Source: Asterias rubens (Eukaryota). From it: a DNA stretch of 64,000 bases. The position numbers and the translations under genes are program-made. The notes under the pieces were generated by a model. The model was not told the DNA's origin. It ran no database searches and saw nothing but the letters and a program-made list of their open reading frames with translations. Shown here piece after piece: positions 1 through 64,000 of this stretch (its first letter is position 1; the number at the start of each line of letters is the position of its first letter). Location of the stretch: NCBI RefSeq assembly GCF_902459465.1, contig NC_047072.1, positions 15,066,001 through 15,130,000 of the forward strand, read 5' to 3'.

Positions 1-399
1 ACAGGACAAGGGTCTAGCATTGCTCTTGGTTGATCAGTCTAATAACTGAGAATCAACATTCTGACTAAGAAGCTTGCAGTCCATTTAATAACTATTTAGT
101 TGCTATGACCACTGGTAGATTTGTGTACAGTACACACCCTAGCCATTATGCAAACCAATCTAATATCTTCTATATTCAGAATTACTATCCAAAATCACTA
201 TGGTATTCAAATTCTAAATTTTCAGGCAATCTAATGGCCTTGTTGACAAAAGCAACTGCTAGATGCAACTATTTTTTATATTTCATCAATCTGAATCTTG
301 ATGCTCGAGTATGTAATGCTGGGTATATTCCTGTAAATGGACTATATTACTGCTTTTCCTGTTCAAAACCAACTCCCTACATTTCATTGTATCCACTCA

Positions 400-1150
400 T
401 TCAACAGGTCAAACTTATGTCTTCATTACAGTGTGCGTTTCTCATTATAACTTCAAATCTAGCCGTTTACATTACATTGCACCTGCTCCTTCAACAGGTC
501 AAACCCATTCCTCGATTACAGGGTACCTTTTTTATACCTTCAATCTACTACTTTCCAGTGCATTGAGTCCAAACCTACATGTACATGTATTCCTTCATTG
601 CAGAATACCTTTTCCTTAGTACCTTCCACTCTACCCCTTGACATTACATTGAACCTACTCCTTCATCAGGTCAAACCCATTCCTCCATTACAGGGTACCT
701 TTTTCATACCTTCAATCTACTACTTTCCAGTGCATTGAGTCCAAACCTACATGTACATGTATTCCTTCATTGCAGAATACCTTTTCCTTAGTACCTTCCA
801 CTCTACCCCTTGACATTACATTGAACCTACTCCTTCATCAGGTCAAACCCCATTCCTTCATTACAGGGTACCCTTTCCTTTGTTCCTTCAATCTACTACT
901 TTTCAGTACATTTTGCCTACTCCTTCATCAGGTCAAACCTAATCCTTCGTAACAGTGACCTTTTCCATAATACCTTCAAATTTACTCCTTTTCAAAACTT
1001 ACTCTTTCATTAATTGTACCCTTTCCTTTGTACCTTCAATATACTACTTTTCAGTACATTTTGCCTACTCCTTCATCAGGTCAAACCTATTCCTTGATTT
1101 CATCGTACCTCTACCTTTATACCTTCAAATCTACTACTTTTACAGTTATT
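400..1150. repeat. Degenerate higher-order minisatellite (~172-bp period built from shorter subunits)
   Basis: Motif tccttca(t/a)caggtcaaacc recurs at about 488, 659, 831, 918 and 1068, with a near-perfect 172-bp duplication between about 488 and 860. It explains the spurious ORFs at 105-1390. Confidence 0.85.
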
Positions 1151-1564
1151 ACTGTGTACCTTTTCCGCTTTATCTTGAACTTATTCCTTCATGGCACTGT
1201 TTTCTCCTCCCATATAACCTATTTCACTTTATATTACATCAAACTTATTCCTTCAGTAGTCTTCAAGACTGTGCATTTTTATGGGGATTATATGACATTG
1301 CACCTCCTCAATGATTCCTTCATAACTAATGCACAATTACACAGACCAATTCCTCCATACAATCTAGCCCTTTTCTGGATTAACATCTGATCAATTTCAC
1401 ACAGGTAACATTGTAACCATTATGATTCGTACATTAATTATCATACATGTTTATATTCAAAAATATTCAGAACACATATCTGAACAATTAATAGAGCCAG
1501 TACACAAAATATACAAAATGCTTGTATAGAGTTTTCAGTCTCTTTTCTTAATAAACAATCTTAC

Positions 1565-4500
1565 CTTTTCACATAGATCAGAGAATGAAAAGCTTGCAAT
1601 TCTTCCACATGCTATCGGTATTTTCAATTCCCTGCCCATAAGATGGATGGTTCTACTATGTATAACTGAAACAAAGAGACAAGAAAACAAGATTTGGGGT
1701 CAATGCCAAAGATCTAAGACCAAACAGGAAGCTTAAATAACATACATCAGTACAGCACCAGTGTCCCTCAGGAAGCTTAAATAACATACATCAGTACAGC
1801 ACCAGTGTCCCTCATTTTTGTGGCTCCATGGTCCTAAACATTGATAATAATATTACTAATTAGTTCTTATTTAGCGCATTTGACAAACCAATGCACTTTA
1901 CATAAGTGCACTGGTAGTTGGACCAATAACATTCCTGTAATCTTTTTCAGCTCTCTGGAGAGTACATGTATACAGCCCTGGCTGCCGTGGTGATCAGAAG
2001 GCATTTTTAAACCGAGTATCAACCTCTACCATCGCAGGACCCATTTATACCCCTAGGAGAAGACACAAGTCTCATGAGGGAGAATCAAACCCACACCCCA
2101 ATGACTAACAATCACAACTTAAGTCCAGTGCGCTACACGACTTGGCCATGACACATCAACTATTGGTCTCATCACTAGACTGTTTATTTTATTCCTTGAA
2201 CCATCTCAGTTCCCTGTGGAGTCAAAGTCTGTGCTCATGCTGCCGAGTATGTGACAACAAATCACAGTCATAATCTGCCCTTATATGTACCCATTTACTC
2301 CTGGGTGGAAAGAAGAAATTGCAGTCAAATGTTTGTTCAGGGGACACAAGTATCATGACTTTAGTTCCATGAGCTCATATTGTCTGCCATGTCTTACCAG
2401 CATCCTCTTTCTGGGCCAAGCTGTCAAATATTCTCTCCATTTCTTCATCAGCATTGCACTTACTCTTCACAAAGAATACTTGGCCTCTTTCAATAGCATC
2501 TAAAACACATAATCGATATACAATCTGTAAATACATTGTTATAATATGATCTGTCCTTTTCCTGCACGAAATTTCAAGAAATGTGTTTGCTTCTAACAAA
2601 AGCACTTCACTTTTACTTCTTAACATGTAGCTAATGGTATTAAGTTAAATGATGGTTTTTTCATTCATACATTAGCTTGGCTATAACTTGCCTAGACAAT
2701 AGTAAAATGTTACTAAGGAAAAGCAACTTACCTAATTTTCTATAATCAATGCCAGAGTCTAGTTGAAGCTTATTACAATGACGCTGAAAATAACAAAAGT
2801 ACAGAAACTGATCAATGTATGTCTTGCATTGTGGCTGAGTGGTTTGGTGCACCGTCTCAAGTTCTGGGTTCGAATCCCAGTTACGCCACTTGAATCCTTG
2901 GGCAAAACACCCAACTTACTTCTCATTGCCCAGGAGGAGGAAGTTGGGTTCATGAGACATGCATGCGAGGCTAGAGATTGTAGGTGTGTATGTTTAAGCA
3001 ACCTGTCCACCCATTGGGCTGCCGGTGCTGCATATTCCAAAGGAGGAGTTGAGATGGTTTCAGGAATGTTTCAGGATCAATGAATGGAGATCATAAAGCC
3101 ATTGATACACTAATGCATGCGAGGCTAGAGATTGTAGGTGTGAATGTTTAAGCAACCTGTCCACCCATTGGGCTGCCGGTGCTGCATACTGCAAAGGAGG
3201 AATTGAGATGGTTTCAGGAATGTTTCAGGATCAATGAATGGAGATCATAAAGCCATTGATACACTAATGCATGCGAGGCTAGAGATTGTAGGTGTGAATG
3301 TTTAAGCAATCTGTCCACCCATTGGGCTGCCGGTGCTGCATACTTCAAAGGAGTTGAGATGGTTTCAGGAATGTTTCAGGATCAATGAATGGAGATCATA
3401 AAGCCATTGATACACTAATGCATGCGAGGCTAGAGATTGTAGGTGTGAATGTTTAAGCAATCTGTCCACCCATTGGGCTGCCGGTGCTGCATACTTCAAA
3501 GGAGTTGAGATGGTTTCAGGAATGTTTCATGTCAAAAAGAACAAAGTTGCATTTTCATACAATTGGCTATAAATCACCTAAAATAGAAGGGTAAGCCTAT
3601 CTTTTGATAGTGCAGCAAAATCATCAACTGTTTGATATTTATGATGAGTTTATCAACCCCCTCCTTCCTCATAGTGCTGACTTATTACCTTTAATATTTC
3701 AATAAAAGGAACAAAATTACTGCGTTGAAGTCCGTTCTTGTACAAGTCATCCGGCTCTCTGTTAGATGTTGCCACAACAACAACTCCATTGTCAAACAAC
3801 TCAGTAAACAGTCTCTTTAGGATCATGGCATCTGCTATATCAGTCACCTGCAAACATGGAGTGTACGAGATCTTTTATTAGAAAAAAGGTATCAGCGAAT
3901 ATTAATTCTTTTATTTATCACAACTTTACTTAAGAAAAATTTTGTATTACATACACAACAAAATGAGGTAATCAGCGACAAAATGAAAGTAACAAATCAA
4001 TGTTTGGAGAAGTACACAAGTAAGCTCATGTAAAGAGCATTACAGATTAAATTTCAAATAATGCAATACATTTTGAGATCACAAGCAATAAATATGCAAG
4101 AGAGGAATGTCAACACATTCATCAAATGTGTAGGATAAAATTTGCAGTAGACTTATAGAGAAATGAAGGACATTGCACAAAATATACCAGTATTAGAAAG
4201 TTACCAATGGTCATAACTTTGAAAATCCATTGCAAAACACAACTCAATCATTCATGTTGCATGACAACATTCATCAAATATGTTTCTATATATTGTGAAA
4301 GAAAGCCAATAACAAATAATATTAAAAATACAAACACCATCAGTGTAACAAAATAAGAACAGCTGATGTATTCAATGAAGGGAACAAAATACAATAAGTA
4401 AAATCAATACAGTTCCACAATCCACATCGCAATTAAATTCACGAAGGAGGGACAAAAATAATATTAAACAATGTAAACACATAATGTAATAACAGGAGAC

Positions 4501-6624
4501 TTTTGATTGCTAGGTTGCAACAGACTTACCAGGTAAATTCATTTGCTTTTGTTGTTTAAAGCATGTTCACATTTCCAAGAACAAGGTATTTACCTGGCAA
4601 GTCTGCTGCCACCTAGAGTCCACAGAAGTTTCCCATTGAATGTTGTCTGTCATGTAAGAAGACCCGATAGCAATCAGAAACTGGATGTGTTCATCATGCT
4701 AAGCAAGCACATCTCAAAGTCAGTGGACACTTTTGGTAATTTCTCAAAATATTTATTAGCATAAAACCTTACTTGGTAACAAGTAATGGGGAGCTGTTGA
4801 TGTGAAATGGCTCCCTCTGAAGTTAGAATTTGAGGTCTCGAAATCAAGTATCTGAAAGCCTGAAGTACTGAGTATACAGTGCTACACACATCGGTGTATA
4901 TGGGTAAAACCAAAAATTAATATCTGAAAGCCAAAAATTTGATTAGACCACAGAAATAGATTTCGTGTGACAAGGGTGCTTTTTCTTTCATTATTATCTC
5001 GCAAGTTCAACGACCGATTGAGCTCAAATTTTCACAGGTTTGTTATTTTATGCATATGTTGAGATACACCAAGTGAGAAGACAAGTCTTTGACAATTACC
5101 AATAGTGTCCAGTGTCTTTAATTAACAGGGCATTTCACAAAGATTACCTGGTAGAAAAGGTCATACAAAAGTCTTACCTGGAACTCATCAAAGCAGAGTA
5201 GCCATGTTTCACTACTGATATCCTTAGCTACAGGTGAGATAGGGTCAAAGGGACGAGGCTTGTGACTGTCATGATTCCTGGGGATCTGTCTCTTCACTTC
5301 ATGAATTCCTTGGAGGAGAAGATGTAAAATACTGGATGAACAATTTAGAGTAAAGATGGATTGCTCATCATGTGACTGACCACTATCATTAATGAAACAT
5401 GAATGCATGAAAGGCTATCATTGGCTGAGAGCTGCGTGCAGTGCGTACATGTATGCACTTTTCTATTGTTTATCACCAAGTATGGCGATGGATGACGCTT
5501 AGTGCAACCCATATAAAACTACCGTTTGACTTCAAGAAATGTTTCATTTGGTTGAAAAATGGCATAAAGGTAAACACTTACAAATATCTGATGAAGTCAC
5601 ACTAATTTTGTACAAAAGAGTCAAGTCATTCCTTTCAAGATCGTTTTATGCTGAAGAAGAGAGTTACTTACTGGAATGAACATCTAGCATGAAGGAGTTG
5701 AAGTGAGCCCTCTTCTTCCGGTCGACTTTTACATCTTGATAGAATAGGTCCATTAGCATCGTCTTGCCTGATCCTACACTGCCATGCAGATATAAACCTT
5801 TGGGTCCAGCACCTGGAGCTTTTCCCAATAACTACAAAAACAAGACAAAGTATTGACATTTACTTTAATGAAGTTACTTCCCTCGGTATCTGCTATTGAT
5901 TGTCAATACTACACGGCAAACACAATATAATATTTCCTGTGTTTCTTATTACAGAGAAACAATTGGCCAAAATCCTTTACTTGAAAATTGATTTCCTACA
6001 CAACAAAACATTGATATAACTATACATTTCTCAGCAATGAGGCTCCAAATGCTTCCTAAGTTGCTTATTGCAGGATAAATATGTACCTTGTTGAAGAAGC
6101 CAGGCTCAGTTGGCCGATATCCTGATATCTTGTCAAATAAATCTTGTAGACTTTTGACTATCGTCCTCTGATGGTCATCATCATTGAGTTCACCTTGATG
6201 TATTAAGCTGTCATATGCAGACAGGGGACCTGGTCTTTCTTGTCTTTTCACACGGCTTGTCTTACTGCTTAGGTGCTGGGTGTACGTTATGTTTTCCGAT
6301 GAGATTGTCTCACTGAAGTATGTGGATGCTGATCAAAAAGAAAAACAAGTAATATGAAAATTTCAAATATATACTGACATCCTATTGCTTTGTTATTATC
6401 AACAATCACATGAAATAGCTTGTTGGCTACTACAGGAAACTGAAAAACAATAATCAAGACTCACTAGCTGTTCTTGAAGAATTAGTTGTTGTACTTTTTA
6501 GTCGGCAACCAGTACAGATGCTTACAGTCCGATGTGGAAGCCTAGCTTTTTGAAACAATCCTCTGCACAGAACTGGAGAAGCTGAAGGCTGCAAGATCAT
6601 AACTTCTTTAACGGCGTTGAGCAT
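1565..6624 (-). CDS. AFG1L: AFG1-like mitochondrial AAA+ ATPase (LACE1), 3'-partial; 8 coding exons in window
   Basis: Exons 6465-6624, 6087-6328, 5672-5831, 5178-5308, 3689-3847, 2732-2783, 2398-2499, 1565-1665, all GT-AG with matching phases. Walker [14 protein letters not shown], Walker B LLCFDEFQ, family motifs [40 protein letters not shown]-terminus is R/K/S-rich like a mitochondrial presequence, with an in-frame stop upstream of the ATG at 6624. Remaining exons lie left of the window. Confidence 0.95.
1725..1814. repeat. 44-bp tandem duplication
   Basis: caggaagcttaaataacatacatcagtacagcaccagtgtccct occurs twice, at 1725 and 1769. Confidence 0.9.
1858..2154 (-). mobile_element. tRNA-derived SINE (intronic in AFG1L)
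   Basis: Minus strand begins with a degenerate tRNA head (tggccaagtcg...gtgggtttgattctccc), then body ggggtataaatggg...gggctgtatac...caggaatgtt and an AT-rich tail. Confidence 0.7.
2825..3110 (+). mobile_element. tRNA-derived SINE
   Basis: A box tggctgagtgg (2832), B box ggttcgaatcc (2867), CORE-like tccttgggcaaaacac, 3' body gggctgc...gagttgagatggtttcaggaatg. Confidence 0.75.
2959..3529. repeat. Tandem array of the SINE 3' half, ~3.7 copies of 151-154 bp
   Basis: Units start atgcatgcgaggctagag at 2959, 3113, 3267 and 3418. Confidence 0.92.
4713..5121 (+). mobile_element. TTAA-flanked MITE family A (Kolobok-type), internally deleted and carrying a 60-bp insertion
   Basis: Ends aaagtcagtggacac...aattaccaatagtgtccagtgtctttaa. 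Body matches the copies at 9941, 60038 and 62581. Confidence 0.85.
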
Positions 6625-8307
6625 ATTGACATCTGACTTCTTGCCCTATTCTTTTATTATGTTGCTACTGGATTGATATTTACCCTCCACATATCCAAAT
6701 TGTTCAGCAATACTAGCACTGTACAGGCTACCCCAATTAGCTTATACAACTAATCTCATCGGATGTTCATGTACCTGCAGGAAAGTTAAAAAGAAATTGC
6801 ACAGTTGAATCAATAGTTTTATTTATTGTGTTGATGACATTGGTTCGTAGATTGCACAGTGTAAGTTTACACAATACTTTAACCACAACTGTCATCAGTG
6901 TAGAAAGACCCAGTTACTCAGGCGCTGTACTTTCTTTTTCAAAATTGTTCACTACGACTGATATTGACAAATTAAATAAAAAAGGAGTACAGCGGCCAAA
7001 TCACCAACAGCAGGAGCATAAACTGAAATTCTCCAGATAGGTGGGCTTCACTTAAAACCCAGCAACTTGGGCGCTGTACTCCTTTTTTCGAAATTTGTCA
7101 TTTACGACGGATAACGACAAATTTCGAAAAAAGGAGTAATTTAATTATCGGTCTAATTAGTTACTGATAAAATAAGACCGATAATTTGACAAATTAAAAA
7201 AAAAGGAGTGCAGCGCCCCAGTTACTTGGTCTAGGCTTCACTCCTATCCGGAAAGGAAAAATCAGCTATGTTTCTACAAAACTAAATCTTCCTTCCTGAA
7301 CTCCATGGTGTTACTGAAAATTTGAAAGCTCAAAGTGTTATCATCTCTAGTGTTATTTACTTTTTATAAAGTATGATGACTTTTGGGACAGTTGCTTAGT
7401 TACTTTAGTTAGATAGTAGTTTGCATAACCAGATAACTACTTCAGAACTAAAGCCAATTTCACATATTTAAAAAAAATAATTCATGAGTTAAGATGTAGG
7501 TCCCTTTGATTGAGTCATCAATCATGGAGTATGTAGAGAATTTTTGAATATTTTACAAAAATAAATATTATAATTATAAGAAATATTCTTCCTCCATCCA
7601 TGCTACGCAAGATAAGAACTTTATTATCCCACACTGGGGAAATTAAAAGCTTTAATCTTATTCATCCATGCTTTAATTAACAACTTTTTAGTCAACTCAA
7701 TTACAATGGCCATAAATCATGGGGAATGTCAATGGATGATGTAATTAGTAGTAACTATTAGTAGTAAATTACTAATTGTAACAACACAAAACTTACAAAC
7801 AACTAAACTTGACGTTTTCAATACATAGTAAAAGTAACACCTCACCTTTAGAGACTACTCTAACGAACAAAGCATGGAAAATGCCTTGTTTATGAGTCAC
7901 AAGTCTTCCAAAAAATACCACAAAAGATGCAGAAATGAAATAAACTATTCACCGGTACAGAAAATGGACACATTGCGGTAAAGCAAATGAAAGGTCAAAA
8001 GGTTGAACAACTTGAACCAGTCAACTTCTGAAAAGGGTTACTTTTTTGTAAATACATTTCAAAATGCATTACTTGTTTTATTCAAGCACACACAAAAAGT
8101 GAACAAATAAATCAATTTCTGATAAAAATATATTTCATAACATTGGTTTTAGTATTTTCATGGACATATCATTCGTTTACATCCATCCTGTTTCCCCTTT
8201 CTCATGTTATACTTTGACAAGACCCCTATGAGGAAAATGGAGAGCGCCGCTACTAAATTTTACGTTGCATTCAGCAAAAATAAGTTCATTGCACTTTAAT
8301 TTTCAGC
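6625..8307. promoter_or_regulatory. Divergent promoter / 5'-UTR region shared by AFG1L and SNX3
   Basis: Start codons point away from each other 1.7 kb apart. Acceptor-like sites at 6774 (minus) and just before the SNX3 ATG suggest untranslated first exons. TSS not determinable. Confidence 0.6.
6921..7219. repeat. Two adjacent short palindromic (hairpin) repeats
   Basis: gcgctgtact(c)ctttt...aaaaaggagt(a/g)cagcg at 6921-6997 and 7069-7219. The second has an internal duplicated arm. Confidence 0.75.
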
Positions 8308-11300
8308 ATGGCGGACGAAAGTGAGAAGGCAGCAGCCGCAGCCGCAGCAAACGCCGATACACGGCGCCTTGGGGCGAAGAAACAAACCCTAGACGACGCG
8401 TATGCTGTACCAGCAAACTTCCTTGAGATAGATTTGTTAAATCCAGAGACACACGGTATCGCAAAGAAGAGATATACCGATTATGAAGTCCGGATGAAGG
8501 TGGGTGTTGTTTTCGTTTTTTAAGTCGTTGACTTTGACCAGGCAGTGCTGTGTGTACGAATCTCCGTCTGTACAATGCAATAAGGGGGTGGTGCCCACTT
8601 TCCGGACGCCGCTATTGATTTCCACATTGCTTGAAGAATGAAGGAAGTTGATGGTGTGTTTACTGTTAGTTATCTAGATCATAGATGCATACAAACTAAA
8701 TGCATTACTTTTACATTCAGTAAAACAGTTGTCAACCCATTTGTGTAGGCCTTTTCACTTTGTTTTGATCATTTTGATTGAGACAGCAAGATCTCAATCA
8801 ACCTATTCTATTCAATCAAGTAAAATGTTGTTTTTTCTTTATATAAGTTATAACCAGCTCAAGTTTTATTGTTATACCTCAGTAACAAATTGTGAAGTTT
8901 TATTGGTCGAGAACCAATCACGTGATAAAATAAAACACAAAGATGCATGTTACATGGCTTGGGGAAGTGGGTAAAATGAAAAGTGATGTACACCGGTGTA
9001 CATTACTTGACACAGTTCCCACCGTTGGTCGATTTTCCAGCGCTGTGTATGAAACACCTGCGGGTTCGAGGGAACAGTAAAGAATAGTTTCTGAACTGTT
9101 CGTCTGCTTATTAAACTATGCATACACCGTCCTAATAATGTTTAAAGATAACAACAGAACATGCAGAAGAGCTTTATCCTTTACGTATAAATGATTTGTA
9201 TTTTTGTATTTTTATGTGAATTGCCAAATAAATAATAATAATAATAATTATAAAAACAATGTTACTAACAAAAATATTGTTGCACGCTGTGACTGGGGTC
9301 CATGGGTTTTGTACATCCTCGGTGGCAAATATGGCACCCTCGGCTTTGCCTTGGGTGTCATTTGCCCCCTCCGGTGTACAAAACGCCAAGGATCCCATCA
9401 CAGCGTGCAGCAATTGTATACTGAACGCCTTCAAGCCAGCATTCTTTTTACTTCTTATAAAATACCACCCCTTTGTGTACACGTGTAAGTTCATGTTTCC
9501 ATTGTTCAGTGACTATTTATCATGGTTCAAAATTGACAAATATACACGAATCGTATCTTTTAGGAAAATTAATTACATTTTAGGCAAACATGTCTTTATA
9601 ACATGAACATTAAAACAATCTCCTTTTTCCCCACAGACTAACCTTCCTGTTTTCAAGCAGAAAGATTCCTCTGTTCGACGGAGATACAGTGATTTTGAGT
9701 GGCTCAGGAATGAGTTAGAAAGAGACAGCAAGGTGTGCCTTGTGTATTTCATTGAAGTAGCAGCTTAAAGGATTTGGGTACTCTTTGTAGGACACACAAC
9801 TGCAATGTCCACAAGTTTACATAAAACTACATGATTTGAAGATAATGATGGTAGAAAGCTTCCCTTAAAATATTAGTTGCTGAGGTGCTGTAGTTTTTTA
9901 AATGACTAAAACAGGTCACAATATTTTAAAGCATGTACAATAAAAGGCAGTGGACACTGTTGGTAATTACTCAAAATAATTATTAGCATAAAACCTTACT
10001 TGGTACATGTATAAAGTAATGGGGAGCTGTTGAAAGTATAAAACATTGTGAGAAACGGCTCCCTCAGAAGTAACGTAGTTTTTTAGAAAGAGGTAATTTT
10101 CCACAAATTTGATTTTGAGACCTCAGAATTAGATTTTGGGGTCTCAAAATCAAGCATATGAAAGCACACAACTTTGTTTGACAAGGGTGTTTTTTCTTTC
10201 ATTATTATCTCGCAACTTTGACGACCAATTGAGTTAAAACTTTCACAGGTTTGTTATTTTATCGTATGTTGAGATACACAGTGCAAGTAAGAAGACTGGT
10301 CTTTGTCAATAACCAGTAGTGTCCAGTGTCCTAAACCAGTTATGGTAGTACCATTAAATACGTTTTACATGCTAAAAGGTGAGACAAAACTTATTTTCGT
10401 GACATTGTTTTTCTCATTTCTCACAAACCACAGCACCTCAGCAAGTAATATCTGAAGAGAAGCTTTCTACTACCATTATCTTCATAACTGTTTAATGTAA
10501 ATACGATGACATTGTGTTTTGTGTTACAAAAAGTACCCAGTTAAAACTGTCAAGTCCACTCTCTGGCTTGTTATCTGAACTTTTTAATAATAATAAAAAT
10601 ACTTGTATAGTGCACATAAGCGAAGTAAACAAAAAACAAATGAAAAGAAAACAAACACAACTATTAGTCCAACCCTGAGTATACAAAACAACTAGGTATC
10701 AACTGGGATTGCATTGCATTCATAATGACATCTACAAATCTATCCAAGCCTTTTTGTTGATGGAATTGAGGCTTGAGTTCCCACAATCAAATTGTTCAGT
10801 CACTTTTTCAAAGAAAGAACTGTAGTGTTTGCTCTTTTTCCCTTTGACTCTTCAATGTAGATGATTTTATTTCAAATTTGAATTTAAAATGGCTCTGTTT
10901 CCTTTTTATAGATTGTAGTTCCACCATTACCAGGTAAAGCATTGAAGTTACAGTTGCCTTTTAGAAACGATGATGGTATTTTTGAAGATGGCTTCATTGA
11001 GAATCGACGTCAGGGCCTTGAGTCATTTATAAACAAGTAAGTACTTTAAATATCCTGTCATCAAAATAATAAGGGTTTTAATGATTTATGGAAATCACTT
11101 TTATCAACTTTGAGAGAGAGAGAGTTTGTGACAGTGTTAAACAGAATACTCCACACATTAGAATTAAGACTTGACAGACAAGTTCAACCGTAGTTGTTTA
11201 GTTTTGAAGCACATACAGTGTATGCCTACAATTGTGTTCAAATAAAGGCAAAACATGGCAAATCTGCAGACAACTTCAGAATTTCTTTTAGAAATGATAA

Positions 11301-11437
11301 ATAATATGACACTTTTCTTTGCACTATTCAGAATTTCAGGCCATCCTCTCGCTCAAAGTGAGCGCTGCCTACACATGTTTCTTCAGGATCCAGTTATAGA
11401 TAAAAACTACGTGGCAGGCAAAATACGCACCACATAG
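8308..11437 (+). CDS. SNX3: Sorting nexin 3/12 orthologue (PX-only), 172 aa, 4 exons
   Basis: Exons 8308-8499, 9637-9732, 10912-11036, 11332-11437 (519 nt, ends TAG). PX motifs NFLEID, VRRRYSDFEWLR, VPPLPGK, HPLAQSERCLHMFLQ. Exon 2-4 sizes 96/125/106 match human SNX3 as I recall it. Poly-Ala N-terminal extension. Confidence 0.97.
9276..9414. repeat. Imperfect ~140-bp palindrome in SNX3 intron 1
   Basis: Arms ttgcacgctgtga..ttttgtaca..ggcaaat..caccc / gggtgtcatttgcc..tgtacaaaa..tcacagcgtgca around a central tcggctttgcc. Confidence 0.75.
9765..10539 (+). mobile_element. TTAA-type MITE family C, interrupted by a nested family-A MITE
   Basis: Left end ttaaaggatttgggtac. Inverted arms gataatgatggtagaaagct / agctttctactaccattatc and ttgctgaggtgctgt / acagcacctcagcaa flank the nested element. 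Right end degenerate (aagtacccag). Confidence 0.65.
9941..10334 (+). mobile_element. TTAA-type MITE family A (nested)
   Basis: taaaaggcagtggacactgttggtaattactcaaaat...agtgtccagtgtcctaa, with the internal palindrome gagacctcagaattagattttgggggtctc. Confidence 0.85.
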
Positions 11438-14400
11438 AACAACTTGACCGGGCCGCATAATGTCCACCCCAAGAGTTTGTAGGACTTGTGTATGTGCAGG
11501 TTGTATCAACAGTTTGTTTTTGTATTAAGTATCATAGAGATACAACACTTATTTGTCTGGGATTTTCTCCCAACATGTTGTCGATAAATTGAAGACAACA
11601 ATGTACACTTGTACAGTATAGTCATTGACAAACATGTATTTTGATTGTTAACTAGATTTTGAGGATGTGGTGAGGGTGAGCACATTTTAGCTTTTTTTGG
11701 TTAATCGAACAATAGATTCCTTTGTGTAGCAAGTAGACCTTTATGCTGCAGCCACATTTGTCATATTCCATACACATGTACACTTGATAATTACATCTAA
11801 ACATGGCACAGTCCTTTTCCTTGCCAGCCTTTCTTTCTAGCAGCTTTTGGATAAAGGTCTTTTGCACTGCCACCTCTACAAATAGTCATTCAATATTCCC
11901 AAATAAATGACTTTTTAACTGTTTTGTCCTTTTTGAGCTGATGACATCAACATTCACTTGAGGTATTTGCCTTTTAGTAAAAACCATATTGCTTCTTGAT
12001 TTTCACAATGTATTCATCTTTTGAGATACCTTGAAGCAAGGAGCCTTTGAATTACGCAAAATACAGACCATATCAAAGTAAATTGCACATATTGGAAATA
12101 CCCTTAATAATGTCATTCTTTTATTTTGAATCTGCAGAAGAAGTTGTTCACATAATTTTATGTAGAATCAATGCCGTTAAAAATTGTAAAAACTAAGCAC
12201 AATAAAACTAATCACATTATATCATGCCCCTGCTGTGTACATGTAGCAGATATAAATAAACCGCTTAATTTCCTTGATATGAAAGTCAATTGATTCAGCA
12301 TGTACAAAAAGGTTGACCTATTTTAACATGTTAATTACAAATATTAAATTCATTGTCATGGAAACGTTTAAAATGACACACAGAATATTCCCGTAGAATA
12401 TCTAGTTTTGAAACAAATTAAAAACACAGCATATAGTATCAATTTATTTTGCATTTACTGATCTTCTTTTTCTTGATTTACACTCTTTCTTTATCATTTT
12501 TTAAGTTGGAAGTTTGTGTTGATTGTACAGAGTATATATTTTAACATAATTAATTACGAAAAACCCCTTCTCCTCTCAAATAGATTTGCATTCCTACTGA
12601 AAATAAATTCAAATCAAAGACACAATTTCATTGAGTTCAGTTTATGATATGGTTGACCTAAATTTAAACATGCTGCATTAAACAGTGACATCTGCAAAGA
12701 TCAGATGGTTACAATTAAGAAAATATGATGCCATCAGTAGCAATGACAATGTTATAATGCTAAGATGGGACTCTTAATTGGGCACAAATGGTGATTATTT
12801 GCAGATCTCAAAGTTCATGCAAGTGTTTTGAAGATTAACATCAATGCATGGAATTGACACCTTTAAGATAGAACATGTTCCTCCCTGTTGAAGTCTGTAA
12901 TGAAATTACAAACTGATGTTTAATGTGTTTAATTAAAGTTTGGTGGTTTATGAAACAAACGGTGGCAGTTAATGATTATTTGAAAATAATTTAGGAACAA
13001 GTGATGAAAGCGTAATGTGTTGTTATAACGAATGCGTCCCTACTTTTTCCTTACATTGTACATGTGCACAGTGTACAGTGATACAAATTTGTAAACAAAC
13101 ATTCTTTTGCGGACAAACATTATCAACAATGACCCTCATTCTAATCAGACTTTGAATTATCTAGATAGTTAAAAGTATATTAATTATTTTATTTGTTCAA
13201 TTGTTTAACATGTATTTTCCAACTGTTACGAAAATCTGACATGAGTAGGCAGATAATTTATAGTCTTATGTTTTAATTTTTTTTTTTTTTTTTCTGTAAT
13301 CAGCTGGTTTACTCTCATGAATACTGTACTATAATTGGTTTACATGTAGCTTAGTTTAACCGTTGGTTAACTAAAATTAAATGCATCATATATAACATAA
13401 CTAAAAAATGCGCTTGCCTGGTATTTTTTCTGTCTAAAGATATCTACTACATTAACCACCCCAGTAGTTCAACTTGCACCATTCTTAGTTTTTCACAGAT
13501 GCAAATGACTCATGACATTCATCAATGAGTTATATGGGTGATTTGACAGACACTGTCCATGTCCACAACTGGTTTATTTAATCATAAAGTAAAGGAGTTT
13601 TATGTATATGGACGTTGATAACCATGTCTAATGTCACCAATGTAAGAAAAAGCCTGTTGACTTGCAAATGTTGTTATGGTAATGACTGAGCAGCTGCTTA
13701 TTTCAAGTTGCATGAACAAGCTGAATAATTCAAAGCTAAAATCATACCATGGTGCGAAACCAATTACAATCATCATCTGGGTCCATTTTGAACCATTTAA
13801 TCATGCTTTGGCGTTTTCAGATCACTGCAGGATACCCAGAAAATGCTTGTGTTGTTTCTACTGCCTGAACCAAAGTGAGCTTGTTGTTTCTAGCGCCTGA
13901 ACCAAAGTGAGATTGGTGTGATGGAGCAAAGAAAAATACATGCTAGGTGAAACAATAGCTATCTCTGTTGGTATGCATGTGGTACTAAACAATATCACCA
14001 GTATTATACTTTAAAATGCTGTTGCTTGAAGAATAACAATTATTAAAAAATATTACATTTTATGCATCTGGAATGAAATTCATGTTTATGCAAAGTTGAC
14101 TTCTGTTTTAAAGTTGATGTATTTAGCAAACATATCTGGTTATATTGGCCATATTTTCCAACTTTGTATAGAAATGATTATTGATGATGAATTAAGTTGT
14201 ATTTGTACCAAAAAAGTATAAATGATCGGACTAAGCAATAGGCTGCAATTTGATCAGTTCCCTTCAAGCTTGCATATGGATTTCAGATGTGTGGATACAT
14301 AATAAATGATCATTGTGTATATTGGATATGAAGTCCCACAAGTTGCAGAGTAAGTTCAAATTATAATTGTTGCTTTAGATTAAAGCGTGTACATTATGGA

Positions 14401-15027
14401 CTATTTTTATGTATCGTTCTACATGTATTGTAAAATGCATCAAACAATGTTATTATGGGAACGCGTCTTTACTGCCCAAAACCCCACCAAATCTTTTGTA
14501 CCCTAAATGAGTTATTCTCTTTCAGAAGAAATTCCCTCAAAATCACAGAAACAAATACCAATCATCTACTGCATTATATCATTTAATTTAAATTTCAATC
14601 TGCAGAAAAGCATTCACCAGGCTCCCCTTGCCTGATTCATGTCAATGCAGTATTATAAATCACATGATGATGTGTGGAGAATGGGAAACAAAGGTTTTCT
14701 TTAAAGGTACGCTGTCTGGTGAAAAAAAAACATGCATTTTTAATGAAAGGTAGATGATTGAAGATACATGTACATGCAATATATAACTAGTTTGTATTGT
14801 GCATTTTCTATCTGTTTGTTCCACATATAGAAATATATTCTTTTGGGGGTCAAAATCAGTTATAATATCAGTTACGATTTTGTGATGCCAGTTGTGAGTA
14901 TTTTCATTCAGATACACTTTTTTTTTTAGAAGAAATTCCTTTTATGATGTATCAATAGTAGCTTCGAGTTTGATGAAATTGTTACTTGTTATCTCTGCTG
15001 AACATTTGAATGGAATGTTTTAACTAA

Positions 15028-15103
15028 TTAAATAACTCGTAGCCTTGGATCGGGCGAGTTGGTATTTGAAAAGCGTCCGATCCAAGGCAATGTGTTCCTT
15101 TAA
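15028..15103. mobile_element. Minimal derivative of MITE family D (termini only)
   Basis: gccttggatcgg...ccgatccaaggcaatgtgttcctttaa, same termini as the element at 59466. Confidence 0.65.
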
Positions 15104-16376
15104 CACTGTAATTTGAATTTTGCCCGGTTAAATTTTGTGAAAGTGTTAACCTCGATAGATTTAATACAAATAAAAGAAAAACTAGGGCTCATCTTGGCCA
15201 AACCACTCCCCTTCATATGTTTAATTAAATTATAATTGTCTAGCTGGATGTCTCACTTATAAGCAAATTATTTTGGTTTTGTTTTATATATCTTCATGTA
15301 TAGGCTATGTATTGAATCAATGACATAACATTAAAATTGCTTTAACTGACGTTGTACATTGATTGGAATTGTGTATAAATTCCTGTTTGTGTCTGATCAC
15401 TGTTGACTGAATGAATACAAACTTATTTATACATTTATTCTTATGCAACAATCTATCCATACTGATAACAATTATCTCCAAAAATAAAGAAAAAATTGAC
15501 AAACAATATAAATATTGAGTTACTGCACACATAAGTGTTTATTTAAAACTGTACACATCACACTTAATTTGTCTTTGAAATTAATTGTGAACTCAAAACA
15601 AACTATTTACAACACTGATAATTTCTTTTTAACAAAAATGGTTTGTAAATCTTTTGAAGTATTTAAGCACAACATTTACTCAAGAAGTTGTTCAATTTGG
15701 CCAATGTCAGTTTGGCCAATGCTATGGTTGATCACAATTTGTAAAGCTGCAGGCTAAAATATTCAATGAAGAGAATTTTATATTTCAAATCTTGGGAATG
15801 AATGTTAATCAATACTTAATGGGACAAAGTGTACCAAAAGTTTGTTCGTTAAAATATTTAGCAAGCTGAGGTTTCACTCCATTGCAAGGTAGCTTGTACC
15901 ATTTTGAAATGGCCTCAAACGAAAGCTGATATTTTAAAAAACCTCGCCGTTTAAATTTTGTAAATATTTAGTACTTTTTAGGAGACAGTACCTTGTCTTA
16001 ATTAAATTACAGCCCTGACACCAATTAGAAGCGAGGCAGCATAGGCAATCGCCTCCATGCCTTGTCAATTCCTGGGTGCCCCTAAAAATATCCTGTAGAA
16101 ATTGAAACTTCCCCCCATAGAGATATCCTTTACCAAGGAAAAATTGCCTTTCCCCGTCCTTATACCAATGAAAAACACATTTAAAACAAAAATTTCATTT
16201 TGCATTGTTTTTTAAAGTTAAATAGCCTAGGTTGGAAAAATAATAACATTATGGTAAAATAAAAAAGATAAACCAATTTATCGAGTAGTTGATATAAAAA
16301 AGTTGTGGTGATTCTACATAAAGCTTTGGTCGGTTGACTTGTCGGAGAAGATGTACATGTGGATTGTATGTAAAGA

Positions 16377-19300
16377 TCAAGGTCGAAATACTCCACAATC
16401 AACAACCTTGCATTCTTTCTTGGGACGCTCATTATAAGTCTCTTGTTTTTCCAGGAAGTCCAGCAAGTATGTTCCTTCAATCACTTTCCTGAAGATAAAA
16501 TAAAGCAATGAAAATAAGATATAATTACAACTGTGAAAGATATTTTGTAAGCATTACTTGCAGCAAGGATTACTTCAGTTATTTTCTTTGGATTTCTATC
16601 CGAGGCATTAGTCAATATCTACAGTCAATTCAAAACAACCTGAATACCACTGATATTATTCATTCCATTTGTGATAATGGTGCACTGTACTTACCCAAAT
16701 GCCACATATTTAGTGTCCATCCAAGGAGCTGGTTGGAAGGTAATATAGTACTGAGAGCCATTAGTGTGTCTTCCTTGATTGGCCATTCCTAGGATACCTC
16801 TTGAAGTGTGCTTGACCGAGTAATTCTCATCTAGAACAATAAAGAACATACACAAAAGTAAAACAATTACCTCAATCTTCAAAGCAGTGTTATCAAAGAC
16901 AATGATATGGTACACATTGAGAACCACAAATTGAATCATTTACCTTCAAAGAACTGTCCATAAATAGCCTCTCCACCATCACCTTTACTAAACAGGATAT
17001 CTGAAATTCAATAAACAAATAGATTTGTTATTATATAATGAGCTTATAAATACACCACTGAATTTTTCTTAACATCAGAGCAACAAATCTCTGCAGTTTT
17101 GTAACCTATAGCTCCTTCATGAACTAACATTAATAATGAATTCCTGCACAGGTCGAATGTTGTGTATTGTGGCTGAGCTCGAGCTCTAGTGGCCGAGTCA
17201 TTACAGTGCGAGTTTGATATCCCGGTCATGACACTAGTGTTCTTAAGCAAGACTTTACGATGATTGCTATGCATCACCCTAAGGAGATGAGATGGTGTCA
17301 GGAATTCTAAAGACCTGATGGACAGGGATTATTATATTGGAAGGCACTTGAGGGGCCCACAATCAACATTATAATAAGTACACAATGTAGACCCTTGCAG
17401 ACTTGCATGCAGCTACATTAATAGTCCACACTAACCCCCTTAGTTACTAATTCATAAATCAATTTGTTGATACATGAAGATAGTCTTACCTCCACCCTGC
17501 AGCCAACCATTGGGTACTATTCTGTGAATAATACTCTCCTTGTAATGATATTTCATCAGTGTCTCATCTGTCTTATGTCCTTTCTCACCAGTACACAAAG
17601 CTCGGAAATTCTCGCAGGTTCTTGGGCATTTGTCTGTGTACAACTGTTTCACAATAAAGAGAAAATATCAAAGTTATTGGAGATAACTGTGTATGAATTT
17701 AATCGTATCATGCACATGGCAATTCACTAAACAGAATATCAGACAAAAGCTTTCCAAACAAAATGGCACATGATATAAATCCAAAGCGTACTAACGGCTG
17801 ATTGGCCTCACACTTCAAGAATAACCCTTGTTTCTCATCGGATGTTAAAATCTTAACAGAGTTTTAATTCAAAATTCACATTGATTTTAAAGTTACTGAC
17901 AAAGAAACTTACCTCAAACAGTAACCTCTGACATGGTTCCTCATTGATAGAAATATCCAAATAAACAAAAGTATGCTGTTAAAGCAAACAGAAAAAAATG
18001 AATGTTTATTAACTGTAGGAAATGAAGGTATGATTTAAAAGTGAAATGTAACACATAATTTATTTACCATCAATAAGGATCCACATCCTCTCAACTTTTA
18101 CAGCAGATGTCAAACAGTTTGTCATTCACACATAGTGTTTACCATTAAGCATTAAGCAAATTTGTTTGCTTACTACATGTATAGTCTAAATACCTGCCAA
18201 GCAAAAGTGTATTGCATAAATGTTCAAGAAGATTTCACAACAGTTATACACTTATGGATTTGCATCATTCATCTTGTTGTAAAAACTGCTGGCAAGTTGG
18301 CGTTAAGTTTGATTTGTAACAGTAAGCAACAGTTATGCAATAAATGTCTTCTTACAGGTTTTGTCAAAACAGTCCCATCCTAATTTCAGACTAAAACTGT
18401 CACACAACCTTGAACATTTGAATGCAGTAAGCAGAATAATCCCATAGCTAATAAATCATGACTTACCCCAGTACCATTGAGATAGTCTTTGTATGCTTCC
18501 TCAGCGTAAGCCAGTAACAATTCCTTTGGACGGTAAGAGTTGAAGCTCCAGTGCTGTGTTGCCCAATTATCTAAATCTGTTGGACCACCTATTTTAAAGC
18601 AGAAACCAATGCCAACATTTGTTTTTAAAGTATTACAAGTAAAACAAAACAAAGAACCAGGAGACAGATTGTATTTCCAATTTTTAAATGTAACAGTTCA
18701 CATTGAATTCAATGTCGGTACGGATGTGAATACAGTACAAACAAAACTTGTGTAACCTTTTAGCCTGTCTGTATCCATTTTGAAAGAAACAACGAAACCC
18801 TACACAATCTACCCAATGTTTAGTGAGACTTACCTATCAGATCACTGTCTAGATACGCAATGGCTTTATCTTCAAATACCCAAGTCTCTCCTCGCAAGGA
18901 TTTCCTTTCATCTCTTAGATACATCTCCCATTCAAACTCAAGTAGACCCTGGATCTGCGGTGTTGCAAACTTGTCAGGGTTGTTCTGATAAAGATCCTGT
19001 CAAAATAGAACATTTGTAAACCACCATTCACGTGTACATGATGTATGCCTGTAGAAGGCTACTGATCATGATCATGTTAAGACTAGCACTGCCATTATAA
19101 GATTGTGCAATCCTATCATTTCAATAACCAATGTAGTTCATAAGTCAGAAAATTTAAACTTTCAATATATTTCAGAAAGTTAATCATATAGAATCAATCA
19201 TGAAAAGAATAGGGGCATGTATTGTTTTGTTCTGCTTGTATTTGTTGACCATACTCTGTAATAAGAGATTTAGAGAAACATTGTAATATGGAGACCATGG

Positions 19301-20348
19301 ACAGAGATGGATGGACTTAGTGTTTAACGTTAACCGCGACAGTTACTGTAGACTCATCATTAGATAGGATTCATGACTGACAATCAAGAAACACAAATGT
19401 TTTTCTATCACTACTATTTCTAACATACCACTGTAGTAAGTGAAACACTGGGTCATAACACTACAGTAATAAAACTCGCAGTGATAATAATAACATGATA
19501 TGAGTGAAACCATTTAAAATAGATAGCAATACTTGGAATAAAAAAGTTGACCTTGAAATTTAAATAAAAATGGTTAGGTCTGAAATAAGTATAGGCTAAA
19601 TCAGATGAAAACAAGTATTAATTAAATATAACACTTTTAATCTTAAAAATAATCAAGTTCAAACAACCAAAATAAATATTGTTATCTGACCTTTCCTAAT
19701 CCATCCTATTCCATGATTATGTATTCCTACTCAATGGTCATGGTCGTAATAGAAAGGACTTTAATTTACTTTACATGCTTTTACAGTTTGCCAAATATCA
19801 ATTTATTGTAAATACAGTACAGATAGGGAAGATTTATTATTCATTTCATGCTACAAATCAATAGGCCTACCAAAACCATAGCACTTTTTAATTCATGCAC
19901 ATGTATGCTCTCTTGTTGTAGCAAATGTTTCTACATTAATTAAACTCAAATTTACGGCCTTACAAAAAAGGAAAGAATGACATTGGTGCCAAACAGAGCC
20001 AAACACTAACAACAGTGCATGATATTGATAAAGATGTGAACGGTTAACTAAAAACTGCCACTGTCAGCATCATGAGCAGATGAGCGAGCATGGTCAGTGT
20101 CACTACAGTACACTGCTGAGCCTGAGTTGAGTAGTGTAGTGTGACCTGTGTCAGAACAAGCGAAACTGTCAAATATACGGCCTACAAAACAAAAAGACAC
20201 AAAGAAGTGATTGGTAGAAATGTAAATACATTAGATTAGAGGCGTTTATACCATGGAGACTAACCTGAGCGCAGGATCTTGCCTGGTGAAAGCTGGGATC
20301 GGGTAATAACCCGACCACTCGAAGTTGAAGCTGCTTTCCGCTCGCCAT
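16377..20348 (-). CDS. PPIL6: Peptidyl-prolyl isomerase-like 6 (cyclophilin domain), 296 aa, 8 exons
   Basis: Exons 20265-20348, 18834-18996, 18467-18588, 17913-17975, 17490-17643, 16944-17000, 16695-16830, 16377-16488 (891 nt). PPIL6-type N-terminus [22 protein letters not shown]...LLEFEW...LRGETW. Cyclophilin core [46 protein letters not shown]. Confidence 0.95.
17165..17360 (+). mobile_element. Degenerate tRNA-SINE remnant in PPIL6 intron
   Basis: gtggctgag...gagtttgatatcccggtcatgacactagtgttcttaagcaagact resembles the B-box/CORE segment of the other SINEs. Confidence 0.5.
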
Positions 20349-22242
20349 TTTGCAATTAGTCTGGAGTACAGCAATTTGTTTTGATTCAAAACGGCCTAGT
20401 TTGGGCGTCTGTTTCCAGAGTACTATTTGGTTGCTATGTATACAACAAGTTCATGCAGGCGGGGGATCGGAGGGGGTGGGGGCAAATGCAGCAATTTTTG
20501 GCTTTTCAGATGATTACAAGAAGAAACAAATGGGAGTCGATGAATAGTTCAACTTTTAAACGTCCCGATTCTGTGCTAATTTGAAAATAAACACGATTCT
20601 AGAATGCTAAAACAGACTTTAGTCGTCATGAAAACAAATTAACACGAGAGGGCGCTGTTCTACTTTAGTGGTAATTTTGATGTCGTCTGCAACAATCAAA
20701 TAATCAGCCGACCGATACAAAAATTACCATTTATACCGAGAAAAAATCTATGGAAAGCTCAGAAATTACTTGTAATTCTTAATCATGTATAACGAACTAC
20801 ATTATTTTTGCAAATACGTAAATAAAAACGTGCAAGTAAGTAAGTATTGAGGCAGGGAACCAATCCGAAGGACATGGGACCAGTCTAATATGGGTTCTTG
20901 AAAACACAAGAGGGCGCCATTTCACTTTAATGGTCTCCCTTTTCCACCTGTTTTCAATAAATAAATCATTTTGCACTGGTCGGTACTGCGGTCGGTCATG
21001 GAGCAAGTCGGTCAACGACAACAGGAACTTAGTGTTTCGTTTGATATCACTTCATTACGATAAAATAGCTTGAATAAAACGACATGCATGTTGTCAGTTT
21101 CAATAAAAAATAATCCATTTATTATTAGCGCCCTCAATTGATTGCAAACGGCCAAGAACAACACTTTGGTCACCTGACAGCCTGAGCAGCGGCCCTCTCC
21201 CCCCGAACCGTCGTCAAAAGAAGGGTGTAATCAAGCGAAGCTGACAATTGTTTTGTGCTTTTACAATCCAACACCTTCCCTAAAATTTTTAGTAAAATTA
21301 TCCAATTTGCCCAGTAAAGAAACAAGACCATTCGTGCATCCACGTGGTAAGAAAAGCTTTTTTTTTTAAACTAACAACACTCAGCAGAGTCAGACTCGGC
21401 CTCAGACTCGAGTGAGAGTCAGATTGTATTATAAATAATGTTATGTAATGATTGTGTTTTTAGAAGGTAAACATTTTTATTGAAAGATTTTGTGTTCTTA
21501 TTCAGGAGTAAGGGTTTACTGAGTTTCAGTATAGAGTAAGTCATTGCTTCACATTGCTCGTCTATTCGTTGCTACTTTACTTGATAGACTATAGTATTAC
21601 TATTAGGATTACCTTCAGCTAACTGCACTACATGTATACTACTGACAACAACAGAACAAGTGGTGATGAGTGTGGATCATTGATCCTTTTCGAATGTTAA
21701 ACTTAAAACACTTAACAACTGTTTTTAAGTGTTGGTGTTGTACTGTACAGGTGTATTAATAGTAGTATATTTCAGCCAATACAGTATGATTTGCGACTCT
21801 AAGTCTTAGCAAACTGGCGCACTGGTCGATGCATCAGAAAGGGCTCCCTCGATGATATGGTCAGTGCATGTGGTGCGCATGTATAATGTAGTAATTTAAG
21901 CTATCATTTATATGTCAACAGTCACAGGCTTGCCATGATCATGGCATTGTTGACAACAGTTCCCCTTTAAAGACAAAGTTACTAGGATTTTAAAACTACA
22001 ATTTGAATAATGACAAACTAAAATAACCGTCACAGCTTGCAATACATCATCAAAAGACCCAAACAGTCTCCTCACCAGCACTAATGAAGAGCTGTATTGG
22101 CAGAGAGTCTCCCGTATGGCATACATGCGTGCATGTTTCCATGGTTTGACATCAAACATGGCTGCCGCTGCAAGAGCTTTATTGGTAACTAGTAGTCTGA
22201 CACTGTGTTTGATATGATCTTATCCTGATAGATTAGAGTAAC
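20349..22242. promoter_or_regulatory. Divergent promoter region of PPIL6 and CRYL1
   Basis: Head-to-head genes with locally CpG-rich sequence. CTCF-like AGAGGGCGC motifs at 20643, 20905, 21126. X-box-like GTTGCTATG at 20430. Candidate CRYL1 UTR donor at 21347. Confidence 0.6.
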
Positions 22243-25006
22243 ATGGCAGCCATAACAAGAAAAGGGAAAGTTGGTGTCATTGGCAGGTGAGTGATAGACA
22301 TTCTAAATCAATTGAACATTCTGAACACGGTGAGATCAATTCAGTATCAGACTGAAAGTCATGAACCAGGTGTTACAAGAAACCAATTAGGAACGAAGTG
22401 ATGCCCAAGTCAGCCATCTCAAAGGGTTATAGTAAAGCCATTTGGGTTTGTAAGAACAACCCCCCCCCCCCAACCCCCTCTACACACCCAAACATCCCCA
22501 TTCCTGATACAAGATGATGTGTGACGTGAATAACCATTTACCAACATTCTTTCCTACTTTGCTAGTGGTCTGATTGGAAGGAGTTGGGCCTTGATCTTTG
22601 TTGGCGCAGGTTACAATGTCACCATATATGACATTGAACAATCACAGGTAAGCTTATTGGGTTTTTTTCTCCCTTAAAGCCATTGGACCCTTTCGGTAAA
22701 CAGTGTTGTCCAAGGCCCACACTTTGTGTACCACAACTTCTATATCAAATAACAAACCTGTGAAAATTTAGGCTCAATCGGTCATCGGAGTCGGGAGAAA
22801 ACAACGGAAAAACCCACGATTGTTTCCGCGTGTTTCGCCGTGTCATGACATGTGTTTCAAATAAATCCGTAATTCTCGTTAACGAGAATTTATATTGTTT
22901 TGCTGTTTTCTCAAAAAGTAAAGCATTTCATGGAATAATATTTCAAGAGAAGTCTTTCACCATTGCCTTCTGTAAACTCTGTGAGTTATTTGTAAATCTG
23001 TGAATTTTTTTTTTTTTTTCCTGAACCGAAAGGGTCCAATGGCTTTAAAGTCCACCCAAATTTGACAGACAAACTTCAGGAATGTCCTTGTTCTTCCCTT
23101 CTTTCTTGCTACCCCACCAGAGTTGTTCTGAATACTAATAGATTGATTATCTTTCAGTTGACCAATGCCCTCACTGACATTGAAAAGCAGTTAGAGGAAC
23201 TAAAGAAGTCTGGTCTGTTAAGAGGCTCACTGTCTCCTGAGCAACAGAGGGCGCTAATCAGTGTTACCATGGAGATGAAGGATGCAGTCACTGGTGCCGT
23301 GCATGTACAGGTTGGTTCAAATTGACTTTGGATTTATTAATGTTATGAAATCATAACAAGTATTCCATGTCGAATTTAACCTGGAAAACATTTCTTACAG
23401 TGATGGGTCGCACACTATTTTTATTATGATGTGTACCCTATCCATAATAAGAGTTGATTTTACTTGTTTTTCTTGTCAGGAATGTGTGCCAGAGAATGAA
23501 GATCTTAAGAGGAAAGTCTTTATGCAGATGGAACAGTACGCTGATGATTCTACTGTCCTTTGTAGTTCTACATCCTGTATAGTGCCTTCTAAATTCACTG
23601 ATCAACTCAAACGCCGCAACCAATGCATTGTGGCCCATCCAGTAAGTAATATGGACAAGGAATGTGGGATACTACTTTATAAGCTTTTGGTCATAAAGGA
23701 ACATGATTGTTTCACGTTGTGTTTATTTTGTTATATCTTTGATTACAGTGTAACCCACCGTACTATTGCCCTCTAGTGGAGATCATACCCAACCCTTGGA
23801 CTGACCAGTCCATTATGTCACGTACCCGGTCACTACTAGAGGAAGTTGGTCAGGTTCCTGTGACGGTCAAGAGAGAGATTGATGGGTTTGCTTTGAACCG
23901 TATGCAGTATGCCCTCGTCAATGAAGCCTGGAGGTTGGTTGCTGTAAGTATTAGTGAAACTCTCTCATTGGCAGTTACTGTGCTATGTGGGAGCCACTTT
24001 CTTTGATCCAACTTTCAACCAATCCCTGTATACAATCATTGGCTAATGGCTCTAGTATCAATGCAGGGATGAAGCCATATTCATAGTCAAGTAGTATCAA
24101 ACACAAATAATTCTTGCTTAGCAGAATCGGTCAACCAGTCAAACTATCGGGTCATGCAGAGTGTTTGGGAATGATTCCCTGCTAAAATTCTTGCTTAGCA
24201 GAACAATATGCTGAGTACCATTTTCTGCTTAGTTGCTTTATGAAATTATACACAGCACAGTTGTCTTGAGCACAGCTCTATGCTATTGAGAGTAGAAAAG
24301 AAACATATTCTTACCAGTCTCCTTGATCTGACTCTCTGTGCACAGGATGGTGTGATGTCATCAGAAGATGTGGACAAGGTTTTCACAGCTGGATTGGGAA
24401 TGCGATATGCGTTCTGTGGACCATTTGAAGTCATTCACCTCAATGCTGAGGGTAAGGATAAAGTTCAAAATCAAAACATAATCAGACTCGTTAATTTCTA
24501 CCTCGGTTACACCATTTCATCCCGACCAAAATGACAGGCTTGGTCAATCCATGCAAATGGCTCTTTCTCACTCTCTGAAAGGGAATCAACCGAATGCTAC
24601 TCCTGGGGCAATTATAATGCAAAGTTACATTGTTATATTGTTTTGTGAAATGAGCACTTGTATTAGCAAACTGTGTTTTTGTGAGACCAGAGAGAAATAT
24701 TGGATTACAATTCCAAAGTTAAGTTTGTCTAAACTTGAAGAAGGAATTGTTTAGTGAAGTGGCTCGTTCAATTGCTTGTCATTTCCAGGTACATCCAGCT
24801 ACATGGAACGTTACGGTCCCACTATCAACAGAGTCACTTCATCATTTGGACCACCTCCAACCTTCAAGGAAGAAGGCAGTCATGCTATTTTTGCAGAAAG
24901 TGCTGCAAGATTTCCACTTGATCAACTGCAGGAGAGACGTCAATGGCGAGATAGAAGACTGGTTGCCTTGGCTAAACTCAAACATGACATGAATTCTAAA
25001 GAGTAA
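22243..25006 (+). CDS. CRYL1: Lambda-crystallin homolog / L-gulonate 3-dehydrogenase, 319 aa, 7 exons
   Basis: Exons 22243-22286, 22566-22647, 23158-23310, 23480-23641, 23749-23943, 24346-24451, 24789-25006 (960 nt). Rossmann [21 protein letters not shown], catalytic [38 protein letters not shown]. Confidence 0.97.
22674..23048. mobile_element. TTAA-flanked MITE family B in CRYL1 intron 2
   Basis: Perfect terminal inverted repeats ttaaagccattggaccctttcggt / accgaaagggtccaatggctttaa. Confidence 0.9.
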
Positions 25007-28000
25007 CTTACATTCAAAGTGTAGACACCCCAAATGGGTTATAATTAGCAGCCAATGCAATGGGTGTAAGATTTGATTGAGAAATGATTCTACATTTCTT
25101 TTAATATCAGGTTAAAATATATTCATGGTATTTAACAATGTTAATAGTAAGGAAAGTCCATTTATTATTTTATTTTGAGAGTCTAACAATCACCCGGGTA
25201 TTTCCCTTGTGAACAACAATTGTTCATTCTTTCAAGGAAGAAGGAAATGAATAATAGTTATATTTTAAAGGTACTGACAAAATCATTGTTTCTTTGAAGA
25301 GGTGTGGCTCTGAGCTGAACCGAATGGGTTGTTGCCATCTTTTGATCAAGTGGCTCTTTGTTTTTGGAAGTATGCAATTTTAATATGGATTTAGCTCATC
25401 TTTCAAGGCCTTTATTTTTAATCCAAGATCATTTATTTTAGTTTTGCCATTTACATAAACTACCAAATAATAATAATTTGTGTCATCACCTACCTCCATG
25501 GTATAACATAAAATCCACTATATTTGTTATTTATAGATAATATAGATTTATTGTTCCAAATTTAAACTGTTTATGTATAAATGGTGCTTAAATAATTCAC
25601 AATGGATGAATCACGTTTTAAAAGTGACCTTTCAAATTAATTTGAATTGTCGTAACCGAATGACTAGAAGCAGAAAAACGAATTTCTCTCACTCTGTGGC
25701 CAAGAGAAACAGCGCTTGATATTATCAAGAGAGGGCGCTGTGCGTTCTGACAGTATTCAGTCAATTTTTCTACCGGGTTTAGATTTGACTTTAAAATGAA
25801 TAACAGTTTTGAGGCTTACCAAATTACCAATGTCCAGTAAGAATTGTACAAATTTTAAGTCAAATTTAATAACTATCAAATCCAAATAAAGATTAATCTG
25901 AATAATTATAAAATTCGTTTGAATATTGAATGTTTGTCAAAAAAGCGATACATCAATTTCTCTATTATTTTACTTTGACATCCTGAAACAAAACTGTTCC
26001 AGATGTCTAAATATATGTCTAAATCTTACACATAGATTGATCGGTTGGTTGTGGGGTGGGCTAGTTAACCTTTTCTTCTAATCCAAAAGTTTCAGAACTT
26101 TGATAGCATTTGTGTCCGATAGATACACATCCATACAAACTGGAAAAGACAAACACATGATGTTAAAAGTACAACGTTGAGTTCTCTTTGAACTTTGTCA
26201 GAGTAAAGCTGATGTAATAAAAACAAACACGCAGAGAGGATCGCTGTTTGTTTAAGTGCAAGTTCCAGAGACTGTACTCATCTCTTAGGAATCTAATGAA
26301 GACCATGTCTTTGTATTTATCATTTGAGATTCCCGCGTGTTCTGACGCCAGCAATGTGGCTGTTTCAATATTGACATGGACTGTACAAGCTCCAATTCCA
26401 GCCCCTTTGGGGAGGCTGGCTTTTATAGGTTAACACACAAGAAAGATTTGTGCTATAAGGCTTAGAGTGCATTGGCTGCTGGCAAAACTGGTTCAGGAAT
26501 CACAAAGGATTATGAGTGAAATTGCTCTAAATGTTTGTTTAGTTCAGTCGTATTGGCCGTGTCTAGCTTCGTGGTTGATTTTACCTAATGGATTAATGCA
26601 CGGGATGGGCTTAATGTTTGTTTCAGCCAACATGCACTCGTGTACCTTTTAGAGAAGATGGGAGGAAAGCATCACAATATTATCTGCTCATCCAGGTAGA
26701 GGAGATTATTTTAATAAATGTTGTCATAATGGTTTTCAGTAACGCCCAATCGGTAAAATTAACGGATAATTTGTATATAAAAATGTATACACGATGCTGC
26801 TGAATGTCATGCACTACTCTCACTGATCATATCCCCATTGAATTGAATTGTTTTTTAGTTTCAAGCTCTGCCCTTCTAAATTTAGAACCTGGCATTTCGA
26901 CGAATTGTTCTTATGCTTATTCTGAAAAACATTCAAGGTTTTTAGTTTTCACACAACGTTCCTGTTTATAATTTCATTTCTTCATATTTTTACTTGACCT
27001 CGAAGACATATTTATGTTATATTCGGCGAATGCCGGAGAAGAAAACGTAACAGGAGCTTAGGTAAACTTGTAAGGAGAGATAGGTGCCTGAGATATTTAC
27101 TGCAAACATGCGATCTCTTGATGGAGATGTGTTTCGCTGTGTAGTTTGTAGATTTCGTGTGTGTGATTTCTGATTCTAGATGTTGAGAGTGGAACACCTG
27201 CCATGGTTGATGATCGTAGCAGTAAACCAATCTGAATCTCATCATCCATCACGTATGGCCAGCTGTACCGGAACCTGGACGATATTGTCGGCTTCTCTTT
27301 CTGCCCCAGTCCTGCTCGATAACAGAACCTGGCTGATTCTTTATCATCAACAACATCACCAAGTGATGCTTCGATCATATTATCAAGGTTGCCACGCTAG
27401 ATGCCTAACTAAGGCTATAGAGATAGAGATTTGAGTTTGATGATGTTGTGTGACCATGATGAATGTCTTCGATTGGGACTCCCCGTACACCACGGACCTA
27501 TCGAGTCACTGAGCAAATTGTTGTTTGCGCCTCAGTAAACAGACTACAGCTGATTTACTCTGGGTTGTCCAGGGTATAGGGTAGGCTATCCGTGGGAGAG
27601 TTGAAAACAGACCACATCATAGCCATAAAATTACATGCTTCGTTCACTGAAAATTATTTGTTCAAAACAAATATCAAACTTTGACACTCTTTCCTGAACG
27701 AAGACCCAGGCATGGCGAGATTGAGGCGAAAGAAAATACAAGTTGGGATACCACCATTAGTCACCATTGTCTTCACACATGTCAAGAATTCCTTCAGATG
27801 TCTTTAATATTATACGGGTTGCTATTGATAATTGGCAATAGGACATAATCAAAAGGGATATTTAATTGACCGGTAATGACATTTTCCCTTGATAATGTAT
27901 ACTCATATTGTCTACTTTAAACCCAAGGATGTTAACCAATTATGAACTCTATAAGTGAATGCTGTCGTAATCACAGCTTAGCCCCTGGAAATCCCTTTTC

Positions 28001-29558
28001 CCCAAATTTCCTGGCTATTTTATAGTGGGTAACCAGGGAACAGATTGCCAATCCACGCGTGCTTATAGTCTGTGCAGAAGGTTACGACTTCCGTTCCCGC
28101 CACGGGCGTCAAAATAGTGCCGCCAAAAATCAATATGACGTCATCGATTGGTGCACTCGTGCTATCTTGTGCGTTTTGATTTGTGTGCGCGCAGCATGCT
28201 TTAGCGGGTGGTGACTTTGCCTGTAGAAATGCGTGGATTCGCGCGGGTTGTTCGTGGCAAAGCCTTTGATGAGACACGATTTATCTGAATAGGAACGTAT
28301 TGTGCAGCCGATGGCATGCCGCTATTTCCTCCCTCTTCAGCGATTCAGTCACCCTGGCAACGAACAACCTTATTTCATCTTCAAGAGTCCAATAGTGAAT
28401 CGTTCTCAGACCTACTTTTAATGTCAAGCGTTTCACAACAATGTTAAACTGCTCCGTAAATATGACTTACTGGCGTCGGTTGCAAAGATGTATAAGCGTT
28501 TCCTTTTCAATCGATTTAACTTTAGCAAGTTATTGGTCGTAGATTCCAAATCATTCATCCCGAATAAGTGAATTGTTCTATTTCCCATTGACAAACCACT
28601 CATGTAAACGATATATGTTAGCAGTAATGTGTAAATGTTTCTACGCGTTGAAGATGAACCCAGGTCGACGAGCCAGACATCTGAAGACGCTGTTAATGAG
28701 CTAAGGTGTCTGTGCCCTTCTCAAGGTTCAACAGTAGCTTAAAGGTAAGTACTATGCATTAGTAGTGTGTTAATTGCCAGGGTGTGGCATGGTAAATGAA
28801 TGTAAATACAGAACTTCGTGTTTTTGTGGTTACTTTGGTAACAGTTGTATTGGTTTGCTATTATGTTAGAGCCCATATTCGGCTTAATTTCACGAATTAT
28901 AACTTAAGAATGATCTTAAGAGGTGTATCAACCAATGCTTATATCAAAGTGTGATGTCACAACACAAATCACTGGTAATATTGACAAGACATTCGTTTTT
29001 AGTCTTTAGCTGTAAAATTGAGCATAATATTTTGATCTTTTTATCTCCAAGTTCTTGACTCGAGTTGATGAGTATCAATTTTAATCATAATGTGAATCAG
29101 ATAATGTTAGAACAAGTTTGAACTTTTACAAACAAAGAAAGTATAAATCATGACCAAAGTATAGGTCACTACTTTAAAGCTTGTTTGCACATTAAGTATA
29201 CATTATAATGCAATTCACAGATGACTTGCTTTCCTAGTTAACTCTTCATCTGGCCATTTTGCCGTAAACATTTAGATACATAAATAGTACGACCATCGCT
29301 GGTTAAAGAGAGCGGTGTATACGATCGAAGGCCTCGGGCCATCAGACAAAAAGTGAGGTTGGGTTGACCTTACTTATTAGTTTATCAATTATTATCCTTA
29401 TTTGCATTTATGCATAATTACTAACCTGTATTGTTTTACACATTACTAATGAAATATTCATGTGGAGTTGTAATTATTTAATGTAGGACGTTATAGAAAG
29501 CGAATATCCTGCATGCTGCAGTCTTTTGTAAACCCTCACATAGCAAGGTCGATGTATT

Positions 29559-32500
29559 CTAATCAACATGCATTCCTCCAATTGTTGTTTTCTTCAATGA
29601 AATGTTAAGACACACACACTGTGCCTTGTAGTTTCCAGACGAATTTAGATGCCACTCTTCGATACATGTATATTTTAAAAATAAGTTACCATGACAACTA
29701 CAAATATCACCCCTCTCAACTATAGTGGTGACGACATAGTCGAGTGAAATAAAAATAGAAGCCACATAATAATTGACGTTATTGGCAGAAGCCTGTGGCG
29801 TGGGGCATACCCCGAGATCATTTTGAAGTGAATTTGAATTGTGACAAATGGAAATATTGGGGAGCTTCATGATTTACGGATGCCCAGAGGCTGTTGTGGA
29901 ATGCTGAATGGCGAGGCGATCTTTAACAAGACCTTCGTCGTGGACCTCAATTTTATAATATTCTGATATGAGAAATATTGTCTTCGCAAATGAGATTGAG
30001 TCATTGCAATCTTCATGTTTTATCATTATAGTCACTGATGCATCATGATGATTTGCAAGTCAATTCTAATTTGCAAGTCTGTCTGATAATAAGCAAACTG
30101 ACTCTACACAATGCCTACATAATGATTTGACTGATTCATAAATCGGCCGCGAACCACTCTGCATCTGAACTGAAACTACACTTTTCCTAAAGTATTTTTT
30201 AGTTTGCAAAGACGTCTTGATTAAATTCGCGTGTATATAGCGATGGTCTTTTCAAGCAGCTGAAGAATAGCACTTGAGCAATTACTAAAAGTCCTCGTGT
30301 GTAGACAATAAAAAGAAAGAGAAAAAGTAAAATGCATTTGACAAAGTGATTCCTATCCGAAAAAACCCAGTTCAAAGCCTTGAAAACTAAATTACATCTG
30401 GGAAATTGGCAGTTAAGCTCTCACTGATCGCCGATGAAAAGAATGCATTACGCGATGGCTAATCGCCATGGAAACGCATCTTTCATTTAATGTAAGGGAC
30501 GACAAGACATCCGTGCCACCGAACGCGACGCTCGGAGAGAAAAGACCTTTATACATCTTGTCACCGACAGGCTGAAGGGCTTTATGCTGTTTATTGAGCT
30601 CCGTTGTTTCCGCTGCGAAAACATCATAACAGAAGATAACAGGAACGATTCAGATGCAGTTACCATGACAACATTTAGCTTATAAATAACGCAACATCTG
30701 TAAACCTGTTTATTATCTCAGTACTGCAGGTGCTTTTCTTTTTGGAGGATCAGGTCTGGACGGATAGCAACGTCGTTAAGAAAACAAACTAGATTAAATT
30801 GAGTATTTCTGAGCTTTTGTCTTTTAGGAAAGAATTCATGAGGTGGTTTGGGGCCAGCTCTCAAGCTGGTCAAAATAGGGTTGAAGCAAAAAATACAATT
30901 CATATTCATAGTCTAGCACGGTTGTTGGGATTTGTGTAAACAAAATTGGTTAAGAGTTTGTATCATTTGTTTCCAAGTCAGTATTGTCATAAAAGTTTTA
31001 CTGTAATACAATGTTCTAATGATTTAATTCGACCTCTAACTGCGGTAAAGTTTGTAGTAATGGTTTTGCGTGCACACGTCACTCTCAAAGCCTCAGATTC
31101 TCACTCGTTGGTAAAAAAAGACGAGATTAGAACTTCTCCTAACTTTCTTGAAGTTTAATCAAGACTTCTACTCTTCATCCAGCGCTATCTTCACCGTCTT
31201 GGACGATGAGAGTGATGCTCAATCATCCAACGGTGTCAGCTTTCAAGAAGACGCGCACCTGCTGAAAGAGCTTCTTTAAATTGAATCTCTGGCCGGGTGG
31301 CGTTATAGTGCCGAATGCTGGATTAGTGTACGCCAGCCACCGCGGCTTGCGTTCAGTCGCTATGTCACGATCATAGTTGATCGATTTTTTAGAAGAAGAA
31401 ATCAGCGGAATAAAAACCATCCCTTCATCCCAAGTAATGGGAAAGTTTTCTATTAATAGCTCACTAAAAAATAAGGGGGAAATACACGCACAAAGCAACT
31501 TTAAAAACAAGCGTGTGACCTAAATTTTGTATTATTGTTAATATTAATGATATCCTACACCCTGAAATCAGTACACATTGCCATAAACATTTAATTTAAT
31601 TTTTGACGGAAAACGTCACTGGTGTACCTTTTAAGAATGTTTTCAAAATATCTGAATGGATAACAAGAAACATGGGTGTTAACTTTACTTGATTCACCAT
31701 TATTCGAACTAAATTGTCTCTTCACCACTCCGCAGACACCCCACGTCAATTTGCCAGTAAAAGGGGGAGGGGCAAGGTCACATGACACATGGAATAAGAC
31801 ATGATTGGACCAGTAACAAACAGGGACTGACATCACATATTTCGAGTCAGTAAATCAAGAAAAGGGACAGAATGCAGAATGTCATCCACACCGCTTCATT
31901 TGTACCGATACATTATATCATGCTTGATATTTTGAAACCAATTTCTTATCTGACTGCGAAGTTGTCATAAGATGCAACTAGCCCTCCATCTCATGTCTAC
32001 TGCCGCGGAAATATATACATGGATTTACTGAGATATGGTGATTAAAATGAATCTTCGGATAAGCCGTGCTAGCAATATTCAGGAAATTAACCGCGGAAAA
32101 AATAACAAGGGGACGAACAAGGCGGTCGTGAGGTGGGGTCGAGGCGAGCCTAAAATGTTTGGACAACTTGTAATTTAGATGGTTTTGGGGGTTTTTATGC
32201 ATTCAATATTTGCTGCAAATTTTCTTAGGCAAAGGGCTTTTACTTCGTCTCACGTTGTTTATTATATTCTGACATTAAGTCTTGTTGAAGTTTTGTCACT
32301 TGATGTTTTAGGCTGAAAGATTCAAAACAAGAATATGGGCTCTAAATCACAACTGAGACAGATGCTTTATCCCCAATGGAAATCTGTAGTTTTCAGTGCA
32401 CGAACCCTTATAACCAAGGTGTGAAAACATATGGACGTTCACCGATGCATGTTCTCTATAAATCTTTCTATTCTTCACACATCTAGAATGCTTGGCTGAG

Positions 32501-35500
32501 TTTTTTCTTGTATCTTGAGTGAAAGTGGACGGTCTTTTGCCTTGTGGCGTCATTAAGACTCGACAGCCTGGAGGAGACTAAAACACCCAAGAGGTGAGGG
32601 GTATAATTTTATAATCTCCTTGTCTAAGAGGCTAGAGTGCTATACCCTTGAACATGTTGGAGTTGTTTCACAACAAGCATAATGGCATATGTTGGAGGGT
32701 GGATGGACAACTGAAATCGACGACTGACACTTCAAATTCGTAACATGGCCTCGTCTCGTCGGCACTGAACCGTTGAGGGCGCATGGGTAGATTGTTCAGC
32801 TCATGGTCGCTTTAAACCATCTCCAATATATTTTGAAGATTCTGGAAAAAAACAACCTAACCAGTACCTGATGAAGTCTATTTGGAGCCATATTGTCCAA
32901 ATCAAACATAGTCCATATTATTTTAACATTCGTGTTACGATTAGAACTTAGGCAACTTTCTAAAATCAGTGTAAGGGTGAAAGAGTATCCTATTACAAAG
33001 TGTTAAGGGTTGGAATTACAATATTATCTCCCCCCCCCCTCGAAAAATATCAAACCCACCAGCATTTAAGTAATATCATTACAAAAATGGGGTGAGTAAA
33101 ATCTGAATGTTCTATATAGATAAAGCATTAAAACAATATAGGTAAGTCTTGGGGTCGCAAAGTCTCCCGCTGCCGCGCGATCGCTTTACGGTTGCTACCG
33201 AGGATCTATTTCGGTTAACTTCATTATATTCCTCACCGGGGCCCGTAATTCAGACGATTGGTACGGTATAGGTTTCTCCTTCTAATCGCTTTGTGGTCAG
33301 GTACACACGTCCATTAAAGACCTGTTCATCGACTACGGGTAGGGGGGAAGGCGAAGGGAAGGGGAATGTAGCTGGCCCCTGATGCTTTCAATCCCAGTGT
33401 ATGAGGGTGATTATTAAAGGGAATGGCCAGGGGGCAATTTCAGCTTTGCAGGTTCATATTTTATAAAGAAGGCGAATTGAAATGAGGCTTACCCATTAGT
33501 CTTAATCAAAATCAATATGATTTTGGTTCAATTTCAATGAGAGAGTCTCCCATGTAATTATGAGACAATCGTTGGTCGAGAGTTAAGTTTGGTAAATTGG
33601 AAAATGATAGTGAAGAAATTGCCAGAGGTAACTGCTTCTCCCTCATATCGGGTAGAGTGAGTGAAGCGTCATTACTCTTAACCAAAATCAATACAAGTCC
33701 AGAAGTATAAACCCATACAGTCACGGTAATAAACAATCCGTCTGCAGAATACCTGCAGCTAAAAGCCACAATATGATGTACTGAGAAGGAACAACAATCA
33801 TTCAGATCAGTTCAAAGGAAAATAAATTAGGTCTATATTATTTTACAGGGATCCACCTAGTTCTATCAATCAGTGGGAATATTATATTTTACTATAATTT
33901 TCCAGACATCTAAAAGCGACCTTGGTCTGGCCTGAATCTCTCTGAATAAACACTTTCGGAGCATTTGTCTGATGCTTTCAGCAAAACACTTTGACAAAAT
34001 GTAAAGCTCTATTCAGGCATCCTTCAAATGGAAATCTTCACTCTTGTGACACAAATGAATCTTTGAAATCGACAATACTTGGGAATACTGTGATACATCA
34101 CTTGGGAGTCCTATATAAGTCACTGTTTACACAGATTTGTGTTTTTGGTAATACATCGGTAAATGCAGTAGACGAGAGAGCAACCATACCGTATTGGATA
34201 AATACATTAGAATCAATATTTTACATTGAAATCCAATGCACCAAAAACACATTTCATTGTACTGTTTAGATCTATGTAAAGCATCTTGAAATTACAAAAT
34301 AAACATGGTGCTTAAGATTGCGACACCGACTTCAACCCTTCTGATAAAGCACTAAACATCATGAACATAAAGCACTAAACATCATGAACATAACTGTCTA
34401 CCTTTCTCACGCCATACTCTTTTAACCAGTGCCAATGACATGGACATTTTCTTCTCACCTCTTCCAATCAATAATCCCAGAAACCATGCATTTCAAGGAG
34501 ATATCATGGCGGCGTTATCGGTCAATCAATTCACTCAGCTTTTTTTTACATTAAGAAATGCGTATAAGTAATTTTGTCGACAACTAGTTTGTTCTTTCCC
34601 AACCACTATTTTAATGAGAAAGGACTTATGCTGGATCCTTTTTATAACATGTTTATGGGATATTTGCTTTTGCCTCAAGGACAGGTACGTCTCTTCTTTA
34701 CAGGGTGGTAAATAGATACGAAGTGCTAGTTTACTCATTGACTTTGCTGTGAAATTCAACCCAGGAATCGTCTTCAAGTACTGCCCTTGTTTCCTTAAAA
34801 TGCCATTCCCGGCCATCAGCAATGACATGGATCCATGGTCAGGGAGGCTTTGAGATTACCGATTGTGGAAAGCAACAGACTCACCATCTGCACTGCTAAA
34901 TGGTTAGACATTTTCGTATCACCATATTATCATAACTGGGTGTGGTATCCTGTCTTTTGTCATCTTTATATAGAATCCTCTGGCACCGTTCAAATGTGTG
35001 GGTTTGGGGATAAACTCCCTTTAAAATATGCGATTTATTGGTAATCAATTTTGTTCCGCACTTTTCAAAGAGCCTGTTGAGACAAGATTCACATACTGAT
35101 TACCTTTAAAGTTGCTATAGTTGTACATAATGAACCATAGATAGATGTTTCACAGACTGTTTACTATAAGGTAATGCAATAAGTTGTAATGAACCTGAAG
35201 AGAGAATTTTCACAGACTGATTACCTTTAAGGTAATGCAATAATTTGTATATAATTATGTACAATGTTTTCCTAGCCAGCTTACAGGTGGCATTGACGTG
35301 TGTAAGAGTCAAGGGCAAAATGTACACAGTAAAGCATAATCAAGTGAAGTTAACATGAAATTTGCAGGGAAGAGAGTGTGCATGCATACGATTAAGAAGG
35401 GAAAACAGCCACACGCTATATTTACATTGGTCTTGATCCCAATCCACAATACGAAGTGTCAACTTACAGATTTATTTTCTCATATTCGCATTTCAAACCA

Positions 35501-37432
35501 ATTTGTGAAGTCAGTGCCGCATTGCATGCATCTTCCGACAGGCTGGTCTGTACGCCTTATAGACATGTTCATGCCCAAAAGATACAAATTCAAGCAATTG
35601 ATATTAATAGTGGCTATCAAATTTAACTAGTTAGCCTCGTGTATGCATTCAGCAAGAGCTGCTGCCATAGTTCTTCGATAGAAGTATATGAATTGCAGCC
35701 TGCGGTATCGCATTACCTCGTGGTGCCTGTATTATTAATATCAGAAAATGAATATTAATACCCGCGCAATATAATCATTAACATTGACGAGTAAGCGAGA
35801 ATGTCAATGACGCTGTCCGCTGGAGTTTACCACCACGTTGACACCCCTGCGGTCCTTGGGAGCCGTTGTATTGCCGGTCACATACACGGCTCATCCACAG
35901 AGACCCTTCATCCCATTTCATGGGGGACTTTCACTCACAGTTCTCGGTGAGACAGCCCGGAGGACGGCGAATTCATTATCTCCCTCCGTCATGCTTGCCT
36001 ACATGCTCCTATGGTGGCGGGAGGGTTTGAAGACGTGAGCAGAACGAGGAAGAATCATCCGCAGTTGCCCTTTCAAAGAAAGAAAACATCGGCAGCAGAT
36101 TTTGAAAAGTCATCAAGCAACGTGAGCTGCTTCGCCAAGACGGTATTTGCATTCGTGGGAGGCAGGCAGTAGCCGCTCTATGTTGTGCATTGAGAAGTTA
36201 AGAAAACACAGTGTGAGACAAGAGCAGAGCTAACTGGATGGGGGTTGGAGTGCTTTTTACGCTTCCTTAAAGGTCTGTGTTCTACGTGATATCTTTAATG
36301 GGAGTATATAGCAATCCCAGCTGCACTTTACTATTAAGATAATTATAGGTAATCATCGACGAGGGCATGTATAGTCGTTAGAGCAATGGAAATGGATGGA
36401 GATTGAACAGATGTGATCCAATCCTTTGCAGTTAGAATGTAATGGCGATTGTATTGTCTTTAATGCTATCCATCTGATGTTCTTCTTGCGATTAATGCCA
36501 TCAAATATTAACTAGCTCTTCTATCCATATAGAAATATATAGCATAGAATTGTCTTTAATAATAAATAATAATGACAATTTATAAGGCGCCGGTATCCGC
36601 CATGACTGACGCTCATGGCGCACTAACAAAAGAAAAGAAAGAAAAGAAAAGAACAACATTGGTTGTTGGTTTATTGGTAGTCGGTGTTACATAGAATGAA
36701 TACACATCCATAGCATTTTATGAAGATGAGAGGAAATCAAGTCTCTTCATGACGAAACGATCGTTTAATGAAGACCGTGCATGCTAAATTACCGAAAACT
36801 AAGTTTGGTGGGAAGTTGAAAAGAGGGTGGCTTATTTGGATTCAAAAGAACTTGTTCGTTGAGCAGTGTGCGTAATAATGGACATGCTGGACGTTAGCAG
36901 TGTGCGCAATGATGGACATGCTGGACGTTAGCAGTGTGCGCAATGATGGACATGCTGGACGTGAGCAGTGTGCCTAATAATGGACATGCTGGACGTGAGC
37001 AGTGTGCGCAATGATGGACATGCTGGACGTTAGCAGTGTGCGCAATGATGGACATGCTGGACGTTAGCAGTGTGCGCAATGATGGACATGCTGGACGTTA
37101 GCAGTGTGCGCAATGATGGACATGCTGGACGTTAGCAGTGTGCGCAATGATGGACATGCCATGTGAAAAGCGTGTTAAGCAATGTCAAAAGCACAGATCG
37201 ATTCGATTTGGGATGAAGATCTCAATCCAATCTGGATAAAAGCTTGGCGGGGTGCTTGGTGCTCTTCCGACTCATGGTCTAGTTTCCATAATGAAATCAG
37301 GGCTGTACTATACAAAAGGCTATATGGAAAACCGGAATTGGCAAGCTTGCAGTAAGGTATGAGAAGTAAAGGACGGTGAGCACAAACGAGTGCTGTAGTG
37401 TCAAGGAAATACAAACAATCATGAACATTCAT
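29559..37432 (-). pseudogene. Possible heavily decayed LRR-protein (TLR-ectodomain-like) sequence(s)
   Basis: Stop-interrupted minus-strand frames contain LRR-like strings (see findings). AT-rich DNA can mimic LRR composition, so this is tentative. Confidence 0.3.
36863..37159. repeat. 34-bp minisatellite, ~8.7 copies
   Basis: Unit gcagtgtgcgcaatgatggacatgctggacgtta starts at 36863, 36897 ... 37135. No spacers. Confidence 0.97.
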
Positions 37433-39315
37433 TTATTAAATCCTGAAAAGGTATTCTGAGTAAATTCAATTTGATGTTGGCCTGTACACTCACATCGATA
37501 TATAACTGAGTGGGATTCGCACCTTGGTCAAGAACTCATACATCGAGAATCCACAAGTCTGTAAACCACCATTGTTAACCTAATGATATAAGGGAAGTAT
37601 ATAGCAAGTAAGCATGTATGGGAGAAACGGGCTGATTTTGTTTGTGCAACATGGTGAGTAAACGGGCAGTTTAACGTCCATTGTGTGCACGTGACTGCCA
37701 CAGCTTATCAAGTCGTTCACGTTACTATCAAAGATCTTAAGCCATTTTGAGGTATGATGGACACAATAAAAATGGCACTCAGGTTTGGGTAAATGTGTCT
37801 GTATACACCCAAACCAAACAGTGCATGATACACCATATCTCAAAAAGGCTAGCTGCAGCAGTGATGATGTCATGATTAGGTCACATCGTCTAGTGATTCA
37901 TGAAAGACAAGCATTGACATAAAATATTGTATGGCTATAAAATGCTCCTGTGCAACCTTGTCCAACAATGGTCAAGGATCGGGGACTGCACCTTAGTAAA
38001 TAATCCAGATCAGATACACAAACAAATGCGTCTCTTTCATAACACGGCCGCTAATGGACCTCATAATGTATATCAAAAATTCATTAGAAGGCAATCTTTA
38101 ATATTAAAGGTAAAATAAACTGACACGGTTAAAGTAGACCGGAACGATGGCAAGTGGTGTATAATGAAGGTAAGAAGTGATGCAAGCTTGCGGTTGTTAT
38201 ATTGAAGGCCATTGGAATATTATTATTATTACATAACAGGTTTTTGCATGCAGATGGATTTTTTTTAAAATTCTGCATGCATATTGTTGGGTACATTATG
38301 TTCATATATGGTTTTGTTATGTAAATTCAGATTCAATTAACGGATATATACGAACCATTAGATTATAGAGAAACCTTCATCAAAATTTAATTCCATAAAA
38401 CACAACTTTCTTTTGCAAATGGCTATGTTTCTTTCTCACTTTGGCAGCTTGAAGCACCACAAGCATTTGAGGCTCTTTCAAAGTATAATGCAACGATTAC
38501 AAGGTGTCATCAGTATACCGTGGGGAAATAAAATACACCCGCATCTGTTTTCGCTATGAAAGAAAAAAACACTTCGAGCTTGTTGACGGATGTGAAGGCG
38601 CAATAACCAACATAATGTTAAATACAACACTATATGATTACTAACTACACTATTTTGGTCACAAAGTAATTTTGTACATATGATATGTACGTGGTGCATG
38701 TAGAATGATCGATAGTTCTAGTTACATACATCTGACATTAATTAACTTCAGACGAATTTACCTGGAAAATGAAACACTTCTTAAACAACATTGGTTTCCT
38801 TGAATAATCTAAACTCACTACGTTAAGTTATATCGGGCCGGGTTTGCGAGAAGGAAATATTGGAAAACCTAATTTTAGATCCTGGAATGTTAATTGTTCC
38901 TCTAATTACCACACCCAAACATCAACGTCATAGGAACCGCCCATTTGGTATCAAGGGACATAAAACTGCCTCGTACCCAGTTTATTGTCGTTAATTTTGC
39001 CGTACAATGGAACGCAAAATGTATGAAGATTGTTTTCATCGGTTTTTGTTCTCAGTCGATACACGTCATTTAGCCAGCAATTTATTAATAACAAGTTGGC
39101 AATGCGACCACGGTTGTTATGCTAGCGACTGTAGTTTGTTGATATTGGCACATGGTTTGGCCTCGTAGCCAGGCTGGTGGCTAAACAGTGACCTTATCGT
39201 TCACTTAACTGTGACCAGAATAACTGTTGTTACCAAATGACCGTAATAGGAATATTATTTTCATCAAATATTCACAATAGGTCGACAATTGCTCACATAC
39301 AAAAAGTTCTGAATC

Positions 39316-39449
39316 AACTGTCATCGATTGTTGATGTTGTCACATAGTGGGGCCTTGGTACGGTTACTATATTGGTGACCTGTAACTGTCATCGATTGTT
39401 GATGTTGTCACATAGTGGGGCCTTGGTACGGTTACTATATTGGTGACCT
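39316..39449. repeat. 68-bp tandem duplication
   Basis: aactgtcatcgattgttgatgttgtcacatagtggggccttggtacggttactatattggtgacct occurs twice. Confidence 0.92.
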
Positions 39450-39808
39450 TACAGGGTACTCGACTGTGTCCAACAGACTATTTCTAAATGACCCATCTTT
39501 TTGATAGGCAGAGAGTATCTCTTTAGTTGTTTTGATATGCAGAATGCATTCGTTTAATCAGTCTACTGTAATATACAAGGTTCGCCTATGATATGCATTA
39601 ATGAGGCTTATTTGTAATGATGTATTGCAGGGTGGAAAAGGGAGAGGCTCCTAGGGGACAAAGCAACGCGACGAAGCGGCCATGACCACGTCAGACTACT
39701 TGATATCACTGCTGTGAGTTTGACGCAGTGAGGACGTGTCATCCTCATCAGCTTAGATCTACCGTGCATTGCCCACCGTCATACCGCTCAAGCAACAGCA
39801 GTGTCAAA

Positions 39809-40025
39809 ATGGCAACATGTACCCTAAGAACAATGTTATTATCTCTCCTAATGATGATAATTGTCTTAACCCGAATGACTTCTGCACTAGTGGTGCCCTT
39901 GACTGTAAATGGAGAATGCCCGATCCACACTGTGCGAACTTTAGATGGAAACAATTGTATGTCATGTGCGTCTTGCTATTCGGACTACTCACCGCAGGAT
40001 TGGCTTTGCATGAACTGCACACAAG
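39809..40025 (+). CDS. First coding exon of a putative TNF-receptor-family protein: signal peptide + single Fn14-like cysteine-rich domain; downstream exons not identified
   Basis: aaaATGG start. MATCTLRTMLLSLLMMIIVLTRMTSA hydrophobic leader, then CPIHTVRTLDGNNCMSCASCYSDYSPQDWLCMNC (C-x12-C-x2-C-x2-C-x10-C-x2-C). Phase-1 donor CAAG/GTAAAT follows directly after the last Cys. Confidence 0.6.
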
Positions 40026-40072
40026 GTAAATATTAGTTTCTAAATAGTGTACGGTATAATGTGTGTGACAGT

Positions 40073-40382
40073 TATTAATTTGCGTTTTTACCCATACACC
40101 GATGTGTGTTAGCACTGTATACTCAGTACTTTCCCGAGTCCTGTGAAAAAAATATCACAGGCATGTTACTCGGGTGGGATTCGAACCCACGACCATTGCA
40201 ATTCTAGAGCAGTGTCTTACCAACTAGACTACCGAGGTTTCCCGGCAGCTAGAGGCAGTTCAAATCCTATGTTTTGGCAGCGGATACCGCAACGATATAA
40301 CAGATGTTAAATTTGCATCGGGGATAAAGAATATTAATTTTGGTTTTGACCCATACACCGATGTGTGTTAGCACTGTATACT
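40073..40382 (-). mobile_element. tRNA-containing repeat with terminal direct repeats
   Basis: 34-bp perfect direct repeat at 40090-40123 and 40349-40382, extending imperfectly to ~50 bp. Internal tRNA-like segment 40167-40238 (minus) with A box and GGTTCGAATCC B box. Confidence 0.8.
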
Positions 40383-40799
40383 GTAACAGTTATTGTCATC
40401 TATATTATAGTGAATAGTGTACATTACTAAATAGCATGCAACTTGAAGAATAAACCCTTTTATAAGCAAACTTTTGAATTGTATATACATTTAACCAACT
40501 TTGGTTTGAAACTATTTACAGTTAATTCTTTCTCCATAAATACTTATGGGTATATAGACTTATGTGTTACCAACTGGAGTAAGGTTTGCAATCATGAACA
40601 GTGGTATGAACTTTCCACCATGAATTCGTTTCATTCAGAGAGGGTATCCAAACAACTTATGTCTGCGGATTATAGTGCATCAGTTGCTGCCGTCAAAGCG
40701 TTTTGACCATCCGTTAAGCAAAAAAAACCTTTGTTATCTCGATGTTAACTAGCAATGAAGACATTATAAACGGTTCTGTTGAAAATTACTGTTTTAGGA

Positions 40800-40927
40800 A
40801 CAATTAGCCATCGTATTAGGGGATAACTAGAGTTCACGGGATGGGTGAAGAAATTAACTTACAATTAGCCATCGTATTAGGGGATAACTCGAGTTCACGG
40901 GATGGGTGAAGAAATTAACTGACAATT
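40800..40927. repeat. 61-bp tandem duplication
   Basis: acaattagccatcgtattaggggataact(a/c)gagttcacgggatgggtgaagaaattaact occurs twice. Confidence 0.92.
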
Positions 40928-43900
40928 GTGATCACAGTTAGATGACAAATGGGTTGAAAATGGAAACGGTCGTATTGACAAAAGACGCGTCTCAATACCC
41001 GTGCATTTATTCTGTTTATATAACAGTTCACTAGCGGGTTTACTTTGATATCCATAAGAGCAGAATCACCTCAGGCATCGGACTGTGATTAATACTATCA
41101 CGAACTTGACTCTTCCTTAAACTGCTTTACACACTGTTAAATGACAAACGCTAAAAGGCGTGCGTGTCCAGATAAAAGGGGAATTAAAAGCCGATTTTTA
41201 CATCTCATTGACGAAAACAGTAAAGCGATACAAGATAATGTCTTCAACCTGATCAAATTGTATTTTGTCTTTGTATCTATCTCTAGGCGCGGTGTTCGCA
41301 CGATCGGCACTCTGTGCCTCGGGGGAACTTTGCTTAATTTCTAAACACGCCTTGAAATTTACCCGTCGCTGAATTCGTCAATTTCACAGTGCGTGTTGTA
41401 TATACTTTGTCGCTGTCAAGTCGAGGTGAATCATGCATTTATTTTCTTCAAACAAGCGAATAGAAAAATACATTTTCAGGTTTTCCGTGTGACTATGTTT
41501 TCATCTTTATCTTTTCGTTTGGGTGATCTTCATCACCATGACGACGGCAATCTTTATTTATATTAAACTTGTCAAACTTTAACTCAATATGCATCTCAAA
41601 CCGCATCGGTCAAATCCTATTAAGCCTTACACAATGGCGCTTTCATAATCCTTACTAGGAATGAACAAGAATATCAAGTTGTGTCTTTAGTGAGGTGGTT
41701 TTATATCTAACGAAAATAAACCAATTCAAACCGACTAAAAATATGGAATGTTCGTACAATGGATTTCATGCACATGAAAGATTTATCCGCTCATGAGAAA
41801 TATGAATGAAAACAATTTATTGTTTGCTTTAACTGCACATACTTCAGAAACTTGGCTTGTGTAATTTTATGATATCTCTGAAGTAAATTTCCCAGGAAAA
41901 TAGTCTGAGAACTTTGAATGATTCTATAATGTTGTAAACGTGCACATTATTCGCTTAAGCTGAGTGAGTATTATGTGAAGCCGCCTCATGGCCACACTGT
42001 AACCAATTTAGCTCAAATCTAAATAAAAGGCGTGGGACTTGCCGTTATAGAAAACAAAGAAGATGTCTCTGAAGATGTCACTGAAGATGTCTGTGTAGGA
42101 GTAAAACTCAAGCCTAACCTGCGATCATGATATCTCTTGCTGAGATAAATCTTTACAACAAATATTGGAATTGTATGTCTTAAACCAGCATCGATTAATC
42201 GATCCTGTATCGTGAATCAATCAGTAATGAATCAATAGTATCTGATGTGTAAACCAATCAGCAACCATATGACAACACACCAATAAATAGGCCAAGGCTT
42301 TAATTATAAAAGTATCAATTATTAACAAATACAATTAATTGCGTTTTTATGAATTATTAATGCTGCCATACCTACTTTTACAATTTATATTCCAAGCTAC
42401 AGTAAATTACACATGCCTTTATCGTATACACAACATAACAGTAATCGCGTAAAACAAAAAAAATCAGCATAATTAATATTTTGATTGTATCAATACAACA
42501 TGCACATGGCCCGATCCATTGCAGTATTGTTTAGCCTGCGGCATTCCATCACTCAATAACTCTCGTCATTGAAATCTCGTCTTGGGGGAAATTGGACAAA
42601 CAATGAGCATGGTGAGATTTCGTTTGATTAGTCGAGCGATATGCGAACTTGGTATCATAACATGGCGTGCACAAACTCTGTTTTAATTTGCATAGAAATC
42701 ATAATGTATGTATGGTGACACGTCTGTTCTGACCTATTATAACTCGGCTAGATCTACTTACATGAAACTGTTTTTGTTATAACACACGTTTTAACAAAAC
42801 CTCTGATGAAACATGTTGGAGCATGTTTGCTGAAGGTTGATTTATTGCGGTATATTTTATGAACCAAAACAGAACGCGAAATTGAAAGATGCAAATGAAC
42901 TCATTTATATTGCCGCAACTGCTGCCTGTATTGTCACTTATGCATCGTGGCGTGCATGCCAAACGTCATATTATTGTGTAAATAGATAAAAGGCCAATTT
43001 ACTACCGTGAATATAACGTTGTATTCGGACGAAGTTTATATTCTAACATAATTTAATATCAGGCGAGATAATTTATAAACTATTTGACTCTCATTTGGAT
43101 ACTTCTTATTATAGCCCTCATCCATCCTGGCTGTGAGCCATTTAATGTCTTGGGATATCAAAGATGATTAACCTTTCAAAGAATTGTATTTTTAATGAAT
43201 AAGTGTACCATGGGAAATACATGGTCTCCTCTCACCTAAATGAGAAGAACATTAAAGGCTGCTTGTGCTGCTTTTAAAAAACAAGGGCAACGTCAATATT
43301 TGTTTCTGTATATAAATAAGCATGCCACAACAGTATACCAAAAGGAGTGAATCTTCATTCTTCCTAAAAGCTCACTTGAAATCTACGTGTTATAAGAGAT
43401 AAACAGGAACAAAACTCGCCCAATCCGTTTTTAAGCATATAGAATGATTGGTTGGATTTTGATTGGTATCAAGTTTTGCATATCCCTCGATGTTTTAGTT
43501 GCTGTGTTTTATGGCATAGACATGCCTTTTTGAAGTTTGACATTATATATGTGTTACCTATATACTTCTGCCCTGCATGCATGAAGCATGCACACACGTC
43601 TTGACTATTTTTGACATGAGTTGTTATGAAAGCATGGTCAGTGCTGGATTTAATCCCAATCCACGCTATTGCATATGACCCTTTCGCAGCTATAACTATA
43701 CCGTGGCCCAGACCTGATTCCAACGCTAATTTTATTATCATCTTTGATTCGGAATCTATCACAGTTGCCCAAGGTTATTATTATTTTCATTTTGACTCCT
43801 TTTTTGCCTAGCGCCCCGTCCATCATCGCTTCATGTTCACTGTTCACCTTATTGTCCCCACCGCTCTGCCTAATTCTTTGAGAATGCCATTTATAACAAC

Positions 43901-46900
43901 CTCCCCTCCAGTCGTCCTTAAAGGAACACAATGTGTTTGTTTGATTCATGGTAACTTCACAGAAAGGTCATTACTTTAAAAAGAAGAAATTGTACTGGCG
44001 CCTTGTTCAGCTATTTGTTGTATGAAGTGGCATGCCTTTTCAATTAACCTGTTGTTATGGATCCTCAATAATATAAACAACGAATGCTCGCAGCAGTAAA
44101 CAGTGTGCGCCATATGCGTTTAAATGTCTCATGCTGATTCAAATTATGGATACCGATTTATTTTCACAGATTGGGTATAACAGAGTTTTGTTTCACCTCT
44201 TGATTTCAATTGTTTGAACGGATAAATAAAGGGTATCCGCATAATTACAATATATTGGGGGTTTTAAATTTTAAATAAACAGGTCTGTTTTTGTTATACA
44301 AAACTTGACATCAAATAGAGACAACTTCAAGATGGACCTTTAGCCTAATATTCTTTTTCTGTTCTATAATCCAGTGGGTTGTCAAACAAGTCCTGTAAGA
44401 GATCCTCAATAGACCAGGTAACCTTTTAGCAGCTTGGAAGTATAAGATAAGACACTTGAGTAACACTCAAGTCTCAGCCAGACACAACTCTTCGTTCGCG
44501 GTTAATATTGCAAGCGAATTTACCTTGAAGGGCAGAGGGTTTAGACGGCCGCCTCAAGCCTGATGGCAATTTCAAGGTTCAAAATGTGAAATCACTTGAT
44601 GATGTGCAAGGAGTTTGACAGGCGAGATTATTAACAATCGGTCACTGTTGTCATTGGGAGATAGCTAGTTTTTCCACTTCAGGGATATATCTGATTTTCA
44701 ACTAGCAATTTTATGTAGGCTACATGCATAGGATAAGCAATGTATGCAAATGTCTTTATTGTAAGTGATCATGACGTTGATTTTGATTTTAGAAAGCACT
44801 ACAAACAAATAAACGCAAGGTGAATGCGCAAGCGTGGTTTTGATCTAAGCGTTATAATTTCCCACAGGATTTAACAGATGAAAAACTACCATTTCATAAT
44901 CCAGCACCTAGCATGCCATGAGGTAATAATGCCATCTTTTAGAGGCTCCGTCCATGATTATAGCCAGCTTAGCCCAAATGCCAAAGCTGGGTTTTAAAGA
45001 AGTTCGTCGTCTTCTTTGAAATTGATCTTCATCCTGTCTGTTTCGTCTCTCATATTAAAAACATATCTTATCTTTCAGCGGCAAGGGTATCAGAACCTGT
45101 TACCGCGCGGCTCAGGTCCCTCTGCTTTGAAAACACTCATGGCAAGACTGTAACTCAACACTCAAGCAACATTAAAACCCTGTCTCTTGTAGAGCTTCTT
45201 TATGTTTCACGGCTTAAGGGACCCAAACTCTCTCCCTGTCTTCACAATGAAAGCTTTTGGATCTTGTATTATAGAGACTATTAGTTTCAGCTCTCAGGAA
45301 ACGAAGTGAGACTTCGCTTTAATTTCCTGGGCAGGGGACACTCTCTACTGTAGTTGTGGTAATGACACAACCGCTGGGCAATATTAACACTGGGGCCAGA
45401 AATAACCGGTTATTACATCGCACGGTTCATAAATTATTGTAGAGAAAGTCATCGCTGAAGTGTGAGTCGGTCCAAGTGAAAGAGATCTACAAATATAGTG
45501 TTTTTCTTTAAGTAAACTAAAGGACGCTGGTTTTTGGCCTTTCAAAACAACTATTTCCATTCGGGTATATTAAATTCAAATAACGTAATTTCATGATGCT
45601 TCACTGTAAAGATCGCGACAGGTCCAGTTACGTTATTTAATATATTGAATATCCATCACAGTGTTAACTCAATGTGTTAAATTTTCCCTTTATCTGATGG
45701 TTGCAGAACTAATATCAAATATTGTTTGGCTGAAAGGTTAGATTTACAAAACAGTTATTGTGTAAACACAGAAACTGCTTGGTAACTATTTGTATCCATT
45801 ATTAAAACATGATCATCTCAAGCCGTGTTCGTCACCAAACATTAATATTGATGTTTTTTTTTGTAGAAGCAAGATCAGTGAGCAAAGAGTGGGGGAAAAC
45901 ATATAGCGATTCCCCCTCCCTCCCCTTCTTCCACCTACATCACCCGAGAGTCAATAACATCTAATGTTAGTCTATGCTATGGAAACCTATTGGTGGTATC
46001 ACATTTAGTGTTATGGTTAGAATTTGAGTTGTATTATTATGTACGAGGCGAGCGTTTGGATATTGGATATTGAGCTCAGGGGAAAGCCATTGATATTACC
46101 CATAAAGCAAGGTTTGACGTCTTTATGGCGTGAGGGCAAGGGCAAAGAGGAACCATTGGCTCAAATTACAACCAAAGATGATTAACATTACGACCTGTTC
46201 ACTCAAAGGTCACGGAAGTACTTGTATTTTTTATACAGTCACAATTGTTTTTCAGCCAGATGTTTAAATCAAAATCATACTTTAAATCAATTTGGTTGGT
46301 TGACTTCAATCAATAACAACCAATGATATTTACGCCGGTTATGATATCCTTTAATATATACTGCACATGTGATTCAGATGCAGTTATTGGGACCTCCCCC
46401 TTGCTATGTTAATCGATCAGAAAGCAAATATGATTATGCAGTGTTTTACACCATTGAAAGGTCAACAATATACTTTTAAGGAAAGGGGAAATATGGCCAC
46501 AGTAAATCGATTGAACTTGAATAGTGTTGGTTTAAGGCGTACGTACAAGTATACGTGCCCAGCAGTGGGTTGATATTACACGCACAGATACAATGACATA
46601 GTGACTTGAAATGACGGTCTTCTGACATGGTTCATCTGGTATCTCCTTTAAAGTCCACTGAAAGTACACTTAAACCAATAGACGCACAGGGGAATCTTAA
46701 GATAACATATCCACTATCACTGATGAGACTAAATCTGGGCCTGCGATGAGGCGAAAAAGGTCGCTGTTCATTCCACGCCATCGCTTTGCTACAGTATCGT
46801 ACCAATTGCTCGCTTCATTTGCTGCACCAGGCAGGGCGAATGCTTACAGCCATGTGCAAGATAAAGGAGTCAGATTGGGGCTGGTTCAACCACAAGTTCA

Positions 46901-49900
46901 ATCATATGGGAATACTCAAATGTAAACTGTTGTGACTCTCATGCATGTGCTCTTTTTAATGAATGGCCTATTTGTTATTCCACTTTCCTATTCTTATTCA
47001 TGATTTTCATGCTAGCTTATATCTTTAATGCATAGCTGATTGTTTATGCCTAGTGAACACATTCATTATATATCGATTTCAAACAGAGAAATTTATCTTT
47101 GGAGGCGAAGCGGCATATTTCGGCCCACCCCCTCTGCCCGTAAACACGTGCATATGATAAAAGGGTACAAGTACTTTTGATGTCATATTACGTTCGTCAT
47201 CCTTGAAACGGAATTACCGTACTTCTCTATCAAAAGTGCATGTGAGCTTTTAGTAAAAGCAAAACAGGCACTTATGCAGAGTGGGAAATGTTGAGCTGCA
47301 GATCGAAGACTAGTCGTGCGTACCAGTTCAATGGGAAGGGACTCATCTAGTATCACAGACATTGGGAAAACATCTCCCGCTGAAGAAGAAAATAAAAAAA
47401 TAAAAAAATCCGGGAACTTGATCGTGTCCATGTCCTTATCTTTAAACTTTGACATGAGTTCCACTCCTTTATGCTCTCAATATATAAAATGAGCTCAGCT
47501 GTCGGCACCATGCGCGCCTGCGCGTTTTTTAAAGTCTCGAAGTACAGTGACTGAACATTTATCAATCGATGAAGCAAGACTCTATAGTTGTCCCTGAACG
47601 CTCTAAACCCCGTCAGCTATCTGTGTAATAGTAGGAAGAAAAGTGCATCAGCACACCTACCCTTGATAATGGTGATGTGTAACTCCCCTGTTATTGGAGT
47701 GTGGCCTTCACTTCAGCCGCTGCAATTGTTTCATTGTCTTCCTTGACGCCACTGATGCACTTATCTAAATGAAAAATGGAAAATTTTAAATAATGAGCTG
47801 CCATTTTTCTTTCATGAGAATATTAGATCTAGACACAGGGTGATGACGCACAACCATTCGGTATTTCGAATTGACAATGCTAATGAAAGAAAACCAATCT
47901 ACGCATGGGGTAATAATTGTGTTACCGGCCATAGACAAAATCTCAATTCAAATGGTGAACAGGATTTAAAATTTACATTTGCGGGAGTCAAATGGTGAAA
48001 GTCCTTCTATACATAGCTCATCCATCAAACATAAAGTTTTCACCGATTATCAATCCATGTAGGCTGTTTGTATTAGCAGGGTTTGTGGGATCAGAGATAA
48101 CATCGGAGATGTTACTTGGGGTATCTCATTTTCAGAATCATTAAAATATACACGTGTACATCTACATATTGGACAGTTTAATCTTTAAGGTAACTGAAAC
48201 CGTGGATCAATATTTTGTCATGCCTTGCTCATTGGCCTATATAATTGGCATGCTACTACGCTGCTTTTACGAAGATAAAATACCCACAGAATTATGCATC
48301 GCTCATGTACAACTCATCTTTGAAAATGTCCCTATGCATGCCCGTTTTCCCCCAACAACAAGACACGAGTTAATGTGTAATTTCTCAGAGGAATAAAATC
48401 TGAGCGAATCACAAATAGCTGTTGACATAAATTTGCTGTTTTCTTTGAGCGTAGGCGCTTTCAATGAAAGGAACATTAGGTTACCCACTTCAGCGTCTTT
48501 CGAGCGCGGCGGCATGCTGTCCAGGCTCACCACCGTTCGGCATACAGCAATTCGTTTTGAAAGCCGTAACGACTATAGAATTTTCCTTAGTGCAACGTTA
48601 GTTGACGATGGTTAATAAATTTAAACAGTAAAAGTATGGCAAATCTTTTAAGTGCAGACCAACTTAACGACTGTTTTTCATATGCAAATTTAATTACTTA
48701 TAGGAGGCGTTGGACTTTCCTGCTCAATTAATTTCCTTTGGTGGTTTTTAATGGGAAATTATTGCAGCATTGTGTTTTGAGATGTTTGTAACGCGTGCCC
48801 TCATAATGATACAACTGTGGCATTTTCCGTATTCATTAAAACATTTTGAACAGTATTTATGTCCCATGTTTCACAACAGTATTACAATGAATGACACACA
48901 CGTTTAAGGCAGCAAAATGTCATATATGAAAATCCTTTCCACAAAATAAATCCATTAGTGTTTTTGTTATAAGCTTACATGTGGCGGACACAATCATTTC
49001 AATGCTGTCTCGTTGCTTAAGGAAAACGCCTAAAGTAATCCGCTCATTAAGTATACAGAAATTTACTATTTTTATGCTAAAAATAAAACAAGGGCAGACA
49101 ACGACGGTGTTTTAAGCTACTGATTTATCGAAAGTGATAGTCAGTAATCATGAAAGATTTGCCGACGGTACAATCCATTACTACGTCTCAACAAATAAAT
49201 CATGATTTTTATCACCCATTTACCCACTATATAGAATGAGTGAAAACTGCAGAGATGTACATCGTGGATCTCATATAAGAAGAAACCCAAATGAAAGCAG
49301 ATGCAAACCGTCGCAAATTACTGCTGGGACATCCAGGGCAATCTTTTAATCTTTCTTATACCCGGTGATTGGAATTGATGCCTGGGTCTTAATGTTTAGG
49401 AGACCATAGATCAAAGGCCCACTTACTTTTCAAATATTCCTCCAGGGAAAGAACAGCTATAGCTCCAATAAAGAAGACCCATTGCATCATTGATAATGTT
49501 GGCCAAAACAAGTCTGTACTGTATGCGTGCTTCCTCTTTTTGAAAAGTATTTAAAGGCACTGTAAATCAAATAGACCATTGATGACTAATTATTATAACA
49601 ATTGAATTCACGTCCAAAAAAAAAACAAGCAAATTCTTTTTAACATGTTATTGAATAGTGCAATTATTAGCCTTGCATCTTTTTGACACTGTGTGTTGAG
49701 AAAGTTGTTTAATTTATTTGTTACTTCATTTCCTTGTGTTGCCAATGAAACATAACAACCTTTCATTCTTTTTATTAACCAAAAACTAAAACTGGTTGAT
49801 CATATTTCGGGTTTTTTGTTGCCAAGATAAAAGGTTTAAATTTATTGGCGTGTATACCTTAATTATGCTGAATTTAGCTCCGATTAAACACTTTGAATAT

Positions 49901-51925
49901 TGGCCTTGCACAACTGTCCACGTTTACCCACGTCCATATTTATGATCACGTATTTTCAACTCGTTGTTGAAGTAAAAACACAAAAACAAAATCCTGAAAT
50001 CTTATAAGTGCATGTTGATGTGAGCGCAGGTGTATGCTAAGTTGTATCGCCCATGGGGTGCCATAACTGATGTATTATTGATTCGTTTTGCCTGCGATTC
50101 ACACAATACATGGTGTGAATACCTGTAAAGTGTCAGTCTTAAGGAGATTAAAATATGCATCTTGTCAGGCTTACTAGCAAAGGACCATCAAGTTCTTGAC
50201 CATTTGAAACAAGTTAATCTTGGATGGCGTGAAATGTTTTTCAAATGTAGGGTTATTGCAGTACGCGTACAACACCATCATGTACTTCTTGGATTTAAAT
50301 GACCAGAATATCAAACTTTCCAACGTGACTCTTATGTTGCACAGCGCCACCATTGACACCAATATCATTCTTTGCACAGTCTGTAAATATTGATACATTT
50401 TCAAAGGTTGTGTTTTTGGTAGCTATATTTTATTTAGCCTAAATTGTACATGGACAATATATATCGAGGACGAGAACGAGCAAGGCGGTCTTATATGCCA
50501 CATCATCATTGCAGATTGTGTGCATGCACACTGCGAACAACTGCAGATGACATCTGTTCAACGCTAAATTCATTTTGCATCACCCAGACATAAGCCAATA
50601 TTACAAAGCATAATTATGTTTTTATTAATTAGCCATAAAAGGGCCGTCTATTAGTCTCCTACAAGTCGTTTAGCTGTGAACCGCCTGTTTGAAATGCACG
50701 CATCGATGCGTAGTCTCCGAATCATTCATTACCTGAGTGATTTGTGTCCCCATCAGAAAACCTACCAGGAAGCCAATTGTACAGTAATTGCGCCTTAATC
50801 AAATTGACTTCATTTTGGTACCGTGTGACAACTTAATGCTTGCCCGTCTGACAACTGCCGATCATGTAGAACGTCATGCGTGAATGAGAATACAGTGGAC
50901 CATAGAGGGGCACGATACATCATTAGAATAACGCAGGCAAAATTGTTAGACACATCAGGAACATCAATTTGTTTGGGGAAAAAAAAAGTGAAGATGAGGT
51001 TGTTTACTCTTTGCACAATGACCCAAATAATAATGACCGCGTCTGGATATTATTATTACTGCATTGTTCTATATTCTGAAGGCGCTTGGTCAGAGAAACA
51101 AAATAATGTAATAATTATTGATATAGTACAATGACCAGTCGATGGACAATTTAATAAAAACACATAAATTATGTTTTGACCATGGCGAGGGGAATGAGCA
51201 GTATGTTGATGCTCACTATAGGGAATGTGATTGTTTTATTTTATTTATACCAATAATTTAAGTTTTCCAATCTTATCAACGCCACGGGAAATGTTTTGTT
51301 CTACCTGCCCTTCCCAAGTTTGACAGATGAAACCAACAGAGGGCAGTATGATGACCTATTAAAAATTCTAACAACAAGTTTAGTAATAAAACCAAAACCA
51401 GGCATTAATTTTTAACAATAAAGTAGACATACGTTGGTACTGTTTTTTCCAGCAGTACAGCCTCTTTACTTTAAATTCATACGGGATACGTTCTGGCTTT
51501 AAATTATATCAAATTCCCACGGCTATTGTTTATTTAATTCATCGCCCCGTTGGGTCTATGATATCCCACTGATAACTGAGGTTTTATGTGCATTGTTCAA
51601 AATCAAAGGCGTGAATGGGAAGGACAAGGTAATTTTTTTAGGAGCTGTGATTGAACTTTGCATCACTGTGTCATATTAACGATGTCAGGGACGGTTCTGC
51701 CCCCCCCCCCCCTCATGATTTATTAACGACCGTGGTTTTATTTTTTACTCAAAACAAACCCGCTCAAACACTCGAAACATTTATTGATTCTCACTTAGTT
51801 TTTAAAGACTTTTTTGTGCAAATAAAGCCTTTAATTTGAGTTGTTTTCCCCTTCCATTTAAAGTTTATTTTGTCTACTGTTTTAAATTTACGCACATAGA
51901 CTTCATTCTGCTGACAGGAGTGTAG

Positions 51926-51978
51926 TTGGCAGTGACATGAAATTAGGACCCCGGGGTCCAATTTCGTGCTGCTGCCAA
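51926..51978. repeat. Short palindromic element
   Basis: ttggcag..atgaaatt.ggacc/ggtccaatttcgt..ctgccaa. Confidence 0.6.
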
Positions 51979-52760
51979 TTCCAAGTCGCCTAACGACCAT
52001 TGCTTTCCTCTTAACAGAGTTATCGCCGCATAAATAGCTAGCTACGTACATATGGAATGCTTAAAGCTATGCGAGCAGAGACTTTCAAATGTTAGTCAGT
52101 ACAAAAACGTAACATTTCCACCTGCTGTACATGTTAGTCAAGAACGTTTCTGTGAGAAGTTCTCCGTCGTTTTTTTTTTAGGGGGGGGGGGGCATAATGC
52201 AATGTTGGAGACCAACACTGCTTGTATGAATAAAAAGCTACACCACACTTCAGGCACAAGGCTAACAAAAATAGACCTCCGTGTTACAGCTAACTTAGTA
52301 CTAATATAGGCTAGAGGGCAGCTGGCAATGCCTCTGGCGGTACACAGATAGGCAATTCAGGCAACTCAGTCCGCAGAACAAGTCAGACCAGAGTGAGAGG
52401 GGCAATCTCCTACTCATTAGGGCCTAGCCTAGCATCCAGCCTAAGTAACATAAGGCCTATTGTTACAATGGCCGATCATGCCGATGGCTGTTTGACAGTT
52501 CAAAAGATAAAAGTAGCTCTAGAATTACCACACAACAACAAAATTTCGACCGTGAAGCGTATTTATTATGTGTTTATTGAAATCTTTAAATATGCCTTAT
52601 TAGTGCAAACTCTCAAACTTTGAACTCACAGGTGTGCCCTCAAGACAAATTTCAATTTGCGCGCGCATTTGCAGACGTTCACAAACACACAAAAGTGTCT
52701 GAAGACGTATATCGAGATATACATCATTACAACAAAGTCAGGACTAAGCCAAGAGATGAA

Positions 52761-55700
52761 ATGTATTTTTTACCTGTTGTACACACATTTTACTCACTAT
52801 TGTTATTCTTCTTGTATGTAATCATGATGTTTAAACCTCTTGGTAAAATTTCACTTCATCATATGCTGCCGCAAAACATTCTTTTTCACCAACGAACTGC
52901 TGACGAACGACTGTTATGCCGATTCTTGTATTTTTAACGGTGGACTTACATAGCGCCCTCTACGAGTAAAGTAAGCTCAACAGTTAGATATGTATGTTTT
53001 AAAAGGTAACTGTTAGCTGCGATCTTGCTTTTAATTACCTACGTAAACCTACGTTGTTGACATCTAGAGGATCGCGGTACTAATTACCTTTTAGTAGCAG
53101 CAAGTGGAATAGATTCTGCCAACGGTGTCTCAAATGGCGCCCTCTTGAGTAAACGTTGAGCCACGTTATAACTGTTGTATCTCTACGCCAGTGAACCGAA
53201 AGAAAATAAAAGTTAAAATTAAATGACTCATTGTGACAAATTAGCAGATATTTTTTGTAAAGATATAAAACATGATATTTTTAAAGCATTACGTACATTG
53301 GCAACTATTAAATGAAATCAACCACTACCGGACTACACTTTTTCAACCATGCATGGATCACTTCCTAAAATTAGTGGTGATGAGGCGATCAGAGACATCC
53401 ATAAAAACCATAGACTTGTTTTCGTACGAAACAGTTTGATTATCTCCTTAAAATTTCTCTAAAATGAGGTATGTGCTCATTAAAATATCACCAAATGATA
53501 CGTTTTATATGTGGTTGTGTAATTGTCAATCGTCACAGGTTTCTCGTCGCTTACTTGTGCCATTCAGCTTTCGCTGACTGATCTGAACACCAACTGGCAA
53601 TGGCAACCTCAAACTACCTTCTTTTATTTCTACTACTACTAGGCCTACAACTTCTAATGTTATTCTTTAATGTTTGTCAATTTCATCTTTGTATTTTGTA
53701 ACCATTAATCTGTTCAGGTGGAGCCCCATTTCTAGGAGATGAGCAGCGTTTATATCAGCGACTGTTTCTAAAGAAACCCTACTACAACAGCCAGCTGCGA
53801 CCTCTGAAGAATAACTCGGATCAAGTCGTCGTACAGTTCACCATGTTGATCAAGCAGATTGTTGACATTGTAAGTTGTATTTTCAACATCAGTTTATAAA
53901 ACGAAATTAAGTAGACTGACATTCCAAGGAAAGACAATTTCTCTTTGTTTCAATGTTGTGGAGCACTGTCTACAAATCCCGGCCATATCTCGCTGGGCCT
54001 TCGCACCACGGCGCGATGCCCCCTTTCGTTCAATGTTGACTCTCTCTGTGAGGTTCGTCACTGTGCAGTGTCTGTGTGCCATCAATATGGGGAAAGAATG
54101 TTTATAGTCATGTTGCGAGTGGGTGGCCCAAGCATTTTGGCCGGGATTGTAGTAGGCACTCATCACGTAGTCATTATACATATTCTGACCCTAAAGAAGT
54201 GAGAGTAAAAGAGTAGACGATTTCTGAGAAAATGTCAATCATATTAATTTAATTATTTTTAGTGTTAAATATTGTTTCAGTTATGTGAATTGCTTTTTAC
54301 AATTTACTGTCACTGTTGGGTCACTGTATCCTAGAATCGAGGACCAACAATGTTATCGTTAAATCAAAGAGAGGTAAGACTTTATACGCTTTTATTAAAC
54401 CTTACTTAAGGTATTGGTCTAAATGATGGAAACATTAATAGCATGATTTTTGATTTTCATAAATTCTTTAAACAGGACGAGCGGAATCAGATAATGAAGA
54501 TGAACATCATACTACAGCAGAATTGGAGAGATCACTGGCTACATTGGGATCCTGATGACTATGGAGGATTGATGGAGTTAAGAGTCCCTGCTTATGATGT
54601 CTGGCTCCCAGACACAACACTTTATGACACGTACGCTTTGTTTATTACACTTTCTAGTTCCAGGATGGTGACAAGCAGAAGTTACCAGGTTTTGGTCTTT
54701 CACAGATTTGTGGTGTAGAAAAAAGGTGTATTCCTGATGAATAAAGAAGCCCTACTACACTACCCCCAAAAAAGAAATCAAATGAGTAAATGTTGGAGCT
54801 AATGTACCCAAAGCCACACCCTCCTGAAGCTGTAACTGTGTACTTGATATTAATGATAGTCACTCCAACACTACTCTAAGCAAATGAATAAAATACTTGT
54901 TAATACTTGTTGATTTGCAACCAATTGTTTTCTTACAATTAAATTGTAAACTTTTGATCACATTATCATAATTCTTGAAAACTTTCCAGACCTGTAATAT
55001 TCAAAAGGTGACGGATTTGAGTTTCCACCGAAAGTTTACAGTTATATACATTTTCAAGTGTTGTAATCAAAAATTTACCATAAAATTGTATCCAATTTAT
55101 ACCAACTCAGATGAAGTTTCAATTTTTTTTCCTCATTTTAAAGCGGCAAGGAACTGTTTGGGTTGATTTGGAAAAAACCCTGATCAAACCAAACTTTAAA
55201 ATGGTTTTTAAAAGCATCACTGTTATTTATTATTGCAGAGCGGACACAAACTCGGCCTATGCTGGCATCACAGGCACAAATGTTGTACTGAGACATGATG
55301 GATTAGTGCAGATGAAAACCAAACCTTACATACAACGTAGCACATGCCACATCAAGATTCGCTTCTTTCCTTTCGATGAACAGAAATGCCAACTGAAATT
55401 TGGGCTGTGGACATATGACTGGAATCATGTAGATCTACAAAACTCAACAGCAGGACCAGACAAATCGCTGTATTTAGAGAATGAGCAATGGGACTTGATG
55501 TATTCATGTTTCAAGAGGAATCTTGAGAGCTACATATGTTGCCCAACTAAGTATGTGGATGTGACGCTTTTCGTTGGCATACGCAGGAAGCCTCTGTACT
55601 ACATGTACAAGTTGGTGATGCCGATTGTTCTACTCTCTGCATTGTCTATGGTGGGTTTCCTGATGCCTTATAATGTGGGTGTGGTCAAGGCAAACCTCAG

Positions 55701-57472
55701 CATCACTCTTATCTTGTCAATGACTGTCTTCCTACTTCTGGTGGCTGAGACTATTCCTAAGACATCAGAAGGACTTCCACTTATCAGTAAGTATTCGTCT
55801 CGTTTGGATTCATTGGAGATGTCTCAGACATTTTGTACTTGTAATGTCACAGTAACATTACAACGCACTAACTTCACAGTCCTTTTTACAATCAAACCCC
55901 TCAGGTGAATACAGTTTAGTAGCTTTTTGTCCCCCGAGAGATAAACTTACATAAACACTTAACAATCATTCCTAAACCTTTGATAGCTGAAGTGTGACCT
56001 TGCAGGAACAATCATGTTGCAGCTGTGTTCCTTTCACTCATCCTCCACCTCACAATCTAATATGTTCCCATCACATTGACATTTTAATCTTATTTGCACA
56101 TCATCAACTACAGGTGAATACTACCTAAGCATCATGTTCCTCATAGCAATCTCAACAGCGATGAACATCACAGTTCTAAACATTTTCCACCGTGGGGAGG
56201 ATGGTAGTGTTGAGGTGCCTCAATGGCTCCGAACGTTGGTGCTCAAGTACATGGCTAGGATCATGTGTATGGATTGTAAGGGTGAATATTTCCTGACCAG
56301 ACCCAATGAGCCCAAGATTGACCAAGCACGACTGGCAATGCTCAGGAAACAAAGATGGTTCAATGCAAGGTGAACAGGAGTTGATTCATTCTTAAAAAAA
56401 TGGAGACTCAATGAAAGTGGGAAAGCCCCTCCAAGTCTACTTTCATGTTTCAAGTTTCAACATGTTCACTTATTTAGTGGAACTTCCCTAATGCCAAACA
56501 ATTATGCAGTTATTTTTCATAGAATCACAGGGATTGTAAGCAGTATTATATTGGGTCATCGTGTGCAAGATGTAGAGATTAATTTCAGAACATTAGTTTG
56601 GGAAACCATAGTCAAACTGTTCTTTTTTATCTTCACATTTTCAATTCAATTCAATTCAATTCAATTTTTATTGGTCCTACCATGGAGGAAATTCAGTTTG
56701 AATACATGCAATTTGAACCTGACATTAATCACAAATTTGACAAGTTCAACGACTACACATTGTGATCATTGGTAAATTGGAAATATTTTCATAATCATAG
56801 TGTACAAGTCTACTTCGGAATACAACATTCATTTCATTCTCAGAGATGTCAACATTAATTGCATCTTGCAATCAATGAGATCTTGTGTAGCAATCAAGGA
56901 GATATTGATGGTTCAACATAACTGGGAAAACATTCCCACATCAGATCAGGGAGGATTTTCATAAGATAAGTTAATTTCCAAAGTACTCTCTGGGTGAGTT
57001 GGCAGATCTGTATACACTGCAGAAATGGCTTAACATTTTGAATGATAAAAACTTACCTCATTTCATTTGCTACTTGCTCAGGTATGGCACATCGTATACA
57101 CCGCTAATTCAAGACTCATCGAGGATGAATAATGATGGCATGCAAGGAGGCTGCAGTAATGGCCACAATGCACAAGCTGAGTTAGACCACTTTGTTGAGA
57201 ATCTTGGAGAATCTGACAACATAAGACTAACCAAGATGGAATCCAACGTCTATGGAATCCTCAGACAGATCCGTTCAGTGCAGAAAAAGAGTGACCGCAC
57301 AGGCAGAGTGCATAGAGAATGGGCCTTGGTGGCCACAGTAACTGACCGCTTGCTGTTCTACATCTATGCCTGCTTTACAGTTGCAATGTCTGTCATAATC
57401 TTACTAGTCAACCCAACTTTAGACGTCCATGATGGAGCTGTATGCGGTACCACAGAAAGTGAGGCAGCATAA
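52761..57472 (+). CDS. Nicotinic acetylcholine receptor alpha-type subunit (Cys-loop receptor), ~527 aa, 6 exons
   Basis: Exons 52761-52842 (signal peptide, least certain), 53718-53869, 54476-54630, 55239-55786, 56114-56369, 57082-57472 (1584 nt, phases consistent). WLPDTTLYD (loop A), Cys-loop CHIKIRFFPFDEQKC, loop B GLWTYD, loop C YICCPTKY with vicinal cysteines, M1-M3, MA helix EWALVATVTDRLLFYIY and M4. Confidence 0.93.
56640..56665. repeat. (TTCAA)n microsatellite
   Basis: Five consecutive ttcaa units in the last nAChR intron. Confidence 0.85.
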
Positions 57473-59465
57473 CTTAAGTTTTAAACATACACAAATACAT
57501 GTACACCCATATCAATGTTGTAGCCCTGGAAATAATTCACTTGGGCCTTTGTTATAACATGGATACCTAATTGGTTCAACTGTAGTCTGGATAGTCTACA
57601 CTTAACAGTTTACAATTGTCCAGGTCAAATCAATTTTGGGGCCCAATTTATGTAAAAGATGACCAACTTCAAACTCGACTTCTGTATTACAGCAAACCCT
57701 GGTACTTTTTTAATTGGCTATAAATGCAATGCATCTTTACAACAAATCTTCTTTGGAAGAAAGTCTTCAAGACCTTATGGTTGGTAAAATGTCAATCAAG
57801 CTTTTGATTCAAGATGACATGCTTAAATTCACTGCATCAAAGTCAGACAAGGAATTCACTGCTGAATTTTATGAGAACTGAAAAAGTTAAACTTGCATCC
57901 CAATTGGGAGGTCGACCCAATATGCCATTTAGTGGAATCATAAATCTTGCTTGGCTACTTTTTGTGTTTAAGAAAATATAGCTGAACAGTTCTCTACTTA
58001 GCAAGAATATAAGCACGAAACCAATCACAAAAGGTACATATCTTATTATGGCAAGCACATTTGCATTGTGCTTAGCTACTTTTTGTGCGTAAACAGCTCT
58101 ATGCATTGGGCCCTGATTATTATTCATATAATTAGCATTCCAATAACAGGCGTTTAATGAAGATGTAAGATTGTGGTGGTAATGTCAAACCTGGTTCTAT
58201 GAGTTTTTAATCTTTTAACTTTATATTTATGTCTTAGTTTCTTTACAGTGTTCCACATATACATGAACATTTTAACAAAAATGTTTATTAATTTGTAAAC
58301 AAAGGGTGGATTTTATGTAATTGCTTTGCAGAGTTGTCAGTTACATTGCTTAACCGTCTTTCAATTTTCAGGGGTGAAAACCATTTTAGTTTACAATTTG
58401 TATATTTTTTATAAATTTGAAAGAAAGAAAAACTCCCACCATTTATGCAAGCCCTGTAAGGCTCTTGCATTTTGTAAATAATGTATAATTTCAATAAATA
58501 TCTGTAATCTGCGTGTAAGGATTTATGTACTCAAACTACTAAGAAAATCACATAATGAAGCTATTTTAATAGAGTGGAAGTAACAACTTGAAGCATTAAT
58601 TGTTGTGTACAAACATTCCACTTGATCATCAACCAAGTTCATCTTTGAGTTTGTGTTTTAGTTTTAATTACTTTTGGTGCAAGTTTTGGATCACAGTGAA
58701 ATGATGTTCCTTGATCATTCTTACCAAACTATTTACTACTGGCACAGTCGGTGGTTTGTTTTGTGTTTTTTATCTCACAATCTTGACATAATTTTAGATT
58801 GACTTCACATATTGTTTTTGTGTCCAATAGGCAAATGGCCTTACCTAAAATGAAAAATGGCTCAGCATTATTTTGATGGCTACATATTTAATAACAGAAA
58901 ACACCAATGTCAATCCTTTGTCTTTTTGTTTTCAGGTACAGCATTGGTTATGTAGATAGAAAAAATGCAACTTTAACAGCGAAAATGTGGCGTATTGATA
59001 CTTTTCTTCCCCATGCCCCCAGAGTCAATCTCATGTTTGCCGAGGGAGTTTTCGTTTTGGGTGACGGATGGTTCTGCAATAGTAAAAATGTACACCACCA
59101 CCGTCCGCTGTATCAAGTATCCATTCTACGGACAACCCATTGATTTTTCAGGCTGATGAACTTTTAGTTGATCACATGAGCAAGTTCAGTATGCGGACTG
59201 CGCATGTATGAATATTTATCAGTATGTTGAAACACCAAACGTCAGTTTTAAGCAAAACGTAGAATCATTCCAGGTACTGTCATAGAAATTGACGGGCGAC
59301 TGTCCTCAAAGTTGACGCATGCGCCGATAACTCAATGTGTAGTTTTCACCGTCGTAGAACCATCCATCATCCACAAACTCCCTAATCACAAACAGGAGAC
59401 CATTGTGGTGAAGGGAGGGGGGGGGGCGGAAAGGCAGACTAAGATAAATCACCTGGGGCAGTGGG

Positions 59466-59817
59466 TTAAAGGAACACGTTGCCTTGGATCAGTCGTTGAA
59501 AAGCGTATGTAACTGTTTGTTATAGAATGCATATACATGTACATGTAATTAGAAAGATATTTTAAAAGTGGAATATAATGATTCACACAAGTATCACTCC
59601 AAATTGCGTGGTTTTCCGTTTACCTCGTCGACAAACATGGTCGGCCATTTATGGGAGTCAATTTTTTTACTCAAATGGCCGACCATGTTAGTTCGCAACT
59701 GTGTGTGGATCATTGCATTCTACTTTAACATCTTTCTACCCATATGCAATTTATAACAAACGGTTACAAATGCTTTTCATAGACCAACTCGACCGATCCA
59801 AGGCAACATGTTCATAA
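59466..59817. mobile_element. TTAA-type MITE family D
   Basis: ttaaaggaacacgttgccttggatc ... gatccaaggcaacatgttcataa terminal inverted repeats. Confidence 0.75.
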
Positions 59818-60037
59818 CCTGTAACATTTCTGCTTCCAAAGGTCCTATGCTGTACCTTCCTTTAAACATTATGTTTCTCCCTAGTTGACTATCACTGTGT
59901 CGTGAACATAAATGCACAACGTAAACTGTAACAAATTTAAATTTCCAGCAAGTATTTGTTTCAGTAAGTAAATAAAAAATGCCTTTGCTTTTATTAAATG
60001 ATACCAGAGTGTTGCTTACATTTGTTATAGATTATAT

Positions 60038-60419
60038 TTAAAGACACTGGACACTATTAGTAATTGTTAAAGACCAGTCTTCTCACTTGCTGTATCTCAA
60101 CATATGCATAAAATAACAAACCTGTGAAAATTTGAGCTCAATCAGTCATTGATGTTGCGAGATAATAATGAAAGAAAAAACACCCTTGTCACACGAAGTT
60201 GTGTGCTTTCAGATGCTTGATTCCGAGACCTCAAATTCTAAATCCGAGGTATAGAAATCAAATTCGTGGAAAATTACTTCTTTCTCGAAAACTATGGCAC
60301 TTCAGAGGGAGCCGTTTCTCACAATACTATCAACAGCTTCCCATTACTCATTACCACAAAGTAAGTTTTTATGCTAATTAATATTTTGAGTAATTACCAA
60401 TAGTGTCCACTGCCTTTAA
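60038..60419 (-). mobile_element. TTAA-flanked MITE family A
   Basis: ttaaagacactggacactattagtaatt ... aattaccaatagtgtccactgcctttaa, reverse orientation to the other copies. Confidence 0.9.
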
Positions 60420-60777
60420 ACCCCAAAATGAAACACAGCCTGATACTTCACAGAGAGGCTAACTGAGCCAAACTGCCTTGATGCCCCTAGAACTTTACAT
60501 TTCACAGAAGAGCACTTAACGATGTTGAACTGCCTTGATATTTACCAGAATGAGTATCAGGTCGGCCAACAACCTAATCCTTAAATTAAGAAAAAGACAA
60601 GAAAGAAACTTGATGACACCATCTTTGTCAGTATTTCAACCGTGAACTGGCTTTTTATTCATATTTGTACACAACCAAGAATGAATAAGAAGTAATTATG
60701 AGCTTCTTGAGTGAAGGGAGACGAGTTTACCAGGATTTGATATTGATGACTAGTGAATGATTATCGGATGTTAAAGT

Positions 60778-63106
60778 TTATCTTTTGCCAGAGACACGTG
60801 GCGCTTTGACCTTGGGCATCTGGGCTGCCTTTTGCTTCACTGGCTTGGCCGTCTGTGAAAAAGAAAAGAAAGTATAGTGTCATAACAAGGAAAATCCAAA
60901 CAAGCATAAAAATACAGGGTAACATTAACAGAACAGTCAAAATAAGGAAACTATTGTAATGGAACATGTGCAACCAAGGGGAAATAAACCAACCCAACAA
61001 GCTCTGCCTGTTAGTGCAATAAATCACTGCAAAACAAAAAGTATGTGGTAAAAAGCATTTTATACTTGATCCCTCGTGCAAATTGTTACAATCTCTTTAA
61101 AAGTCCCAAACATTGCAAAATGCAAAGAAGTTTTGATGATTGCTGTCTTGTGCATTTTGTTTGTGACATGATGTATATGTGTTCAACCCTAAAATGGTCA
61201 CATGAATATACAATGTAGGCGGAGCTTTATGGATAGGTTTATTGTTAGCGCTGTTAAGCACATGAATGGCACATCAATGGCACAAGCACAAAAATGGTTT
61301 TGATTATAACGAACGGTTAACCAGCCAAAACGAGAAAAAAAAATTAAAGACCTGCTTGAACGAAAATGTCAAATCATGAACGAAAATGTCAAGTCATGAA
61401 CTTTGCTGAATTCCACTTAAAATGTTTTTGATGAATAAGGAAATCGAGTCATATGATTATAAATAGGTTTCAATTGTGTAAAAAAACAATCATTTTGTAT
61501 GCCCTTGTTCAGAGCTTTTCTGCGAGATTTGCGAAAAGCCCCGTTATGTAATCACTCTCAAAACGTCATAAGTAGATAAAGCCGCTTTGTTGCAGCATGG
61601 ATGTATAACAAAGCAAACTCCCACAAATGACGTCAGCGGCATTGTCCTTTGACGCCCGCTCTCAACGGCAGAAGTGTTTTTAGTTTTTCAAAAAACCTTT
61701 AGGTAGGGGCCTGATTTTTTACTCGATAATTACGAAAAGTTCAGAAGTGTACACATATCAAAATTACATTAAAATGGTGAACAAGTGCATTATAAACAAG
61801 TAAAATCACCATTTCTGTTGAAAACATTCCGCTCAGGTAGCTGTTTAAATGTGCAGTTTGTGACTGTCCCCTGCTTATTTACGCATAGTTGGCATTCTCC
61901 ACTAAGCAGCAACGGATTGTCCCCCTTGACAAAAATGGGGGTTGTGCATGTGTTCAACAATTCAGGGCCAGTTACGTAGAGCTGCCTAAGCCCAAAGTGC
62001 CCAAGCACAACAAAATGATGCTTTACAGAAAAAAAATTACAGTAATTATCAACCAAACATTATTCTACATCTAAAATCTATTACTGGTATCGTGCTTATG
62101 TTTGCTTGGTATAATTTGTGCAAGTAATAGTTGATGCTAAGCAGCTCTTTGAAACTGTGCCCTGGATAACCTTGGCTACCAAAGTAAGCTTATTCTAAAA
62201 GTTCATTGCTTTGAAGTGTGAAAGAAAAAGTCCACACAGGTATTCAGAGTTAAAAAACACTCAAGACCTACACAACAGTCCATTATTTTAAGGGATACTG
62301 TGCTAGCCCTGAGCTTGAGCAATTTAAGTCAAAATAATAAAAACGATAAAAGAAAAACAGATGGATCTTCTGCACATAAAAGCAGCCTTGATACTTCACT
62401 AAGCAACTGCCTCCATGCCCCTAATCATTGCCTAGGTGTAGGGGTATAAATTAACAGTGGCCCCGCTGGCCCAGACAAATGATGGGACAGTGAAAACAAA
62501 TTATCTTCCTAAAAATATCGCTGAATCCTTCTGGACTGTCCAGCAAGCTACATGTCCGATGAGATTTTTATGGTTAGGATTTAAAGGCAGTGGACACTAT
62601 TGGTAATAACTCAAAATAATTATTAGCATAAAACCTTTCTTGGTGACGAGTAATGGGGAGAGATTGATGGTATAAAACGTTGTGAGAAACGGCTCCCTCT
62701 GAAGTGCCATAGTTATTGAGAAAGAAGTAATTTTCCACGAATTTGATTTCAAGACCTCAGATTTAGAAATTGAGGTCTCAAAATCAACCATCTAAACGCA
62801 CACAATTTCGTGTGACATGGGTGTTTTTTTTATTTCACTTTTATCTCGCAAGTTCGACGACTGATTGAGCTCAAATTTTCACAGGTTTGTTATTTTAAGC
62901 ATATGTTGAGATACACCAACTGTGAAGGCTAGTCTTTGACAATTACCAATAGTGTCCACTGCCTTTAACCGTTACAAAAAAATACCCCAAAGTGCCGCAA
63001 AATGCATACCCTATTGCGATCATGATGTACACAGTTCTTTGAACTTACCTTCTGTTGTGATGCTTTCTTTGAAGCACTGTTTGCCTTCGCCTTCTCCTTT
63101 GCAGCT
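60778..63106 (-). CDS. RPL24: 60S ribosomal protein L24 (eL24), last two coding exons; 5' part beyond window
   Basis: Exons 63049-63106 (AAKEKAKANSASKKASQQK) and 60778-60852 (TAKPVKQKAAQMPKVKAPRVSGKR*). The C-terminal APRVxGKR is diagnostic of eL24. AATAAA on the minus strand at about 60654-60659. Confidence 0.9.
62581..62968 (+). mobile_element. TTAA-flanked MITE family A in RPL24 intron
   Basis: ttaaaggcagtggacactattggtaat ... attaccaatagtgtccactgcctttaa, full length. Confidence 0.92.
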
Positions 63107-64000
63107 CTGTTAAGTTAACATTAGAAGAAGAAAAAAATCATGTTTAAAATAAATCATCAGGAAATGTCTGGCAAATGAACACAATACAAATAAGACAATA
63201 GACATTTTTTAGAATTGTTGTCCATGTGGTGAGAAGTATCAGTTAAGTATCAGTTAAGTTTAATACCTAAAAAATTGATGTTGGACTAGACAGACCATTA
63301 ACCACACTCAAGTTGGAAGGTACACACTAACAGCTTTGTCAATTTAGTATTTCAATAATCGCAGAGTCAGTCATTCATTTTTGTGCGCATTAATGAACAG
63401 AGTTGACTGCACCCCAATAGTACACTACTACTGGGTCTCCTCCTCCATTTGACCTTTAACACCCAACACCCAACTCCCCACCAACCAAGGGCGTCGATCG
63501 CTATTCATTACCTTTACGTTTAGATGCTGTGTTACACGTCTTCCCTACTTTTTGTTTGACAAGGAGGCGAGTTACAGGGGGTGATAATTAACAATAACAT
63601 CATCCGATGGAGTTTGGGAACTTGTTTCCCTCATGTAAAACCGAGATTCTATCAAATTCAAACATCGTATGCACAGTCTTTTTTAATTGTAACAACATCG
63701 CAAAAGATTATTGGGTAAAATTTCAAGAATTCTTTATGTTTTTGTTTCCTTTCTTTTTCTTTTATTTTAAGATATTTTACCTTCAAATTTACTACATTTT
63801 TTTACCGCGTGTACAATGTATCAGTTGGCCTGAGCCAAAATTCCCGTCCGGCGCAATGGCTCAATGCAACAATCAATGCTCTTTCACACCATTTAAAAAC
63901 ATTTTGATTTAAAGGGCCTTTGTATTTGCTATAGCTGTCTTTATTTAATATGTTTACTTGTATATACTGTTTTTGTGAACATTATTGTCTTTGAATCTTG

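What the first reader, a model, noticed from the sequence alone, without database searches (positions are those of the whole stretch)
39809..40025. Fn14/TWEAK-receptor-like single-CRD exon in an invertebrate genome
Seen: a strong-context ATG, a ~26-aa hydrophobic leader, then CPIHTVRTLDGNNCMSCASCYSDYSPQDWLCMNC and a phase-1 donor. Knowledge, recalled: the human Fn14 (TNFRSF12A) CRD is CSRGSSWSADLDKCMDCASCRARPHSDFCLGC, spacing C-x12-C-x2-C-x2-C-x8-C-x2-C. Five of six cysteines keep identical spacing, CMxCASC matches, and the D45 and M50 positions implicated in TWEAK binding are identical, with an Asp near the D62 position. Inference: this atypical short-CRD class (Fn14/BCMA/TACI-like) is usually treated as vertebrate, so a true orthologue here would push it back to the deuterostome ancestor. 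I could not confidently find the stalk/TM/TRAF-tail exons in 40.0-52.7 kb.
Basis: partly seen in the sequence, partly recalled or inferred. Interest (0 to 1): 0.75.

Follow-up and report, generated by a model that had tools for sequence, protein, structure and literature searches.

The report
Fn14-like domain on a starfish nicotinic receptor
The exon is real, but it is the first coding exon of a starfish nicotinic acetylcholine receptor subunit, not of a TWEAK receptor. This puts a small TNF-receptor-type (Fn14-like) cysteine-rich domain on top of an ion channel, an architecture shared by starfish and acorn worms that I found described in no paper.

Summary
Window 39809-40025 (+) encodes a start codon, a roughly 26-residue signal peptide, a six-cysteine module (C-x12-C-x2-C-x2-C-x10-C-x2-C) and a phase-1 GT donor.

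The interpretation as an Fn14/TWEAK-receptor orthologue does not hold. The exon splices across a 13.7-kb intron to 53718. It is exon 1 of the annotated Asterias rubens gene "neuronal acetylcholine receptor subunit alpha-10-like" (XP_033635488.1, 572 aa). That protein maps to the window at 100% identity in six GT-AG exons. No transmembrane or TRAF-tail exon follows the module.

The resemblance to Fn14 is real at domain level:
- A profile of eight such modules finds Xenopus Fn14 at E 1.5e-7 and human and mouse Fn14 at about 1e-3 as the top PDB matches.
- None of 2000 shuffles that keep the cysteines fixed reaches the real score.
- An AlphaFold model (pLDDT 81) ranks Fn14, TACI, Grindelwald and BCMA first, though no single match is significant.

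The same module-plus-receptor architecture occurs in Acanthaster and Patiria, with an identical intron. It also occurs in the acorn worms Ptychodera (two genes) and Glandiceps. In one Ptychodera gene I mapped alternative first exons with and without the module. A sea cucumber keeps only half of it.

Verdict: an annotated gene with an apparently undescribed domain architecture. Its function is unknown; the likeliest role is an extracellular docking or modulatory module.

The parts
39629..39808 (+). 5' untranslated part of exon 1. The transcript start is at or upstream of 39629 in one run; the other run's contig reaches back only to 39771.
   Evidence: the X1 contig covers 39629-40027 and the X2 contig covers 39771-40027. 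The stretch is about 85% identical in two related starfish contigs.
39809..39886 (+). Start codon and signal peptide (residues 1-26).
   Evidence: hydrophobic leader ending ..MTSA. The cleavage site is inferred, not predicted with a tool.
39917..40018 (+). Fn14-type six-cysteine CRD (C37 to C70).
   Evidence: sequence; predicted fold. Within the module there is 1 non-synonymous against 3 synonymous changes versus one related starfish contig, and 1 against 6 versus the other.
39809..40025 (+). Coding part of exon 1, ending in a phase-1 donor G|gtaaat.
40026..53717 (+). Intron 1 (13,692 bases). It contains a very high-copy tRNA-derived repeat at about 40075-40400.
   Evidence: X2 has no depth beyond the repeat in 40400-45399, and X1 only background of about 11 or less..
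53718..53869 (+). Exon 2: linker and N-terminal helix of the ligand-binding domain (GAPFLGDEQRLY...). Its acceptor is ..ttcag|GT, phase 1.
   Evidence: Starting with GT explains why the RNA contigs matched 2 bases past 40025.
54476..54630 (+). Exon 3 (DERNQ...WRDHWLHW...).
55239..55786 (+). Exon 4: Cys-loop, loop-C vicinal Cys pair, M1 and M2.
   Evidence: RNA runs X1, X2 and X3, which hold exon 1, also hold this exon.
56114..56369 (+). Exon 5: M3 and the start of the cytoplasmic loop.
57082..57472 (+). Exon 6: rest of the cytoplasmic loop, M4 and the stop codon.
   Evidence: The annotated coding range in LR699102.1 is 17,664 bases, which equals 39809-57472.

Best explanation
Window 39809-40025 is the first coding exon of an Asterias rubens alpha9/alpha10-like nicotinic acetylcholine receptor subunit gene (XP_033635488.1). 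The gene has six coding exons, spanning 39809-57472.

The exon supplies the subunit's signal peptide and a roughly 34-residue, three-disulfide CRD of the small TNF-receptor class. Its nearest relative is the Fn14/TNFRSF12A CRD. A flexible linker of about 9 residues ties the module to the N-terminal helix of the ligand-binding domain, so in the pentamer it would sit at the apex of the extracellular domain.

Shown: the gene model, transcription and splicing of the exon, the similarity to Fn14, conservation of the architecture in starfish and acorn worms, and purifying selection on the module.

Inferred: the module is homologous to TNF-receptor CRDs (about 0.75). It probably joined the receptor gene when an upstream signal-peptide-plus-CRD first exon, in phase 1, was captured.

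Inferred and untested (about 0.3): the module is an extracellular protein-docking site that binds a soluble or matrix partner, possibly a trimer with a TNF or C1q fold, to position or modulate the channel. It is not part of the acetylcholine site. In one Ptychodera gene, alternative first exons give isoforms with and without the module, which fits an optional regulatory add-on.
For: Gene model:
- P0022 and P0036 begin with the exon-1 peptide and run straight into the receptor's N-terminal helix.
- P0036 maps to the window at 100% identity in six exons with GT-AG borders. The annotated range equals 39809-57472.
- Pfam finds Neur_chan_LBD at E 1.7e-53 and Neur_chan_memb at E 2.6e-31.

Splicing:
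- RNA contigs stop matching at 40025 plus 2 bases and continue outside 39400-45399.
- The acceptor at 53717|53718 is phase 1 and the exon starts with GT.
- The same RNA runs hold exon 4.
- No protein of 84-266 aa carrying this peptide turned up in a word-index search of about 5.8 billion protein clusters, apart from two genomic read-through ORFs.

Module:
- Profile against PDB: Xenopus Fn14 at 1.5e-7, human and mouse Fn14 at about 1e-3.
- 0 of 2000 Cys-fixed shuffles reach the real score.
- AlphaFold2 gives pLDDT 81 with a hairpin followed by a helix.
- Fn14, TACI, Grindelwald and BCMA head both fold searches.

Conservation:
- Acanthaster and Patiria have the same exon with the same G|GT phase-1 intron.
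- Ptychodera has the module in two genes. Glandiceps has it with the exact Fn14 spacing.
- In one Ptychodera gene, alternative first exons with and without the module join the same exon 2.
- In both related starfish contigs, synonymous changes outnumber non-synonymous ones within the module.
- The linker has pLDDT below 50 in the extracellular-domain model.
Against: - I did not read an RNA molecule across the 40025-to-53718 junction. The single read-laying run covered only 39400-45399, so the join rests on annotation, phase and sequence fit, and co-occurrence in runs.
- All Pfam hits to TNF-receptor families are below their gathering scores.
- No fold match is individually significant: Foldseek E is at least 0.15 and VIA-align Z is at most 2.6.
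- Iron-sulfur CxxCxxC proteins appear from E 3e-3, so cysteine composition inflates the scores.
- AlphaFold may have learned the Fn14 fold.
- No binding partner is known, and TWEAK-contact residues are not conserved across the family.
- The Glandiceps model has odd micro-exons between the module and the helix.
Confidence: 0.85

Rival explanations
1. The exon starts a stand-alone Fn14/TWEAK-receptor orthologue whose stalk, transmembrane and TRAF-binding exons lie further downstream.
For: The module resembles Fn14. The stretch 45400-53717 was not covered by the RNA lay-down.
Against: - The annotated protein joins exon 1 directly to the receptor's helix exon in three starfish genera and two acorn-worm genera.
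- No protein of 84-266 aa with this peptide turned up in that search, although it includes the annotated Asterias proteomes.
- No exon-level RNA depth lies in 40400-45399.
- The receptor has no usable signal-peptide exon of its own. The ATG at 53601 runs into a stop at 53700 and would need an intron of only 27-40 bases.
Confidence: 0.03
2. The six-cysteine module is a lineage-specific small disulfide domain that resembles Fn14 by convergence, through a short framework and cysteine bias. It is not homologous to TNF-receptor CRDs.
For: - All Pfam scores are below threshold.
- Fold-match E-values are at least 0.15 and Z is at most 2.6.
- Human Fn14, at 22 bits, sits only just above iron-sulfur noise at 20 bits.
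- A whole-library phmmer search found no TNF receptor.
Against: - Xenopus Fn14 scores 34 bits, E 1.5e-7, well above the noise.
- Non-cysteine residues carry the signal: 0 of 2000 Cys-fixed shuffles reach the real score.
- The acorn-worm modules have the exact Fn14 spacing, plus shared CPEG and Y residues.
- Two independent fold libraries both put Fn14 first, with TACI and BCMA among the next few matches.
Confidence: 0.2
3. The fusion is an annotation or read-through artefact. The CRD exon belongs to a neighbouring gene and is only occasionally spliced onto the receptor gene.
For: First introns are very long: 13.7 kb here and 75-89 kb in acorn worms. RNA runs X19 and X20 hold exon 4 but not exon 1.
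Against: - Exon-1 contigs have depths of about 170-185 and carry 883-2171 further bases.
- Intron position and phase are identical in three starfish genera and in a sea cucumber.
- Between Asterias and Patiria the module is about as conserved (27 of 34 residues) as the whole extracellular region (78%).
- No alternative downstream partner exon was found.
Confidence: 0.05

Closest known systems
Fn14 / TNFRSF12A cysteine-rich domain (PDB 2kn0 Xenopus, 2eqp/2rpj/2kmz mammalian; Pfam PF12191)
   Same: A single six-Cys module with C-x12-C-x2-C-x2-C-x8-C-x2-C spacing. The spacing is exact in acorn worms and has x10 in place of x8 in starfish. The predicted topology is a hairpin followed by a helix. 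Fn14 is the best sequence and fold match.
   Different: The module is followed by a Cys-loop receptor subunit, not by a stalk, a transmembrane helix and a TRAF-binding tail. Pfam scores are below the gathering score. TWEAK-contact residues are not conserved as a set.
Other small single-CRD TNF receptors: BCMA, TACI CRD2, Drosophila Grindelwald
   Same: The same size class and the same hairpin-plus-helical-module arrangement. They are among the top fold matches. PMC8024323 groups Fn14, BCMA, TACI and Grindelwald by topology.
   Different: Sequence identity is 13-26%. The DxL-type hairpin motif that BCMA and TACI use to bind ligand is not present. Grindelwald's CxxCxxxC signature differs from the CxxCxxC found here.
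Vertebrate alpha9/alpha10 and alpha7-type nicotinic receptor subunits
   Same: Neur_chan_LBD and Neur_chan_memb domains, a C-x13-C Cys-loop, a vicinal Cys pair in loop C and four membrane segments.
   Different: An extra N-terminal CRD lies ahead of the first helix. The residue at the usual -1' glutamate position reads Val (noted only, not analysed).
DeCLIC, a bacterial pentameric channel with added N-terminal domains
   Same: A pentameric ligand-gated channel with an additional modulatory domain ahead of the canonical extracellular domain (PMC9897478).
   Different: DeCLIC is bacterial, its added domains have an unrelated fold and it is regulated by calcium. The starfish case is an animal receptor with a TNF-receptor-type module.

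Membership tests
Fn14 / TNFRSF12A receptor (orthologue) | Single CRD with the Fn14 cysteine framework | tested here: met
   Starfish have x10 instead of x8 in one loop; acorn worms match exactly.
Fn14 / TNFRSF12A receptor (orthologue) | Pfam PF12191 at or above the gathering score (24.9 bits) | tested here: not met
   Scores are 14.6-21 bits in six proteins.
Fn14 / TNFRSF12A receptor (orthologue) | Type I membrane protein: the CRD is followed by a short stalk and one transmembrane helix | tested here: not met
   The CRD is followed by a linker and the pLGIC ligand-binding domain.
Fn14 / TNFRSF12A receptor (orthologue) | Short cytoplasmic tail with a TRAF-binding motif | tested here: not met
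   The gene has no such exon. The cytoplasmic part is the receptor's M3-M4 loop.
Fn14 / TNFRSF12A receptor (orthologue) | Binds TWEAK through conserved hairpin and helix residues | not testable with these tools
   By alignment only: D45 and M50 are kept in A. rubens but vary in orthologues, and K48 and D62 are not kept.
TNF-receptor superfamily CRD (small hairpin-plus-helix class) | Significant profile similarity to solved TNF-receptor CRDs | tested here: met
   Xenopus Fn14 at E 1.5e-7, human and mouse Fn14 at about 1e-3, as the top three of 177,635 sequences. Shuffle control.
TNF-receptor superfamily CRD (small hairpin-plus-helix class) | [quoted passage not shown] | tested here: inconclusive
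   The AlphaFold2 model has pLDDT 81 with strands 9-11 and 18-20 and a helix at 21-27. Fn14, TACI, Grindelwald and BCMA rank first, but E is at least 0.15 and Z at most 2.6. Disulfide pairing could not be read because no coordinates were available.
Nicotinic / Cys-loop receptor alpha-type subunit | Neur_chan_LBD and Neur_chan_memb domains with four membrane segments | tested here: met
   E 1.7e-53 and 2.6e-31.
Nicotinic / Cys-loop receptor alpha-type subunit | C-x13-C Cys-loop and a vicinal Cys pair in loop C | tested here: met
   Both are read directly in the exon-4 translation.
Nicotinic / Cys-loop receptor alpha-type subunit | Gated by acetylcholine and cation selective | not testable with these tools
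The name comes from automatic annotation.

The most novel reading that the evidence does not exclude
An Fn14-type TNF-receptor CRD was captured as a 5' exon by alpha9/10-like nicotinic receptor genes in the common ancestor of echinoderms and hemichordates. This would make an ion channel that directly docks a ligand with a TNF or C1q fold, so the channel would be anchored or modulated by a cytokine. The module would also be the closest invertebrate relative of the vertebrate Fn14 CRD, placing that CRD type before the vertebrates and pointing to exon shuffling between a TNF receptor and a neurotransmitter receptor.
Probability: 0.2. Interest if true: 0.85.

Novelty: new variant of a known kind. 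Interest (0 to 1): 0.6.

Why it matters
Animal Cys-loop receptors are treated as having a fixed plan: signal peptide, ligand-binding domain, four membrane helices. Extra N-terminal domains are discussed for bacterial relatives such as DeCLIC (PMC9897478).

Here a TNF-receptor-type module sits on a nicotinic receptor subunit. It is conserved with the same intron position across starfish and is present in acorn worms. At least one acorn-worm gene makes it optional through alternative first exons. That gives a concrete, testable case of a new regulatory or anchoring input to a pentameric channel.

It also bears on TNF-receptor evolution. The Fn14-type CRD, known from vertebrate Fn14, would predate the vertebrates, but in a different protein context. 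A stand-alone Fn14 receptor in invertebrates is not shown.

For genome annotation, it is a warning that a convincing domain-plus-signal-peptide first exon says little about the rest of the gene.

Tried and rejected
1. I looked for transmembrane exons downstream by hydrophobicity. It gave only weak, unsupported candidates. RNA then showed no exons in 40.4-45.4 kb.
2. A phmmer search of the 72-aa peptide against 1.84 billion representatives returned only a genomic read-through ORF (P0001). The other hits were repeat-driven false positives (P0002-P0005).
3. P0001 and P0006 looked at first like spliced products. Both are ORFs running into the intron on short genomic contigs.
4. A scan of metagenome contigs for the 3' end of exon 1 found nothing.
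5. I considered that the receptor might use a local start at 53601 (MATSNY...). I rejected this because the frame closes at 53700 and only a 27-40 base intron could rescue it.
6. I searched with the receptor's main exon to catch partial transcripts. It returned only truncated models. A longer paralogue used as query gave the decisive full-length proteins.
7. I checked whether the 2428-nt contig would end at a poly(A) signal 671 bases past the stop codon. No canonical AATAAA is there, so the check is uninformative.
8. I looked for the module within 10 kb upstream of the sea urchin (Lytechinus) orthologue. It was not found, but the gene model lacks its 5' end, so this is unresolved.
9. Four of the literature searches looked for an invertebrate Fn14 or a CRD-bearing pentameric channel. 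None found such a description. The library is limited to open-access papers and preprints.

Full report
**Observation**

An ATG at 39809 sits in a good context. The 72-codon frame encodes a hydrophobic leader and then six cysteines spaced C-x12-C-x2-C-x2-C-x10-C-x2-C. The donor is CAAG|gtaaat after 40025, in phase 1.

On the single peptide, Pfam's only hit is PF12191 (stn_TNFRSF12A) at E 8.5e-4 and 20.2 bits, below the gathering score of 24.9. Part of that score comes from the signal peptide, since the module alone scores 14.6 bits. The best PDB sequence hit is Xenopus Fn14 at E 1.1.

**Is the exon used, and what does it join?**

RNA runs hold the exon. I laid four runs on 39400-45399.
- A 1282-nt contig (depth 170) covers 39629-40027 with its first 399 bases.
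- A 2428-nt contig (depth 185) covers 39771-40027 with its last 257 bases.
- The remaining 883 and 2171 bases of these contigs lie outside the stretch.
- Nothing else in 40.4-45.4 kb reaches exon-level depth.
- The segment at about 40075-40400 is a very high-copy repeat.

So the exon is transcribed, is spliced at 40025, and its partner probably begins with GT, because both contigs matched two bases into the intron.

A search of 1.84 billion representative proteins gave only P0001. A search for proteins of 84-266 aa gave only P0001 and P0006. Both are ORFs reading into the intron on short genomic contigs from related starfish. No short Fn14-sized protein with this peptide was found.

**The downstream gene**

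The + strand from about 53.7 to 57.5 kb carries exons of a nicotinic receptor subunit. Its N-terminal-helix exon follows the acceptor ..ctgttcag|GTGGAGCC at 53717|53718. This acceptor is phase 1 and the exon starts with GT, which is exactly what the RNA contigs require.

A nearby ATG at 53601 encodes a leader-like peptide. It runs into a stop at 53700 and could reach the helix exon only through a 27-40 base intron, so the receptor has no plausible first exon of its own there.

**Decisive result**

I searched with a 451-aa paralogue so that full-length proteins fell inside the tool's length window. This returned P0022, the Asterias amurensis [quoted passage not shown]. Its first 72 residues are identical to the exon peptide and run straight into G-GAPFLGDEQRLY..., the helix exon.

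Its cluster mate P0036 (A. rubens XP_033635488.1) maps to the window at 100% identity over all 572 residues. The six GT-AG exons are 39809-40025, 53718-53869, 54476-54630, 55239-55786, 56114-56369 and 57082-57472.

The annotated coding range in A. rubens LR699102.1 is 17,664 bases, equal to 39809-57472. Pfam finds Neur_chan_LBD (E 1.7e-53) and Neur_chan_memb (E 2.6e-31) and no annotated domain over the first 80 residues. The RNA runs that hold exon 1 (X1, X2, X3) also hold exon 4.

I did not read a molecule across the junction. The read-laying run was already spent.

**Is the module really Fn14-like?**

*Sequence.* A profile of five modules found Xenopus Fn14 at E 4.3e-5. With eight modules (five starfish, three acorn-worm; alignment A5), the top three of 177,635 PDB sequences are:
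- Xenopus Fn14 at E 1.5e-7 (34 bits);
- human Fn14 at 8e-4;
- mouse Fn14 at 1e-3.

Iron-sulfur CxxCxxC proteins follow from 3e-3, which marks the level of cysteine-driven noise. I shuffled the non-cysteine residues of the Fn14 segments while keeping the cysteines fixed. None of 2000 shuffles reached the real score: 35.6 against a maximum of 21.9 for Xenopus, and 21.5 against 20.1 for human. Each orthologue on its own hits only TNF-receptor-type Pfam families near the top (PF12191, TNFR_c6, TACI-CRD2), all below threshold, plus occasional zinc-finger noise.

*Fold.* AlphaFold2 on the module gives pLDDT 81, with a hairpin at 9-11 and 18-20 and a helix at 21-27.
- Foldseek against PDB ranks Xenopus Fn14, human Fn14, (megalin), TACI, Grindelwald, (DR5), BCMA.
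- Against Swiss-Prot models it ranks human Fn14, mouse Fn14, human TACI, mouse TACI, and BCMA eighth.
- The only chains with VIA-align Z of 2 or more are Grindelwald, BCMA and Fn14.
- None of these matches is individually significant. E is at least 0.15 and Z at most 2.6, as expected for about 35 residues. The ranking is the evidence, not the scores.

I put homology to the small TNF-receptor CRD class at about 0.75.

**Conservation**

- Acanthaster (P0024) and Patiria (P0025) have the same module and the same G|GT phase-1 intron three residues after the last Cys. Their first introns are 14 and 24 kb.
- Against the two related starfish contigs, changes within the module are 1 non-synonymous to 3 synonymous, and 1 to 6. 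The intron diverges quickly.
- Between Asterias and Patiria the module is about 79% identical (27 of 34 residues), like the whole extracellular region (78%).
- Three acorn-worm proteins carry a module with the exact Fn14 spacing ahead of the same helix: P0029 (Glandiceps) and P0037 and P0038 (two Ptychodera genes).
- In the Ptychodera gene I mapped, a distal first exon (signal peptide plus module, 89 kb upstream) and a proximal one (signal peptide only, 30 kb upstream) both join the same exon 2. From the flanking bases, both junctions appear to be phase 1.
- The sea cucumber orthologue keeps only the C-x8-C-x2-C half, at the same intron position and phase, behind a long unrelated extension.
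- Sea urchin models lack their 5' ends, so that class is unresolved.
- The Glandiceps model has doubtful micro-exons between the module and the helix.

**Mechanism**

Shown: exon 1 supplies the subunit's signal peptide and an N-terminal CRD. The linker to the first helix has low model confidence (pLDDT below 50), so the module is probably a tethered, independent unit at the apex of the extracellular domain.

Inferred (about 0.3): it is a protein-docking site for an extracellular partner that positions or modulates the channel. The support for this is indirect:
- The hairpin TVRTLDG is invariant across five starfish.
- At least one acorn-worm gene makes the module optional.
- CRDs of this class bind trimers with a TNF fold through the hairpin (PMC8024323).
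- From my own knowledge, not tested here: C1q/TNF-fold proteins recruit ionotropic glutamate receptors through their N-terminal domains, which is a functional analogy.

Residues that contact TWEAK are not conserved as a set, so a TWEAK-like ligand is not implied.

A likely origin is capture of an upstream signal-peptide-plus-CRD first exon by a receptor gene whose exon 2 is in phase 1.

**Comparison and novelty**

The gene itself is publicly annotated, by an automatic pipeline. Four of the literature searches looked for an invertebrate Fn14 or a pentameric channel carrying such a domain. None found a description. The library covers only open-access papers and preprints.

DeCLIC is described as the only family member with an extra N-terminal domain whose structure has been determined (PMC9897478). 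Small single-CRD TNF receptors are not vertebrate-only: Grindelwald has this topology, and a preprint reports Grindelwald-like receptors across invertebrates.

**Verdict**

The Fn14-receptor reading is refuted. The domain-level similarity to Fn14 is supported. The interesting result is an undescribed architecture, a TNF-receptor-type CRD on an ambulacrarian nicotinic receptor subunit, whose function is open.

Noticed in passing
window 40075-40400 (tRNA-like core 40165-40238, - strand): A tRNA-derived, SINE-like repeat inside intron 1. ARAGORN calls a tRNA-Ser(AGA)-like core. Summed contig depth in the RNA runs is about 100,000-270,000, and there are many rearranged joints, which indicates a very abundant repeat family.
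   Followed up: partly
window 53601-53702: An ATG opens a signal-peptide-like frame (MATSNYLLLFLLLLG...) 117 bases upstream of exon 2 and in the same frame, but it is closed by a TAA at 53700. It might be a decayed proximal first exon encoding a signal peptide only, like the one still used in Ptychodera.
   Followed up: partly
window 55600-55750 (exon 4, M1-M2 region): The stretch before M2 reads ..PYNVGVVKANLSITL.., with Val where cation-selective nicotinic receptors usually have the -1' Glu. The starfish, sea cucumber and acorn-worm relatives share this.
   Followed up: no
L001 around the exon-1 donor (alignment A1, columns 495-500): In the contig from GCA_014845345.1 the donor reads CAAGTTAA instead of CAAGGTAA. 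The canonical phase-1 GT is therefore absent at the homologous position. This could be a draft-assembly error, a polymorphism or a shifted donor.
   Followed up: no
window 40013-40021: An N-glycosylation sequon (N-C-T) overlaps the last cysteine of the module. All starfish and two of the three acorn-worm modules keep it.
   Followed up: no
P0035 (A. amurensis isoform X2); window exons 3-6: An annotated 458-aa isoform starts with 9 other residues and joins at exon 3 (54476). It lacks the signal peptide, the module and the N-terminal helix. It may be non-functional or a modelling artefact.
   Followed up: no
L008 43495-44841 (- strand) and L009 14809-33196 and 54862-61137 (- strand): The long early introns of the sea urchin and sea cucumber orthologues contain nested genes on the opposite strand. 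One is a 7tm_1 GPCR, one is a 536-aa gene with no Pfam hit on record and one is an ankyrin-repeat protein.
   Followed up: no
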